64,000 nucleotides of DNA from Cyanobacteriota bacterium (GCA_046045965.1 JBJOKS010000001.1:124244-188243), one strand, 5' to 3'; numbered from the stretch's first letter, positions 1-64,000 are shown. A program made the numbers and translations. Notes: generated by a model not told the origin, from the letters alone.

Positions 1-489
1 TCTTTGTAACTTAGGAATATTCAAGGCTAAATTTTCTATTGTTGTTTCAGCAGCAAGTTTTTTACTGGTTTCTTCTGTAGGTAAAATTTCCCCCGCAGCA
101 GAATATCTAAAAAACTCCGTACAATTTTCTATTAATGGAGAAACTAACAAATTTTCATCGTACCAATTATCTTTTTTATGTCCACAATGTACGGGAATTT
201 TTGGTTGAGTTTCATCTTCTCCTTGACAGGAAACCATCAGATTAAAATAATCAAATCTCACAGTTTCATCTGTACCTTGAGGTTTAAAATGTTCAATATG
301 ACAACTTCCTTTATCTATAGCAACACCACAGTAACAACAAATATAACCCTGTTCTTTTAATAAAGTCTCTAAAAGCTGATCTTTAACTACCGTTCTTCTA
401 AAACTTTTCCAACTAGGAATTTTATCACCTTGTTTAATTTTCCACGCAGATAAACTATTAAGTTCGACACCCTTTTGAATATATTTCAT
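1..489 (-). CDS. ptuB: HNH endonuclease, Septu PtuB-like (TIGR02646-type); partial, 3' end runs off the window
   Basis: Absent from the ORF track because it has no stop inside the window. My reverse-complement translation from ATG 489-487 reads MKYIQKGVELNSLSAWKIKQGDKIPSWKSFRRTVVKDQLLETLLKEQGYICCYCGVAIDKGSCHIEHFKPQGTDETVRFDYFNLMVSCQGEDETQPKIPVHCGHKKDNWYDENLLVSPLIENC... This gives a CxYC...HIEHF...N...HC HNH-like pattern. The start overlaps the stop of the upstream ATPase gene (ATGA, 486-489). Confidence 0.7.
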   Translation of the reverse strand, partial: MKYIQKGVELNSLSAWKIKQGDKIPSWKSFRRTVVKDQLLETLLKEQGYICCYCGVAIDKGSCHIEHFKPQGTDETVRFDYFNLMVSCQGEDETQPKIPVHCGHKKDNWYDENLLVSPLIENCTEFFRYSAAGEILPTEETSKKLAAETTIENLALNIPKLQR

Positions 490-1736
490 TTACGCGAAAG
501 TCCTTTTCTCCTCATTAAAATATCTGCTTTGACAAACTGCGCTTCATCTTCACCAATTTTTGCTGCTAATTCTTGTCGTAATTGTTTAGCAGCGTCTAAA
601 TTTCCTGCATCAATTAAACGAAATAATCTTAAAAGTTCCTGTTTTATTTCCTGTGGACGTTCAGGAACATTCATTAAATCTTCTAAAATTTGATTACTAT
701 CTCGACCATAGGAACTTTCAGGACGTTTAGCAATTATACCATCATTGGTTTTTTCTAAAATGTAAATTCCTTGGGGTTTAACTTGACTAATTACTTGTGG
801 TGAATGGGTAGTAACTATAAACTGACAATGGGAAAAAGTTCTAGTTAAAGCTGGGATAATTTCTCTTTGCCATTTTGGATGTAAATGTAATTCAATTTCA
901 TCAATTAAAACTACTCCATAACCATCTAGAGGATTTTCTAAACCAGGGTTAGCAATAGCTAATCTTCTCGCTAAATCTCCTACCATTGCTAATAAGCATT
1001 TTTCCCCATCTGATAATTGATTAACTATTAATTCTTCACCATCTTTTTCTACTGTCATTCTTAAAGGAGAACGACGAACACGCAGTTTTTTAAAATTAGG
1101 AATTAGTGAAGATATTGCTTGTCTAACAGCTTCTAATTCTTTATCTTTATAATCATGTAAATCTCGGAGTGTTTCGCTTTCTATATCTTCTCGATTTCTA
1201 AACCATTGGAAAAATTTAGAAAAACTAATTTTTACACCTATTAAGGATTCTTCATAAGCGTCTATTTGTTTAAATTCTGACTTGTGAGGAACTTCTAAAT
1301 CAATATCAATAACTGCTCGATTAGTAGGATAATAAACTATTAGGGGTATGTTATACAAAATATTACTATACCAATTTCTCCAAATAGCATTACAAGCTGC
1401 TCTTATTTTTTCATGTCCTGATTCTTCAGATATTCCATGACGATTTCTAAAAATTGTCCAATTATTTTCACCGGGAGATAATATTGTAATATCTAATATT
1501 GTGCCATTACTTTTATTAGAAATATCCAGTTCATTAAATACTTTTACTTCTTGAGTATCAGCAACCCCTCCTATCCATTCCATATAACGAGAAAGCAATA
1601 AACAAAGAGCATCAAGAATACTTGATTTACCCACACCATTAATACCAATAAATACTGTAGGTTCTATTTCATCAAAGTCTATTATTAAATTATCAATTCC
1701 GCGAAAAAATTGTATTTTTAGCTGCTTAATTCTCAT
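486..1736 (-). CDS. ptuA: ABC/SMC-type (AAA_15/21-like) ATPase, Septu PtuA-like
   Basis: Walker A GINGVGKSS, signature-like LSDGEKCLL, Walker B VVLIDEIELHLHP, H-loop TTHSP. No TOPRIM or other nuclease domain. Translationally coupled to the downstream HNH gene. Confidence 0.75.
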   Translation of the reverse strand: MRIKQLKIQFFRGIDNLIIDFDEIEPTVFIGINGVGKSSILDALCLLLSRYMEWIGGVADTQEVKVFNELDISNKSNGTILDITILSPGENNWTIFRNRHGISEESGHEKIRAACNAIWRNWYSNILYNIPLIVYYPTNRAVIDIDLEVPHKSEFKQIDAYEESLIGVKISFSKFFQWFRNREDIESETLRDLHDYKDKELEAVRQAISSLIPNFKKLRVRRSPLRMTVEKDGEELIVNQLSDGEKCLLAMVGDLARRLAIANPGLENPLDGYGVVLIDEIELHLHPKWQREIIPALTRTFSHCQFIVTTHSPQVISQVKPQGIYILEKTNDGIIAKRPESSYGRDSNQILEDLMNVPERPQEIKQELLRLFRLIDAGNLDAAKQLRQELAAKIGEDEAQFVKADILMRRKGLSRK

Positions 1737-1764
1737 AATTCCTATAGTTTTACTATGCTGTAAA

Positions 1765-1812
1765 CCTTCCCTCTTTCTCTCTGCGTCCTCTGCGTCTCTG
1801 CGGTTCGTTCAA
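1765..1812. repeat. Dispersed CTCTGCG-type short repeat element (copy 1)
   Basis: The sequence ctctttctctctgcgtcctctgcgtctctgcggttcgtt has related copies at 36195-36235 (same orientation), 56645-56695 (reverse orientation) and, looser, 5440-5470. Confidence 0.5.
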
Positions 1813-1824
1813 AAAAATCCATAA

Positions 1825-1882
1825 TCACCTACCCAACATTTTATCCCTTAAATGTTTAATGCGATCGCCAATTTTCACCGCC
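1825..1882 (-). pseudogene. Relic copy of the uvrB 3' terminus
   Basis: Reverse-complement translation gives [18 protein letters not shown], versus the live uvrB C-terminus [18 protein letters not shown] at 2461-2517. The core tacccaacattttatcccttaaatg(t/c)ttaat is shared. Confidence 0.55.
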
Positions 1883-1883
1883 T

Positions 1884-2444
1884 TTAAACCTTCCTCAAAA
1901 AATCCATAATTGTAATTTCACACTCAGGAAAAGCTAAAGGTGATATAGTTAAATTTTCCCCTAAAATACTTTCACTTTGATAACCTGCGATACTCGGATC
2001 ATGATAAACACATAACTTACGTCCATTAACGTCTAAAACCCAATAATCAATAATACCCGACTTAGCATAAGCTAAACTTTTAACTTCCCGGTCATATTTC
2101 AAACTAGAATCAGCAACTTCAATCACTAAAAACACTTCCGATGGTTGAGGATGATGATCTTCATAATCTAAAACATTCGTTTTCACAACCGCAACATCTG
2201 GTTCAGGTTCAGAAAAATCATCAAGAGTAATAGGTGATTGAGTCCTAATTAAAACCTGATCACCCAAACGTTGATTTAAAATTCTTTGTATTCTAGTAAT
2301 AGCTGCTTCGTGTGCAGTTCCTTTAGCTGCCATTTTAAGAATTTGTCCTGATAGTAACTCTAGACGTTCTTCCGGGTGAAAAATCCCCATTTCCACCATT
2401 CTATGGTATTCTGTAACACTAATTTGGCGAATGTTAGTTAACAT
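1884..2444 (-). CDS. Uma2 family (DUF820) PD-(D/E)xK-like endonuclease
   Basis: Family-typical strings: EYHRMVEMGIF..ERLELLSGQI, PEPDVAVV, VFLVIEVADSSLKYDREVKSLAYAKSGIIDYWVLD. Confidence 0.8.
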   Translation of the reverse strand: MLTNIRQISVTEYHRMVEMGIFHPEERLELLSGQILKMAAKGTAHEAAITRIQRILNQRLGDQVLIRTQSPITLDDFSEPEPDVAVVKTNVLDYEDHHPQPSEVFLVIEVADSSLKYDREVKSLAYAKSGIIDYWVLDVNGRKLCVYHDPSIAGYQSESILGENLTISPLAFPECEITIMDFLRKV

Positions 2445-2460
2445 AAAAATTCCTTTATTA

Positions 2461-4488
2461 TTACTTACCCAACATTTTATCCCTTAAATGCTTAATCCTA
2501 TCCCGTAACTTTGCAGCTTCTTCAAACTCCATCTTTTTCGCTGCTTCCTTCATCTGTTTTTCCAACACAGTAATTAACTCAGGAATATCCTCCAAAGCAA
2601 ACTCATCAATATGTTCATCAACCACCTTTAAATCACTAGCATTCAACCTGCGAGAAACATCCAAAAATGATAAAATTGCATTACTTGATTTTTTCACAAT
2701 CGGTTGCGGAGTAATCCCGTGCATTTTATTATAAGCCATTTGAATACCCCTTCTTCGATCAGTTTCCTCAATAGCTTTAATCATGCTATCTGTTAATTTA
2801 TCAGCATACATTATCGCTTTCCCGTTAATATGACGCGCAGCACGGCCAATAGTTTGAATTAACGAACGTTCCGCACGTAAGAAACCTTCCTTATCTGCAT
2901 CCATGATAGCAACTAAAGAAACTTCCGGTAAATCCAAACCTTCTCGCAATAAATTTACACCCACCAAAACATCAAATTTACCAATTCTTAAATCTTGTAG
3001 AATTTCAATTCTCTGAATAGAATTAATCTCAGAATGCAAATATCTAACTTTAATTCCCCTCTCTTCCAAATATTCAGTTAAATCTTCCGCCATGCGTTTA
3101 GTTAAGGTGGTAATTAACACCCGTTCTTTAAGTTCAACTCTATCTTTAATTTCTCCTAATAAATCATCAACTTGTCCATCTGTGGGACGCACAAATATTT
3201 CTGGATCAATAACTCCAGTTGGTCTAATTACCTGTTCTACTATATTATCTTCTGAAATTTCAATTTCCCAATTTCCCGGAGTAGCAGAAACGAAAATACA
3301 TTGATTAACTTTTTGCCAAAATTCTTCAGCTTTTAAAGGACGATTATCAGCAGCACTAGGAAGACGAAAACCATGATCAATTAAAACTTTCTTCCGTGCT
3401 TGATCACCATTGTACATTCCGCGAATTTGGGGAACAGTAACGTGAGATTCATCAATTACTAATAACCAATCTTTAGGAAAATAATCAATTAAACATTCTG
3501 GTGGTTCTCCTGCTTGTCTACCTGCTAAATGACGAGAATAATTTTCTACACCGTTACAATATCCCACTTCTCTTAACATTTCAATATCATAACGAGTGCG
3601 TTGATCTATTCTTTGTGCTTCTACTAATTTTCCTAATTCTTCTAAGTTTAATTTCTGTGCTTTTAATTCAGCGGCGATATCTGCACAAGCAATTTCTAAC
3701 CTTTCTTCTGGGGTGACAAAGTGACGCGCAGGATAGATATTGACTGTTTCTAAACTGCTGAGAATTTCCCCCGTTACCGGATCAATATAACGTATTGCGT
3801 CTATTTCATCGCCAAAAAATTCAATTCTAATTATTCTATCTTCGTAAGCCGGTCCAATTTCTAAAACATCACCACGAACTCTAAATTTACCCCGTCCCAT
3901 TTCGACATCGTTGCGGCTATACTGCACAGATGTTAAATCTCGTAAAATCTGCCTTTGGTTAACTTCCATACCTATTTCTAGTTTAATTGCGGCTTTGAGG
4001 TATTCTGCGGGCATCCCTAAACCGTAAATACAACTAATGGAAGCAACAACAATTACATCACGACGTTCAAATAGAGAACGAGTTGCAGAATGTCGTAACA
4101 TATCTATTTCATCATTAATCGCTGCTGTTTTTTCTATATAAGTATCAGTAACGGGAATATAAGCTTCCGGTTGATAATAGTCGTAATAACTAACAAAATA
4201 CTCGACAGCGTTATGGGGGAAAAATTCCCGTAACTCATTACATAACTGCGCTGCAAGGGTTTTGTTATGTGCCAGAACTAGGGTAGGTTTACCAACTTTT
4301 TCAATAACTGCTGCGATAGAAAACGTCTTACCCGTTCCCGTTGCACCGAGTAAGGTTTGATAACGACTACCAGCTTGGATGCTTTTAAAAAGTTGGGCGA
4401 TCGCCTGTGGTTGATCACCAGTGGGAGTAAAAGGAGCTTGAAGACTAAATTCTGTCATAACCGTTTCGCTGAACATACCCTTTCCCAT
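2461..4488 (-). CDS. uvrB: Excinuclease ABC subunit B
   Basis: Walker [10 protein letters not shown], helicase motifs (DESH, beta-hairpin region) and the C-terminal UVR motif [12 protein letters not shown]. The real start may be the internal Met (MFSE.. or MTEF..). Confidence 0.97.
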
Positions 4489-4726
4489 AGTAGCGATAGT
4501 GGGGATGCGATCGCCTAACCGTGTAATCAGATATTGTTTACAAAAGTTTACTCTTTTAATTTACTTATGTATCTGTTTTGAAGAAACTTATATCTATATG
4601 TGGTTTTTTAAGGTTACACTCTTGTATATGGGAAAAAATAAACCTTTCCTTAAATATTGTAAAATTCACGTAACAAGCTAGAGGTGTTAGTTTATAAACC
4701 ACCTCAGATGCAAAGGAGATAAAAAA

Positions 4727-5077
4727 GTGGAAGAAAATCAAGGTAATACAGAACAAGGTTCTCAGGGGACAATTATAGTTGCTGGAGAGCGTCCTATTGG
4801 TAGCAGCGACTTACAATTTTCAGGAACAGTATCAATAGCTGGTTTACGTCCCATTAGTACAAGTAGTATACAAGTGATTGAAACTTACAATTCAATGGGA
4901 ATTCGTCCCATTACTGCGAATACATTTCAAGTAGTGAATAGTATTAACCTATCCGGTATTCGTCCAATTGCTTCCAGTGCATTGGTCGTTTCGGAAAACT
5001 ATTCAATATTTGGTAATCGTCCCATAGCATCAAATACAGTTGATGATTCTGAGGTTTTGATGGGTTTTCTCGACTAA
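4727..5077 (+). CDS. Hypothetical protein with five ~19-aa G-x-RPI repeats
   Basis: GTG start with AAGGAG 8 nt upstream. Repeats: GERPIGSS, GLRPISTS, GIRPITAN, GIRPIASS, GNRPIASN. Followed by an intrinsic terminator. Confidence 0.6.
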   Translation: MEENQGNTEQGSQGTIIVAGERPIGSSDLQFSGTVSIAGLRPISTSSIQVIETYNSMGIRPITANTFQVVNSINLSGIRPIASSALVVSENYSIFGNRPIASNTVDDSEVLMGFLD

Positions 5078-5104
5078 TTTCTAATATTATCCTCATATCT
5101 TTTC

Positions 5105-5138
5105 AACCCGGTTTTATCAATAAACTGGGTTTTTTTTA
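5105..5138 (+). terminator. Rho-independent terminator
   Basis: Stem aacccggttt / aaactgggtt (one G.U pair), followed by a T7 run. Confidence 0.65.
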
Positions 5139-5253
5139 TTCCTTATTCCTTTTTGCATAGATATCTAATATATCGTATATATCTTGTGGTGGAAGTGTTA
5201 AGTCAATATTCAAGCTAATTTAGTAGGGTGATTAGTAATTATAGGTAAAAAAA

Positions 5254-5436
5254 ATGAGCATAGAAAAACGGGCGAAAGCCACAGGTAAAAATATTGAAGG
5301 TAAAGCACAAGAAGCTTTAGGAAATATGACTGGTGATCCCGAAGATAAAGCTGAAGGTAAGGCCAAACAAACAGAAAGTGAAGTGCGTCACTCTGTGGAA
5401 GATGTCAAAGATAATGTAAAAAAAAAGCTTGATTAA
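5254..5436 (+). CDS. CsbD-family general stress protein
   Basis: A 60-aa Lys/Glu-rich protein: GKNIEGKAQEALGNMTGDPEDKAEGKAKQ...VKDNVKKKL, the typical CsbD pattern. Confidence 0.8.
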   Translation: MSIEKRAKATGKNIEGKAQEALGNMTGDPEDKAEGKAKQTESEVRHSVEDVKDNVKKKLD

Positions 5437-5509
5437 AAGAACGCAGATAAACGCAGATAGACGCAGATGATTTATTGATGAGAAAGTTTGTTATCTGAGG
5501 AGTAAAATT

Positions 5510-5950
5510 ATGATTTTAATTCAGCAGAGTCGCAAAATATTGACGGCTTTTGTGTTGATTTTAATATTAACTTTAACTACTGCTTGTGGTGGGGGAAGAG
5601 TTGCAGAAGTTGATCGTACAACTACTCCACCAGCAGTAGGGAGAGATGTGACTTATGCTGAATTAGAACGCGGTAATACTCCCGCAGGGCAAAATTTTGG
5701 AAACTGGGTTGTGCAGACTTCTAAGGGATTAGTTACAGATGCTTTTGTGAGAGATAATAATAAATTAGGTGTGGTTATTTCGCCTCAAGTTAGTCCTAAG
5801 GAAGTGCGTCCTTTAGCAAATTCTTTGGTGCAGGGTTTTAGAAAGAATTTTCCTAACCAAGATGTGAAGGTTTTGATCTATGCACCTGATAAAAAATTAA
5901 TTTTAACTGCTGATTATATTGCTCAGACAAATCAAGTTAGGTATAGCTAA
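5510..5950 (+). CDS. Hypothetical lipoprotein
   Basis: GAGGAG RBS 8 nt upstream. Signal peptide with lipobox LTTAC. Confidence 0.6.
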   Translation: MILIQQSRKILTAFVLILILTLTTACGGGRVAEVDRTTTPPAVGRDVTYAELERGNTPAGQNFGNWVVQTSKGLVTDAFVRDNNKLGVVISPQVSPKEVRPLANSLVQGFRKNFPNQDVKVLIYAPDKKLILTADYIAQTNQVRYS

Positions 5951-6020
5951 CCATAAAAGGTAATTGAAAATTCAAAATCACAGCTTCATTGTGTAAATAA
6001 TAAATCAGGAGAGCAGTCAC

Positions 6021-6542
6021 GTGAGAAGTAGTGAAGAATATAAACGCGAGATTATGAAAGATTTGGCTCAGGGAAATGTCGAATCTTTGGATAATATGCC
6101 GACAGATACGACAAATGAATATGAAACTTTTGATGATTTTGCTCAACGCACAACAACAGATCAAAGACGGCATTTATTTAATCAATCTTTGCAACCAGAC
6201 CGTATTCCTCCTAGTCAGATGGAACCGGAGTTACAAAAGGCAATTTCTCAAATTAAACCCAATGAAAGAGATGATGTAGCAAGAGCTTTTTTCAAACAAT
6301 TAAAGGAACGAGGACTGGATGATAAAAGGTTAGAACAGCAGTTAAATCTTTCTACTCATCATCCTAACCGTATGACTGCTGATGATGTGAGTAAATTAGC
6401 CTCTTTTACCTATCATAATCATCCTGATGTTTTTCGTGAAGTGTTAGCGGAACAACCAGGAATTATCAAGTTTCTTAGTAATCCTATTGTGGCGGGAATT
6501 ATTGGTATTGCGGCGGCTAAATGGTTGGGTAGTCGGAAGTGA
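6021..6542 (+). CDS. Hypothetical protein with C-terminal membrane anchor
   Basis: GTG start with AGGAG upstream. C-terminal hydrophobic segment IVAGIIGIAAAKWLG. No recognisable domain. Confidence 0.5.
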   Translation: MRSSEEYKREIMKDLAQGNVESLDNMPTDTTNEYETFDDFAQRTTTDQRRHLFNQSLQPDRIPPSQMEPELQKAISQIKPNERDDVARAFFKQLKERGLDDKRLEQQLNLSTHHPNRMTADDVSKLASFTYHNHPDVFREVLAEQPGIIKFLSNPIVAGIIGIAAAKWLGSRK

Positions 6543-6675
6543 TTATCTGTAGTTTTGTAGTAAATAAGTTCCCCGACTTCTGCTTTGTTTGGTAAGAAGT
6601 TGGGGATCTAGGTTCTATACTCGAAAAAAGATTATTCCTAATTGTAGAAATAAGATAATGGAAACTTTAATCTGA

Positions 6676-6738
6676 GATCCCCGACTTCTGTAATAAATTG
6701 ATAATTTATTGACAAGTTTAAAAAAGAAGTCGGGGATC
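6676..6738. repeat. Perfect 13-bp inverted repeat GATCCCCGACTTC...GAAGTCGGGGATC (CCCCGACTTC family)
   Basis: Arms at 6676-6688 and 6726-6738. Related hairpins occur at 6571-6605 and 7559-7583. Confidence 0.8.
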
Positions 6739-6780
6739 TGATGTTGATCGTTTTGTTTGTGCGATCGCCTACACCACTAC

Positions 6781-7176
6781 CTAACCTTCTCCCTGACCAC
6801 CTGATTGCTTGATTAAATAATCTAAAATTCTGTCAATTCGTTCCAAGGCAGCATTTGTGGTACGCTGAAACTCTTGATTGTTTCTTTGGAACTCCTGATT
6901 ATTTCTTTGAAACTCCTGAAACTGCCTTTCAGACTGCCTTAGTGCTTGCTGGTGTAAACGTGCAATATCCGCAAGGTTGGTTACTGTTCTCTCTAGTCGT
7001 GCTAAAGCTTGACTGTTAGAACGGGTTTCACGTCTGACACCCTCCTGAATAGTACGGACTAAATCAATTTCATCTCCAAGCTGATCTAATCTGCTATCAA
7101 TATCATCCAGTCTTGCATATACAGCATTTTCCGGTGTAATGAGGTACAATTTGGGCGGGCAAGATGCCCACCCCAC
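6781..7176 (-). CDS. Hypothetical coiled-coil protein with QEFQRNN tandem repeat
   Basis: There is no ATG in the open frame. The only early start is a GTG that lies inside a dispersed-repeat copy (GWASCPPK). The rest is heptad-like Q/E/R-rich sequence. Confidence 0.4.
   Translation of the reverse strand: MGWASCPPKLYLITPENAVYARLDDIDSRLDQLGDEIDLVRTIQEGVRRETRSNSQALARLERTVTNLADIARLHQQALRQSERQFQEFQRNNQEFQRNNQEFQRTTNAALERIDRILDYLIKQSGGQGEG
6865..6927. repeat. 3 x 21-bp in-frame tandem repeat
   Basis: Units ctgaaactcttgattgtttct / ttggaactcctgattatttct / ttgaaactcctgaaactgcct, encoding QEFQRNN x3 on the minus strand. Confidence 0.85.
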
Positions 7177-7250
7177 AAGAGTTTCATGATGATGATTTGT
7201 ACCTCATAAGAACGAAATCTGCTGTATATCTTCTGATGGCTGTGAATTAC

Positions 7251-7421
7251 TCATAATACCTCTTTATTTTGTGGGTTTTCTTTATTTTTCTCCTTAATAG
7301 CTTTCGTCACAATGTACGCGGCCAGGTTAGCTGGTGTACGCTCCTGTTCTTCAGCTATGTTTATAAGCTCTTTATATATTTCTTCATCCAGTGTAATTGT
7401 CACTCTCGGTCTGATAGCCAT
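7251..7421 (-). CDS. Ribbon-helix-helix (CopG/antitoxin-like) DNA-binding protein
   Basis: Internal Met start at 7421 gives MAIRPRVTITLDEEIYKELINIAEEQERTPANLAAYIVTKAI, a classic RHH beta-alpha-alpha N-terminus. The longer ORF (to 7505) adds an implausible leader. Confidence 0.6.
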   Translation of the reverse strand: MAIRPRVTITLDEEIYKELINIAEEQERTPANLAAYIVTKAIKEKNKENPQNKEVL

Positions 7422-7545
7422 AGGTCTAATATCTAGCAGTGACACTATTTTAGATTCCTGTTGATCAAAAAATACTAAGCTGACTGCTAACGCGATTAAC
7501 ATCACAGGTCTACTATAGCATCATCAGCAGCAAATTTAAATTTCA

Positions 7546-7583
7546 TAAAAAAATAAACCCCCGACTTCCTAAAGAAATCGAGG
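7546..7583 (-). terminator. Rho-independent terminator downstream of rpe
   Basis: On the minus strand: cctcgatttc / gaagtcgggg stem (two G.U pairs), followed by gtttattttttt. Confidence 0.6.
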
Positions 7584-7614
7584 ATTTAAGTATTATTCAG
7601 TTAACAGTATTCAA

Positions 7615-8322
7615 TTAAACAGCCGCTAATTCCTTAGTAGGACGCTTGCTGTTACGAATATTATTGATTGCTTCCGCATAGTCAGGAGCATTAAACACAG
7701 CAGAACCAGCTACAATAGCATTAGCGCCGGCTTCCAAAACTTGCCAGGTGTTATTAGCTTTGAGTCCACCATCAACTTCGATCCAAGGATCTAAACCGCG
7801 TTCATCACACATTTGACGCAGTTTACGAATTTTAGGAACGACGCTAGGAATAAAGCTTTGTCCACCGAAACCGGGGTTAACGCTCATAATCAGCACTAAA
7901 TCACATAGTTCCAGTACGTATTCAATTAATTCTAAAGGTGTACCAGGGTTGAGTACAACTCCAGCTTGTTTACCGAGTTCTTTGATTTGTCCCAAAGTCC
8001 GGTGTAAGTGAGGTGAAGCGTTATGTTCAGCGTGTACAGAAATGATATCAGCACCAGCCTTAGCAAAACCTTCTACATACTTTTCTGGTTCCACGATCAT
8101 TAAGTGGACATCCAGGGGTTTGGTTGTAATCGGACGAATCGCCTCCACAACCAGAGGACCTATTGTAATATTAGGTACAAAACGTCCGTCCATTACATCA
8201 ACGTGAATCCAATCTGCTCCCGCTTTGTCCACAGCGCGAATATCGTCACCTAGACGACTAAAATCCGCTGATAGGATAGATGGAGAGATAACTATAGGCT
8301 TTTTAGATGGGCTTTGGGTCAT
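7615..8322 (-). CDS. rpe: Ribulose-phosphate 3-epimerase
   Basis: [39 protein letters not shown] motifs. Start taken at the Met of MTQSPSKKP. Confidence 0.95.
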
Positions 8323-8381
8323 GGCTAGTGGGTTCTTAATCGTCCTCGTCTGTAGGCATTGTAACAAAATATGGAGAAATC

Positions 8382-8458
8382 AATTCATAATTCATAATTC
8401 ATAATTCATAATTTTTCAGAAAACTCCTCCTTTTGCCTTTTGCCTCTTGCCTTTTGCT
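8382..8458. repeat. STRR-type heptamer tandem repeats (AATTCAT x4, CTTTTGC x4)
   Basis: Read directly: caattcataattcataattcataattcataattt ... ccttttgccttttgcctcttgccttttgc. Confidence 0.9.
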
Positions 8459-8470
8459 TCAAAATGGACT

Positions 8471-10060
8471 ATGAAAAAAATCTGGATAATTTGCGGTTTG
8501 GCTGTTTCCTGTTTAACTGTGCCAGTGTTGGCATCTGTAAAGTTTGGCGGTTCTCTAGGAAGCGGTGGTATTGATGCGCTGAAATTACATCAACCACCAT
8601 ACAATTTAACTGGCCGCAAAATTGCCATCGGTCAGGTAGAAATTGGTCGTCCTGGTATGTTTGGTTTAGATAAAGCGGTCTCTAAAAATCGTGCTATTTC
8701 TCCTATTGCAGTATTTTCACGCACTACACCAGCTAAGTCAAATACTGGTGTTGATCCCCATGCTTATAATGTTGCTGCGGTGATGGTCAGTAAAGATAAA
8801 GCTTGGCCGGGAGTTGCACCAGATGCAAGACTATATTCTTCTGCTGTGGGTGCTACGAGAAATATGGGTCAAGCGGAAGAATGTTTATCAGCGCAACATA
8901 TAGCATTACAAAACAGTGGTGATGTTCGTGCTATTAACTTTAGTTTTGGCGAACCTTTGAACCGTGATCCCAGACCAGAAGCGGTTTTAGATGGTCAAGC
9001 TTTACTAACTTTGTGTATTGATTGGTCAAGTCGGGTGCATAATGTGGTGTATGCGATCGCTGGAAATCAAGGTAAAGGCGGGATTCCCATTCCTACAGAT
9101 AATTTTAACGCAATTAACGTGGCTTTTTCATCACCAAGAGAGGGAATTTTTAATAAAGTTCATGTTTCTAATTTAGCAGGAAATAATCAAGGAGTAGGCG
9201 ATCGCTTAGTTGGTAAAGAATTTAATATTGGTGGACGCAGATCAGTGAGTTTAGTCGCTCCTGGTAGTAATATTCCTGTACTTAACCCGGATGGGAAATT
9301 GAATAAATCTACAGGTTCAAGTTTTGCCGCACCTCACCTTACAGCTACGATTGCATTATTACAAGAATTTGCTGACAGACAGTTAAGAATTAAACAACCT
9401 AATTGGACTATTGATGCGAGAAATCATCAAGTTATGAAAGCTGTATTATTAAATTCAGCAGAAAAAATTCAAGATAGTGGTGATGGTTTGCGGTTGGGAA
9501 TGACCAGAAATTTAGTTGATAAACAAAATCGAGATTGGTTTGTTTCTGATGCTTACAAAGACCCGAAAATTCCTTTAGATGATCAAATGGGAGCAGGACA
9601 TTTAAACGCTTTTCGTGCTTATCAACAATTGATGTTTGGTCAATGGCAACCAGCCGCACCTATTCCGCCTATAGGTTGGGATTATAACACAATTAATGCT
9701 AATTCTGCTCTAGAATATAAGTTAGAAAAACCCTTAAAACAAAATAGTTTTGTAGCTGTCACCTTAACTTGGGATAGATTAGTGGAATTAGATGATAAAA
9801 ATAAAAATCAACAATATGATGTGGATGAAAGTTTTATAGATAAAGGATTAAATAACCTCGACATTTATCTAGTCAAAGCGGACGATCCAAAAACAGAAAT
9901 TGCCAGTTGTGCTTCTGTGAGTGAAATTGATAATGTAGAGCAAATTTTTTGTCCTGTTCCTGCTACGGGTAATTATAAAATTCGTGTGCAGTTTAAACAA
10001 CAAGTCAACGAACCTACTCAAGCATACTCTTTAGCTTGGTGGACTGTTCCTGAAAATTAG
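8471..10060 (+). CDS. Secreted S8 (subtilisin-like) serine peptidase
   Basis: Signal peptide MKKIWIICGLAVSCLTVPVLA. Catalytic Ser motif GSSFAAPHLTA. Start set at ATG 8471 rather than the upstream TTG inside the repeat. Confidence 0.85.
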   Translation: MKKIWIICGLAVSCLTVPVLASVKFGGSLGSGGIDALKLHQPPYNLTGRKIAIGQVEIGRPGMFGLDKAVSKNRAISPIAVFSRTTPAKSNTGVDPHAYNVAAVMVSKDKAWPGVAPDARLYSSAVGATRNMGQAEECLSAQHIALQNSGDVRAINFSFGEPLNRDPRPEAVLDGQALLTLCIDWSSRVHNVVYAIAGNQGKGGIPIPTDNFNAINVAFSSPREGIFNKVHVSNLAGNNQGVGDRLVGKEFNIGGRRSVSLVAPGSNIPVLNPDGKLNKSTGSSFAAPHLTATIALLQEFADRQLRIKQPNWTIDARNHQVMKAVLLNSAEKIQDSGDGLRLGMTRNLVDKQNRDWFVSDAYKDPKIPLDDQMGAGHLNAFRAYQQLMFGQWQPAAPIPPIGWDYNTINANSALEYKLEKPLKQNSFVAVTLTWDRLVELDDKNKNQQYDVDESFIDKGLNNLDIYLVKADDPKTEIASCASVSEIDNVEQIFCPVPATGNYKIRVQFKQQVNEPTQAYSLAWWTVPEN

Positions 10061-10070
10061 ATATTGAAAT

Positions 10071-10110
10071 AGATACCCAATTGCTATGAGAATTTGGGTA
10101 TCTATATTTT
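10071..10110 (+). terminator. Rho-independent terminator
   Basis: Perfect 10-bp stem agatacccaa / ttgggtatct, followed by atatttt. Confidence 0.7.
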
Positions 10111-10264
10111 GGATATGTTACCTATTGAAACAAACCTGAGCTAAAAACCTGTTACCAAAACTGTAACCATTAAATGTTTATGTGCGGTATATGAGATAGT
10201 GAACATCTGACACATCATGAGCGTCTAACATCATAGACAGCTGAAACAACAAATGAGGTAGCAG

Positions 10265-10474
10265 ATGAACGTACACAAATTTAGTGCTGTGCAAGAAAAT
10301 TTCTTACAAAGACGGTACGGAGTGAGTTTAGGTAGACGCTACGTTTTAGCAGCAGCTAGTATTGTGATGTTGAGTGTACTTGGTTGTTCCCAAATTGATG
10401 ATAATACCGCATTAATCACTAAATCGCGTCTACCTAGTACCGAGTCTGAATTGACCAAAGATCATGGCTACTGA
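10265..10474 (+). CDS. Possible small lipoprotein (weak call)
   Basis: Lipobox-like segment IVMLSVLGCSQ. No other support. Confidence 0.25.
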   Translation: MNVHKFSAVQENFLQRRYGVSLGRRYVLAAASIVMLSVLGCSQIDDNTALITKSRLPSTESELTKDHGY

Positions 10475-10545
10475 TGATGTTTGTTGCTTCTGGTTTCTGT
10501 AAGGGTTTAGCAATGTTAAACCCCTACTGACTCCTGGAACTCCTG

Positions 10546-12354
10546 CTAATAATGTGAACCCGACTTGCGGTGGTTGATAGCAGTCACAGCATCAGGTTTG
10601 AGTAATTTACCGTTATCAACGGTTGCATATACTACCCAATGATCGCCACATTCCAGACGTTGGTTAACGGAACATTCCAAATATGCACAAGCATCGGTAA
10701 GCACTGCACAACCATTGTCTGCTTCGACTGTTTGGAAGTTAGCAAACCTGTCTTCTCCAGGAGCAAAATGCTTGCGGAAATGTCTCATGTAGTCTACATG
10801 AACACCTTCTGGAAGAATATTCAAGACAAACTTACCACCAGGATACATTAATGATTCAACAGCGCGATCCTTAGCGATCGCCACTGTAATTCCTGGTGGA
10901 TTAAAAGTAGCTTGAGATACCCAAGTTCCCAGCATTGCTGTAGAAACTTCACCTTGTTTAGCTGCAACCACACACACAGAACCAACTATTCTCCCTACTG
11001 CTTGTTCTGTAGGTGTTGCTGCTTGTTGGGGTACACGAATTTTCTTTGCTTTCTTCAAACTTTGTGCAAAGTCTGTACCCATCTCTTCACACATTTTCAG
11101 GGTGACTTCATCTGGTTTAAATTTCACTTTTAAAGTGTCAAAACCAAACCGATATCCAGCATCCCGCAGTTTACCTTCTACCAAGTCTAAAGCTTCTCCA
11201 CTCCAACCATAGGAACCAAACACCCCAGCTAGTTTACTATTGTCACCAATAGCTAAAACAATTCCTAAAGCTGTGTGTATGGGTGTGGGAGCATGGCCAC
11301 CAATGGTAGGAGTACCAATAATAAACGCATCTGCTTGTTCTACAGTGCTACGAATTTCCTCTGGGGGTGCAAATTCGCAATTAATAGATTTAACCGCAAC
11401 TCCACCTTTAGTCAATCCCCAAGCGATCGCCTGTGCTAAAGTTGCAGTGTTGCCATAAGCTGAAGCATAAAGTAAGGCCACAGATATTTCCCGATTCTTG
11501 TGGGAATGACACCATTCACCATAAGCTTTAGTTAGTTCAATTAAGCCAGTGCGTACCAATGGACCATGACCAACACCATACATTCTTACCTGCAAATCAG
11601 AGATTTTCTCTAAAGCAGCTTCGACATGAGTTGCATGGGGAGCCATCAAGCAATTAAAGTAATAATGCTGGTCTTCTTTAAAGGTTTCCGAATTATCATC
11701 AAAAACTTCATCACCGCAGATATGCACACCAAATAATTTATCTGTGTAGAGAATTTGGGTTTGTTGATCATAGGTGCAAAGTGCTTCTGGCCAACGGGGA
11801 CTAGGAGTAGGTAAGAATTTCAAAACATGACCTTTACCTAAATCTAAGGTTTCTTTACCCCGCATAATCAAAACTTTGATATCTTGATCTGGGAAAGCTG
11901 CACGCAAATTATTTGCACCGATTATAGAACAAACAAAAGTAATTTGCGGTGCAAGTTCTAACAGTGCTTTTAAGGTTGGTATGCGGTTAGGACTAAAATG
12001 ACCCAAAATCACATAATCCAACTTTCTAAAATTGATAGTATTCTGCAATGCTTCCAAATAAATATTTGTGAAGCTTTCCCCTGGAGGATCAATTAATGCA
12101 GTTTTATCGGCTTCTATTAAATAGCAATTTGCGGTAGTTCCTCGACAAAGTGCATATTCAATTTCAAACCGTAGACGTGACCAACTTCTCGCTCTGAGAA
12201 CTTTTGTGTTTGTAGCAATCGCTAGAATTTGTACGTCCCGTGGTTTGGAATCTGTCATAGATTTTTCTTGTGCATAAAAAACTTGAGCAACCCAATTTTT
12301 GGCTGATGTGAAAGCGTTAGAAACAGAATCAGAAAATGACATAGTATTTATCAA
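10546..12354 (-). CDS. flv1: Flavodiiron protein, Flv1-type (non-canonical diiron site)
   Basis: MBL-like, flavodoxin-like and C-terminal flavin-reductase domains. The diiron motif position reads GHFSPNRIP instead of HxExDH. The likely true start is Met at 12258 (MTDSKPRDVQ). Confidence 0.9.
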   Translation of the reverse strand: MINTMSFSDSVSNAFTSAKNWVAQVFYAQEKSMTDSKPRDVQILAIATNTKVLRARSWSRLRFEIEYALCRGTTANCYLIEADKTALIDPPGESFTNIYLEALQNTINFRKLDYVILGHFSPNRIPTLKALLELAPQITFVCSIIGANNLRAAFPDQDIKVLIMRGKETLDLGKGHVLKFLPTPSPRWPEALCTYDQQTQILYTDKLFGVHICGDEVFDDNSETFKEDQHYYFNCLMAPHATHVEAALEKISDLQVRMYGVGHGPLVRTGLIELTKAYGEWCHSHKNREISVALLYASAYGNTATLAQAIAWGLTKGGVAVKSINCEFAPPEEIRSTVEQADAFIIGTPTIGGHAPTPIHTALGIVLAIGDNSKLAGVFGSYGWSGEALDLVEGKLRDAGYRFGFDTLKVKFKPDEVTLKMCEEMGTDFAQSLKKAKKIRVPQQAATPTEQAVGRIVGSVCVVAAKQGEVSTAMLGTWVSQATFNPPGITVAIAKDRAVESLMYPGGKFVLNILPEGVHVDYMRHFRKHFAPGEDRFANFQTVEADNGCAVLTDACAYLECSVNQRLECGDHWVVYATVDNGKLLKPDAVTAINHRKSGSHY

Positions 12355-12482
12355 ATATTTTTGCTAGATAAATATCTGTTTGTTCATGAAAACTCAACAT
12401 GGAAATATTGGGAATTGATAATGGGTAATTAGAATAATTATTGATTACCTATTCCCAATACCAAGTCCCCAGTCCCCAGTCC

Positions 12483-14201
12483 CTAGTAATAGTTTCCTAC
12501 TTTGCGATGACGTACTGCTGTGACTGCTTCAGCTTTGGAAACTCTTCCATCTTCAACGATGCAATATAAAATCCAATGATCGCTACATTCCATGCTGCTG
12601 ACTACTTCACATTCCATGTATGCGAGTGCATCGGTTAAAATTGGTGAACCATTTTTAGCAGTTTGGGTTTTTACTCCTGCAAATCTATCCGCACCGGGAT
12701 GTAAACGCTTGAGGAAATGTTTTTTCAGGTCTTGATAGTTTCCTTCTTCGAGAACATTAAGAACAAAGCGATCGCCTATTTGTAATAAGTTATCAATCGC
12801 TCGATCTTTGGCTACAGCAATTGTGAATCCTAATGGCTGTAAACTAGCTTGTGTCACCCAAGAAGCTATCATTGCACCGCTAACATCACCTTTTTTAGCA
12901 GTGACAATATATAACCCACTACTAATTCTCCCTAACGCTTTTTCCATGTTCACGTCGAGAGATTTGATTTGTTTGATGTTGCGTTCTCGCACCACCAATT
13001 GTCCTAATTCTTTACCTGCTTCTTCACAATTTTTATAAATTGATTCACCAGGAATTTCTTTGATCCGAATTGCTGGAAATGCTTCTTTAATTCCTAAGTC
13101 AATAAATTTGCGACGTAGGGTATCAATGGGTTCATCATCACCACCATAGGATTCAAATAGTCCTACTACTTGCTTATTTTTGGCGACAGATAATAATGAA
13201 CTAATTCCAGCTTGTGCCACAATAGAAGAAGTAGGTGGCATTCCCATAATTAAACCAGATGCTCTACCTGCTAATTCTTGAATTTCTTGCAATTCTGCTG
13301 TGTTAAGATCAATTACTTCTACTCCCACACCAGCTTTTTGCAAACCATCACCAATTGCATGAGCTAATTGATCACTATAACCATAACCGGAAACATAAAA
13401 CAAACCAATTACAGTTTCTGCTTTGGCTTGTCTTTGACTCCAATTTTGATAATACTCGGTTAAAACATCAAGGTGATGGTATAGTAATGGTCCGTGTCCA
13501 TTAGCAATAATTTGAATTTTGCCTAAATCACCCATTCTCTTCATTGCATTCAATAAAGAACGAGCATTGGGTCCCATTAAGCAATCATAATAAAACCGAA
13601 AATCGGCTTCAATTGCTTCTAAATCTTCATCAAATGTGCGACTATCACAAAAGTGCATTCCAAACGCATCACAAGTGTAAAGGATTTGGGTTTTGCGATC
13701 AAAGCTGAAGATAGTATCAGGCCAGTGTAAATTTGGCGCACTAACAAATTCTATTTCATGTCCTGTACCAATATTTATGCGATCGCCACTTTTAACGATT
13801 CGTTTGGAAAAAGGATCATGTACCAAACCTTCCAAAAATTGCAATGCTACTTTGGAAGCTAAAACAGTCGCTCTCGGTGCTAACTGTAATACGTCTTCTA
13901 CTAAACCACTATGATCTGGTTCGGTGTGACTGACAATTATATAATCAATTGTCTTAGGGTTAACAAGTCCTTTCAGAGTGTCTAAATACAATTGACGAAA
14001 CTTCTGATGAGAAGTATCAATCAAAACAGTTTGTTCACCCCTAATTAAATAGGAATTATAGGTTGTACCATTTTGCAATCCAAATTCTATATCAAAGCGA
14101 TCGCGATCCCAGTCAAGAGAACGAATCGCTGTAGTATTAGGGGCAATTTCTACAGTTTGTATAGTTAACCTTGGTTCAATTTTCTCTGAGATCGCTACCA
14201 T
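12483..14201 (-). CDS. flv3: Flavodiiron protein, Flv3-type (canonical diiron ligands)
   Basis: SHTEPDHSG (HxExDH) motif, a flavodoxin-like core, and C-terminal flavin reductase (GLYIVTAKKGDVSGAMIASWVTQAS). Confidence 0.9.
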   Translation of the reverse strand: MVAISEKIEPRLTIQTVEIAPNTTAIRSLDWDRDRFDIEFGLQNGTTYNSYLIRGEQTVLIDTSHQKFRQLYLDTLKGLVNPKTIDYIIVSHTEPDHSGLVEDVLQLAPRATVLASKVALQFLEGLVHDPFSKRIVKSGDRINIGTGHEIEFVSAPNLHWPDTIFSFDRKTQILYTCDAFGMHFCDSRTFDEDLEAIEADFRFYYDCLMGPNARSLLNAMKRMGDLGKIQIIANGHGPLLYHHLDVLTEYYQNWSQRQAKAETVIGLFYVSGYGYSDQLAHAIGDGLQKAGVGVEVIDLNTAELQEIQELAGRASGLIMGMPPTSSIVAQAGISSLLSVAKNKQVVGLFESYGGDDEPIDTLRRKFIDLGIKEAFPAIRIKEIPGESIYKNCEEAGKELGQLVVRERNIKQIKSLDVNMEKALGRISSGLYIVTAKKGDVSGAMIASWVTQASLQPLGFTIAVAKDRAIDNLLQIGDRFVLNVLEEGNYQDLKKHFLKRLHPGADRFAGVKTQTAKNGSPILTDALAYMECEVVSSMECSDHWILYCIVEDGRVSKAEAVTAVRHRKVGNYY

Positions 14202-14597
14202 GATTCGTCTCCGAGTCCAAATAATATTTTCTTCTCCCCACCATTTTCTTCCTAAATTCTTTTTAAAGCTGTAATCAAGAATATATTTCGATAAATTGAA
14301 CTTGTATTAATTAATGCAGTTTTTTAGCATATTTTCTAACTAGGAAAATACACTAATTATTAATTATGTCAAAGGCAATACGGTTTAAATATTTATTTTT
14401 CTTGGCATAATTTAAAATCCCTAAATCATTATACATATCCTTTGATTTCTTGACAAAGAATTCGTTATAAAAAAAGGATCGATATAGTATTTCCTAATCA
14501 AATGATATGTATCATAGCCCCCTCCTGGCTTGCGGGTAGGGGGTTAGGATTCTATTTTGACATTTTTACAGTTAGTTCTGAAATCATTAATTAAATT

Positions 14598-17363
14598 CTA
14601 TTCATGTTGAGTCCAAGCTTTAACGCCTTCAATTAAAATACCAGCAGGAGCAAATATCACCTTTACTGTTTCAATACCGACTGCTGTTGCAACTCTACGT
14701 AAACGTATTTTTAGATTTGGATAATTTTTTATCGCTTGTTCAATCACTTGTTTATCTTTAAGTACAGGATGATTATCAACAGCTTGATTAACAATTAACT
14801 CAGCTTCGATTGGTGTTGGTTTATTTTGTTCTATTTGTTCAAGCAATTTTTGAATTACTGTTTCTACTTCAGCAATATTTTGTGCTGATGGATAATTGTT
14901 TTGAGTGCCAATGCTATCGCCTTCAACATTTCCTGCAACACTGCTACCAGTAATAGGTGCATTAAAATTCATTTGTACTTTAGGATTTTCTGACATGATT
15001 TTAAGAGTTTGATTGAGTGTGTTTATAGAATCAGTTAATGAATCGGTGTTAATCTCCTCTTCCAAAGGGGGAGAAGTTGCAATTATATAATTATAATATT
15101 CGCAGCGCCCTTGAATTGCTGAAATGACTTCCAGAAAGTTGTCCAGAGAATCATTGATTTCTGTTTTTAATAAACATAGAGACAAATAAGGCAGGAAATT
15201 ACAAGTACCAATATCTCTTATAGCACTGAAGGCATTTATACTTGTCCAAGAGTCTTCATCATCTAAACGTTCAATTATGGCATTAATTATATCATCACTA
15301 TTTCCCTTATCTTTTAGCCAATAAACAGCATCACGGCGAATACTAGGATCTTCACTTGTTAATGCCTCTTTTAGATAATCAATACTCTTGGTTTCATGAT
15401 TATATTTGTTACCACTATAAGCATAGCTAATTAATCTGGGTATTTGTCTAGGGATAGGAAAAATATTATCACCCCACACACTGTTATAAATTTCCCGATT
15501 AAGGTGAAAATTTTTTTGTGCCAAATACCTATCTAACTCAGAAATCTTCTGTTTATTCGTGATTTTTCCTAATACATAAAGTGATCTAGACTTGACGAAA
15601 ACATCTTGATATTCCAAATTTTCGATTAAAGTAGGAATTGCAAGTTCACTATTAATTTTCTCGAAAGCATAAATTACTTGAATGCGAACCATTTGACTAT
15701 CATCATTTGCCACTTGTAATAAGTAAGGAATAATTATATCAGTGCCAATAGCTTCTAAAGCATTAACCGATTTTCCTCTAATTGATTCTTCTTTATCATT
15801 TAAAGCCTTATCTAAAACAGGAATAGTTTCTTCAGTTCCTATTTTTTCTAGTGCTTCAGCTGCAAACCAACGAATCATTATATTTTCATCATCTAGAAAA
15901 TTTGCAATAAGAGGAATTGCATCATTTGATCGTGTAATTCCTAGAAGTTTAAGTTTTAGTGAAGCGAGAATGTTTTGTTGATTGATTAAGCTAATAGTTG
16001 CTTTCTGAATATCTGGCTTAACTGCTCCTGCCAACTTCGCACCCAAGAATAAATCAACATCTAAAGCTAAACTCACTATTTCGACCGCCTTTTTGTCTTT
16101 TACTTCAGGCAATGCTAACATCAAAGATAAAGGTTCTGTCCACTTCAAATAATTCAGATAATAATATTTCAACTGCTCAGGACTAATTTGGTCAAGTCGT
16201 TGCAGCAGACTTTCTGCGGCATAATATTCCTGAAGTAATTGATGACAAAATTCAATTTCGTCATTTTGAGGATTGCGTTGAATTAAGTGGTGCTTTAGCA
16301 AATCTTTTAGACAAATCTTCGCTAAACTTGCTGGTAACTCGTCCTTGCCTTGTAGAAATTCTCCAAAATTTTTTTCTGCTTCTTTTTCAGAAATGCTCAA
16401 ACGAAAATCTATAGGTTTATCAGCTTGCATCATTTCAAAAGCCAGATGTTCCAATAAACCAGACCACCAGCGACGGGACTTTTCGGTAACTGGGACATCA
16501 TCTTTAGAATTACGTTCATATAACTGGGTAAACTTCCGCAATGCCTCTCCGCTACTTAAAGGTACATCTTGCGTTTTCTGAAATATGAAATACAGCATCC
16601 ACATTATTAGCGGCGTTTGTCCCAATTCTCGCAAGCGATCGCGTAATTGTTGTAAAATTTCCCTAGTCTGCCCTGGCATACAATCATCAATAAATCGCTG
16701 CACCTCACAATTTGACAGGGGTTGCATTTCCAATTTCTTTTCAATCCCCAAATCATAGCCACCATCTCTTGTGGTGAATATCATGGGTGTATCAGAGTTA
16801 TCCCGACAGAAAAGTTTGATATTTGTCCGAGCATTATCGTCAGGTAATTCGTTAATACCATCCATTAACAACAAAAATTGCCCCTCGAATAATAAGTCTT
16901 CTAATGTAGAAATATCCAAACGTAACTTGTGTCGTTTCAGAAAAGCTTGCACTAAATCCAGGACTGAAGTTTTGTAATAATCTTTGTAATATCGCAACTC
17001 CACCAACACAGGAATCTGGCTTTGCTGATTTTGAAGTGCTTCTTTAGCTGATTCCACCAACAACCGCGCTAAAGTCGTCGATTTACCTGCACCTGGACGA
17101 CCTATCAACAACACAGATTCGTTGGCAGCATACTTACGCAATTCCTCCAAAACTGAGAGACGTTCTGGTTTTTCAGAAATTTCATTTTGTCGTTGTCTTG
17201 GCTCAATTATCTGCGCCATCAAGCCAAAATCAAACAGTGAGGATACATTTTCTCCATCTGCTTTTTGCAAATCTACGGTATTTGTTAGTTTATCTACTAG
17301 GCTCCACCACTGTTGATACTTCCTGCAAATAGATTCTAGATATCTCTGAAAATCAATGCTCAT
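14598..17363 (-). CDS. NACHT-family STAND NTPase with HEAT repeats and an unassigned C-terminal module
   Basis: Walker A GRPGAGKST and Walker B LLLMDGINELPDD. Multiple PBS-lyase-type HEAT repeats (IRWFAAEALEKIG, IRGKSVNALEAIG, VRIQVIYAFEKI, IRRDAVYWLKDKG). The last ~150 aa (NFNAPITGSSVAGNVEGDSIGTQNNY...) match no domain I recognise. Confidence 0.85.
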   Translation of the reverse strand: MSIDFQRYLESICRKYQQWWSLVDKLTNTVDLQKADGENVSSLFDFGLMAQIIEPRQRQNEISEKPERLSVLEELRKYAANESVLLIGRPGAGKSTTLARLLVESAKEALQNQQSQIPVLVELRYYKDYYKTSVLDLVQAFLKRHKLRLDISTLEDLLFEGQFLLLMDGINELPDDNARTNIKLFCRDNSDTPMIFTTRDGGYDLGIEKKLEMQPLSNCEVQRFIDDCMPGQTREILQQLRDRLRELGQTPLIMWMLYFIFQKTQDVPLSSGEALRKFTQLYERNSKDDVPVTEKSRRWWSGLLEHLAFEMMQADKPIDFRLSISEKEAEKNFGEFLQGKDELPASLAKICLKDLLKHHLIQRNPQNDEIEFCHQLLQEYYAAESLLQRLDQISPEQLKYYYLNYLKWTEPLSLMLALPEVKDKKAVEIVSLALDVDLFLGAKLAGAVKPDIQKATISLINQQNILASLKLKLLGITRSNDAIPLIANFLDDENIMIRWFAAEALEKIGTEETIPVLDKALNDKEESIRGKSVNALEAIGTDIIIPYLLQVANDDSQMVRIQVIYAFEKINSELAIPTLIENLEYQDVFVKSRSLYVLGKITNKQKISELDRYLAQKNFHLNREIYNSVWGDNIFPIPRQIPRLISYAYSGNKYNHETKSIDYLKEALTSEDPSIRRDAVYWLKDKGNSDDIINAIIERLDDEDSWTSINAFSAIRDIGTCNFLPYLSLCLLKTEINDSLDNFLEVISAIQGRCEYYNYIIATSPPLEEEINTDSLTDSINTLNQTLKIMSENPKVQMNFNAPITGSSVAGNVEGDSIGTQNNYPSAQNIAEVETVIQKLLEQIEQNKPTPIEAELIVNQAVDNHPVLKDKQVIEQAIKNYPNLKIRLRRVATAVGIETVKVIFAPAGILIEGVKAWTQHE

Positions 17364-17434
17364 ACATCGACGATAGGAAGGTAGGCGCTGTTTTCTATGT
17401 TACTCGATAAAATAAGCTGTTCCGCATTTAAACT

Positions 17435-17516
17435 GTATAACTTAAATAAGTCTAACTCTTGTGGGGTGGGCATCCCTGCCCGCCCTAATATTTAAATTAG
17501 ATGAGTTTTAGCTTAA
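17435..17516. repeat. ~82-bp dispersed (MITE-like) repeat, copy A
   Basis: tgtataacttaaataagtctaactcttgtggggtgggcatccctgcccgccctaatatttaaattagatga... is about 90% identical to 28503-28586 in the same orientation. The core recurs inverted at 7153-7179. Confidence 0.85.
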
Positions 17517-17588
17517 CTGTTGATTCACCCTCAAAAACAAAATCCACCCACACATAAAAGTGTAAGTGGACTTGTTAATCATTTAAAA

Positions 17589-17976
17589 TGGAGCTTATGG
17601 GAGTTGAACCCATGTCCAAATTGGGTATTAACCCACCGCTCGTTCACAGGTTTAGCCTTTCTGACCCTCAAGGCGGGAATCGTTCATTATCCCGAACGTA
17701 GGATGCTCTGATTTAATCTTAGTCAGCAAGCCAACCAGAGAACGCTTACTGAAGCATCCGTTGGGGTTAGGTCTCTAGTCCTTAACGGAGTCAAACTGGA
17801 GACGCTCGAACCTAAAAGAGGTTTCTTAGGCAGCTACTAGAGCTTCCCGACGAGCAAATTTTACGATATTGTTCGCATTTACTTTTTTTTCGAGTCTTTG
17901 ATTTCCGAGAGGAGACTCGCTCTCGACCTGAATCACAGAGAAGCTTTCGCCAACCTGTCGAAACCGTTAAAGCCCC
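17589..17976 (-). ncRNA. ssrA: tmRNA (SsrA)
   Basis: The minus strand starts GGGGCTTTAACGGTTTCGACAGG and ends ...ATGGGTTCAACTCCCATAAGCTCCA. The acceptor GGGGCUU/AAGCUCC includes G3:U70, there is a T-loop GGTTCAACTCC, and CCA is not encoded. Tag ORF 17826-17876 = ANNIVKFARREALVAA*. Confidence 0.92.
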
Positions 17977-18087
17977 ATGCGCTTTATATTTTTATTATAG
18001 TATGCCGTTTTGAAAATGTGTTGCCTAACAGAAAAAATTTTATTGTCATTGGTCATTAGTCATTAGTTGTTTCTTCCCCTGCTTTCT

Positions 18088-18135
18088 GTCCCCAGTCCCC
18101 AGTCCCCAGTCCCCAGTCCCCAGTCCCCAGTCCCC
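18088..18135. repeat. STRR1 heptamer array (CCCCAGT x ~6.5)
   Basis: Read directly. It abuts the stop codon of the 18135..19790 gene. Confidence 0.95.
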
Positions 18136-19790
18136 TAAGATAGCGATACCTTGTATTTATTGCCTTTTTGCTGGATCTGTAAGGAAGTGCAAGATTGCAA
18201 AAATTTGATAAAACTACCACTAATCTGTAAATCTTTCATTTGCTTGGTGATGGGTTTACCATATTTTTGATTAAATTTAATACCTAAAATCCCGATATCA
18301 ATATAGCTGTTCTTAACTTCCTGTGTTAATTCTGTCAGAATCATCTTTAGTGTTTGTTCTAAATCAGCAGCAGAATTAATATTAGATGATACAACAGATG
18401 CTTGAGTGTGAGAATCAGATTTACTTACTTCCCATTTATTATCTTTGAGTTGAATTTGGAAATAACTACAAGACTGCAAAAACTTGACAAATGTACCACC
18501 TATCTGTAATTCTTTCAGCTGCTCAGTGATGGGTTTACCATATTTTTGCTTAAATTTACTGGCTAAAACAGTAATATCAAAATTGCTATGTTTGGATTCT
18601 TTGATTAATTCTTCCAGAATTTGCTTGAGGACTGCTTCTAAATCTAGCTGGGAAGTAATAGTAGATAATGAATTAGATTTGATGCTGTTGACTGTTTCCG
18701 ATTTGTCAATCTCTTTATGCTGAACTAGACTATGTTCAAAGAGTGTTATATATAATTCTCCCACATCATCAATTTGATGAATGACAAAATCCGCTGGATA
18801 GTTAATAAATATATCTTTCGCTCTTTTACCAGGTAAATATTTAGCAACGATATTGCTAATATTCAAGTGATATTTAATTTTATATAATTTAGAAAGTTGG
18901 GAAAGTTTAATCCAATAACTAGCTGTTTGCTTTTGTTCTTCTTTGATTAAATTTTTGATTTGGAGAATGAATTGATCAAGAGATGGTACTTCTGGTAATG
19001 GTTTAATGCTATGGATGGTCGTTTCACCTGTAGAATTATTGAAGATATTGATATTTTCCCCATGCTGACTGACTTGATATACTGTTAAACCATGCTGTTG
19101 TAAATTGTTGCATAAATTAGTCATGACCTTATCTGAAGAGCATACAAAAACTTCTTTAGCATTGGGATAAAGTTCATGAATTGATGCACCAAAAGCAATC
19201 ATTTTTCCATCTGCATTATCTCTACCTGCGGGGACATGAATCAAATCATAACCACGTTCATGTAATTCTACATCTAGCTTGCCTCGATTACTCCAATTAG
19301 CAAAGGCAATTTTCACTTGAATCGGACATTTACAAATAGTGGCTAAAAATTTTTCTGTGTTGTTGTTAAGTTGTAAGTTTTCCGCATCTAAAAGTAAAAC
19401 CGCAATTCCTGCTGACATTAAAGGAGGAAGAAATGTGGAATTGAAGGAGCTATTTAACTCAGATATAATAGGATTGTGTTGATGAATTTCAGCAATTAAT
19501 TCTGCTAAAATTGGTAAATTTAAAGCTTCAGGAACTAGAAACGCCTTCAGGTATAATTGCAGCTTTTTTACTAAGTCCTCCCTACTTTGAGTTTGACTGA
19601 GTAATGCTGTAAATTTAGCACTCAAAGCAGATTGATTAGATGTCTTTTGCCACTGAACTTTTCTGTACTTTTCCATTAATAATTCTGGCTGCTGTTGTTG
19701 AATAGTCACGATGGCTTGGCAGACCTGAGAGACTATTTTGTTGAACAGGGCAGAATCAGAGGTAGTCAGCGATCGCTCATGATTTGACAT
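18135..19790 (-). CDS. NYN (PIN-like RNase) domain protein with two C-terminal OST-HTH/LOTUS domains
   Basis: NYN-like core: VLLLDAENLQ...DLIHVPAGRDNADGKMI...VFVCSSDKVMTNL. Two ~75-aa paralogous repeats follow (LEAVLKQILEELIKESKHSNFDITVLASKFKQKYGKPITEQLKELQIGGTFVKFLQSC / LEQTLKMILTELTQEVKNSYIDIGILGIKFNQKYGKPITKQMKDLQISGSFIKFLQSC). Confidence 0.75.
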   Translation of the reverse strand: MSNHERSLTTSDSALFNKIVSQVCQAIVTIQQQQPELLMEKYRKVQWQKTSNQSALSAKFTALLSQTQSREDLVKKLQLYLKAFLVPEALNLPILAELIAEIHQHNPIISELNSSFNSTFLPPLMSAGIAVLLLDAENLQLNNNTEKFLATICKCPIQVKIAFANWSNRGKLDVELHERGYDLIHVPAGRDNADGKMIAFGASIHELYPNAKEVFVCSSDKVMTNLCNNLQQHGLTVYQVSQHGENINIFNNSTGETTIHSIKPLPEVPSLDQFILQIKNLIKEEQKQTASYWIKLSQLSKLYKIKYHLNISNIVAKYLPGKRAKDIFINYPADFVIHQIDDVGELYITLFEHSLVQHKEIDKSETVNSIKSNSLSTITSQLDLEAVLKQILEELIKESKHSNFDITVLASKFKQKYGKPITEQLKELQIGGTFVKFLQSCSYFQIQLKDNKWEVSKSDSHTQASVVSSNINSAADLEQTLKMILTELTQEVKNSYIDIGILGIKFNQKYGKPITKQMKDLQISGSFIKFLQSCTSLQIQQKGNKYKVSLS

Positions 19791-19914
19791 AACTTACACT
19801 GTACAGTAAGGCATCCTGGCTAAAAATACTGAAATCATTCTTCAATATCCTAATTTATACCAATTTGGGATTTTAGAGGTGGGAACATCCATCTAGTAGT
19901 ATAAAAGTGCTAAT

Positions 19915-20223
19915 CTAATGTTGGGGAAATTTCCGTACTTGATATTCACTAAACTCTGACATTTCATAGGAAAAGCCTAGAGATTGGTCAAATTTTTGCG
20001 CGATCGCCTCTAGTTCCGTTTCTGGGATAGCTTTCCACTGTTCCCGACTTTGCCAATGCACCACAATCACCACTTCTGTGAGATCATGAGGACTAATCCA
20101 AACTTCTTTACCTAAAAACCCTGGATATTTAGCTAACACAGTAGTCCAGCTTTCCTCATCCTTCTGGATAAATATTTCCCGCATTTGAGCAGGTATTTTA
20201 AACTTAAGTAACTCAATCACCAT
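19915..20223 (-). CDS. Small ABM/Dabb-fold-like protein (TIGR03792-like cyanobacterial family)
   Basis: 102 aa. The pattern VIELLKFKIP...FLGKEVWISP...VVIVVHWQSREQW was recognised from memory only. Confidence 0.55.
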   Translation of the reverse strand: MVIELLKFKIPAQMREIFIQKDEESWTTVLAKYPGFLGKEVWISPHDLTEVVIVVHWQSREQWKAIPETELEAIAQKFDQSLGFSYEMSEFSEYQVRKFPQH

Positions 20224-20307
20224 ATTTTCTGATTTTACCTATAAATAAATTTCTCAAAATCAAGGAAACAGATAACAGTAACAGTTTACACCCAAATTGA
20301 TTTGGTC

Positions 20308-21339
20308 ATGACTCAAGGAACAACTACTGCAATTGAAGGTATCTATGAAGTTTGTATTGGCGTTACAGAGCCAATTTTAGCAATTCAATATTGGCAACAA
20401 TTTGGTTATCGCATTGGGGAAATAGGAGAATTAACCCCAGAGGTAGCGTATCAATTATACGGGGTAAATTCTCCTTTAAAAGCAATTCGTCTTGATCACC
20501 AAGATGCAGATCATGGTTTAATCAGATTGATGATTTGGCAAAATCCCACAAATCAAGGTTTGGGTATCAGTTCCATGAAAGTTAAGGGTAATCGCTGGAC
20601 TACGGCTTTAACTGCTGATTTATTAGGAATTTTAAACCATGCGGAAACTGCCAGAGCCGCTGGTGAGACGCTCAGGTATACTTACCCTTACTGGGAAGTC
20701 ATTTATCAAAAAGAACGCAAAAGCCGTCCCTTTGTCGATCCTGCGGTAGGAGTCAGAGAAATGCTGCTGCTGCAACCTTTGACGCGACAGGTGTTATTTC
20801 AACGCTTTGGTTATATCATGCCCCATTATGGCAAAATCAATCACAATGCAGCTTTGAACACCAGCCAGTTTACCCATCTGGGGTTAGTTGTTCAAGACGA
20901 CAGCAAAGAAACCCTACGGTTTTATGAAGATGTTTTAGGTTTGTTGCGTGTACGGGATGATGTGGAAACCAGCTATGAATCTTCTTTTGCAGGTCGAGAT
21001 TTTTTTGACCTCCAACCAGGGGAAAAGTTTATAGTCACTGCTTTTGATGATCCTCGTTCTTCTCGCACTAATTTAATGGCAGCACGCAGTGGTAGACTTT
21101 ATATTGTCCGCTTTCCAGAGCATATCCCCTTAGAATCACGTTTTACATTTGCTCAACCGGGAAGTTTAGGAATGTGCCTTTACACCTACCGCGTTCAGGA
21201 AATAGAAACGTATTTTGACAGGATTCGGGAAAGTAATGTACAGAAATTTACTAATATTGTAAATAATGAATTTGGGGAAATGAGTTTTTCTTTTGTTGCC
21301 CCAGATGGCTATTTCTGGACTTTGGTAGAAAAAAAGTAA
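20308..21339 (+). CDS. VOC (glyoxalase/dioxygenase) superfamily protein, two-module
   Basis: FTHLGLVVQDDSKETLRFYEDVLGL is typical of a VOC beta-alpha-beta-beta-beta module. ATG at 20308 is preferred over the upstream TTG. Confidence 0.65.
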   Translation: MTQGTTTAIEGIYEVCIGVTEPILAIQYWQQFGYRIGEIGELTPEVAYQLYGVNSPLKAIRLDHQDADHGLIRLMIWQNPTNQGLGISSMKVKGNRWTTALTADLLGILNHAETARAAGETLRYTYPYWEVIYQKERKSRPFVDPAVGVREMLLLQPLTRQVLFQRFGYIMPHYGKINHNAALNTSQFTHLGLVVQDDSKETLRFYEDVLGLLRVRDDVETSYESSFAGRDFFDLQPGEKFIVTAFDDPRSSRTNLMAARSGRLYIVRFPEHIPLESRFTFAQPGSLGMCLYTYRVQEIETYFDRIRESNVQKFTNIVNNEFGEMSFSFVAPDGYFWTLVEKK

Positions 21340-21340
21340 T

Positions 21341-21412
<72 letters not shown>

Positions 21413-21570
21413 AATTCTGACTTTTGAGTGATTACTGAGCGAAGTCGTTCACGGAGCGTGGCCTTAGCCATAGAATTGACTTTGGACTTGATTTATCTCC
21501 CTATCTCCCCTGTTCCCTGTTCCCTGTTCCCTGTTCCCTAATATAAAAATCAGGAGAAAAAATACAATAT

Positions 21571-22386
21571 ATGGTAGCCCACATCCAAGAAATTGATGCC
21601 CAACAATGGGTAAAAACTCGTTCTTCTCTCGATGCTAATGAATCTACTTTTCTGGTTTGGACTGGTAAAATTTATAGCTTTGTCCCTGGGGAAAAGCGAC
21701 AATTATTATTTAAAATCATTGGCATGAGCGTCAGTCGGTGTATTCTCACTGCTGAAGGTCGTTGGGATTTTACTTCTAGAGAACTGACTTATTACCTCAA
21801 CCCAGAGACTGATGAAATTTTGCGAAAATGGGAAAATCCTTGGACTGGTGAAACTGTCTCAGTGATGCACGTTGCTAATAGTCCGGTACAAGGTAAATTT
21901 AAAGGTAAATTGCCTGTGGAAGTAGAAGGTGAAAATACTACCTTTGTCTTTGATCTGTTTCCCCATTATCCCAATCCTTTGGCAGAAGATCCGCAGTTTG
22001 CGCCATATTGTCCGTCTCCAATTTATCAAGCGGCTGAGTTGTTTAAAATTACTGTTCCTAGCGCCGATTTGCTAAATTCGGAACTGAATTCTGTGACGGA
22101 ACTAAAATTAAGTTGGGATAGAATTGGTCAATGGTTGCCTTGGATGAAGATGGGAGAACAGCCTGGACAACTTATCTATAGTGCTACTGGTAGTAAGGTG
22201 GGCGGTTTTACGGAGTTACCCCCTCTGCTACAAGCGGAAATTAATAACCGCCTTCCTTTGTATAAGCAAGCGCCAACTGCTTTTCTGGATGGTGAAGATA
22301 TGACTTCTTGGTTGTATTTCCAAAAGCATTTTCCGGCTTATTTGGCTGGGGAAGTTTTTCCTTTACTAGCACCGGAGGAAGGTTAG
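21571..22386 (+). CDS. DUF1838-like conserved hypothetical protein
   Basis: RELTYYLNPETDEILRKWENPWTGETVSVMHVANSPV resembles the DUF1838 signature as I recall it. Confidence 0.55.
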   Translation: MVAHIQEIDAQQWVKTRSSLDANESTFLVWTGKIYSFVPGEKRQLLFKIIGMSVSRCILTAEGRWDFTSRELTYYLNPETDEILRKWENPWTGETVSVMHVANSPVQGKFKGKLPVEVEGENTTFVFDLFPHYPNPLAEDPQFAPYCPSPIYQAAELFKITVPSADLLNSELNSVTELKLSWDRIGQWLPWMKMGEQPGQLIYSATGSKVGGFTELPPLLQAEINNRLPLYKQAPTAFLDGEDMTSWLYFQKHFPAYLAGEVFPLLAPEEG

Positions 22387-22545
22387 CACCGCAGGGCGGA
22401 AGTCAAAAGTTAAAAGTCAAAAGTCAAAACTGATACAGCGTAAGCTTTTGAGAGATTTGAAATACGAGCAAAAGTCAAACAGTTTTTCAGGTTTTGAACG
22501 ATTCTCAAATTCCCCTCCTGACTTCTGACTCCTGACTCCTAACCT

Positions 22546-22938
22546 TTAAAACTTCCGCATCCCATGACTAACGGGATCAAAACCCCTAGAAAAGCGCGTG
22601 CTGTCATCATAACAAGCACCCTTCAAATTCGCGCCATAGAGCTTCGTATTGTGAAGTCTAGCACCCCGAAGATTTGCTTCACAAAGATTAACACCGCACA
22701 AATTAGCCCTAGTCAAATTAGCATTTGCTAAATTGGATCTACTCAAATCAGCACCCCAAAGTTTAGCTTTAGCGAGATTAGCATCAGTTAAATCTGCTCC
22801 CCACAAATTGATTCCAGGTAAATAGGCATCAATCAACTTGATTCCAATTAACTGAGCAGATAGAAAATATCTCTCTCCAGCGGCGTAGCGTCGTTTAATA
22901 TCCTCAGCATCCATTTGTATTTCACTGCCTTCGATCAC
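22546..22938 (-). CDS. Pentapeptide-repeat protein
   Basis: Continuous A(D/N)LxG-type pentapeptides: ADLTDANLAKAKLWGADLSRSNLANANLTRANLCGVNLCEANLRGARL. Confidence 0.9.
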   Translation of the reverse strand: MIEGSEIQMDAEDIKRRYAAGERYFLSAQLIGIKLIDAYLPGINLWGADLTDANLAKAKLWGADLSRSNLANANLTRANLCGVNLCEANLRGARLHNTKLYGANLKGACYDDSTRFSRGFDPVSHGMRKF

Positions 22939-23100
22939 AAAACAGCGATTTCTACTTCTACTTCTGATTTAACCACAAAAACAGCCAAACCGCTATCTAC
23001 TTCCTGCCGCTGGTCCTGTATTTTCCCATCATTACCAGTACCATTAAAAACAAACAACTTGATACCAGAAAAATAACGCTTATTTCTTTATACACGAAAA

Positions 23101-23133
23101 AGCGCCAGAGTCCTTTTCGCTTACTCAGGCGCT
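23101..23133 (-). terminator. Orphan intrinsic terminator (minus strand) in an ORF-free region
   Basis: Stem agcgccagagt / actcaggcgct (10/11 bp), 11-nt loop. On the minus strand it is followed by TTTTT. Confidence 0.55.
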
Positions 23134-23444
23134 CTCCCGTATAACTTTATACCATTTCACTGTGTAATGTAACATTTTAAACCCTCTACACTGCTATTAG
23201 GGGAAGCATTGTTAGGATAACCTGTAACAAACATGAATGAAGTGGTATCACTCCTTGCATTTAATAAGAATATCTCTTTTATCACCAAATAGCTAGTGTG
23301 GAGAGTGACACTTTATAAACTGACACTAGTTAAAAACAATGCAACAGAGATAGTAACTAAGAAGACAAGCCACCCTTAGAAATAAGCTACCCTTGCTGTT
23401 GATCTGAAACCCACATTCCCCACCCTCTGGAGTTTTGATACAGA

Positions 23445-23480
23445 AATATCCTATCCCTTCAAAACGATGGGATATTTTTT
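23445..23480 (+). terminator. Orphan intrinsic terminator (plus strand) in an ORF-free region
   Basis: Stem atatcctatc / gatgggatat (one G.U pair), 10-nt loop, then T6. Confidence 0.6.
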
Positions 23481-23789
23481 GATTTGGAAGTTGCCCATAT
23501 AGCATAGCCAGCCTAAATCATCTAAACTTAGCAATAATACGGTTAATTTTGGGCAGCATCACCGTATGAGTAACTAAATTACGGAGAGTGAATAATTCGT
23601 TATTTGTCACGAAGCCTAAAGAGACAGTAATTCTCGATAATAAGTCATTGGACATCTGGAGGTAAAGAATTCCAACCAAGGAACATCTCTAAAAGAATTC
23701 GAGAAGATGCACATTTAAATTTGGTCGATGTCTATTAAAAGTCAGTAGCCACAGGATCTAAACTTTTACCCTGAATTTTACAAAAATTT

Positions 23790-25511
23790 ATGAACAAAAT
23801 TCTGATTATTGAAGATGATGCTCAAATAAGAGATAACATTCAGCAAATTCTCGATTTAGAGGGGTTTAGTACGATCACGGCAGAAGATGGATGGCACGGT
23901 TTACAGATGGCTGAACAATATCGGCCAGATATGATTATTTGCGATCTGATGATGCCTCATTTGGATGGCTATGGACTAATTAAGGCATTGCGTCAAAAGC
24001 CTGTAACTGCCGCTATTCCGTTCATTTTTATCACCGCGAAATCAGAACATTCGGATTTGCGTCGCGCGATGGAACTTGGTGCAGATGACTATTTAACTAA
24101 GCCGTTTCAAGTCAATGAACTTCTTCAGGTGATTGCAACTAGACTGGAAAAACACCAAATAGTTCGTCAATATTATCGTGATCAGATTGAGGAGATGGAA
24201 TCTCAGCTTAATTATCTGGCTCGTCATGATAGCCTAACTGGCTTACCTAATCAACTCTTTTTAGAAGAGCATTTCAATCAAATTCGTCTTCAAGCTTACA
24301 GTCAGGGTCAACAACTATCTTTATTACTGATTGATATAGATATTCTCTACCGCAATAAGTTATTCTTGGAACCGAGTTTGAGGTATTTATTACTCAAAGC
24401 TGTTGCTGAAAGATTAACTGGTTTGAATTCATCAGAACAAGTTATTGACTTAATTGCTTACTTGAAAACCGATCAAATAGTCATCTTGTTAAAGTCATCT
24501 GAAGACAGTAAAATTGCTTCTGATATTGCTCAAAAAATTTTAGATAATCTATCAGAACCTATAGTAGTCAACCAGCAGCAAATCTCTGTTAAAACTCAAA
24601 TTGGTATTGTTTGTTATCCTAATGACGGACTGCAACTAGGTGAACTACTAACTCATGCAGAATTAGCCTTAGAACATTTTAAAAATGAAGATACTGTTGC
24701 GTATCATTTCTACAATCAAGAAATCTTCAATATTCTCTTTAGAAAAATAATTTTGGAGACTGATTTATGGCAAGCACTAGAAAGAAATGAGTTTCAACTT
24801 TACTATCAGCCTCAATTTAATGCCAAAAGTGGAAAATTTGTCTGTGTGGAAGCATTAATTCGCTGGAAACATCCAGAATATGGACTTGTTTCTCCTGGTG
24901 AATTTATTCCTATTGCTGAAGAATCAGGTTTTATTATTCCTTTAGGAAAATGGATTTTAAAAACAGCTTGTTCTCAATTACAAGATTTAAAATTACAAGG
25001 ATTAGTAAATGTAGATTTAGCAGTTAATATATCAGCTAATCAATTTAGACAACAAAATTTTGTTCAACAAATTCATGAAGTTATTGCTGAAACCAATTTT
25101 CCACCGGAGCAATTAAAGTTAGAACTCACTGAAACTGTGTTTATTCAAGACATGGAAGCAGTGAATAAAAAGATAAATGCCCTCAAAAATTATGGAATAC
25201 AATTTTCTATTGATGATTTTGGGACGGGTTACTCATCTTTTAAATATATTCAAGGACTTTCTTTTAACCAAGTTAAAATAGACCGTTATTTTATCAACAA
25301 TATTGATAAGCTTGTCCAAAAGCAATCAATTGTTAAAAGTATTATTCAGATGGCTCATAATCTGAATATAAATATAATTGCTGAAGGAGTAGAAACCAAT
25401 AATGAGCTAAGTTGGCTAATGCAAAATAATTGTCATATAATCCAGGGTTATTTTTTCAGTCGTCCATTACCAATAGAAGACCTGAAGACTCTTCTACTAG
25501 CTAAAAGATAA
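23790..25511 (+). CDS. Response regulator: REC + degenerate GGDEF + EAL (c-di-GMP phosphodiesterase type)
   Basis: REC motifs (DLMMPHLDG, DDYLTKPF). The GGDEF position reads KTDQI. EAL motifs are intact (EALIRW, DDFGTGYSS, QGYFFSRP). Confidence 0.9.
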   Translation: MNKILIIEDDAQIRDNIQQILDLEGFSTITAEDGWHGLQMAEQYRPDMIICDLMMPHLDGYGLIKALRQKPVTAAIPFIFITAKSEHSDLRRAMELGADDYLTKPFQVNELLQVIATRLEKHQIVRQYYRDQIEEMESQLNYLARHDSLTGLPNQLFLEEHFNQIRLQAYSQGQQLSLLLIDIDILYRNKLFLEPSLRYLLLKAVAERLTGLNSSEQVIDLIAYLKTDQIVILLKSSEDSKIASDIAQKILDNLSEPIVVNQQQISVKTQIGIVCYPNDGLQLGELLTHAELALEHFKNEDTVAYHFYNQEIFNILFRKIILETDLWQALERNEFQLYYQPQFNAKSGKFVCVEALIRWKHPEYGLVSPGEFIPIAEESGFIIPLGKWILKTACSQLQDLKLQGLVNVDLAVNISANQFRQQNFVQQIHEVIAETNFPPEQLKLELTETVFIQDMEAVNKKINALKNYGIQFSIDDFGTGYSSFKYIQGLSFNQVKIDRYFINNIDKLVQKQSIVKSIIQMAHNLNINIIAEGVETNNELSWLMQNNCHIIQGYFFSRPLPIEDLKTLLLAKR

Positions 25512-25570
25512 AAGTCCAAACCCAAACAATTTTGATTTATTCAGTTTTTATTAATTTAAGGAAAAAGAAA

Positions 25571-26662
25571 ATGAAAAAAATTCTGATCATTGAAGATGAA
25601 CCACTAGTAAGAAATAACATCAAAGAAATTTTGGAATTAGCAGATTTTGACGCATTAGTTTCAGAGAATGGTCAACAGGGGTTGCAATTTGCAAAAGATA
25701 AAAAGCCTGATTTAATTATCTGTGATTTAATGATGCCTGAGTTAGATGGTTATAGTGTATTAACTCAACTGCGTCAGGATAGTTCTACTGCGACAATTCC
25801 TTTAATTTTCTTAACTGCTAAATCAGAATGGTCTGATTTACGTCGAGGGATGGAACTTGGTGCTGATGATTACTTAACTAAGCCTTTTCAACCTGATGAA
25901 TTACTGCAATCTATTGCTGCTCGATTGCATAAACAAGCAATAGCTGACCAAGAAAGTGAGCAAAAATTGAATAATTTACGCACTTCTATCAGTCAGGCAC
26001 TACCTCATGAAATTAATACTCCTCTCAATCATATTATAGGAATGTCAAATTTATTGATTCAAGAGCAGGGAATACTTTCTAATACAGAAAATTTAGAAAT
26101 GCTCGAATCAATTCATAAAGCTGCTTTACGACTACATAGACTGACTATCAATTCCCTGATGTATGCCAATCTAGAACTAATAGCCTCTCATCCCGAAAAA
26201 ATTGCTGCTATTCGCAATAATCTAGACAAAACTTTTGTGCGCTCAACCATTGAAAAGGTAGCTTTCAGAATTTCTCAAGATGCAGGTAGGGCGACTGATT
26301 TAACCATAGAAATATCAGATGCCATGGTCAATATTTCTCAATTAAAGTTGAGTAAAGTGGCTGAAGAAATAATTGACAATGCTTTTAAATTTTCTCAACC
26401 AAACACACCTGTAAAAATTATAGGTTGTAGCAGTTTTAATGGATTTAATTTGTACATAATTGATAGCGGTCGAGGCATGAACAAAGAGCAAATTGCTAGA
26501 GTTGGTGCTTATGTACAATTTGAACGCAAAATGTATGAACAACAAGGTTCCGGTTTAGGATTATCAATTGCTAAGAAGTTGGTGGAAATCCACGGAGGAG
26601 AGTTTTTAATTGAGAGCTTACCTGGTAAACAAACTATTGTCCGCATGATTCTACCTCAGTAA
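25571..26662 (+). CDS. Hybrid histidine kinase with N-terminal receiver (REC-HisKA-HATPase)
   Basis: ATG 25571 with AAGGA upstream. REC domain, H-box LPHEINTPL, G-boxes DSGRGM / GSGLGLSI. Confidence 0.9.
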   Translation: MKKILIIEDEPLVRNNIKEILELADFDALVSENGQQGLQFAKDKKPDLIICDLMMPELDGYSVLTQLRQDSSTATIPLIFLTAKSEWSDLRRGMELGADDYLTKPFQPDELLQSIAARLHKQAIADQESEQKLNNLRTSISQALPHEINTPLNHIIGMSNLLIQEQGILSNTENLEMLESIHKAALRLHRLTINSLMYANLELIASHPEKIAAIRNNLDKTFVRSTIEKVAFRISQDAGRATDLTIEISDAMVNISQLKLSKVAEEIIDNAFKFSQPNTPVKIIGCSSFNGFNLYIIDSGRGMNKEQIARVGAYVQFERKMYEQQGSGLGLSIAKKLVEIHGGEFLIESLPGKQTIVRMILPQ

Positions 26663-26828
26663 TAAAATGTGCTAAAAGAGGTGAATTTGATTCCAGTTCG
26701 CCTCTTTATCAGGGGAGCCAGTCGCTTGTGGGGGTTTTCTCCGTTGTGAGAACTGGCGTGGAGTAGGGGGGCAAAATATTTTTTATCCACGACTAAAGAC
26801 TGCTAACATAACCTCTTAGAAATATGAT

Positions 26829-27866
26829 TTAAATTACAGCAGTATCTAACATTTTGATTGTGCCATTATCAGCGTCTATTTCTACTTCTAAACCCACAGG
26901 TACTGTAAATTTATCTTTGATATGACCAATCATAGAACCATACCAAGCGGGAATATCTAAAGGCTTGATATGTTGTTGTAATATTTGCATTAAAGTAAAT
27001 GATTGTTCATCTGAAGGTTGACAATTTGTACATTGTCCAAAAATAAAACCTGCAATTTGATTGAGAATACCAGCATTTTTTAACTGCGTCAGCATTCTGT
27101 CTAGGCGATAAATATCTTCACCTATATCTTCCAAAAATAAAATATTATTATACCATGATGGCAAATAGACGGAACCTACCATAGCAGCTACAACTGATAA
27201 GTTACCCCCAATTATTTTACCCCTAGCTTTACCCGGTGTAATTATTTCTATTTTTCCCTCTTTGGTGGAGTTATTTTCCATTGTTAATTTTTCCCCATTA
27301 AATAAAATGCGTTGAAAATAATCAACTGTAAATTCATTCCAGGTGGAAGTAGCAACTGCTCCATGAAAGGTAATTAATCGACTCCGGGCATTAATAGCTA
27401 ATAATAAAGAAGTAATATCGCTATATCCAATGATAATTTTTGGCTGGGAACGAATCAACGGATAATTAAGTAAAGGTAAAATTCGATTACAACCCCAACC
27501 GCCGCGCATGGCTATAATTGCTTTTACAGACTTATTTGCAAACATTGTATGAATATCTTGGGCGCGGTTTATATCTGTTCCGGCTAAATATCCATCACGC
27601 TCTAAAATATGTGCGCCTGTTATTACCTTCAGCCCTAATTTTATAAAAGTTTGTTTTGCATCTTCTATATCTTTGGGTTCAATGATACCAGCAGGAGAAA
27701 CCAAGCCGATAGTATCCCCTATTTTTAGACGTGGTGGTTTGATAGTGGTTTGTGGTGAAATTTGACTTTGGGCAATAATTGGGGAAATTTGAGTTACTAA
27801 GGTAGTTATTCCTAAAGTGCTGAGAAATTGCCGACGTTTGATGGTCATGGAATGTAGGCTGAACAA
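26829..27866 (-). CDS. LD-carboxypeptidase (peptidase S66) with Tat-type signal
   Basis: The RRQFL twin-arginine leader and the GYSDITSLL nucleophile motif are typical of LdcA/MccF. An alternative start is at 27848. Confidence 0.85.
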   Translation of the reverse strand: MFSLHSMTIKRRQFLSTLGITTLVTQISPIIAQSQISPQTTIKPPRLKIGDTIGLVSPAGIIEPKDIEDAKQTFIKLGLKVITGAHILERDGYLAGTDINRAQDIHTMFANKSVKAIIAMRGGWGCNRILPLLNYPLIRSQPKIIIGYSDITSLLLAINARSRLITFHGAVATSTWNEFTVDYFQRILFNGEKLTMENNSTKEGKIEIITPGKARGKIIGGNLSVVAAMVGSVYLPSWYNNILFLEDIGEDIYRLDRMLTQLKNAGILNQIAGFIFGQCTNCQPSDEQSFTLMQILQQHIKPLDIPAWYGSMIGHIKDKFTVPVGLEVEIDADNGTIKMLDTAVI

Positions 27867-28185
27867 TGACTATAACAAAGTTATAACTAAAAGTGACACA
27901 AACCTACGGATAGTCTGAATTAATCTTAAAGATTTCTTAAGGGATTTTTAAAAAAAATTGACCATAAAAATGGTACATAAAACAAAGTGTAAAACCGGAA
28001 TTTAGCACAAATTGCACAAATATTGTATTGCTCTTGGCTCACTCTGAGCAGAAAAAAAAGAAGATCCAATTATTAAATTCCCTACAGCTGATATACTATC
28101 ATATGATAGGTAGCTAAAGTTTCGTAACTTAAGCAATATCACAATATGCTGTTTATATAAGGACACGTTAAAACGTGTATAATCT

Positions 28186-28467
28186 ATGGAAACTACTGCA
28201 AATTTAATTCCAGAATTTGAACAATTATTTAGACAAAAACTCAAACTCAATAATTGCAAACTTAAAAAGAAACGCCAGGAGAATAATTATGAAATTACTA
28301 CTCCATCTAAGGACGTTTTTTTGATGTATTGGTGCCAATTTCCAGAAATCAGCTTGATCTATCAACATATAGGAGTACGCACACCACAGACTGGAGTTTA
28401 TGAAAAGGCTATCCGCTCCCATATTAATTTTTGTGTCAGTAGTATTAAGGATAAAACGGCCTCTTAA
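28186..28467 (+). CDS. Hypothetical ORF (weak)
   Basis: AT-rich region with three mutually overlapping ORFs. This frame is the longest, but has no motif support. Confidence 0.2.
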   Translation: METTANLIPEFEQLFRQKLKLNNCKLKKKRQENNYEITTPSKDVFLMYWCQFPEISLIYQHIGVRTPQTGVYEKAIRSHINFCVSSIKDKTAS

Positions 28468-28502
28468 TTCTTAATTATGATCAGATGTTTCCCATTGAAA
28501 CC

Positions 28503-28586
28503 GTATAACTTAAAGTCAGTCTAACTATTGTGGGGTGGGCATCCCTGCCCGCCCTAATATTTAAATTAGATGATTTTTAGCTTACT
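28503..28586. repeat. ~82-bp dispersed (MITE-like) repeat, copy B
   Basis: See copy A at 17435-17516. Confidence 0.85.
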
Positions 28587-28832
28587 TCTGGTTTTACAGG
28601 TTTCACCTTAGAAACATTCAATCTGATTGATTGACCGTGATTTTCTGCGCTAAACTAAATTTATTGGGATTTATATGAGACATCTGGTGAAAAATTAGAG
28701 ACTTCTATGAAACGTCTTGACAAGGGTTTCAGGTAACGCATATTTAATTTTCACGAGATGTTCATAGGAATTTAATGGGATCATCTCTGGCAGTAAGTTA
28801 AATAAACCAACTACCTCAATAACTCCAGTGCA

Positions 28833-29171
28833 ATGTCTCAAGAGCCTAAAAAATCACTCCAAATACAGGAAATTATCGGACTAAAACCGCAACACTTTGC
28901 CGACTTAATCAGAACTGCACAATTAGTTTTTGACCCCTGTGCGGGACTTTCTGGCAGAAATCTAAAAGTTGATTGGGAAGACTTTGGCATTCCTGGTAAT
29001 GTAGCGGATAATCTCAAAGAAATTGGCCAAGAATATCAGTATGCTTCTCCTCACATTCCCCCTGAAGTGGTTTGGGCTAAATTAACCACTGAATCGCGGG
29101 TTTGGTTCATTGAAAATAAAGATAGTTTGTGGCGGTTTGAAGAAATTTTCCCTGCGCTTGACGAAGACTAG
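28833..29171 (+). CDS. Hypothetical protein
   Basis: 112-aa ORF with balanced composition. No recognisable motif. Confidence 0.45.
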   Translation: MSQEPKKSLQIQEIIGLKPQHFADLIRTAQLVFDPCAGLSGRNLKVDWEDFGIPGNVADNLKEIGQEYQYASPHIPPEVVWAKLTTESRVWFIENKDSLWRFEEIFPALDED

Positions 29172-29236
29172 AAAGCTTAATCATTCTCAGCAAGATACGT
29201 TGAAATACTCCCCCGTCTTCTCAACGGGGAAGTATG

Positions 29237-29953
29237 TCAATCCCCTAGTAATTTGTAATTTCGGAGCAAATTTGTATTTTCCGCAGTCAGTAATTCCTGC
29301 AAGCTATCAACCTCTTTCAATATATCGAGTTCCTGCGTGTATGCTTCTTTTAAAATTGATAAATATTTATCACGTTCCTGATCATTTTTAGCTTGTTTGA
29401 TCATATAAATTGCCATATTAATGCTAGAAAGAGGATTGCGTAAGTCCTGGGAAATTCTCTCTAACAGCTTTCCTCGAATTTGTGCCAGTTGCTGAGAGTT
29501 TTGCAATTCAGTGCGATTTTTTTTCATCTCCTGTTGGAGAGTTTCTGACTTCTGAGACTCTTTCAGGTAAGCCTGATTTGAAAGTGAATGTCTTTTTAAT
29601 CGCGCCTCAACAGCTTCTAATAGTTCAAAAGGTTCAAAAGGTTTGGTAATGTAATCATCAGCCCCTAGTCCCATACCTTGACGGAAATCATTGCGCTCGA
29701 TTTTAGCGGTAAGAAAAATGAAGGGAATATCAGCAGACTTAGGATCTTGTCGCAGTTCTGCTAACACTTCATGGCCATTTAAACCTGGCATCATAATGTC
29801 ACAGATAATTAAATCAGGCTGTTTAGTTTTAGCTAACTGTAAGCCGATTTTACCGTTGGCAGCAGTAATAACTGAAAATTCTGCCAGTTCCAAAATTTCT
29901 TGGATATTTAACAGAATTTTAGTTTCATCTTCAATCACTAGAATTAAGCTCAT
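29237..29953 (-). CDS. Response regulator: REC + coiled coil + His-less DHp-like helix (no ATPase domain)
   Basis: The REC domain is paralogous to those at 23790 and 25571. The C-terminal string ERISQDLRNPLSSINMAIYMI aligns with the H-box SHE(L/I)RTPL, but the phospho-acceptor His is replaced by Gln. Confidence 0.85.
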   Translation of the reverse strand: MSLILVIEDETKILLNIQEILELAEFSVITAANGKIGLQLAKTKQPDLIICDIMMPGLNGHEVLAELRQDPKSADIPFIFLTAKIERNDFRQGMGLGADDYITKPFEPFELLEAVEARLKRHSLSNQAYLKESQKSETLQQEMKKNRTELQNSQQLAQIRGKLLERISQDLRNPLSSINMAIYMIKQAKNDQERDKYLSILKEAYTQELDILKEVDSLQELLTAENTNLLRNYKLLGD

Positions 29954-30213
29954 AATTGAGAGGCCACCTAATATATAGCACTATCCATATTGTTGACAGA
30001 TTCCTTCACGAAACTCACTGATTGTAAGGGAATTGTCACAATACAAGTATAATGCAACTCTTTATACTATGCTGCTTTGTTGTCATAATTTTGCTAGTGA
30101 ATTAGGAGCAGGAATAATATTTACAGTCAAAATCTTGTACTGTATGGCTTTTTTCGTAAATAGTGATAATTTACAATGAATCATGACCAATCACCAATCA
30201 CTAGGACAAGACA

Positions 30214-31428
30214 ATGGAGAATCTAAGTAACTATACCAGTATTTTAGTAGTCGATGACAATCCCGTTAATTTAAAAGTTATTGGGCTGACTTTGAGTGGT
30301 GCAGGTTACAAAGTCAAAATGGAGGCAAATGGGCTAAATGTCATCCAACAAGTCCATGAGAATTTTCCTAATTTAATACTGCTAGATATTATGTTGCCTG
30401 ATATTAGCGGATTTGAAATTTGTGAGCAACTTCAAGCCGATCCTCGTACCAAAGGTATTCCTATAATTTTCATGACGGCTTTAGCTGATACTACGGATAA
30501 GGTAAAAGGTTTGAGTTTAGGTGCAGTAGACTATATAACTAAACCATTTCAAAAAGCAGAACTACTAGCTCGTGTACGCACCCATTTGCATTTACAGAAG
30601 TTAATTACATCTTTAGAACTACAAAACCAAGAACTCAAACAACTTACACAACGCAATGAGGACTTAGAAAATAGAGTTGCAGAACGGACAGCAGAATTAA
30701 GACAGGCTCTCGCAAAGGAACAGGAATTAAACCAATTAAAATCGCGCTTTATTACCATGGCATCCCATGAGATTCGCACACCTTTAGCTATTATTTCCTC
30801 ATCTACAGGCATTTTACAAAAGTTTGGCGATCGCCTGATTCCCGAAAAAAAACAGAGACACCTACAGACTATCCAAGAAACCATCAAGCAGATGACTCAA
30901 CTGCTTGATGATGTACTGATGATTAACCGCGCCGAAGCTGAAAAGATGGAATTTAAACCAGAAGCAGCAGATATTATTGCTTTCTGTCACCGTCTCAGAA
31001 AAGACATAGAAGCTAGTAATACCAAATATACAATTAATTTATCTTTAGATTTAGGCGAGGAAATTCTCAACAATACTCTGATTATTCATTTCGATAAAAA
31101 ACTTTTACAGCAAATTCTCACCCATCTTCTCACTAATGCTATTAAGTATTCTCCTACCCACAATGCAGTTAAATTAAGCTTGACTAAAGAAAATAATCAA
31201 CTGCTCTTGAAAATCAGCGATAAAGGTATCGGCATTCCTGAAAAAGATCAAGTTAATTTATTTGCACCTTTTTACAGAGCATCTAACGTCGGTAATATTT
31301 CTGGAACAGGTTTAGGACTATCCATAGTTAAAAAATGTTTGGATTTGCACAAAGGGCAAATTAGGGTAGATAGTCAAGTAGGAGAGGGAACAACAATTAC
31401 AGTCAGAATTCCTTTTTTAAGAGGATGA
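30214..31428 (+). CDS. Hybrid histidine kinase with N-terminal receiver (REC-HisKA-HATPase)
   Basis: REC (LLDIMLPDISG, VDYITKPF), H-box ASHEIRTPL, N-box LLTNAIKYS, G-boxes DKGIGI / GTGLGLSIV. Confidence 0.9.
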   Translation: MENLSNYTSILVVDDNPVNLKVIGLTLSGAGYKVKMEANGLNVIQQVHENFPNLILLDIMLPDISGFEICEQLQADPRTKGIPIIFMTALADTTDKVKGLSLGAVDYITKPFQKAELLARVRTHLHLQKLITSLELQNQELKQLTQRNEDLENRVAERTAELRQALAKEQELNQLKSRFITMASHEIRTPLAIISSSTGILQKFGDRLIPEKKQRHLQTIQETIKQMTQLLDDVLMINRAEAEKMEFKPEAADIIAFCHRLRKDIEASNTKYTINLSLDLGEEILNNTLIIHFDKKLLQQILTHLLTNAIKYSPTHNAVKLSLTKENNQLLLKISDKGIGIPEKDQVNLFAPFYRASNVGNISGTGLGLSIVKKCLDLHKGQIRVDSQVGEGTTITVRIPFLRG

Positions 31429-31692
31429 AAATCTTGATTTACTGGGTAAGCATCATCCTTATCATCCTCAATAATAATAAGTTTTTTCTCTAGGTATTCT
31501 CTTTTCTAGACTTGAAAAATCATACTTGAAAAATCATGAAAGTGTTTTGATGGGAACTTCAGCCTCAAACGTGAATTATAGCAGGAGTCAGGAGTAAAAC
31601 TCTCTTGTATTAGGAGTTTCATTATCAATTGATGTCCTAACTACCCTGTCCACGGCTATACCTAAAACCTAAACCCTTTTGAAACTTGGTTA

Positions 31693-32604
31693 GAGGATGT
31701 TTGAAAAGTAGGAAAGGTGGTAAAAAAGCTCTCTCAGTATAAGCTGTGAATAGATAGTAGACAGCACCGAGAGAGCAACATGAGTAAAGCATACCCCAGT
31801 AACCTGACCCTTGGCCAATATCAGTTCCTGAGTGACCTTATTCCAGAACCGAAAACGGGTGGTCGTCCGCGTGAAGTGGATATGTGGGAGGTGCTAAATG
31901 CGATTTTCTATATCCTGGTAGAAGGAGTCAGATGGAGAGCATTGCCAGGAGATTTTCCCGCTTGGCAGACAGTGTATACATATTTTCGCAACTGGCGTAA
32001 GGATGGAACATGGTTGCGTATCCATGACCGCTTACGAGAATGGACAAGGATTGAACTCCAACGGCATCAGTGTCCGTCGGAGGCAATTATCGACAGTCAG
32101 AGTGTAAAAAGTGCCGCAATGGTGAGTAAATCAGTAGGCTATGATGCAGGTAAAAAAATCAAGGGACGCAAGCGATTTATGACAGTCGATACCTTGGGTT
32201 TAGTCTTGCGCGTCTTGGTAACAGCAGCCAATGTGGGTGAGCGAGAAGGGGGGAAACAAGTTCTCAAAAGAGTCAAACAATCTCCACATCAGGCATCTCG
32301 TCTGACAACTATCTGGGTAGATGGTGGTTTTGACGGTGAGCCGTTTATGCAGTGGGTGATGGATTTTTTGCGGTGGATTGTGCAGGTAGTTCTACGTTCG
32401 CAACAGACTCAGGGCTTTACTCTACTCAAAAAACGTTGGGTAGTGGAGCGCACTTACGGTTGGTTAATGGGCTGTCGGCGATTAGTCAGAGATTATGAGT
32501 TATTGCCCGAAACCTCTGAGACTTTTATCTACCTTGCCATGATCCGGATCATGGTGCGGCGATTAGCATAAAATTTAACCCTTCAAAACTTTTCAAACAC
32601 CCTC
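31693..32604 (+). mobile_element. Intact IS5-family insertion sequence (912 bp) with 17-bp imperfect terminal inverted repeats and a TTA target-site duplication
   Basis: IRL GAGGATGTTTGAAAAGT (31693-31709). IRR ACTTTTCAAACACCCTC (32588-32604), 16/17 complementary. Flanking TTA at 31690-31692 and 32605-32607. A single uninterrupted transposase ORF. Confidence 0.85.
31780..32571 (+). CDS. IS5-family DDE transposase
   Basis: The N-terminus GGRPREVDMWEVLNAIFYILVEGVRWRALPGDFPAWQTVYTYFRNWRKDGTW is typical of the IS5/IS4 superfamily. DSQSVK and WVDGGF match DDE motif contexts. Confidence 0.9.
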   Translation: MSKAYPSNLTLGQYQFLSDLIPEPKTGGRPREVDMWEVLNAIFYILVEGVRWRALPGDFPAWQTVYTYFRNWRKDGTWLRIHDRLREWTRIELQRHQCPSEAIIDSQSVKSAAMVSKSVGYDAGKKIKGRKRFMTVDTLGLVLRVLVTAANVGEREGGKQVLKRVKQSPHQASRLTTIWVDGGFDGEPFMQWVMDFLRWIVQVVLRSQQTQGFTLLKKRWVVERTYGWLMGCRRLVRDYELLPETSETFIYLAMIRIMVRRLA

Positions 32605-32783
32605 TTAATTTCATGCCTACCTAATCGCAATACTTTTGTATAAATAACCGCCTATTTTTGATGTTATTGGTGCGTAAAGCTGCTCAATTGTCAAACTTTC
32701 AAACTGCGATGATTTTCACATCTCAACCCGGACTAGAGCTAAAAACAATCGAATTAACTACATAATATAATATCTGACAGAAA

Positions 32784-33320
32784 ATGCTTATGAGAATTTC
32801 GGCTGTTAGGTTTTTGCTAACTTCTCTGTGGTTGATAGTTGGTTTTTTAGCTGCGAATTTGAACAATACGAGTACGGTTTTAGCAGAAGCACCCCCAGAA
32901 TTTTCTCAATTAGTTAATGGTAAACAGTTTACTGTCAATAAATCTGAGTTTGGTGTGAGAATAGTTGATGTTCAGGGTAAAGCCAATTTTTTTCCCACAA
33001 CTAAAGTACCACTGAAAAAAGGTGATGCTTATGGTTGGCGAATTCAACTGCAAAATTACCGGGGTAAGGTAAAATGGCGGGAAGTTTTACGTTTACCAAA
33101 AACTCCAGAAACTTGGGCTACACAGGAGAAAGATGAGAATTTTTCTCTATCTGCGGATGGAAGGACAGCTACAACAACGCGCACGCAAACATCTACAAAT
33201 GGTGTGATTGAAAATTTTTGGCAGATAGCTCCTGGTGATCCTCTTGGTAAACATAGAATAGAGGTCTATATTGATGACCATCTAATTGCCATTTTTGAAT
33301 TTGAAACTGTAGAATTTTAG
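32784..33320 (+). CDS. Secreted hypothetical protein
   Basis: N-terminal signal/anchor FLLTSLWLIVGFLAANL...VLA. No known motif. Confidence 0.55.
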   Translation: MLMRISAVRFLLTSLWLIVGFLAANLNNTSTVLAEAPPEFSQLVNGKQFTVNKSEFGVRIVDVQGKANFFPTTKVPLKKGDAYGWRIQLQNYRGKVKWREVLRLPKTPETWATQEKDENFSLSADGRTATTTRTQTSTNGVIENFWQIAPGDPLGKHRIEVYIDDHLIAIFEFETVEF

Positions 33321-33402
33321 TGCCAGGAGTTAGGATTTAGGAGTCAGAAGTCAGAATTAAAATTGTTTCTGACTCCCTAGTGGAATGTCTGCAACTTCGC
33401 TT

Positions 33403-34482
33403 TTATTCTTCGTCTAATTCAACTTCTTCTTCTTCTTCTTCTCCATTTACTTTAGTAACAGAGTTAGCAGAAACCACAGCCCCTTTATCGAGCTTTTCCC
33501 GCACCTGCTCTTCAATTTTGGCCGCAAATTCAGATTTTTCTTCTAAATATTTGATAGCGTTGTCTCGACCTTGGGAAATGTTATCACCGTTGTAGCTATA
33601 CCAAGCACCTTTACGGAGGAGAACTCCTGTTTCTTCTGCTAAGTCAACTAAGCAACCCAGGGTAGAAACTCCCTTCCCAAAGATAATGTCAAATTCGGCA
33701 ATTCTAAAAGGTGGTGCTACTTTATTTTTTGCTACCTTCACTTTAACGCGATTACCAAATTCATCTGTGCCTTTTTTCAAGGTTTGAATTCTGCGAATAT
33801 CTAACCGCACGGAAGCGTAAAATTTCAACGCATTACCGCCCGTTGTGGTTTCTGGGCTACCGTAGGTGACACCGATTTTTTGCCGCAATTGGTTAATAAA
33901 AATTACTGTGCAACCAGATTTACCAATATTACCTGTAATTTTGCGTAATGCTTGGCTCATCAACCGGGCTTGTAAACCAACGTGGATATCACCCATATCG
34001 CCTTCGATTTCGGCGCGGGGTACTAGGGCGGCTACGGAGTCAACTACAACTATATCAACGGCGGCAGAACGTACTAACTGATCAACTATTTCTAACCCTG
34101 CTTCACCCGTGTCTGGTTGGGAAACGAGTAAATTTTCAATATCTACACCTAATGCACCTGCGTAGGTGGGGTCTAGGGCGTGTTCTGCGTCAACAAAGGC
34201 AGCTATACCGCCATTTCTTTGTACTTCTGCGATCGCATGAAGTGCTACTGTGGTTTTACCAGAACTTTCTGGTCCATAAATTTCAATTACCCTTCCCTTG
34301 GGTAAACCACCACCCAAGGCTAAATCCAGAGTTAACGCACCTGTAGAAATAGTCTCTACACGCATCCGGGTAGCGTCACCCAAACGCATTATTGCCCCTT
34401 TACCAAAGCTGCGCTCAATCTGGTTGAGTACCATATTCAGTGCTTTTTGCTTTCCAGAAGTATCTGCTGTGTTGGTTGCCAT
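33403..34482 (-). CDS. recA: Recombinase RecA
   Basis: GPESSGKTT Walker A, the [10 protein letters not shown] and IVVDSVAAL motifs, and an acidic tail [12 protein letters not shown]. Confidence 0.98.
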
Positions 34483-34597
34483 TAGAGCCTCTAAATATAG
34501 GATTTAAGGAAGTTTGCGTTGGGAGCTTGATTAGAACAGATATACTATTTTAACCGGAAAATGTGCAATTGGTAAGGTGTGGGAAAAAAGTTTTATG

Positions 34598-34770
34598 GCA
34601 GGAGGCAGGAGGCAGGAGGCAGGAGGCAGGAGGCAGGAGGCAGGAGGCAGGATGCAGGAGGCAGAAGGCAGAAAATCATATTTTATTCTCCCCATCTCCC
34701 CATCTCCTCAGTCCCCAGTCCCCATCTCCCCATCTCCTCAGTCCCCAGTCAAGAGTCAAGAGTCCCCAAT
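34598..34770. repeat. Compound STRR arrays (CAGGAGG x~10; CCCCATCT/CCCCAGT/AGAGTCA units)
   Basis: Read directly. They generate three spurious overlapping ORFs in the track. Confidence 0.95.
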
Positions 34771-35943
34771 TTAATACTGTGGCACAGAAGGATCTACTTC
34801 CAAACTCCACGCATTAATGCCACCTTTGACGTTAGTTCCCACAATACCGGCTTCTTTGAGGATAGCCAGGGCTTTGGCAGAACGTCCACCCATTTTACAA
34901 TGAGCAATTAAACGGTGTCCGTTGAGTATTTCTTTTACCTGAGCAACACCATCACCATTTTCAATATCTGGTAAAGGTACTAAGACAGAGCCAGGAATTT
35001 TGGCAATTTCATACTCGTGGGGGTTACGTACATCTAACAGGACAAAATCTTGCGCCCCACTATCAATTAATGCTTTTAATTCCGTAACGGTCATTTCTTG
35101 AATTTCCATCTGCTGTTTCGCTTCTTCTGCTTTTGCTTGGGGAATACCACAAAATTCTTCGTAGTCGATCAGTTGTTCAATAACTGGACGGATGGGATTA
35201 GGACGCAATTTCAACTCTCGGAATTTCATATCCAAAGCGTTGTAAAGCATCAAGCGCCCACTGAGAGTATTACCTTTACCAATAATAATTTTTACCGTTT
35301 CTGTGGCTTGGATCACGCCAATAATTCCCGGTAAAATTCCTAACACACCACCTTCTGCACAAGAGGGAACCATTCCTGGTGGTGGTGGTTCAGGATACAA
35401 GTCACGATAGTTAGGACCACCTTCGTAGTTAAATACGGTTGCTTGTCCTTCAAAACGGAAGATGGAACCGTAAACGTTAGGTTTGTTTAATAATACGCAA
35501 GCGTCGTTAACTAGATAGCGTGTGGGGAAGTTGTCAGTTCCATCAACGACGACATCATAAGGACGAATGATATCTAAAGCGTTTTCCGCACAGAGACGAG
35601 TTTCGTATAAGTCAACCTGACAATAGGGGTTAATTTCGTGAATGCGGTTTTTTGCGGATTCAATTTTGGGTTTACCTACCCAGGATGTACCGTGGATAAC
35701 TTGACGTTGCAAGTTAGAAAAATCAACCACATCAAAGTCAACAATACCGATGCGGCCAATACCAGCGGCTGCTAAGTATAACAGCAATGGTGAACCGAGT
35801 CCACCAGTACCTATACATAATACACTGGCAGCTTTGAGGCGTTTTTGTCCTTCTAACCCGACTTCGGGCAAGATTAAATGACGGGAGTAGCGTTCGTAGT
35901 CGTCTTTCGTTAACTGGATTTCATCCAGATTAGGATTTAGCAT
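34771..35943 (-). CDS. moeB: E1-like adenylyltransferase/sulfurtransferase (MoeB/MoeZ/ThiF family) with C-terminal rhodanese domain
   Basis: GTGGLGSP nucleotide loop and the ThiF-family core. C-terminal rhodanese domain with active-site loop CKMGGRS. Confidence 0.9.
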   Translation of the reverse strand: MLNPNLDEIQLTKDDYERYSRHLILPEVGLEGQKRLKAASVLCIGTGGLGSPLLLYLAAAGIGRIGIVDFDVVDFSNLQRQVIHGTSWVGKPKIESAKNRIHEINPYCQVDLYETRLCAENALDIIRPYDVVVDGTDNFPTRYLVNDACVLLNKPNVYGSIFRFEGQATVFNYEGGPNYRDLYPEPPPPGMVPSCAEGGVLGILPGIIGVIQATETVKIIIGKGNTLSGRLMLYNALDMKFRELKLRPNPIRPVIEQLIDYEEFCGIPQAKAEEAKQQMEIQEMTVTELKALIDSGAQDFVLLDVRNPHEYEIAKIPGSVLVPLPDIENGDGVAQVKEILNGHRLIAHCKMGGRSAKALAILKEAGIVGTNVKGGINAWSLEVDPSVPQY

Positions 35944-36306
35944 AAGAGGAAGATGCAGAATCTCAGAGTATTAATACTAACTCAAAGTTGGTTCAGTTTA
36001 TAGGTTCTATTTTTTGGGCTGGGGGAATTATATCACATTGGCGGCTGGGAAAGGGGCGATTGGCTATGGCTTACGCCACGCTACGCTATCGCCAGCGCCG
36101 TAGGCGATCGCACTTTTTGAGGTTGAATGATTTTAGCTCACGCAGAAGCGAAAAAGCGTAAAGAATAAAAAAGTTTTAATAAGTCTAAGTTAATTTTAAT
36201 ATCTCTGTGTTCTCTGTGCCTCTGTGGTTCGTTATTTCATACAAAAATTGTTTTTACCCAAATCAAATCATTAATAATACATTGTTTTTATCGTATAAAT
36301 CCTGAT

Positions 36307-36765
36307 TCAGACAACCTCTATTATTTCACCTTGAAACTGATGATTATCATCCAGAGAAAAACTATTTAATTCACCCGCTTTCCCCTGTGCAACTGATACA
36401 ATAATATAAGAATATTCTGCCCAAGCATAGAGTCTATCACATTCTGAAGGAATAGCAGGATAATCAGGATGGGAATGAAAAATACCAATAATATTTAAAT
36501 TGCGATTTCTCGCTTCTTTCTGTATTTGTAACATAAATTGAGGAGCGATCGCATATCTTCTTCTGGTACTATATGATTCTTTGTCCTCTGTAAAATTAGC
36601 CTCCTCCGTATTCCACACATTTTCTGCTGGTATTACTTCTACAACAGTTTTTACCCCATTACTGAGATAACCCAGTATTAACCCACAACATTCATCAGGG
36701 TAGGTGTTTTCAGCATGAATGTTGATAATTTGCAAGTGTTCTGGGTAGATTTTTAGATGATTCAT
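36307..36765 (-). CDS. JAMM/MPN+ (Mov34) metalloprotease
   Basis: ECCGLILG plus HSHPDYPAIPSECD (HxHx7Sx2D JAMM motif). Start taken at MNHLKIYPE (36765); the ORF track extends it to 36786. Confidence 0.85.
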   Translation of the reverse strand: MNHLKIYPEHLQIINIHAENTYPDECCGLILGYLSNGVKTVVEVIPAENVWNTEEANFTEDKESYSTRRRYAIAPQFMLQIQKEARNRNLNIIGIFHSHPDYPAIPSECDRLYAWAEYSYIIVSVAQGKAGELNSFSLDDNHQFQGEIIEVV

Positions 36766-36997
36766 AGAAATTGAACTAAAACGCAAATATATCCATTAAT
36801 TGCACAATTCTGAAAATAGTATCAATACTGCTACACAAAAATTTTTCTCTTTCGCAAGTTAGAGCAAATAAACTACTCAAAAGATAGAAGAAAATAAAAT
36901 ATAAATCTTATAAATTACAAATAAACATAAAGAGGTAATCAAGGCTAATTTTTGTCATTACCATATTAATCCAATACTGTTCGGTTAAGGATTTTTG

Positions 36998-37093
36998 TAG
37001 GTTGGGTTGAACAAAGTGAAACCCAACAAACCCTTGTAAACGTTGGGTTTCGTTCCATTGCTTCGCAACGCTAACGCGAACAACCCAACCTAC
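36998..37093. repeat. Palindromic MITE-like element (GTAGGTTGGGTT ... AACCCAACCTAC)
   Basis: 12-bp perfect terminal inverted repeats, with an internal second hairpin (gaaacccaac / gttgggtttc). An outer inverted repeat tactgttcggttaa / ttaaccgaaaagta lies at about 36975 and 37113. Confidence 0.8.
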
Positions 37094-37185
37094 GTGATTT
37101 CGTTGTTTTGAGTTTAACCGAAAAGTATTGCATATTAATCTCTATGTTCAGTTTGGTTGATTAGTTTTGTTTAGGGAGTTTTTTG

Positions 37186-38013
37186 ATGTTTAATAAATCT
37201 GATTTTAACCATTTTAAATTCATTCCAAACCTGAATAAAATTCCAGTCATCATTGCTTTAGGAGCGATGGTGATAATGCTTCCAGCTTGTGAATTTGAAG
37301 ACAGGAGAGAAGCCTTTGAACCTGTACCACCAGCAGATGTTGTTACTGAGACAGTTACAGATCAAACAGATCAACTTATTGGAAAAACAGTCACAATTAG
37401 AAGTCAACCTATTAGGAAAATTAGCCCTTCAGCTTTTACAATCATAGATGAGGATATGTTTGGTCCACAAAATATCCTCGTTATTAATGCCACAGGTGAA
37501 CCTTTTCAGTTACCTGAAACAGCGAATACAGAAGTTCAAGTTACAGGACCAGTGCAAAGATTTAATCTAGCAGAGATTAATAGAAATTACAATTTAAATT
37601 TGCAGCCAAACTTGTATCAAGAATATGAAAATCAACCTGTGATTATTGCCAAATCTTCAGCACTATCACCCACACCAGGAGAACTCACTACCAACCCCAG
37701 CGCCTACTATGATAAAACATTAGCAGTCAAAGGCGAAATTAAAGACATACAAAGTCCAGTTGTATTCACATTGCATGAAGAGAAGTTACTAGGAACAACA
37801 GGCTTATTAGTATTACAAACTAAATCCGAACCAAGAGTCAATCAAGGAGATAAGGTAGTTGTAACAGGTGTATTGCGTCCATTTGTGGTAGCTGATTTGC
37901 AAAGAGATTATAATCTCACCTGGGATTTGAATTTACAAAGAAAGCTAGAAGCTGAATATCGCAATAAACCCGTGTTTGTGGCTACAGATGTTTACCTCAA
38001 AGCAGCTCGTTAG
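37186..38013 (+). CDS. Hypothetical secreted/lipoprotein with internal ~100-aa duplication
   Basis: AGGGAG RBS. Signal with MLPAC. Two paralogous halves end in LAEINRNYNLNLQPNLYQEYENQPVIIA and VADLQRDYNLTWDLNLQRKLEAEYRNKPVFVA. Confidence 0.6.
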   Translation: MFNKSDFNHFKFIPNLNKIPVIIALGAMVIMLPACEFEDRREAFEPVPPADVVTETVTDQTDQLIGKTVTIRSQPIRKISPSAFTIIDEDMFGPQNILVINATGEPFQLPETANTEVQVTGPVQRFNLAEINRNYNLNLQPNLYQEYENQPVIIAKSSALSPTPGELTTNPSAYYDKTLAVKGEIKDIQSPVVFTLHEEKLLGTTGLLVLQTKSEPRVNQGDKVVVTGVLRPFVVADLQRDYNLTWDLNLQRKLEAEYRNKPVFVATDVYLKAAR

Positions 38014-38035
38014 TAAAGTTAAATGCTGGGGTTTT

Positions 38036-38770
38036 TTAGGAAATAAAATTGACTCTACCAGTGTTAATATCATAAAAAGCACCAACAATTGTTAATCTAC
38101 CTGCGCTGATTAATTTAGATAAAACTGATGAATTTCTTTGCAATTTTTCACTTTGAAATTGAATGTTTCTAATGACAGCATTTTCATCATCATTCGTGTC
38201 ACTTGTTCTCTGTTGGTTTTGATTTAAAGTCGGTTTAATGCCATCAACAACAGTACCAATGTTTCCTGGAACTGGTTCATTTTTTATAGCTGCTGCAACT
38301 GCACCACAGTTTTTATGACCCAAAACTACTATTAGTTGTGTTCCTAAAATAGCAGCAGAATATTCTAAACTACCAATAACTTCATCACTAGCAATATTAC
38401 CAGCTATACGCACAACAAATAAATCACCAAGTCCTTGATCAAAAACCATTTCTGGTGGTACACGAGAATCTGCACATCCTAATATTGCTGCATAGGGATA
38501 TTGGGTTTGAGAAACTGATTGTAAACGTCTTTTTGATTGGTTAGGATATCTACGATTTTGATTAACAAATCTTCTATTTCCTTCTATTAATCTTCTTTGA
38601 GCTTCATTTGCACTGACTGGGTTAGGATTAGGATTAGTTTCAGGAATTGTAATTTCTGGTCGGTTGGTAATTATGCCATTACAAGCAGTAATACCACCAA
38701 TACTTAAGGTAGTAAAACCTGCGATTTTTAAGAAGTTACGACGACCTATAAAACCGTTAATTCTACTCAT
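38036..38770 (-). CDS. Beta-class carbonic anhydrase with Tat signal
   Basis: GRRNFLKIAG twin-arginine leader. Zn ligands in GCADSRV and GHKNCGAV. Confidence 0.85.
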   Translation of the reverse strand: MSRINGFIGRRNFLKIAGFTTLSIGGITACNGIITNRPEITIPETNPNPNPVSANEAQRRLIEGNRRFVNQNRRYPNQSKRRLQSVSQTQYPYAAILGCADSRVPPEMVFDQGLGDLFVVRIAGNIASDEVIGSLEYSAAILGTQLIVVLGHKNCGAVAAAIKNEPVPGNIGTVVDGIKPTLNQNQQRTSDTNDDENAVIRNIQFQSEKLQRNSSVLSKLISAGRLTIVGAFYDINTGRVNFIS

Positions 38771-38954
38771 AAGTCTACCTGAAAACTTCTAAATGGTTGC
38801 CAAGAAGATATCAGATTTGACAATGAGGTGAGAGTACCTAATTACACGGTTTAAGGGTTATTTAATCTTTTGCTTAAATACCAAACAATATATTGACAGT
38901 ATGGACTATAATTCTTGCATTCTTCTTTGCAAATTTGCGTGAGAAAAAATATCT

Positions 38955-39683
38955 TTAATGTCTTTTTCCTGCACCCAAATATAATTCTCCCACCTTGGGA
39001 TCATTTAACAATTCCAATCCCGGACCAGTTATAGCATCCCTTCCTGATTCTAATACACAACCACGATGTGCCATTTCCAAAGCTTTTCTCGCATTTTGTT
39101 CTACTAAAACAATAGCAGTACCTGATTGATTAATTTGTTTAATTTGTTCAAATACTTGTGTCACCAAAATGGGAGATAAAGCCGCAGAAGGCTCATCTAA
39201 AAGTAGTAGACTGGGTTCTAACATCAAAGCTTTTCCCATTGCTAACATTTGTCTTTCACCACCTGATAAAGTTCCTGCACGTTGACGACGGCGATCGCTC
39301 AATCTCGGAAACATTGCAAATATCTGATCTTTCAATGGTTTCAAGGGAACATTCCGCACAAAAGCTCCCATTTCTAAATTTTCTTCTATTGTTAAAGATG
39401 GAAAAACATTAGCGATTTGGGGAACATAACACATTCCCTTTTTCACAATTTGATCTGATTTTAACCCATTAATTTTTTCCCCTTTAAAAGTAATAGTACC
39501 TGTATGGGGTGTCAACAATCCAAAAATTGTTTTTGCTAAAGTAGATTTACCAGCACCGTTAGGACCAATTACAGTTACTAATTCTCCTGGTTCAACCCGA
39601 AAATTAATACCTTGCAAGATATCTACATCTTTAATATATCCAGCATGGACATTTTCAACTTCTAATAAATAGTTATTAGTCAT
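38955..39683 (-). CDS. ABC transporter ATP-binding protein, LivF/BraG type (solitary)
   Basis: GPNGAGKST, LSGGERQML, LLLDEPS. Overall LivF-like length and pattern. No permease genes nearby. Confidence 0.88.
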   Translation of the reverse strand: MTNNYLLEVENVHAGYIKDVDILQGINFRVEPGELVTVIGPNGAGKSTLAKTIFGLLTPHTGTITFKGEKINGLKSDQIVKKGMCYVPQIANVFPSLTIEENLEMGAFVRNVPLKPLKDQIFAMFPRLSDRRRQRAGTLSGGERQMLAMGKALMLEPSLLLLDEPSAALSPILVTQVFEQIKQINQSGTAIVLVEQNARKALEMAHRGCVLESGRDAITGPGLELLNDPKVGELYLGAGKRH

Positions 39684-39762
39684 TAGTTATTAGTTATTAG
39701 CAATAGGGAACAGGGAACAGGGAACAGGGAACAGGAAATAGGGAACAGGGAACAGGGAACCT
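39684..39762. repeat. STRR arrays (TAGTTAT x2.5; GGGAACA x~8)
   Basis: Read directly. Another array (CTGTCAC / CAATCAC) lies at 39791-39825. Confidence 0.95.
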
Positions 39763-39825
39763 GTAATTACTCATTGGTAACAATAATCTTCTGTCACCTG
39801 TCACCTGTCACCAATCACCAATCCC

Positions 39826-40053
39826 CTAATCTGCTATTTTTTGCAATTCAGGGCGTTCTTCTGGCAAAATAGCCCCTTCTACTGGGCAAACTTGTAAACA
39901 GATGCCACAGTCGATACAGGTAGCAAAATCTATCCAGAACCAATCTGTACCTTTGACGTTTTTGCCTGGTCCTTCATGAATGCAAGCTACAGGACAAGCA
40001 CTTACGCAGTCAGCAACGCCTTCACAAACGTCAGTTACTATTGTGTGTGGCAT
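39826..40053 (-). CDS. 2x[4Fe-4S] ferredoxin
   Basis: CEGVADCVSACPV and CIDCGICLQVCPV cluster motifs. Confidence 0.85.
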   Translation of the reverse strand: MPHTIVTDVCEGVADCVSACPVACIHEGPGKNVKGTDWFWIDFATCIDCGICLQVCPVEGAILPEERPELQKIAD

Positions 40054-40117
40054 TTTTCATTCCCCTCTCTTGATTGAATCAGCAGTTTCTAGCTTAACAA
40101 TTTGTAATATTAGCCTG

Positions 40118-41329
40118 TCAACGGACTGCTTCAATAGTGGGTGTACCATCGGAGTTAATCCAAGCGATTTGGGCAATAGAGCGATCGCGTGCATAGTTCC
40201 GAATCGCTTCTGCATCCCTTCCACCTAAATCCATTTCTACCCGCACTAAATGAGTAGATTCACGTAATTTTTGCGCGTAAGCAAAGGCAGGAGCATCAGC
40301 ATTTTTGTTTTCCGGTACTACTAACCAGTTACTTGCGGGGATATTTTGCGGTAATTGCTGAGTCGATGCCAAAACTTGGTATAAATCATCAATACTCAAT
40401 TCAAAGCCAATGCCAGGAATATTTTCCCCTTGGGGATGATATAGCCCTAAAAGTTGGTCATAACGACCACCGCGCCCTAAAACCTGTGCTTGACCATCAA
40501 TATCACTGACTACTTCAAACACAATACCTGTATAGTAGTCAATGGTTTGAATTAAACTCAGGTCCAGAATTAAAGAAAACTTACCTTCTGATTCTAGTAA
40601 TTCTACCAGAGATTTCAGGTGATTTACCGCCGCTTGTTGGTCTGCATCCAAATTTAAACTGCTGACTTTTTGCAACACATCGGCACTATTGCCACGCAAA
40701 TCTAACATGATTCTAGCGCGTTGGTGCAGTTCTTCACTTAAAGCCAAAGTATCGAGAGTTACACGATCCAAATTAGCGATCGCATTTCTCACCTGACTTC
40801 TGATATGAGCGGGAAAAGCATCAAGCAGAGATTTAGTAATTCCCGCTTCACCTAAAATCAGATGCCATCCGCGCAAATCCAAAGCTTCTAAACAGTTAGC
40901 CACCAACAACAGCACTTCTGCATTTGCCAGTAAACCACTCGATCCGAGCAACTCCACCCCAGCTTGATAATACTCTTGCTGACGATTATGACGCTTTTCC
41001 CAGTTGCGGCGAAATACATTAGCATTGTAATACAACCGTTGGGGATATGCCGTTTCCGCCATGCGAGTAACTACAGTCCGAGCAATGGAAGCTGTGAGTT
41101 CTGGACGTAAACCCAATTCTTCATCTTGCCCATTTTGCAATTGTATTACCTTATGGCGCTGAATCGCTTCCCCAGCCATCAGCGTATCCATCCGTTCCAA
41201 AGTTGAGGTAATAATCCTGTGATAACCCCAACGGTGAAAAACTTGTTGTAACCTATCTTCAATCCAGCGTTTTTGAGCCACATCTAAGGGTAATAAGTCC
41301 CTAGCTCCCGCTGCTGGTTGATACACCAT
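40118..41329 (-). CDS. hisZ: ATP phosphoribosyltransferase regulatory subunit (HisRS paralogue)
   Basis: GARDLLP, RPELT and GGRYD class-II aaRS-like motifs with no anticodon-binding domain. Length ~400 aa. Confidence 0.85.
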   Translation of the reverse strand: MVYQPAAGARDLLPLDVAQKRWIEDRLQQVFHRWGYHRIITSTLERMDTLMAGEAIQRHKVIQLQNGQDEELGLRPELTASIARTVVTRMAETAYPQRLYYNANVFRRNWEKRHNRQQEYYQAGVELLGSSGLLANAEVLLLVANCLEALDLRGWHLILGEAGITKSLLDAFPAHIRSQVRNAIANLDRVTLDTLALSEELHQRARIMLDLRGNSADVLQKVSSLNLDADQQAAVNHLKSLVELLESEGKFSLILDLSLIQTIDYYTGIVFEVVSDIDGQAQVLGRGGRYDQLLGLYHPQGENIPGIGFELSIDDLYQVLASTQQLPQNIPASNWLVVPENKNADAPAFAYAQKLRESTHLVRVEMDLGGRDAEAIRNYARDRSIAQIAWINSDGTPTIEAVR

Positions 41330-42261
41330 TATTTTTTCTTCCCACCAAACAAACCACCAAACAAACCACCACTTCCAGACTTATCTGGTTGCGTATCTCC
41401 ATTATCAGCAGATTTCTTCACCTGATGAGTACCGGATTGATTCCCTAAAACTTTATCAACTTTAGGTTTCCATTCCAAAGCCAATTTCTCATTGGGATCT
41501 AATTTCAGTGCATTGTCAAAGTGAATTTTAGCCATTTTTAGCTGATTTTGCCGTAAATATACGATTGCCATCAAGCTATGGCAGCGACTATTTTTCGGCT
41601 CCAGCTTCAAGGCATCCTGTAATTCTACTTTGGCCTGGGCAAATTGGTTATTTTCAATCAAAGTTTGAGCGCGACGTTGGTACTGTTCCACCACGGAGTC
41701 TTCTTTTGGTGGTGGCGGTGTTCTAGAATTAACAGAGGTTTTAACAGCTTGGGGCGTGGTCATTAACCGCCCTGCACGCCGCATCAAGTAAACTAAATTC
41801 AATTCGCTAATTTGGGCAATGAATTGGGGTGTTTGCAGCAACTCATCAAATTGGATTTCAGCAATTTTAGCTAATTCTTTTGTGTACAATAAATCAACAT
41901 TGGTTGCGATCGCTAATTGCTTGGACACCTCAGTTGTGAGTACCAACTCCACTGACTCTTGTGCTAGACGCTTGCCTATTTGCGACAAAACCAGGATATA
42001 TTCAGCACGATTACGTTCTACAGATAGTTTTTCATAAGCAGGATTAACCAGCTTAGATAATAATTCAGTGGCAATATCTTTTTCATGACTGTTGATCACA
42101 GCAGAGCTATCTGGGTGCAAGCGACGGGCAATTTTGAGATAACGTTTGCGGACTTCGCCAGCACTCGCGTCAACAGGAACACACAAAACTGCGTGATGAT
42201 CTATAAAATCATATTTGAATAAGCCGCCATCTATTTTGATAGACATATACAAGTGTTGCAC
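41329..42261 (-). CDS. J-domain protein with C-terminal TPR repeats
   Basis: YLKIARRLHPD (HPD motif). TPR-like QFAQAKVELQDALKLEPKN / LKMAKIHFDNALKLDPN. Gly-rich tail. Its stop overlaps the hisZ start by 1 nt (TAATG). Confidence 0.8.
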   Translation of the reverse strand: MQHLYMSIKIDGGLFKYDFIDHHAVLCVPVDASAGEVRKRYLKIARRLHPDSSAVINSHEKDIATELLSKLVNPAYEKLSVERNRAEYILVLSQIGKRLAQESVELVLTTEVSKQLAIATNVDLLYTKELAKIAEIQFDELLQTPQFIAQISELNLVYLMRRAGRLMTTPQAVKTSVNSRTPPPPKEDSVVEQYQRRAQTLIENNQFAQAKVELQDALKLEPKNSRCHSLMAIVYLRQNQLKMAKIHFDNALKLDPNEKLALEWKPKVDKVLGNQSGTHQVKKSADNGDTQPDKSGSGGLFGGLFGGKKK

Positions 42262-42333
42262 CCAAGCAGCAATTTTTTATAGTTTACCCTGTCAGTAATA
42301 TGGAGATAACAGTTATTAGCAATTTTCCTGATG

Positions 42334-43143
42334 TCACCAAGCTGACAAAGGCGGAACTCCCATGAGTTCTTGACTGAGAACGTGATGAATATAACCATTA
42401 GTAGCCAGGATTCTACCGGAATCAATTTGTAAATCACCACGATCATAAGCCGTGACTTTACCACCCGCTTCCTGCACCAAGATTATACCAGCAGCCACAT
42501 CCCAAGGTGCAATACCTCTTTCCCAATAGCCATCGACACGGCCACAGGCAACATAAGCTAAATCTAAAGCAGCAGAACCGCCTCGCCTCACACCTTGGGT
42601 AAGATGGGTAAGATGACAAAATTCTGCATAATTATTATCAGTAGTTTCCCGGCGGTCATAAGCAAAACCAGATGTTAATAAGCTTTTACTCAATTCAGAA
42701 GTTTGAGACACTTTCATAGGTCGGCGGTTGCGTGTTGCACCTAAACCAGCAGCAGCCCGGAATAGTTCATTATGGAAAGGGTCATAAATTACACCAACTT
42801 GTGGTACACCCTGAATCAATAACCCAATGGAAACAGCAAAACAGGGATATTGATGGGCGTAGTTAGTTGTACCATCCAAAGGATCAATTGCCCATAGATA
42901 TTCACTGGCTTGATTTCCCAGTTTACCTGACTCTTCTGCCAGAATAGAATGTTGGGGAAAATGACGGTTGATGATTTCCAAAATCACCTTTTCCGAAGCC
43001 TTATCAGCTGCGGTAACTAAATCACCAGGTCTTCCTTTTTCGGTAATCGCATCTTCTACTTTACCTAAATAATCTTGCAAAATTACACCAGCAGCCAAAG
43101 CCGCTTCAGTAGCTATATCGAGAAAAATTTGTAAGTTAGTCAT
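42334..43143 (-). CDS. Inositol-monophosphatase family phosphatase (SuhB/HisN-like)
   Basis: WAIDPLDGTTNY and the ILAEE / WDVAAG motifs. Confidence 0.9.
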   Translation of the reverse strand: MTNLQIFLDIATEAALAAGVILQDYLGKVEDAITEKGRPGDLVTAADKASEKVILEIINRHFPQHSILAEESGKLGNQASEYLWAIDPLDGTTNYAHQYPCFAVSIGLLIQGVPQVGVIYDPFHNELFRAAAGLGATRNRRPMKVSQTSELSKSLLTSGFAYDRRETTDNNYAEFCHLTHLTQGVRRGGSAALDLAYVACGRVDGYWERGIAPWDVAAGIILVQEAGGKVTAYDRGDLQIDSGRILATNGYIHHVLSQELMGVPPLSAW

Positions 43144-43168
43144 TGGTAAGGAGTCAGGAGTCAGGAGT

Positions 43169-43264
43169 TATACTTCGCAAGGTCATAATTTGAGCTTTTG
43201 CTTAAAGAGAATATAGAGGATATATGGATGTAAAAACGCAAGTTATGAATTTTTCAAGTATAAC
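43169..43264. repeat. ~90-bp direct repeat, copy 1 (flanks the GGDEF gene)
   Basis: tatacttcgcaaggtcataatttgagcttttgcttaaaga...aaaacgcaagttat... aligns with 44605-44691 (tatatacttcccaaagtcacaatttgagcttttgcttaaaga...caaaacgcagattat...). Confidence 0.85.
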
Positions 43265-43269
43265 AGAGC

Positions 43270-44580
43270 CTAGTGCGGCGTATAAAACGCAAAATTATTC
43301 TTCCCAGACATCTTGACGGAATACATTGCATTATCAGCATTGTTCAATAGGTCTTCAGGAGTTATAGCGTGATCAGGAAATATGGAAATGCCGATACTTG
43401 AACCAATATGGATAAGATCCTCGTTATAGCAAATCGGTTGAGCGATCACGTCAACCAATTTTCGAGCGATGATTGCGACATCATCGTTCTTAACATCATG
43501 AACAATGACAAGAAATTCGTCACCGCCCAAACGTGACACAGTATCTTCTTGTCGAAGGCAATGAAGCAGACGTTCAGATACTGCCTTGAGTACATAGTCG
43601 CCAGCGTCATGTCCAAATGTATCATTAGCCACTTTGAATCCATCTAAATCGATAAATAGGATAGCTGTCTTCGCCCCGCATCGCGCCATGTGAGTGCTGA
43701 TCATTCTCAACCGGTCAATTGCCAAGCGACGGTTTGGTAATCCTGTTAGAGAATCATAATTTGCCATATATTCAGTTTGAGCATTGAGTTGAGTCAGCTC
43801 TTGGTTTTTTTCCTTGATTGTAGTGATAAAGTTCTCAAGGAGTAGGCCAATAGCTTTGTGATAGGCAATTTCCAAATCAATCTTGACTTGAAGTCCCTTG
43901 TTGCGCCAGATAAGAGTTTCAATTTCTGCTGGACTCAATTTGGTGGTATGTCCAAGTTGAAGGCTGTTGACTCGGTCATCCAAGTTTTGGCTAATGGCTT
44001 TGGATTTTAAGCGGAATCTGACAGTCAGCGTGGTATTGTTGAATAATGGATTGGGTTTATACTGCTCATTGGTTGCCTCGATATCTACATATTCCATATC
44101 ATCGAATAGCACGCAGCCACCATAAAAGACTCCCCTTACAAAATCAGGAGGTAGTGGCGTGATATTCTCATAAACCGCGATGCCTGCATCTTTATCAATC
44201 GACTGAAGAATGCACCAGCCAATTTCATCTTTTCCTCCTCCACGTACTACGGAGTTATATCCACCACTCTCTTGGTTAACATAAAGCCAATCCATTCCAG
44301 AGTGAATCATAGTTTTCCCCAGTCCATTTTCGTACCATATTCGCAAAAAATTGACGCCCGCATAGAATAATATGATTGCAGAGTAATCAAGAGTCTGTTG
44401 GATACGATGCAGGATATCAATCAGCATAGAATACGGATACCACTGATCTGGACTAAGTTCGTCGATTTGTAATTCTTGTGGAAGAATGTTCATGTTAGAG
44501 AATGATGCAATAAGACCAAGCAAAAATGAGCCAGAAACCTCACCTTTTGCTGCCTCATGATTATCAGTGCGTTTTATCAT
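43270..44580 (-). CDS. Diguanylate cyclase (GGDEF) with an uncharacterised N-terminal sensor domain
   Basis: DSLTGLPNRR, IDLDGFKVANDTFGHDAGD, RLGGDEFLVIV. The GG(D/E)EF motif is intact. Confidence 0.9.
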   Translation of the reverse strand: MIKRTDNHEAAKGEVSGSFLLGLIASFSNMNILPQELQIDELSPDQWYPYSMLIDILHRIQQTLDYSAIILFYAGVNFLRIWYENGLGKTMIHSGMDWLYVNQESGGYNSVVRGGGKDEIGWCILQSIDKDAGIAVYENITPLPPDFVRGVFYGGCVLFDDMEYVDIEATNEQYKPNPLFNNTTLTVRFRLKSKAISQNLDDRVNSLQLGHTTKLSPAEIETLIWRNKGLQVKIDLEIAYHKAIGLLLENFITTIKEKNQELTQLNAQTEYMANYDSLTGLPNRRLAIDRLRMISTHMARCGAKTAILFIDLDGFKVANDTFGHDAGDYVLKAVSERLLHCLRQEDTVSRLGGDEFLVIVHDVKNDDVAIIARKLVDVIAQPICYNEDLIHIGSSIGISIFPDHAITPEDLLNNADNAMYSVKMSGKNNFAFYTPH

Positions 44581-44604
44581 AGTGTGATTTTTGGCGTTGC
44601 TGAT

Positions 44605-44691
44605 ATATACTTCCCAAAGTCACAATTTGAGCTTTTGCTTAAAGATAATTTTATGGATATCAAAACGCAGATTATCACCTTCTCACGTATA
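44605..44691. repeat. ~90-bp direct repeat, copy 2 (flanks the GGDEF gene)
   Basis: See 43169-43264. Both copies have an AGGAGTC STRR array on their outer side. Confidence 0.85.
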
Positions 44692-44745
44692 GGAGTCAGG
44701 AGTCAGGAGTGAAGTGAATATCTTCCCCCTGTTCCCTGTTCCCTG

Positions 44746-45258
44746 TCACCTGTTCATCCGACGAAATTCACCAGGAGTCTGACGCATGGGTTTTTCTGGG
44801 TTCCAGATGCCTTGTCCCATGAGTCTAGCCCAATGCTGGGCATTTTCTAAGCGGTCGTCGTATTTGTGATTAGGCGATCGCCCTACAAATAAAGCATACC
44901 CTTGTTTGAGGACTTGTTCATTCAAAAACATCTGATTTTTCCAAACATAAGCCAAAGTCCGTCCAAATTTGTCTTTGTTTTCCAAGTCAAACTCTAACTT
45001 GACAGATTTTTCCTCATCACCAATCAACTTTTCTATCAATGCTTTACCATCTTCTCCCCAAGGACGCTGACGCAAATCAGGTGCATCTAAACCAATTAAG
45101 CGGACTTGGGAAATTAAATTTGGTTGTTCACCTATCCCCAGCACTTCCAAAGTTTGTCCGCTGACAACCCGCGCTACTTTCACCTCAGCAGTGATATTTA
45201 CCGGCTGATTTTTGGCTTGGCAACTGACCAACAACAACAAACAGGTTAAAATTGTCAT
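44746..45258 (-). CDS. Thermonuclease (SNase-like) family lipoprotein
   Basis: Start at MTILTCLLLLVSC (lipobox). VRLIGLDAPD, GRTLAYVW and LNEQVLKQGYA are SNase-fold motifs. Confidence 0.8.
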   Translation of the reverse strand: MTILTCLLLLVSCQAKNQPVNITAEVKVARVVSGQTLEVLGIGEQPNLISQVRLIGLDAPDLRQRPWGEDGKALIEKLIGDEEKSVKLEFDLENKDKFGRTLAYVWKNQMFLNEQVLKQGYALFVGRSPNHKYDDRLENAQHWARLMGQGIWNPEKPMRQTPGEFRRMNR

Positions 45259-45348
45259 TTTTTGCGCCAAGATGCCCAGAGCGGGTACTAAAGCGGCGAT
45301 TTTACCCTGTAAGTATCTGCACCCTGGTACAATTTTCATTTTTGTCCT

Positions 45349-45717
45349 CTAATCTTCATCTAAGGGTAAACCCGCTTTGATTTTGCCCTTACCAAAAAAG
45401 CGCCCAAATTGAAGTTCATATACTTCATCTTCGTCCTGTGTTTCTACTTCTAAGTCAGAACGTGCATAACTCACACACAACAAAGCGTAACCTTGACGGC
45501 GTAAATCTGGGGATAGTCCAATGGCTTCCGGTTGGTAAATTTCTCCTGACAGCACCCTAACAGCGCAGGTTGTACAAGCACCATTTCGGCAAGAAAAAGG
45601 CATTTCTATGCCATTATGCTCGGCTGTGTGCAGGATATAACGGTCTTCTGGTACTTGCAGGGTGTGTGATACGCCTGTTTGGCGGTTGTGAACTCTGATT
45701 GTGTGGGTCTGAACCAT
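45349..45717 (-). CDS. Plant-type [2Fe-2S] ferredoxin with C-terminal extension (Fed2/FdC2-like)
   Basis: FSCRNGACTTCAVRVLSG ... LLCVSY Cys ligands. A ~25-aa C-terminal extension. Confidence 0.88.
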   Translation of the reverse strand: MVQTHTIRVHNRQTGVSHTLQVPEDRYILHTAEHNGIEMPFSCRNGACTTCAVRVLSGEIYQPEAIGLSPDLRRQGYALLCVSYARSDLEVETQDEDEVYELQFGRFFGKGKIKAGLPLDED

Positions 45718-45823
45718 CTTGATTTTTGCTTGGGAATTTGGGATTTTTATTCATTGTAAAAATATCTTGTGAAATATTTGCATTTTTTGGGTTTTTGTTT
45801 TATTATTGAAATTCATGGCACCT

Positions 45824-45910
45824 GGAGAGGTGGCCGAGTGGTTGAAGGCGCAGACCTGGAAAGTCTGTTATGCAGAAATGTATACGAGGGTTCGAATCCC
45901 TCCCTCTCCG
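45824..45910 (+). tRNA. tRNA-Ser (anticodon GGA)
   Basis: Acceptor GGAGAGG/CCTCTCC. Anticodon arm CAGAC-CTGGAAA-GTCTG. Long variable arm. T-arm GAGGG-TTCGAAT-CCCTC. CCA not encoded. Confidence 0.95.
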
Positions 45911-45940
45911 TTTATAAAGCAAATTTGAATATTTAAGTTG

Positions 45941-45977
45941 ACCCAGATTGGTAAAAGCCGTCTGGGTTAATTTTTTA
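45941..45977 (+). terminator. Terminator after tRNA-Ser
   Basis: Stem acccaga / tctgggt, 13-nt loop, then taatttttt. Confidence 0.55.
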
Positions 45978-46116
45978 TTGGGTAAAATGTGATCCGAAAA
46001 TAAACGCTAAAATTGACCTTTCGCTCTAAAAAGTGGCGAAAATTACCTTATTAACGTAATTTATCAGGCTGCTATGTGGTACATTTATGAAATATTTGAA
46101 ATAACAGCCTGGTACT

Positions 46117-46500
46117 ATGTCGGACACATCCAATTTTCAAATTACCATTGCTTTCACTGATACAGACTTAGACAACGAAGACAAAAATCAGGAAGTGCAG
46201 AAGCTACTGAGTCAAATGCAGAAGCTAGATGAAATAGAAGACGTTAACCGCGTTCTTGACCCCAACCCCCCGGAGGGAAACAAAGCTGGAGGAGGTTTTT
46301 TACCCGGACTACTAACAGCACAAGTTAACCCAGCCAACTTTTTGAAATTATTTGGATTTTTGGCAGAACGTTTGGGTAACAAACCGATTAAACTCAATGT
46401 TAAAGCCCCAGATGGTCGGGAAATAAACGTCGAAGCCAGCAGTAAAGAAGAATTTGAATTTGCTTGGCAAAAAGCACAAGATTTTATTAATAACAAATAA
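46117..46500 (+). CDS. EACC1-like (effector-associated constant component) small protein
   Basis: 127 aa. N-terminal strand FQITIAF, an acidic stretch, PPEGNKAGGGFLPGLL, then LFGFLAERLGNKPIKLNVKAPDGREINVEASS. This parallels the EACC1 pattern as I recall it (..P.GE.GG....L.V.L......L..WL......V.L.V...G..V.V.A). It lies 9 nt upstream of the caspase gene. Confidence 0.55.
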   Translation: MSDTSNFQITIAFTDTDLDNEDKNQEVQKLLSQMQKLDEIEDVNRVLDPNPPEGNKAGGGFLPGLLTAQVNPANFLKLFGFLAERLGNKPIKLNVKAPDGREINVEASSKEEFEFAWQKAQDFINNK

Positions 46501-46509
46501 GGCTGGACA

Positions 46510-48282
46510 ATGGCGAGAATTGCACTATTGATAGGAGTAAGTGAATATGAACCAGGCTTAAATCGACTGGCTGGGGCTGTAAAAGATGTGGACGCAATGC
46601 GGCGAGTTTTACAGCATCCAGAAATGGGTGGTTTTGCTGAGAGTGAAATTATAGTCATGCAAAATCCCCAACGACAGGATATGGAAAATGCTATTGAAAA
46701 GCTTTTTGCTAACCGTCAGAAAGATGATTTATTGTTGCTTTATTTCTCCGGTCATGGAATTACAGATGATAGTGGGAGGTTATATCTAACTAATAGCCAA
46801 ACTCACAAATATGACAATGGTAATTTAGTTATAACTAGTGCTACTTCTGCCAGTTTAATACATCAATTTATGGACAATGGGCATTGTAAGTCTAAACGAC
46901 AGGTGATTATTCTTGACTGTTGTTATAGCGGAGCTTTTGCGGAAGGGATGAAAGTAAAAGATGGTGGTAGTGTAGATATTAATAAGCAATTAGGAGGAAA
47001 AGGTAGGGCAGTTTTGACTTCTTCCTCTTGTGGCGAATATTCTTTTGAACAAAGAGGAGAAGAATTATCAGTTTATACCCGTTACATTGTTGAAGGTATT
47101 GAAACTGGTGCGGCTGATACTGACAACGATGGTATGATTTCTGTGGACGAATTACATGAATATGCCTTCAAAAAAGTGCAGGAAGCAGCACCAGCAATGA
47201 GTCCAAAAATTTATGCTGTGGAAGAAGGTTATAAAATTAAGGTAGCAAATGCACCTGTTGGTAATCCCAAATTAAAATATCGCAAGGAAGTAGAAAAATA
47301 TTTACGAGATGGTAAAATTTCAACTATTGGTAATCGAATTTTAAAACGTTATCAAAATGAATTGGGTTTATCAGATGATGAAGTTAAGGAAATACAGGAT
47401 GAAGTTTTAGAACCTATTCGTAGATATCAAGCTAATTTGAAAGAGTATGAAGAAGCTTTGCGAGAAGCTTTGGAAGATGAAACAAGTCTTAGCCAAGAGA
47501 CACAAAATGAGTTAAAACACTTTCAGCAAGTTTTACAACTTAGAGATGAGGATGTAGAACCTATTCACGATAGGTTAATTTTGTCTTCAAATCATCCCTC
47601 AGAACAAACAATCATTGCACCTCCTCAAACTACTCAACCTTTAGAACTGCTTAACTCATATCTTGGTTCTCAACCAAACATTTCAGCAGTTGAGGCTGGA
47701 GAGATTATTAAGTCAGGTCAAAATATACAAGCTCCTACTCAAACAGATGACCTGTCATCAGAAAGAGGCATAGACTACACCACACTGCGCGACTTACTAG
47801 CAGCACAAAAATGGCAGGAAGCAGATACAGAAACCTACGAAGTAATGATTAAAGCTGTAGGTAAAAAGTCTGGGGACTGGTTTACAAGTGATGAATTATT
47901 AAATTTCCCATGTAAAGACCTCCGCACAATTGACCAATTGTGGGTAAAATACAGTAATGGACGATTTGGGTTTAGCGTCCAAAAGGAAATTTACTTGAGT
48001 GTTGGTGGTAAGCCTGATGGCGAGTATGACTCAGTTGCCTGGGTTAGATTTGCTAAAAAAGTAGGATGGAAAAACGAAGAAGATAAATGGATAGAAAAGG
48101 TAAAATTTTATACCTCAGCCCCGAAAGGACACTTACCTGTAAGTTTGGATTGGAGATTAAGTTGGATAGAGGATGAATGGGAAGGATTAGAAGGATTGAG
48201 TTGGGAGTTATGGGAAGTATGGATGAGTTGGGTGGTTGGTTTCTCTTCTCTCGCATCGAGACTTGTAAACTGTAACATCTAA
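46510..48282 (+). CDS. Caspase-like (peptidase C14, orthocaspase) - helical linker - GUN4 domain fusion protein
   Basis: Catalytic His in LLYFSGHGITD and catalytic Cys in VIILDCCYSGAF. C-terminal GUN4-like region: LLAAQKWQEADTETYEVMIKAVGKKSGDWFTSDELLNFPCKDLRTIDQLWVKYSNGRFGFSVQKEIY. Confidence 0.85.
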   Translation: MARIALLIGVSEYEPGLNRLAGAVKDVDAMRRVLQHPEMGGFAESEIIVMQNPQRQDMENAIEKLFANRQKDDLLLLYFSGHGITDDSGRLYLTNSQTHKYDNGNLVITSATSASLIHQFMDNGHCKSKRQVIILDCCYSGAFAEGMKVKDGGSVDINKQLGGKGRAVLTSSSCGEYSFEQRGEELSVYTRYIVEGIETGAADTDNDGMISVDELHEYAFKKVQEAAPAMSPKIYAVEEGYKIKVANAPVGNPKLKYRKEVEKYLRDGKISTIGNRILKRYQNELGLSDDEVKEIQDEVLEPIRRYQANLKEYEEALREALEDETSLSQETQNELKHFQQVLQLRDEDVEPIHDRLILSSNHPSEQTIIAPPQTTQPLELLNSYLGSQPNISAVEAGEIIKSGQNIQAPTQTDDLSSERGIDYTTLRDLLAAQKWQEADTETYEVMIKAVGKKSGDWFTSDELLNFPCKDLRTIDQLWVKYSNGRFGFSVQKEIYLSVGGKPDGEYDSVAWVRFAKKVGWKNEEDKWIEKVKFYTSAPKGHLPVSLDWRLSWIEDEWEGLEGLSWELWEVWMSWVVGFSSLASRLVNCNI

Positions 48283-48315
48283 GGCTTTCAGAAATCTGTA
48301 AATATTTATTACAAC

Positions 48316-49071
48316 CTACTTTCCCACGGAAGAATCAACATTTGCGAATTTCGTTACCTGGCACGGCGGGGTTATCTCCTGCACCTCCGTACTTTCTGTT
48401 ACCCTCTGCTTATCCCAAGGTAAACTCATCTGTCCTGGTGACTTCTTGCTTTTACCGCTTTTCTTCATCGACGGTAAAAACCGACTTCCCCAATAGTTTC
48501 TTTTTTCTGGTTTGGCCTTTGGTTTATACTTCTTGCAAAACCGCCGATATTTAGCTGCACATTCTTCCAGAGTCCTCCCCAATTGCAAAAATGCCGGATG
48601 CCATTGAGTGATACCATCATTACTCAAGCGGTCATGAGTACCATAATTACTAAAATCATAAAAAAAGCCTTGTTGTATTCCTGCTGCTTTCGGGTTAGCG
48701 TGGATATAGCGTAAAGTATTTAAGGCACGACGATAATCTGTATTTTCAAACCCTGTACTGTGGTATCGCTTTTCCCAAAAATGACCTGTACGGTTCAGCA
48801 TCCGATTAAAACACATAGCAGTGTACCAGTTTAACCAGTGCATAACTTTTGGTAATTCTTCTGGCTGTTTTGGTTCTAGGAGATAATGAACATGATTACT
48901 CATAATGCACAGTGCATAGAGTTTAAAACCATACTTTTGTTGTGCTTTTTTAATCGCATAAAGAAAAACTTCACGACATTCTAACCGTGTAAGTCGAAAT
49001 TCGCGGTTATTGCAACGGGTAGTGATGTGATAACAGAAACCTGGTTGAAAATTGCGTTTTGGACGAGACAT
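48316..49071 (-). CDS. IS200-like Y1 (HUH) transposase, RAYT-type
   Basis: CYHITTRCNNREF, MSNHVHYLLEP (HUH) and RYIHANPKAAG (catalytic Tyr region). Start taken at MSRPKRNF. Confidence 0.8.
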   Translation of the reverse strand: MSRPKRNFQPGFCYHITTRCNNREFRLTRLECREVFLYAIKKAQQKYGFKLYALCIMSNHVHYLLEPKQPEELPKVMHWLNWYTAMCFNRMLNRTGHFWEKRYHSTGFENTDYRRALNTLRYIHANPKAAGIQQGFFYDFSNYGTHDRLSNDGITQWHPAFLQLGRTLEECAAKYRRFCKKYKPKAKPEKRNYWGSRFLPSMKKSGKSKKSPGQMSLPWDKQRVTESTEVQEITPPCQVTKFANVDSSVGK

Positions 49072-49236
49072 GGAGATAACAATTTTAGGCAAATAATTCA
49101 CCACCAGCAGACCGGGGTATGATATGCTCAAATTCAAAAGTTGTAACTGTTAAATATTCAGCAGTACGACAGTAAGCACAACAATCTGAAAAACAATGAC
49201 GAATTTTTGTTTGTAATTCAACAGAAATATAAACAC

Positions 49237-49578
49237 TCACGCTACTCTAGATTTGTTTTGAAGTTGGTTTAATGTATATCTTGCTCTAGTTTTAAGAATA
49301 TTCAATTGATCAATCTGTGCTATTAATCTTTCTAAAGTTTCACTTTCTTCATTTGACAATTGATTCTCAGAATTTTTCATTAATAACTCATCTAATCGAA
49401 TCTGACTTTTAAGAGACAAAGAAGTTTCTGCTAAAGCTTGCAACTCATCCAAACTTAAACCAATCAATAATTCAGTATCTGCTGATAAATTGGTTAGCTG
49501 TTGGTAAGTTTCCAGATTTAACAATACACCAACTTTTTCTCCCTGGGTATTAGTTATATACTGCACTGATTCAGACAT
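49237..49578 (-). CDS. Antitoxin-like protein (Phd/YefM-like N-terminus), no adjacent toxin
   Basis: VQYITNTQGEKVGVLLNLETYQQL is an N-terminal strand-helix typical of Phd/YefM-like antitoxins. The tail is helical. Confidence 0.45.
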   Translation of the reverse strand: MSESVQYITNTQGEKVGVLLNLETYQQLTNLSADTELLIGLSLDELQALAETSLSLKSQIRLDELLMKNSENQLSNEESETLERLIAQIDQLNILKTRARYTLNQLQNKSRVA

Positions 49579-49687
49579 GGTTTGGCTGTTGTATGATTAG
49601 TTGTATTGTAACTTTTTATAAAAATAAAATTTTATAAGATGTAACAAATATTTATAATCAAAATATCTAGGAAAACTATCTAAAAAT

Positions 49688-50077
49688 ATGAGTAACCAAA
49701 TCACAATTACTCTACCAGATGACGTTTACCAAAAAGCTGAACACTTCGCACGTTTAGCAAACCGTGATTTAGCCAGCGTCTTAATTGAGACTATCCAATT
49801 ATCCATCCCACCTGTTAGCCAAGAAGCAGCAACCCTTGAACCTGTATCAACACTTTCTGAGCAGCAAGTTTTAGCTTTGACAGAATTACAAATGAAATCT
49901 GAAGAAGATAGCCGTTTGAGTGAATTGCTAGACAGACAACAAGCTGGTATTCTCACAGATTTAGAACATTCTGAATTACAAGCACTCATGCAAATTTACC
50001 AAGAAGGTTTATTGCGAAAAGCTACTGCATTGAGTGAAGCTGTAAAACGTGGGTTAATTAAAAAGTTAGATGAGTGA
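49688..50077 (+). CDS. RHH antitoxin-like protein
   Basis: ITITLPDDVYQKAEHFARLANRDLASVLIETI has the ribbon-helix-helix pattern. Its helical tail resembles that of the 49237 product. Confidence 0.45.
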   Translation: MSNQITITLPDDVYQKAEHFARLANRDLASVLIETIQLSIPPVSQEAATLEPVSTLSEQQVLALTELQMKSEEDSRLSELLDRQQAGILTDLEHSELQALMQIYQEGLLRKATALSEAVKRGLIKKLDE

Positions 50078-50094
50078 GTTCTAGGAGAGAAAAA

Positions 50095-50259
50095 ATGAGC
50101 GTTTCAATTGAGCGTATTTTAAGTGAAATTGATCAATTGACTCTAGTAGAACAGATGCAAGTATTAGAGCATTTGGTGAAGCAGATGAAGCAATCTGTAG
50201 AAGCTGTAGCGGTAACTCCAAAGCCTAAGTATGGAGGCAGCCTTAATGAAGCTAAGTGA
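50095..50259 (+). CDS. Small addiction-module-component-like protein (TIGR02574-like)
   Basis: ATG with AGGAGA 8 nt upstream. MSVSIERILSEIDQLTLVEQMQVLEHLVKQM resembles that family. No intact toxin ORF follows. Confidence 0.4.
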   Translation: MSVSIERILSEIDQLTLVEQMQVLEHLVKQMKQSVEAVAVTPKPKYGGSLNEAK

Positions 50260-50480
50260 TGCTTTTGCAGAGGTAGCAAAGGGGATATCAGCTATACCGA
50301 AATTCTCAATGATCGTAAAATCGGCTAAAATGGCAAAATGTCATGAAAAACCGATTATCCAAATATAACTATAATTTTACCCAGTCATCCCCATTCTGAA
50401 CACTAACGCACCAAGTGAAATGTTGTAGCGGGGGAAAATCAAGTTAAAAATAAGTAGGTTAAAGAAACGGGGAAACTAAC

Positions 50481-51911
50481 GTGAGTTCTGGATTTGATTA
50501 CGATTTAGTGATTATTGGCGCGGGTGTAGGTGGTCATGGCGCAGCCCTACACGCTGTCAATTATGGTCTGAAAACAGCGATTATTGAAGCAGCAGACATG
50601 GGGGGAACCTGTGTTAACCGAGGTTGTATTCCCTCTAAGGCGCTTTTAGCTGCTTCCGGAAGGGTGCGGGAGTTACGCAACGCTCACCACCTGAAATCTT
50701 TGGGAATTCAAATTGGTAATGTAGAATTTGATCGGCAAGCGATCGCAAATCATGCTGATAATCTTGTTTCTAAAATTCAAGGTGACTTAACCAACAGTCT
50801 CAAACGGTTGGGAGTCGATATTATCCGGGGTTGGGGAAAAGTCGCTGGTTCACAAAAAGTCACCGTCTCTACAGATAGCGGTGAAAAAACCATCACAGCC
50901 CAAAATATCATTCTTTCCCCCGGTTCTGTTCCCTTCGTTCCTCCCGGAATTGAAGTAGATGGCAAAACAGTATTTACCAGCGACCAAGGGGTAAAATTAG
51001 AATCTCTACCCCAGTGGATAGCAATTATTGGTAGTGGTTACATCGGTTTGGAATTTTCTGATATTTACACTGCTTTGGGTTGTGAAGTCACAATGATTGA
51101 AGCCCTAGATGTGTTAATGCCAGGATTTGACCGTGATATTGCTAAACTGGCAGAACGGGTTTTAATTACTCCCCGCGATATTGAAACCAAAGTGGGAATA
51201 TACGCAAAGAAAATCATTCCTGGTTCTCCAGTGGTGATTGAATTAGCAGATTTCCAAACTAAAGAAGATTTAGAAGTGTTGGAAGTTGATGCTTGTTTAG
51301 TAGCTACAGGTCGCATCCCCGCTACTAAAAATCTGGGTTTAGATTCTGTGGGTGTGGAACTGGATAAACGGAATTTCATCCCTGTTAACGATGGAATGGC
51401 CGTACTTTCAGCAGGTGAAGTAGTCCCCCATCTGTATGCAATTGGTGATGCTAACGGGAAAATGATGTTAGCTCACGCGGCTTCGGCTCAAGGTATCATT
51501 GCGGTAGAAAATATCCTGGGTAAAAACAAAAAAGTAGACTATCGCAGTATTCCCGCAGCAGCTTTTACCCACCCCGAAGTTAGTTATGTGGGTTTAACAG
51601 AACCAGCTGCTCAAGAATTGGGTTTAGCTGAAGGCTTTGAAATTGGAACAAGTAAGAGTTACTTCAAAGGCAATTCTAAAGCTTTAGCAGAAAATGAAGC
51701 TGATGGTATCGCTAAAGTGATTTATCGTAAAGATACAGGTGAAGTCTTAGGTGTGCATATTTTCGGTTTACACGCTTCTGATTTGATTCATGAAGCATCC
51801 GCCGCAGTTGCTAACCGTCAATCTGTAAAAGACCTCGCTTATTTAGTTCACGCCCATCCTACACTATCAGAAGTGTTAGATGAAGCCTATAAACGAGCGA
51901 TCGCAAGTTAG
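50481..51911 (+). CDS. lpdA: Dihydrolipoyl dehydrogenase
   Basis: [13 protein letters not shown] motif, redox-active [10 protein letters not shown], a second GSGYIGLEF motif, and C-terminal HAHPTLSE. Confidence 0.95.
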
Positions 51912-52070
51912 GTGATTGGTGATTGGTGATTGGTGATTGGTGATTGGGAATCATAAAAATTGATTACCCAGTCCCTATCTTCCCAGTTCCCAGTCCCTAT
52001 CTTCCCAGTCCCTATCTTCCCAGTCCCCAGTCCCCAGTCCCCATTCCCCATTCCCCATTCCCCAGTCCCC
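51911..52070. repeat. STRR arrays (GGTGATT x5; CCCAGTC/CCCTATCTT/CCCCATT units)
   Basis: Read directly. The ORF track's trpC N-terminal extension runs through the second array. Confidence 0.95.
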
Positions 52071-52073
52071 AAA

Positions 52074-52958
52074 ATGCAAATCCGTCGTCGTTCACCTAGT
52101 CCCGCTATTGATGTATCTATTATTCGCTACCAAGCAGTTTTAGATGATGCAGCGCCAAATCATATTTTAGAAGAAATTGTTTGGCAAAAAGAAATAGAAG
52201 TTGAGCAAATGCGGGAAAAGCTGCCTTTGCCAGAATTGCAGAAAAAAGCTCTCACAGCACCGCCAACCCGTGATTTTATCGCTGCATTACGTCAAGGTAA
52301 AACCAAACCCGCCCTAATTGCAGAAGTTAAAAAAGCTTCTCCTAGTAAGGGAGTTTTACGGGCAGATTTTGACCCTGTAGAAATTGCTAAAGCCTATCAA
52401 GACGGTGGTGCTAGTTGTCTTTCAGTTCTCACAGATACAAAGTTTTTTCAAGGTAGTTTTGAAAACTTATCTCTAGTACGTGCTGCCGTAGATTTGCCAT
52501 TGTTATGTAAGGAATTTATCATTTATCCTTATCAAATGTATTTGGCGCGAATTAATGGTGCAGATGCGGTTTTATTGATAGCGGCAATTCTCAGTGATCA
52601 AGATTTACAATACTTTGTCAAAATTGCTAATAAGCTAAATATGGCTGCTTTGATAGAAGTCCATAGTTTAGAAGAACTTGACAGAGTTTTATCCTTAGAT
52701 GGTGTTTCTTTAGTTGGTATAAATAATCGCAACTTAGCAGATTTTTCCGTTGACTTACAAACTACCTGTCAATTACTCAAAGACAGAGGTAGTCAATTAC
52801 AAGCTAAAAATATTCTGGTAGTGAGTGAATCAGGAATTCATCACCCAGAGGATTTAAGTGTAGTAGAAACAGCCGGCGCAACAGCTGTACTCATTGGTGA
52901 GTCTTTGGTAAAACAACCAGATCCGAAATTAGCAATTACTAATCTTTTTGGTAAATAG
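52074..52958 (+). CDS. trpC: Indole-3-glycerol-phosphate synthase
   Basis: [33 protein letters not shown]. Start set at MQIRRR after the repeat array. Confidence 0.93.
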
Positions 52959-53050
52959 GACTGGGGACTGGGGACTAGGGACTGGGGACTGGGGACTGGG
53001 GAATCAATTTTATTTTTCCCAATTACCAATGCCCAATGCCCAATGCCCAA
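52959..53050. repeat. STRR arrays (GACTGGG x6; AATGCCC x3)
   Basis: Read directly. They begin 1 nt after the trpC stop. Confidence 0.95.
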
Positions 53051-53118
53051 ATCTTTTTTATTATGTAACAATTTATTGAACAAGATAATCAGATAAAATC
53101 TCGCATTGGCAATCTTAT

Positions 53119-53376
53119 ATGAATTTCATGGAGCAACTTCCTTTACCAGCGCCTATCCACTATGAACTTATACTGCAACTGTTAGAAAAGCAAACAATGA
53201 GTGCTGTAAATAATAACCAGAACTTACGGCACGAAGTCAGTCAGCTAATTATTACCCTGCGAAAAGCTGCCGCACAACAAAAGCGATTAGAGGAAATTTG
53301 TCAAGCTTCTTCTTTCGCTGTAGACCATCGGTGGTCCATCAATCATCAGAGCGGAAAAACTGTTACTTCTGATTGA
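53119..53376 (+). CDS. Hypothetical protein
   Basis: An 85-aa ORF with plausible composition. No motif. Confidence 0.35.
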   Translation: MNFMEQLPLPAPIHYELILQLLEKQTMSAVNNNQNLRHEVSQLIITLRKAAAQQKRLEEICQASSFAVDHRWSINHQSGKTVTSD

Positions 53377-53509
53377 TACCTAGAGCAGATGTCACGCTCT
53401 GTTGGTACTATAATCTGATGAAATTGGTAAATGAATATCTACAATTTGCCATTGGATTTAACCATCCTCACACAATTTTGACTCTTATTGGATTTTTAGG
53501 ATAGAGATA

Positions 53510-54658
53510 ATGGACAATAAGTTAATGTTGATGATTCCTGGACCTACACCAGTTCCAGAAGCGGCCTTGCTGGCATTGGCCAAACACCCCATCGGACACC
53601 GTTCAGGTGAATTTAGCAGTATGATGGGGGAGGTGACAGAAAACCTGAAATGGCTGCACCAAACCCAAAGTGATGTGCTAATGCTGAATGTTAGCGGTAC
53701 TGGTGCGGTAGAAGCAGGGATAATTAATTTTCTTTCCCCAGGCGATCGCATTTTAGTGGGTAATAATGGTAAATTCGGTGAACGTTGGGTAGAAGTCGGT
53801 CAAGCTTTTGGTTTAAATGTGGAAGCTGTCACCGCAGAATGGGGACAACCTTTGGACCCTGCTAAATTTGGGGAAATATTACAAGCTGACACCAACAAAG
53901 AAATTAAAGCTGTCGTTATCACCCACAGCGAAACTTCCACAGGTGTAATTAATGATTTGGTAGCTATTAACAGTCATGTAAAAGCACATGGACAGGCTTT
54001 AATTATTGTTGATGCTGTCACCAGCTTGGGTGCTTATAATGTTGCTGTCGATGCTTTGGGTTTGGATGTCGTTGCGTCCGGTTCTCAAAAAGGCTACATG
54101 ATACCCCCCGGTTTAGGGTTTGTGTCTGTGAGTCCTAAAGCTTGGGAAGCTTACAAAACTGCGAAATTACCAAAATATTATTTAGATTTAGGTAAATATC
54201 GCAAAGCAACTGCTAAAAATACCACTCCTTTCACTCCCCCAGTTAACTTAATTGTGGCATTACACACCACCTTGGGGATGATGAAAAAAGAGGGTTTAGA
54301 GTCAATTTTTGCTCGTCATGAACGCCAAAAAAATGCGACTCGTGCGGCGATGAAGGCTTTAAATTTACCGTTGTTTGCAGCTGATGAATGCGCTAGTCCG
54401 GCTATTACCGCTGTCTCAGTACCAGGAATGGAAGCGGATAAAATTCGCTCATTGATGAAAAAACGGTTTGATATTGCTTTAGCTGGTGGACAAGACCATC
54501 TGAGTAATAAAATTTTCCGTATTGGACATTTGGGATTTGTGAGCGATCGCGATATTCTTAGCTGTATAGCATCATTGGAAATTGTGCTTTCAGAACTCGG
54601 TTATGAAAACTTTACTCCCGGTGCTGGTATAGCCGCAGCAGGGAAAGTTTTTGGATAA
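53510..54658 (+). CDS. Class-V aminotransferase (alanine-glyoxylate / serine-pyruvate type; historic 'soluble hydrogenase small subunit' family)
   Basis: N-terminal LMIPGPTPVPE, and a PLP-Lys context SGSQKGYMIPPG. Confidence 0.9.
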   Translation: MDNKLMLMIPGPTPVPEAALLALAKHPIGHRSGEFSSMMGEVTENLKWLHQTQSDVLMLNVSGTGAVEAGIINFLSPGDRILVGNNGKFGERWVEVGQAFGLNVEAVTAEWGQPLDPAKFGEILQADTNKEIKAVVITHSETSTGVINDLVAINSHVKAHGQALIIVDAVTSLGAYNVAVDALGLDVVASGSQKGYMIPPGLGFVSVSPKAWEAYKTAKLPKYYLDLGKYRKATAKNTTPFTPPVNLIVALHTTLGMMKKEGLESIFARHERQKNATRAAMKALNLPLFAADECASPAITAVSVPGMEADKIRSLMKKRFDIALAGGQDHLSNKIFRIGHLGFVSDRDILSCIASLEIVLSELGYENFTPGAGIAAAGKVFG

Positions 54659-54716
54659 GGTAGGTGACTCTTTACTGGGGACTGGTGACTGGGGAGAATA
54701 TATATTACTTTCTTTA

Positions 54717-54797
<81 letters not shown>

Positions 54798-54800
54798 ATT

Positions 54801-54840
54801 AAAAAGGCGAGTTGTTTGAACAGCTCGCCTTTTTATTTTG
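54801..54840. terminator. Bidirectional intrinsic terminator
   Basis: aaaaaggcgagttgtt tg aacagctcgccttttt: a ~12-bp stem flanked by an A-run and a T-run. Confidence 0.7.
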
Positions 54841-55033
54841 GATATCAATGAGTAAAAACTGTCTGAGTTAATCTTTCTATCTATCAAACTTTGCACAGGG
54901 CAGAGTTGAATTGACATACCTCAATTCTCCTGAAGTAGCTCAACCGTTTCACATTGAATTTGTATACAGTTAGCCCACAGAATATTTACCAGAATATTAC
55001 CAGCAATAAATTTTCTGGGTTTACATTGCTTAC

Positions 55034-55225
55034 CTATGCAGTTTCCAACCAATCATAAATTTGTTCTAACTGCTCTAGGGTAATCAATCCATACTGCCAC
55101 AGGATCATGGTTAAAGAGCCTGTATCTTGCTCACGATGACGCAAAGCCACGGACAAAGAAGCTGCGGAAATTGCCAAATCTTCTTGGAGAAAATTAATTA
55201 AACGAGAATATCTTGATGGTGCCAT
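55034..55225 (-). CDS. DUF2949-like small protein
   Basis: MAPSRYSRLINFLQEDLAISAASLSVALRHREQ...LPMILWQYGLITLEQLEQIYDWLE-like pattern. GGAGG RBS upstream of the internal Met. Confidence 0.65.
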   Translation of the reverse strand: MAPSRYSRLINFLQEDLAISAASLSVALRHREQDTGSLTMILWQYGLITLEQLEQIYDWLETA

Positions 55226-55812
55226 TTGTATCTCACCTCCTTGGGTAGAGTGTATTATCATATATCCTTCCTTGATTTCTCAGTGATCTAAAGCCAGTAT
55301 TTGATGTGTCACTGTCCCATGATTGGATTAATTTATGAATTAACCACCAGCACAGTTGATGACAGTTGATTTTTTATTTCTCTGAGAGCAGTTTATGTTC
55401 ACTTCTGCCAGAGTTTGTGACAAAACAGCAATTTTCTTACTGCTTATTTCCCCCCATCAGAACTAGTATTAGCACTGAGTTAAATCGGCTTCATCATGTT
55501 GAGTCTTTTGTGCTGGATGTAATTGCATTTGGAGTAAAAAAGATTCCATAGCCTATAGTCCTCTATGGATGACTATTTACACTTATGTCAAAAGAAGGAT
55601 TTTTCTGATTAAACTTTGAAGCCAGGATTTTAGGTATGGAAAAGCCAGGTCTGATGTCAAGAGAGCTACTGGTAAATATTAACCTCTTTTTTTTACGGAA
55701 TAGTTTTCTTACCACAGTATCTTTATACAAGCTTGACAGATTCTTCACAAAGGGTCAGTTGTCAGTCTCAAAAGGCAAAAGACTGAAAGTTAATTTCCCT
55801 ATCCCTTGATCA

Positions 55813-56346
55813 CTAGCTAGGTTTTAAGAATTCAATTTTTACCTTGTCACCTACTTGTAAACCTAATTCTTTAGCTCGTTTGGACCTGAGTTCAATTACT
55901 TGGTCTATTGGTACGTTCGGTCCGTAGGTGGGACAAGGTTCACTCTGACAAGGAGGTGCAGAAGTCTGAATATACTGAATTACCCCCTTGTGGAGAAATA
56001 CCATATCTAGAGATACGGGTACATTCTTCATCCAGAAACTGACTGGTTGTGCTGAGGGAAATACAAACAACATTCCCCGGTCATCTGGTAAAGCTGGTCG
56101 ATACATCAACCCCATCATTTGCTGTTCTGGTGTTTTTGCTACTTCTAGGTTGATTTTTGTGCCGTTGGGAAGGATAGCTTGAGCAGATATTGGCAATTTT
56201 TGACCTTTAAATGTTTGTGTTTGAATTTGAGAAGTTGATGTAGCAGCGGGTTCGGCTGTGGTTGGGGAAGAACAACCGATGAGTAATATACTCAGCAATA
56301 TAGAAAACAAAGCTGGCTGACGCAACATAAGCAATTGGAAATTCAA
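55813..56346 (-). CDS. DUF192 family secreted protein
   Basis: Signal/lipobox LLIGCSS. GLMYRPALPDDRGMLFVF...FWMKNVPVSLDMVF is the DUF192 signature. Confidence 0.8.
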   Translation of the reverse strand: MNFQLLMLRQPALFSILLSILLIGCSSPTTAEPAATSTSQIQTQTFKGQKLPISAQAILPNGTKINLEVAKTPEQQMMGLMYRPALPDDRGMLFVFPSAQPVSFWMKNVPVSLDMVFLHKGVIQYIQTSAPPCQSEPCPTYGPNVPIDQVIELRSKRAKELGLQVGDKVKIEFLKPS

Positions 56347-56608
56347 GGTTTTTTGAATTTAGATTTCGATTTTACAGAAATTTCCATAAAATAGCCCGTT
56401 ATTTGCAATTATTTTTCGGACATTAAAATTTATATAGGGCTTAAGTAGGTAGGAGGCAGGAGGCAGAAGGCAGGGGGCAGGAGGCAGGAGGGAATTTAAA
56501 AATTTCTTTTCCGTTTCTCCAACTCAACAAAAGTGTAAGGTTTTTGAGACTCTAGAGGGTATATCGAAAGCACCTACTTTCCTGTGTGTCAGCCTAAAAC
56601 CTTTGATT

Positions 56609-56721
56609 TATAGCAATCCTATTTGATTTATGAATGGAGTTTTTAAAACGAACCGCTCCAGACGCAGAGAGCGCAGAGGTAGAGAAAAAGAGGTGTTCAT
56701 ATCTTATTTAGGATTGCTATA
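56609..56721. repeat. 113-bp MITE-like element with perfect 13-bp TIRs carrying the GCAGAG-type core
   Basis: TIRs are TATAGCAATCCTA (56609-56621) and TAGGATTGCTATA (56709-56721). The core aacgaaccgctccagacgcagagagcgcagaggtagag is related to 1765-1812 (inverted). Confidence 0.75.
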
Positions 56722-56782
56722 TCTGGGTCTTATCTTTTTTCAGCAAGCCCTAGATAAACTATTTTTAGCTGCTTCTAATTCT

Positions 56783-56826
<44 letters not shown>

Positions 56827-58608
56827 CTAAAAAGGTCTATATTCAACAGAGAAGTAAAGACCATTTTCTTGTAAAGTATTTCCGGTTCTATCGACGTTAA
56901 CTAAGGGAATACCCCAGTCAAATCGGGCGTTAAAATTTTGACCTACTAATAAACGCAAACCTACACCCACTGAAGATAAGGTTTGCTGTTCAATATCTAC
57001 ATCAGAACTAGAGTGATTCCAAACAGTACCAAAATCAAAAAAGGGACTTAATTCTAAGGTGGTTTGCCATTTAGGAATGCGAAGAATTGCAGTCCGAACT
57101 TCTGCGGAAGCAAATAGGCCATTATCGGCTAATAAAGAATCCTGTCGATAACCGCGTACACTTTGTTGACCACCGGCGCTAAATTGTTCTAGTGCGAGTA
57201 AGGGGCGATCGCTCAGTTGAATATCTGACCTTAATAATAATGTTGTATCTGGAGTTAATAGACGTAAATATTGAGCTTGTCCACGCCATGCCAAAAATTG
57301 ACTATCAGGCTCTGTATCATTATTTGTGGCGTTAAAAGTATTAATTCCTAAGCTCAATTGCGATCGCAATGCAAAAACCTGTTGACTATCTCGCTGTGTA
57401 TATTCCTGAAAAAAGCGGAGTGCAGAAATTCTTACTTCTCCTTGATCATTTGCACCTGGAGATAAGGGAAAACCTTCACCTAAGAGTGTGGTTTCTGATT
57501 CTTGTCTTGAACCTGTTAAACCCAATATAAATTCTTTGGTGGGGCTTTGGTAAAGGGGTTGACGGTAGGTAAGTTGATAGTTGCGGGATGCAGATTGAAT
57601 ATCTAAGACGTTAAAAGGATCTTCAATAATGTTGGTTCGGGTGCGACTGTAGCTAAAGCCGATAGTACCGTTGTGAGGGTTAATGGGGAAAGTGTAGCTG
57701 AGATTATCAAGGGAGTTGCTACCGTCAGTATTGATATAACCGACTTGAAAGCGATCGCCAAATCCGAAAAAATTATTGTGATTAATTTGCAATTGACGAC
57801 GTACACTACCAACACTGGGCGATCGCTGATTATCAATACTGATCTGCGTTGAAAAAGCGTCAGCTTCTCGTACTTTAATGTCTAATACGCTTACTCCAGC
57901 ACTAGACCCGGCGGCTAATTCTGCTGATAAATTAGCAATGAGCGGATCAAGTTGTAACATTTGCAAAGCCTGAAGCAAGCGATTTTGATCCAAAGGTGCT
58001 TTTGTTGCTAATGCTAGTCTACTGCGAACATAACCAGGACGCAATCTGTTTAACCCGGAAATATTAATTGCTTCTACTTTACCTTCAATTACTGCAATTT
58101 TAACTACTCCATCTTTTAATTCTTGGATAGGAATAAAAGCTCCAGAAGTGATATAACCACGCTCTATATATAATTCATTAATAGCTTCCTTAGCTTTCAA
58201 TAATTCAGCAAAAGAAATAGGGGTATTTGTAAACTCTTTAAGTTTATTTGCCAGTTCTTCTTGACTGAAAACCGTACTCCCAATGATTTCAAACTTTGTC
58301 ACTGTAATTGTTCCAGGAATATCTCCTATTGATGGTTGGGGAGTCGTTGGAGTTGTCTCTGGTTTGGGAAGTAATTCTTCTAGGGGTGGTAAGGGTGTTT
58401 CTGGTAGAGGTTCGAGATTAGGTAATACTGGCGGTTGTATTTCTGTTTCCCTAAATTGCTCAGGTGTTTGTGTTACAGTTTGGCTAATTATTTGAGCGTT
58501 GACTGGTAATACAAAACTGGGAAGAAAAAATTTCCCAGCAAAAATCAAAAGATAAAGTATGGATTTTTTAAACTTTTTATTTTTAATTACCATGAGTTGA
58601 TTTTTCAC
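56827..58608 (-). CDS. ShlB/FhaC/HecB-family outer-membrane transporter (TpsB, POTRA + beta-barrel)
   Basis: Signal peptide, Pro-rich linker, POTRA-like ITVTKFEIIGSTVFSQEEL, beta-barrel with terminal YFSVEYRPF. Confidence 0.85.
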   Translation of the reverse strand: MKNQLMVIKNKKFKKSILYLLIFAGKFFLPSFVLPVNAQIISQTVTQTPEQFRETEIQPPVLPNLEPLPETPLPPLEELLPKPETTPTTPQPSIGDIPGTITVTKFEIIGSTVFSQEELANKLKEFTNTPISFAELLKAKEAINELYIERGYITSGAFIPIQELKDGVVKIAVIEGKVEAINISGLNRLRPGYVRSRLALATKAPLDQNRLLQALQMLQLDPLIANLSAELAAGSSAGVSVLDIKVREADAFSTQISIDNQRSPSVGSVRRQLQINHNNFFGFGDRFQVGYINTDGSNSLDNLSYTFPINPHNGTIGFSYSRTRTNIIEDPFNVLDIQSASRNYQLTYRQPLYQSPTKEFILGLTGSRQESETTLLGEGFPLSPGANDQGEVRISALRFFQEYTQRDSQQVFALRSQLSLGINTFNATNNDTEPDSQFLAWRGQAQYLRLLTPDTTLLLRSDIQLSDRPLLALEQFSAGGQQSVRGYRQDSLLADNGLFASAEVRTAILRIPKWQTTLELSPFFDFGTVWNHSSSDVDIEQQTLSSVGVGLRLLVGQNFNARFDWGIPLVNVDRTGNTLQENGLYFSVEYRPF

Positions 58609-59131
58609 TTTTCCTCACACACTTTAATTTTAAACTAATGACTTAACAATTAAATATTGAAGACTGTTGACAACGGAGATTTAAACACTACTGTAGTCAA
58701 ATACCCTAGTGTAAGGTATTAGACCTTTTTCTTCCTGATCATTATGCTTTGCGTGTCTTTTTAGAAAATTGTTACTTTAATCATAGCAGTAAATGTAATT
58801 AGGTGATAGCTTGCTTGATTAGTATTTGACTCTAATTCATCAACAACCTCACAAAGACAGCCTATATAGTCCCATAGTTTTGGCCTGCGGGTGATGGGAT
58901 TATGGATAAGTAGAAAAAATTTTGATCTAGTTATAACTGCTGCATAATATCAGCTATCAATAATATTGTTTTATAATTATTTAGTAATACATACTGCTAA
59001 TTCTTCTATGTCAGCAAACACTATAACAATAAGGTATTTAAGGATACCTAAGTTGCTGTTACCAGTTGGAAAAAACAGGATGAAAAAATATAAAACTGGA
59101 AAACCAACTGCTATTCCTCTATCCTCTATAT

Positions 59132-59752
59132 TTATTGATCAATTTGCTCAGGTTTGGCGAAAATTGTGAGTAATACTGGACCTAATAAATAATAATGCCC
59201 TAAACATAAAAGTCCTGCATTAGACCCTAGTTTTTCACGTTGTTCTTGATGATAAAATTTAACACTTGCTGGAGAATTTGCCATCAATTGAGATGCTAAA
59301 TTATTAGCAGTTATATCAACCAAATAAAAGCGTCCACCGGCAGCAAGTACCCGCGCAACTTCACTTAACACTCTTTCTGGTTGAGAATAATGTAAGAAAC
59401 TGATAGTGTTAAAAACAGCATCAAATTGACCTTCAGCAAAAGGAAGTAATTCCGCATTACCTTCAAGATAAATTAAGCGGGGACGGTGCTGATTACTTTG
59501 TCTAGCAACCCGCAACATTTGGGGAGATAAATCTAATCCTGTACCACGTAAATTAGGAAATTGACTTGCTAATCTATTGAGTAAGCGTCCAGTTCCACAA
59601 CCTAAGTCAAGTACATTGGCATTTGCTGGAAGTTCAATTTTGGAAATTAATCTTTTATGGATAGCTTGGTAAATAAAAGAAGGAAATGTCCAATCGTAAC
59701 TTGGGGCCCAACGATCAAAGAGTTGTTTTTTATTATTGATAAATTTACTCAT
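59132..59752 (-). CDS. Class I SAM-dependent methyltransferase
   Basis: VLDLGCGTGRL motif I. FDAVFNTISFLH post-motif. Confidence 0.85.
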   Translation of the reverse strand: MSKFINNKKQLFDRWAPSYDWTFPSFIYQAIHKRLISKIELPANANVLDLGCGTGRLLNRLASQFPNLRGTGLDLSPQMLRVARQSNQHRPRLIYLEGNAELLPFAEGQFDAVFNTISFLHYSQPERVLSEVARVLAAGGRFYLVDITANNLASQLMANSPASVKFYHQEQREKLGSNAGLLCLGHYYLLGPVLLTIFAKPEQIDQ

Positions 59753-59882
59753 AGGTGACTGCTTGGCATAGCTATATTTACTTCTATTGTAATTTTAATT
59801 GGCATAATTAGGGGTATAATCAGGGGGAAATTTAAAATACCAGACTTCTCAAAAAAAGTCGGGTATCTTGTTACGCTAGTGA

Positions 59883-60482
59883 TCACAAAGTGGCTAAGAG
59901 TTCTTGTAATCTTTCCCTTCCGTCTCGAAATACAGACCAACCATCTCCGACTAAAACTGCTTGTACTTTTGTTAATTCTGCTAATCTGCGAACTGAAGCA
60001 ATAGCTTGTTCTCGATGTAGTAACTTGTTGTCTGCTAGGATGGTTAAGGTGTCGGCTGAAGGCGATCGCACTAAATCACCAATGATTAAAGTTGTTTCCT
60101 CTAATAACAAAGCTATTTCACCGGGAGTTTTTGAACCTTGCAGTTCCATCACTTTTAGTCCTGGGACTAATTCTTCACCATCACTCAACCAGCGATCGCA
60201 CACTATTGGGAAATTTTCCTTCTCAGCTACAGGTCCGGCAATTTTTGAGTATGTTTGATTAGCAATCTCCTTAGCTGCTCGTAGATGATCCGAGTTTGTC
60301 AGGACAATCCAAACCACACCACCGAGAGATTCTAGATGATTCCAGTCATGGTTTGATAAAGCTACTGGATCAATTAAGATATTACCCTCTGGACGAATCC
60401 AGGCGAACCCATTGAAATCAATATTTCTTGTCGGGTTAAAACAAGACCAGGTATATAAATCGGGACGGTGCAGAGATTTCAT
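59883..60482 (-). CDS. MBL-fold hydrolase-like protein (degenerate metal motif)
   Basis: ILIDP...VWIVLTNSDHLRAA occupies the position of HxHxDH. The overall ~200-aa MBL-like pattern was recognised from memory. Confidence 0.6.
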   Translation of the reverse strand: MKSLHRPDLYTWSCFNPTRNIDFNGFAWIRPEGNILIDPVALSNHDWNHLESLGGVVWIVLTNSDHLRAAKEIANQTYSKIAGPVAEKENFPIVCDRWLSDGEELVPGLKVMELQGSKTPGEIALLLEETTLIIGDLVRSPSADTLTILADNKLLHREQAIASVRRLAELTKVQAVLVGDGWSVFRDGRERLQELLATL

Positions 60483-61380
60483 GATGATTCTGGCTTGTGA
60501 ACCTGCGATAGTGTGTGTTTATGACATCAGTATCAATAATCTATCATTCATATTCACTTAGTTGCGAAAATTTTGCAATTTCCCTTATCTTAACCATTGG
60601 GAATTGAGCATGAGCTGGCTAAATACTGAACATTTTTATAACATCTATGTTTGAGAGTTTACTGATAGGAAATAAGTAAGTCGGTGGGAAAAAACCGAAG
60701 TATGTAACAAAAAGTAAATTCACCAAAACCCTCTTCCCTGTTAAGAGTTCCCTCTGTACACAGATAATTTCAAAAATCAAATACCAGTCCTATATTTCTA
60801 CATTTTTAGGGGTCAAGCACATTGCTAAATCCTTGTTTATTTGGCTCTTCAGTACCTAATATGCTAAATTGTTCTGATAAAATCTGAAAAGGCTTACCGT
60901 ATAAGGGAAATAATGTTGGTTATTGAAGAAAATGGCTGAAAATGTCTAAATATTCCCTCTTAATCTCTGTTCCCTGTTCCCTGTTCCCTCGAACTCAGGT
61001 TAAATTAGCATAACAAGTACGGTAGAACCGTTTATTTATGCAGTGGTAAAGATGTAATTTATGATCAAAAATCAGCCAAAAGATAGACGGCAAAAAGTAG
61101 TTAATTGAAGTTAATCAATACTGTAATCAACAAAAGATGACCTTAGTATTGAGCTAAAAATAACTCTTTATTAAGACACCGAACTTAAAATCTGAGAGTT
61201 TGGAAAATACTGCCAAAGTAGCAATAAATTCTCTGAAGTTTTTGTTAATATTCATTGTTGGAATTATCGGCTGATAAATTCAGGGTTTCAAGCATTATTT
61301 ACCCTGGAAAAAGTGGGAATTAATTTTGTATGAGTCCAATTCAGGACTAGAAATACACATCAAAAAAACAGGAGTATTTT

Positions 61381-61746
61381 ATGATGATGATGATGATGAC
61401 TGAATCTATGACTACCGAAATGCAAACTTGCATGAATGCTTGCATGGAATGTCATAAAATTTGCTTGGAAACCATGACTTACTGCATGAGTAAAGGCGGT
61501 AGGTACATGGATATGGGGATGATGAGCATCATGCGTGACTGCTCAGAAATGTGCATGATGTGTACGAATATGATGATGAGTGGTTCCGAGTTTATGGATC
61601 GTACTTGTATGTTGTGTGCGGAAATGTGCGATCGCTGTGCCGCAGCTTGTGAAACAATCAGTGATGATAGCAAGATGCTGGATTGTGCCGCTGCTTGTCG
61701 CAGATGTGCAGAAACTTGCAGATCCATGCAAATGGTGCGTGCTTAA
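61381..61746 (+). CDS. Cys-rich four-helix-bundle metal-binding protein (DUF326 family), unusually Met-rich
   Basis: 17 Cys in repeated CxxxC/CxxC spacing (CMNACMECHKIC, CSEMCMMC, CMLCAEMCDRCAAAC, CAAACRRCAETC). N-terminal MMMMMM. AGGAG RBS. Confidence 0.8.
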   Translation: MMMMMMTESMTTEMQTCMNACMECHKICLETMTYCMSKGGRYMDMGMMSIMRDCSEMCMMCTNMMMSGSEFMDRTCMLCAEMCDRCAAACETISDDSKMLDCAAACRRCAETCRSMQMVRA

Positions 61747-61903
61747 TTTGATGAACTAGCAGATTAACTAACATAACTTACTCTGCGACCTATTCAGGCG
61801 CTCAAGCTGTTTTAGTTTGGGTGCTTACTGTTTTTTAAACAGATTTTTCTGGATCTGAAAACAGAGGATGAATTAAAATGAGAATAAACAGCGAGTAGGA
61901 AAT

Positions 61904-62353
61904 ATGAGTAAAACATCAGTCAAAAATCTATACGAACAAGATTTTTCTCTTTGGGTTGAGGATACAGTCAGTAAATTAAAAGCACGAGACAATGATAATT
62001 TAGATTGGGATAATTTAATTGAAGAGGTAGAGTCTTTGGGGAAAAGTCAGCGTAAAACTGTCAGGAGTTTTTTGGTGCGTTTATTGGAACATCTGTTAAA
62101 GCGGTGTTATGTACCAATGTCAGACTGTTATCGGGGTTGGGAAATTGAAATCAGGAATTTTCGTCAACGTTTACAAATTGAGTTAGAAGACTCACCGAGT
62201 TTAAAAGGTTTTGTTTTAGAAATTCTTGATAAGAGTTATGAAATGGCTTTGGAAAATGTCAGAGATGGTTATCCTGAAATTTATTTTTCTGATGTTTGTC
62301 CATTTCCCAGTGATGTAGATGCTTTGTTAACTAAGAAGTTGTGGGAAGAATAA
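61904..62353 (+). CDS. DUF29 family protein
   Basis: LYEQDFSLWVEDTVSKLKARDNDNLDWDNLIEEVESLGKSQRK is the DUF29 signature. Confidence 0.8.
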   Translation: MSKTSVKNLYEQDFSLWVEDTVSKLKARDNDNLDWDNLIEEVESLGKSQRKTVRSFLVRLLEHLLKRCYVPMSDCYRGWEIEIRNFRQRLQIELEDSPSLKGFVLEILDKSYEMALENVRDGYPEIYFSDVCPFPSDVDALLTKKLWEE

Positions 62354-62861
62354 TGATTATTTGTGGTAGGGGTTTAGCATAACGCAGCTTCATTAGCATA
62401 AAATCTCTTATTTGTCAATGCCTCAATCTCTAACCCTCAAACAACAGCATCGGATTTTGGCAAAATTTGTTTCAGAAGTCCTTGATTAATTTATTAAGTT
62501 TTGTATTATTTATAGTTTGCAATTTCTGAAGTGTTTATAGATAAAGGCTTTCAAAGTTATACTCTCAACTCAATCTTACAAATAGGCACAATAATCGAAA
62601 TTACAAATTTTCATAAATCATAGCAGATCGCTGAAAGTATTGCAACCTCGTTGATAAATAGAAATAATTTTCAATTAATTATTAAGAAAATATAAAGGAG
62701 AAATTCTGAAAATTATAAATTTTTAAACTATTTGGAAGTTATCATAAGCCTTGCTTATTAAATACCCAAGGGAGTACGCTATCAGACATTTCTATTAAAC
62801 TAGAGGCAGAGCCTCTTAATGGCATTCCCAGCCGGAGACTGGGAACGAGAGGACGAGAAGA

Positions 62862-64000
62862 TTAAAGAATATTTAGAATCCTCCTTAATAAGGCTTGATC
62901 TTCTGGTTTAGGTTTAAGACGACCATTTTCTACATCTCGAATCCAACTTTGACTTTTACCTGTCAGCTTTGCTAATTCCCTTTGGGAAATGTTGATACTT
63001 TTGCGGGCTTGTAAAACCTGTTCAGCTAATAAATCATCTGGGTTTTTGAGAACTCTTTTATTCCTCACATTACGCCGCTTTTTTTTCTCAGCTTCTGAAC
63101 TTAACTGTTCCCATTCTGGAGGTAGTTCAAAAGATAAAATCCGGGCATTCATCAGCATATTCCATTTACCACGGGGTCCGCTATCTGTGAGGCGATGATC
63201 ACCACCACCGTCATTAATCCAAAATTCCAAAGCCTCATCTGGATCTTCGGGAATATCAACTAATTTAGCCCACAAAGGTTGGATTTCTGTTGGGTAGGTA
63301 ACAGGGTCAAAAATTGCCTTGACTCCATAATGATTGAGAACTTCCAAATCATTTTCAAATGTTCGCAATAAACGTTTACGTTCATCCCGTAATCTGGAAG
63401 CTAGGTTAATTTTTTCCTCGCCATAAGCAACACGCAGTAAAGTAGGAACAGTGATGCGTTGCTCTCTACCCATTTTGGTTTTAAAAAGTAACCATAACAT
63501 CAATCTTACTGCACCTTCATGTTGCTGCCAAAGACTCATAACTGTAGTTAACAGCGTTTTTGGTAGACTACCATATTGATAGAAACCAGTACGCTCTTTA
63601 CAGCCTTGTTTATTTAAGAAATGCTGCGACCAAATACCGGCTTTGACTTTAAATGTCAACCCGATCAGATATTTACACCCTTGGTTATCTTCTTGAAAGT
63701 GATGCTGAATATCTGTTAAATTCCACAAACGACTTTCTTGCACAGAAAAGCCGGGAACTTTACCCCGTTGCGGCCAGTCAATGGAAACAACAAGTGAGCA
63801 AGCTTGTTGAACGATGTTCTTGATTAAACATAGCTTGGCGATTTTATTGAGGTCTTTGCGTTTTTCTAACCCCAAGTATTTTTCAATTTGGCGTTCATCA
63901 ATCGCAAATTCTTGTTCCCACGGTTGATCTAAGGCTGTAGCATGGGCAGCAAAAATCAGATGAATACAAGCAGCACGAATATCAAGATTTTCAATTGCTT
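62862..64000 (-). CDS. Large hypothetical protein with C-terminal XRE-type HTH; 5' end beyond the window
   Basis: The reading frame stays open upstream of the track's TTG 'start' to position 64000 (..AIENLDIRAACIHLIFAAHATALDQPWEQEFAIDERQIEKYLGLEKRK..). C-terminus: ISQRELAKLTGKSQSWIRDVENGR (HTH_XRE). Confidence 0.6.
   Translation of the reverse strand, partial: AIENLDIRAACIHLIFAAHATALDQPWEQEFAIDERQIEKYLGLEKRKDLNKIAKLCLIKNIVQQACSLVVSIDWPQRGKVPGFSVQESRLWNLTDIQHHFQEDNQGCKYLIGLTFKVKAGIWSQHFLNKQGCKERTGFYQYGSLPKTLLTTVMSLWQQHEGAVRLMLWLLFKTKMGREQRITVPTLLRVAYGEEKINLASRLRDERKRLLRTFENDLEVLNHYGVKAIFDPVTYPTEIQPLWAKLVDIPEDPDEALEFWINDGGGDHRLTDSGPRGKWNMLMNARILSFELPPEWEQLSSEAEKKKRRNVRNKRVLKNPDDLLAEQVLQARKSINISQRELAKLTGKSQSWIRDVENGRLKPKPEDQALLRRILNIL

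Follow-up and report, generated by a model that had tools for sequence, protein, structure and literature searches.

The closest described relatives of the locus are two-gene modules in which a small EACC1 gene lies directly 5' of a gene for an N-terminal caspase-like protease. Kaur, Burroughs, Iyer and Aravind (2020) defined them as 'System 4' (PF19953, NF047832), a mainly actinobacterial set linked to multicellular bacteria, in which EACC1, with its hallmark Gly-rich hydrophobic segment, is paired with a constant caspase bearing one of about 50 alternative C-terminal domains (PMC7159879). GUN4 is not among the C-terminal domains listed for System 4 in that paper, which names it for cyanobacterial VMAP systems and, generally, for caspase fusions, and which suggested tetrapyrrole status as the signal sensed by GUN4 fusions (PMC7159879). 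The polarity assumed for System 4, with EACC1 as the sensor, was contradicted by experiments on EACC1 and caspase-Avs12 of Ktedonobacter racemifer, where the caspase partner cuts EACC1 into a 5.7-kDa inert N-terminal fragment and a 7.1-kDa toxic, liposome-permeabilising C-terminal fragment, and the variable C-terminal domain of the caspase acts as sensor (Evans et al., 2025, bioRxiv 10.1101/2025.11.14.688446). Because cleavage of EACC1 yields the toxic fragment, EACC1 is the effector and the caspase its activator. The same logic operates in bacterial gasdermins with caspase-like proteases, where a latent pore-former loses its autoinhibitory part and the cell dies; the gasdermin inhibitory peptide is C-terminal, whereas the inhibitory part predicted here is N-terminal, and the pore-formers are unrelated. 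Caspase-GUN4 proteins themselves represent the fourth commonest orthocaspase architecture (29/473; PMC8283722), including MaOC3 and MaOC5 of Microcystis aeruginosa PCC 7806 with the same p20 caspase and C-terminal GUN4, and swapping between FGE-sulfatase and GUN4 domains was noted in orthocaspase surveys (PMC8283722, PMC7475262, PMC5756287). The EACC1 gene upstream, the helical region, the missing LxNxLR motif and the hypervariable tail with its 3' element were not part of those surveys, and biochemical characterisation is limited to MaOC1, an orthocaspase with no extra domain.

The window, that is, the whole stretch of 64,000 nt analysed here, contains a cyanobacterial copy of this known EACC1-caspase suicide module (Kaur, 2020), with a gene order identical to that of System 4. 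A gene encoding an EACC1-family protein of 127 aa, a predicted pro-toxin (46117..46500, + strand, ATG start), is followed on the same strand, after a gap of 9 nt, by a gene encoding a caspase-GUN4 protein of 590 aa (46510..48282, ATG start), exactly as the earlier note had described. The motifs quoted there (YFSGHG, ILDCCYSGAF and FPCKDLRTIDQLWVKYSNGRFGFSVQ) were all found in the 590-aa protein, and the proposed two-gene module of EACC1 and caspase(C14)-GUN4 is supported, for which a role in cell death or defence is the best reading. The suggested relation to NTP-dependent conflict systems was not borne out: the module has no NTPase and corresponds to the two-gene System 4, and where the K. 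racemifer sensor is an Avs STAND ATPase, a GUN4-paralogue domain is found here. The view of EACC1 as defined only computationally and as a passive 'constant partner' is outdated by the biochemistry of the Ktedonobacter protein, which is the cleaved toxin (Evans et al., 2025); likewise, the statement that no experimental work exists holds for the GUN4-type variant, whose host here is a filamentous cyanobacterium, and not for the EACC1-caspase system, assayed in K. racemifer. The system has been annotated since 2020 and its mechanism was characterised in 2025, and the gene pair itself is a routine member of it. The nearest named organisms by relationship are Anabaena, Dolichospermum and Cuspidothrix.

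Upstream and outside the module lies a tRNA-Ser(GGA) gene (45823..45911, + strand; ARAGORN; Rfam tRNA, 62.7 bits) that marks a conserved chromosomal slot, since the order inositol phosphatase-SNase-Fer2-tRNA-Ser(GGA)-caspase-GUN4 recurs in Calothrix NIES-2098 (L199) and Tolypothrix PCC 7910 (L201). The earlier description of the site as a tRNA-adjacent variable islet is thus correct as to the adjoining tRNA and the varying content, but the slot is conserved across Nostocales genera; the closest relatives of the gene pair are located elsewhere, with no tRNA nearby. The surroundings consist of housekeeping genes and do not form a classical defence island.

The 127-aa protein matched the Pfam EACC1 profile (PF19953) at 17.4 bits (E 0.0046, profile positions 3-93 of 107), under the curated cutoff of 23.6 bits, which counts against reading the pair as a toxin module. 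EACC1 was matched by 28 of its 40 homologues, which are 54-92% identical to it (E ≤ 0.01, best 2.6e-7), with essentially no other family matched, and several homologues carry a precomputed PF19953 assignment. In the AlphaFold2 (AF2) model (pLDDT 79) a loop of low confidence joins an N-domain to a C-domain, the same arrangement as in K. racemifer EACC1, and the modelled α/β fold has no significant relative in the PDB. The N-terminal β-α-β unit (residues 1-47; 46117..46257, + strand; strands 7-13 and 40-47, helix 20-35) matches the N-domain of K. racemifer EACC1 and is predicted to be autoinhibitory. The exposed loop that follows (DPNPPEGNKAGGG, residues 48-60; 46258..46296, + strand) contains two candidate cleavage sites. 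The C-terminal domain (residues 61-127; 46297..46497, + strand), predicted from conservation and published work (Kaur, 2020; Evans, 2025) to be the pore-forming fragment, opens with the Gly-rich hydrophobic segment FLPGLLTAQV; the hydrophobic patch of small and Gly residues reads AGGGFLPGLLTAQV, with G59, G60 and G64 conserved at 77-98%. In the model this segment is a β-strand within a soluble α/β domain, with no transmembrane helix.

The caspase (C14) domain of the large protein (residues 1-250; 46510..47259, + strand) was recognised by Pfam, NCBIfam, PADLOC and Foldseek. Peptidase_C14 (PF00656) covered residues 3-224 (E 1.5e-24; 87.4 bits, cutoff 21.4), and NF047832, 'caspase, EACC1-associated type', scored 166.4 bits (cutoff 140). 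The catalytic residues His82 (codon 46753-46755) and Cys138 (46921-46923, in D136-x-C138) are invariant among 58 and 36 homologues in two alignments, in agreement with the canonical contexts noticed earlier, and the dyad columns line up with GHG and LLDMC of MALT1 in a profile alignment. Foldseek matched the caspase part of the AF2 model of the 590-aa protein (pLDDT 79) to MALT1 (5e-11), caspase-11 and metacaspases (Yca1, AtMC4/9); a low-confidence loop at residues 140-153 follows the catalytic Cys. Within the domain, a canonical EF-hand-type loop (DTDNDGMISVDE, residues 203-214; 47116..47151, + strand) was found with Pfam EF-hand_5 under the cutoff (E 0.00067); its motif occurs in 82/121 homologues, and D203, D207 and E214 each reach 90% conservation or more in EACC1-type caspases, whatever their C-terminal type. 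The domain is followed by a conserved region (residues 251-360; 47260..47589, + strand) with two 'LGL..E[ED]...IE..VL.P'-type repeats, modelled as helices at 253-360 (pLDDT 80-96) and common to 64 EACC1-adjacent caspases irrespective of their C-terminal domain. Residues 361-410 (47590..47739, + strand), a linker of variable length, gapped and unconserved in the alignment, have a pLDDT below 50; the 'helical linker' proposed before therefore applies to the first of these segments and not to the second, which is disordered.

The GUN4-paralogue core (residues 411-543; 47740..48138, + strand) ends with a GHLP loop (codons 48127-48138). Pfam GUN4 (PF05419) covered residues 417-555 (E 1.5e-41; 142 bits, cutoff 29.2), phmmer matched this part to 1Z3X, 4YKB and 1Y6I, and Foldseek matched the modelled fold to the solved GUN4 structures 1Z3X, 4XKB and 1Y6I, so that the C-terminal GUN4-like domain anticipated from the sequence is confirmed both by HMM and by modelled fold. 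Compared with GUN4/Ycf53, the Mg-chelatase cofactor (Synechocystis Sll0558, PDB 1Y6I, 4XKB), it has the same 'cupped hand' fold, palm and GHLP loop at about 28-29% identity, but has no N-terminal helical bundle and no LxNxLR motif (Arg214/Asn211), and helices α7/α8 are replaced by a hypervariable tail. Judged by these sequence features, the fused domain is of paralogue type and not a chlorophyll-synthesis regulator. PADLOC, which contains no EACC1 model, returned a PD-T4-6 match over the GUN4 region (6.9e-45) that seemed to tie it to an E. coli protein with a validated role in defence. This tie was rejected: PD-T4-6 and GUN4 are connected in no paper found in the literature, the S. thermophilus proteins that PADLOC labels PD-T4-6 are PknB-like kinases, and kinase-GUN4 proteins occur in cyanobacteria; the match probably reflects cyanobacterial kinase-GUN4 sequences inside the PADLOC model.

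The adjacency of the two genes is conserved in relatives: of 73 informative cyanobacterial loci with an EACC1 homologue, 66 (~90%) have a caspase as the next gene downstream, typically at a distance of 1-12 nt. A Pfam census of 63 loci from other genomes gave FGE-sulfatase (24), GUN4 (8), PBP (6), TPR (5), EAL (2), Hsp70 (1) and Clp_N (1) as the C-terminal types. GUN4 is thus one of many interchangeable C-terminal domains on EACC1-caspases, and the second commonest among the cyanobacterial modules sampled. The interchangeable position corresponds to the one that Kaur 2020 described as variable and that carries the sensors (DGR targets, DnaK, Avs) in Evans 2025, and by this analogy GUN4 is a putative sensor, rather than effector, on the caspase. 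The linkage is asymmetric, however: caspase-GUN4 genes without an upstream EACC1 gene were found at 2/6 genomic loci and in most of a small, redundant metagenomic set, and the proteases they encode must either cleave something else or act in trans.

With its family membership, gene linkage, intact dyad, folds, conserved loop and interchangeable C-terminal domain, the pair is probably an EACC1-caspase toxin module activated by proteolysis, its two genes encoding a latent pore-former and a caspase-GUN4 activator. By homology to the Ktedonobacter system, we infer that the caspase cleaves EACC1 and that the 127-aa protein is toxic and forms pores. In the proposed mechanism, the N-terminal β-α-β unit would keep the C-terminal domain of EACC1 inactive, while the caspase domain with its helical region would serve as a constant 'head' and the GUN4-paralogue domain as a variable, signal-receiving 'tail'. 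A trigger engaging the GUN4 end would activate the protease, probably via induced oligomerisation as in other caspase-family enzymes, and the active caspase would then cleave the exposed loop D48-G60 of EACC1, with Lys56 as the most probable P1 residue. Once released, the C-terminal part, some 70 residues starting from the Gly-rich hydrophobic segment, would oligomerise in the membrane and cause death or arrest of the cell; for a filamentous cyanobacterium the outcome would be abortive infection or death under stress.

Both candidate cleavage residues, Asp48 (46258-46260, + strand) and Lys56 (46282-46284, + strand), are in the exposed loop, where residues 54-58 have a pLDDT below 50. Position 56 is Lys or Arg in 118/121 homologues, invariant across both EACC1 subtypes, and Asp48 is kept in 110/121. 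The PDB matches of the caspase sequence profile are exclusively Arg/Lys-specific clan enzymes (MALT1, metacaspases). The invariant D26 and D136 align in the profile alignment with 'LVD' and 'LLDMC' of MALT1, at positions that we take to be Asp365 and Asp462 of its acidic S1 pocket, and E180 was paired with MALT1 Glu500 by manual alignment only. Among C14 enzymes other than caspases, every one characterised so far cuts after Arg or Lys (PMC5756287). Since the S1 pocket appears to resemble that of Arg/Lys-specific proteases, the predicted cut likely follows Lys56 and not Asp48, a difference from the K. racemifer system; against the candidate P1 Lys56, Evans et al. (2025) assign the cleavage of EACC1 to Asp49 (bioRxiv 10.1101/2025.11.14.688446), and Asp48 is 91% conserved.

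As for the trigger, the earlier note had suggested that the pair could couple a porphyrin or tetrapyrrole signal, arising from photo-oxidative damage or from phage takeover of pigment metabolism, to proteolytic cell death. On this reading the GUN4 domain would bind a tetrapyrrole (free protoporphyrin IX, Mg-Proto or a bilin), so that pigment imbalance would activate the protease and kill the cell. The GUN4 fold is retained, as is most of the hydrophobic 'greasy palm' (equivalents of F138, L143, I146, W150, F160, V162, W183, L207 and P208, residues taken from PMC1084334); sensing of tetrapyrrole status is also what Kaur (2020) proposed for such fusions, and GUN4-type domains were confined to cyanobacteria in the plasmid search and absent from phages by tblastn. 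Against this, the LxNxLR motif ([LIVM]xNx[LIVM]R) is kept by 0/108 caspase-GUN4 family members, the 590-aa protein reading VSLDWR after GHLP, and the residues missing with it include Arg214, described as 'absolutely essential' if porphyrin is to be bound (PMC1084334), and Asn211, which bilin binding requires and which GUN4 paralogues lack (PMC10156173). Helices α7/α8, which hold Arg214, Arg217, Val218 and Ala219, are replaced by the unconserved tail. In favour of the tetrapyrrole reading, one Arg of the window protein, R549, falls at the ungapped Arg214-equivalent position. The porphyrin trigger is thus weakened, its palm being kept and its motif lost; on sequence grounds a canonical porphyrin or bilin ligand appears less likely than first supposed, and we consider a tetrapyrrole-triggered protease unlikely.

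A non-lethal regulatory or housekeeping protease, acting in differentiation or stress with the small protein as chaperone, inhibitor or adaptor, is more doubtful still: it would suit the caspase-GUN4 genes that have no EACC1 neighbour, the slot kept across genera amid housekeeping genes, and the possible non-death roles of orthocaspases mentioned in reviews, but it sits poorly with the strong linkage of EACC1 to the caspase, with the homology of EACC1 to a demonstrated pore-forming pro-toxin, and with shuffled and diversified C-terminal domains, typical of conflict systems. Least probable is the model put forward for the whole system in PMC7159879, in which EACC1 would be a membrane sensor activating the caspase and autoproteolysis would free GUN4 as an effector, for example to disturb Mg-chelatase and switch off chlorophyll synthesis; although the linker and the 140-153 loop could be autoprocessing sites in the AF2 model and orthocaspase MaOC1 autoprocesses, the characterised system has the opposite polarity, the Gly-rich segment is modelled as a soluble β-strand and not as a transmembrane helix, and the fused GUN4 lacks the ortholog motif.

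The gene pair has a further feature at the 3' end of its caspase-GUN4 gene. The hypervariable tail that stands in place of α7/α8 (residues 544-577; 48139..48241, + strand) is sharply bounded, starting immediately behind the GHLP codons, and has no DNA similarity to relatives that are 84-89% identical on either side, and in 33 metagenomic pairs identity was 93% for the core, 47% for the tail and 91% for the element that follows. Up to GHLP, two loci, L130 and L192, show a single difference over ~190 aligned bases; the next 64-68 nt have nothing in common, and from the element onward identity is again ~99%. Across loci, tails range from 24 to 140 nt, with sequence, length and reading frame all unconserved, and therefore a fixed small-molecule ligand is hard to reconcile with them; a hypervariable segment placed at the mouth of the GUN4 pocket would rather suggest a ligand of the diversifying, conflict type.

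The tail is followed by a conserved DNA element of ~55 nt (48242..48310, + strand) that holds the caspase-GUN4 stop codon, has a sharp 5' boundary and is single-copy within the window. It includes a hairpin, TCTCG-CAT-CGAGA (48249-48261, + strand), after which TAA occurs at 48266, 48273 and 48280, one per reading frame. The element is read in all three frames, genome by genome (44:36:38 over 124 metagenomic instances), ends a GUN4 ORF in 106/116 metagenomic instances, and is present at none of the 67 non-GUN4 loci. A RAYT-like Y1 (IS200-type) transposase gene convergent with that for caspase-GUN4 follows (48316..49071, - strand; Pfam Y1_Tnp 5.3e-19; NCBIfam REP_Tyr_transpos 72 bits, cutoff 80). 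A homologue is found within 1.8 kb 3' of the element in 23/86 instances; by locus, the gene is present at L004, a remnant at L001, L196 and L199, and absent at L002.

Several simpler accounts of this region were rejected. An apparent C-terminal peptide motif (SRLVNCNI / FSRIETCKV / LLSHRDL) comes from a single DNA element translated in three frames. A strand-biased, deaminase-like depletion of C, suggested by 0 C in 100 nt of the window tail and 3% in that of L054, is not general, other loci having 12-24% C. Folding (z-score 0.83) and Rfam (no family) gave no sign of a structured RNA or terminator in the element, and it does not behave as a REP flank, there being no inverted copy past the RAYT-like gene and no dispersal beyond GUN4 3' ends; no tandem repeats were found. 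Diversity-generating retroelements (DGRs) offer a parallel, in the diversified C-type-lectin (FGE-sulfatase) sensors, where the diversified segment is likewise at the extreme 3' end and followed by a conserved DNA element, FGE-sulfatase being the commonest sister architecture on EACC1-caspases (24/63). The GUN4 tails, however, vary in length and frame, beyond adenine-templated positions, and are unrelated between near-identical loci, which does not fit a DGR target, and the associated enzyme is a Y1 transposase and not a reverse transcriptase. It is possible, and we suggest it only tentatively, that the sensor tails of GUN4 paralogues, on caspases and kinases alike, are actively diversified by an undescribed mechanism involving a transposase or a recombination-site element.

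For the EACC1-caspase family, the pair adds GUN4 as the second commonest sampled type, a sensor domain that has no known tetrapyrrole-binding motif, and a predicted Lys/Arg cleavage. The hypervariable tail with its three-frame-stop element and linked RAYT-like gene is a more valuable outcome than the gene pair itself. If diversification of the tail is active, bacterial immunity would have a further, new way of varying its receptors; were the transposase, or the element as a recombination site, responsible for the replacement, the receptors would be diversified at the DNA level, by a DGR-like but unrelated system feeding a caspase/EACC1 death module. Active diversification would also suggest what a domesticated Y1 transposase might do and account for many cyanobacterial GUN4 'paralogues' unrelated to chlorophyll synthesis.

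The two genes lie on the + strand and comprise an EACC1-family ORF of 127 aa (46117-46500) followed, according to the ORF listing, after a gap of 9 nt by a caspase–GUN4 ORF of 590 aa (46510-48282), a layout that matches the earlier note exactly. Against the Pfam EACC1 profile the small ORF scored 17.4 bits, below the curated cutoff of 23.6, with a match covering nearly the entire profile. Its 283 detectable homologues are cyanobacterial and about 125-130 aa long in nearly all cases; 28 of 40 aligned homologues matched EACC1 at E ≤ 0.01, and two other families received single stray matches only. Scanning one genome per species with the small ORF yielded 75 loci, 73 of them informative. A caspase gene was located directly downstream on the same strand in 66 of these 73, typically after 1-12 nt, five loci had no downstream caspase and two stopped at a contig edge. 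With these family matches and this adjacency, the small ORF is accepted as a member of the EACC1 family, as previously proposed, with the caveat that its own single-sequence score is sub-cutoff. The AlphaFold2 model of the protein (pLDDT 79) consists of a beta-alpha-beta unit (residues 7-47), a low-confidence loop (residues 48-60) and a C-terminal beta/alpha domain beginning with a Gly-rich hydrophobic segment; comparison of this model with solved structures found no significant relative.

The large protein matched Pfam Peptidase_C14 over residues 3-224 (E 1.5e-24), Pfam GUN4 over residues 417-555 (E 1.5e-41) and NCBIfam NF047832, 'caspase, EACC1-associated type' (166.4 bits, cutoff 140). Both the catalytic dyad and the C-terminal GUN4 domain read earlier from the sequence were upheld: neither His82 nor Cys138 (D136-x-C138) varies among 58 caspase–GUN4 homologues or among 36 EACC1-type caspases of every kind, and in the structural model (pLDDT 79) the N-terminal domain matches MALT1, caspase-11 and metacaspases, while residues ~411-545 match solved GUN4 structures. 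The GUN4 region is also matched by positions 284-429 of the PADLOC PD-T4-6 (kinase) profile (E 6.9e-45; window 46906-48171, residues 133-554), more strongly than by Pfam GUN4 itself. The 'helical linker' proposed between the two domains stands for residues 251-360, which are helical, but residues 361-410 form a disordered stretch of variable length. The helical region (47260-47589) contains two 'LGL..E[ED]...IE..VL.P' repeats and is kept in all EACC1-adjacent cyanobacterial caspases, irrespective of their C-terminal domain; it matched no Pfam family, and PADLOC returned only a weak PDC-S48 match. Within the constant 'head' it may serve as a module for docking or oligomerisation. Inside the caspase domain, residues 203-214 (47116-47151) form an EF-hand-type calcium-binding loop, DTDNDGMISVDE, with a perfect DxDxDGxIxxxE pattern. 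Because this loop is common to EACC1-associated caspases of all C-terminal types, its conservation suggests that Ca2+ may be a co-regulator of these enzymes, as in metacaspases.

The gene pair belongs to a known and recently characterised kind of system. 'System 4' of Kaur et al. (2020) combines EACC1 with a caspase carrying one of ~50 alternative C-terminal domains and consists of two genes; it lacks an NTPase of its own. A Ktedonobacter EACC1 and its caspase-Avs12 partner were studied by Evans et al. (bioRxiv, November 2025): the caspase cuts EACC1 into fragments of 5.7 and 7.1 kDa, at a site predicted at Asp49, toxicity is confined to the C-terminal EACC1 fragment, only cleaved EACC1 permeabilises liposomes, and the sensors are the C-terminal domains of the protease. 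GUN4 is not mentioned in that study; it is a frequent accessory domain in an orthocaspase survey (29 of 473; PMC8283722) and is carried by MaOC3 and MaOC5 of Microcystis (PMC5756287). Thus, the view that EACC1 was defined only computationally and that experimental work was lacking no longer applies to the module, although it holds for the GUN4 variant. By analogy, the present pair would most likely act through protease cleavage that frees a pore-forming fragment of EACC1.

Where such a cut might fall was addressed by conservation of the loop. Position 56 is Lys or Arg in 118 of 121 homologues, is invariant in both EACC1 subtypes and lies where the loop is modelled with least confidence; Asp48 and Arg45 are kept in 110 and 105 of the 121, respectively. 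On the protease side, the only PDB entries matched by the caspase-domain profile were Arg/Lys-specific clan members (metacaspases 4 and 9, Yca1, MCA2 and MALT1). Two invariant residues of the caspase, Asp26 and Asp136, align with 'LVD' and 'LLDMC' of MALT1, whose corresponding residues we take to be the acidic S1 residues Asp365 and Asp462; Glu180 was matched to Glu500 by manual alignment only. A cut at Asp48 would parallel the site predicted by Evans et al. and may occur. Cleavage after Lys56 is nevertheless the favoured prediction, since position 56 is conserved and the protease profile resembles Arg/Lys-specific enzymes; it would produce fragments of 56 and 71 residues.

The C-terminal domain of EACC1-adjacent caspases is interchangeable. 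In a Pfam census of 63 such caspases from other genomes, the types recorded were FGE-sulfatase (24), GUN4 (8), periplasmic-binding (6), TPR (5), EAL (2), Hsp70 (1) and Clp_N (1). The window EACC1 shares 53-60% identity with EACC1s partnered with non-GUN4 caspases and only 37-42% with a second EACC1 subtype ('NRVAELNAPVGSKSITGYVVGQV', genes at ~6001-6393 of the comparison loci L054, L066, L069 and L074), whose adjoining caspase–GUN4 genes are ~72% identical in DNA to that of the window. Members of the second subtype have a longer C-terminal beta-hairpin, and because their DNA similarity to the window EACC1 is confined to the 5' third, the toxin part was apparently swapped on its own, separately from the protease. 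These patterns indicate that heads and tails of the modules have recombined, as noted earlier for Microcystis by Klemencic and Funk.

The proposal that a porphyrin or other tetrapyrrole signal triggers the module fared less well. The experimentally required ligand-binding determinants of GUN4 sit in the LxNxLR motif, directly after the conserved GHLP loop: Arg214 is 'absolutely essential' for porphyrin binding (PMC1084334), and Asn211 is essential for bilin binding, with paralogues lacking it (PMC10156173). The hydrophobic palm of GUN4 is conserved in the caspase-fused domain. Despite this, LxNxLR occurs in none of 108 homologues, the window reading GHLP-VSLDWR, so that the tetrapyrrole reading, though it may still hold, loses its main support; a canonical GUN4 ligand is an unlikely trigger. 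Overall, the observation made in the earlier note is confirmed and its interpretation partly supported.

A tRNA-Ser(GGA) gene (45823-45911) lies upstream of the pair, and the idea of a tRNA-adjacent variable islet holds in that the tRNA adjoins the pair and the content varies, but the position itself is an old slot across genera. The loci most similar to the pair (L001, L002 and L004; 83-89% DNA identity) have no upstream sequence in common with the window and no tRNA nearby, L002 being syntenic downstream. Calothrix NIES-2098 (L199) and Tolypothrix PCC 7910 (L201) show the same upstream gene order as the window (inositol phosphatase-SNase-Fer2-tRNA-Ser(GGA)); behind the tRNA lies a caspase–GUN4 gene of a different subclade, without EACC1. 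Since this order recurs in both genomes with a different gene behind it, the slot is old and its content variable. EACC1 lies upstream of caspase–GUN4 in four of six genomic loci and in only one of nine metagenomic loci, the latter a small and redundant set; caspase-side linkage to EACC1 is incomplete. Caspase–GUN4 genes without upstream EACC1 occur in L199, L201, L146/L149/L190 and L112, with two in tandem in L149. Farther away, the window contains a tmRNA gene (17589-17976, - strand; tag peptide ANNIVKFARREALVAA, ARAGORN) and, between dihydrolipoyl-dehydrogenase-like and trpC-like genes, a stretch (51900-52100) where ORFs on both strands consist of low-complexity repeats resembling short tandemly repeated cyanobacterial sequences.

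The caspase–GUN4 gene ends in a conserved DNA element of ~55 nt (48242-~48310) that contains a hairpin, TCTCG-CAT-CGAGA, and three TAA triplets spaced 7 nt, one per frame. An apparent conserved C-terminal peptide was rejected, being this element read in different frames by different genomes. Frame usage was nearly even, at 44:36:38 (124 metagenomic instances), and the element terminates the GUN4-domain ORF in 106 of 116 metagenomic cases. It is single-copy in the window, was not found in 67 loci with non-GUN4 C-terminal domains, and showed neither a signal of RNA structure nor a match in Rfam. A kinase-GUN4 protein likewise terminates in the element, and where GUN4 domains occur in tandem a degenerate copy lies at their junction. 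The tail between GHLP and the element (48139-48310 together with the element; also in L001, L002, L004, L054, L066, L069, L074 and L076-L195) is 24-140 nt long, shows no conservation and is all that distinguishes otherwise near-identical loci. Over 33 locus pairs, mean identity was 93% in the 400-nt GUN4 core, 47% in the tail and 91% in the element. As far as the GHLP codons, loci L130 and L192 differ once over ~190 aligned bases; they are unrelated over the next 64-68 nt and regain ~99% identity at the first base of the element and through the downstream gene. Because neutral drift cannot randomise 65 nt between ~99%-identical flanks, this pattern indicates that the tail is changed by some local replacement process.

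Convergent to the caspase–GUN4 gene lies a RAYT-like Y1 (IS200-type) transposase gene (48316-49071, - strand). Of 86 metagenomic instances of the element, 23 have a homologue in the same convergent position downstream, and L001, L196 and L199 retain short remnants of the part coding for its C-terminus, the rest having been lost. No inverted REP-like copy flanks the gene, and no paper in the literature library searched connects RAYTs with GUN4. The transposase gene is abutted by an HNH-endonuclease fragment (49085-49240, - strand; 51 aa, HNH_5 E 1.7e-5), beyond which lie, at 49237-49578 (- strand) and 49688-50259 (+ strand), a Phd/RelB-like small ORF with weak matches and two further small ORFs; this group looks like toxin-antitoxin-type clutter adjoining the module. 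Its ORFs of 113 and 129 aa are retained beside the pair in relatives. It is the hypervariable tail, together with its DNA element, that makes up the part of the locus worth pursuing.
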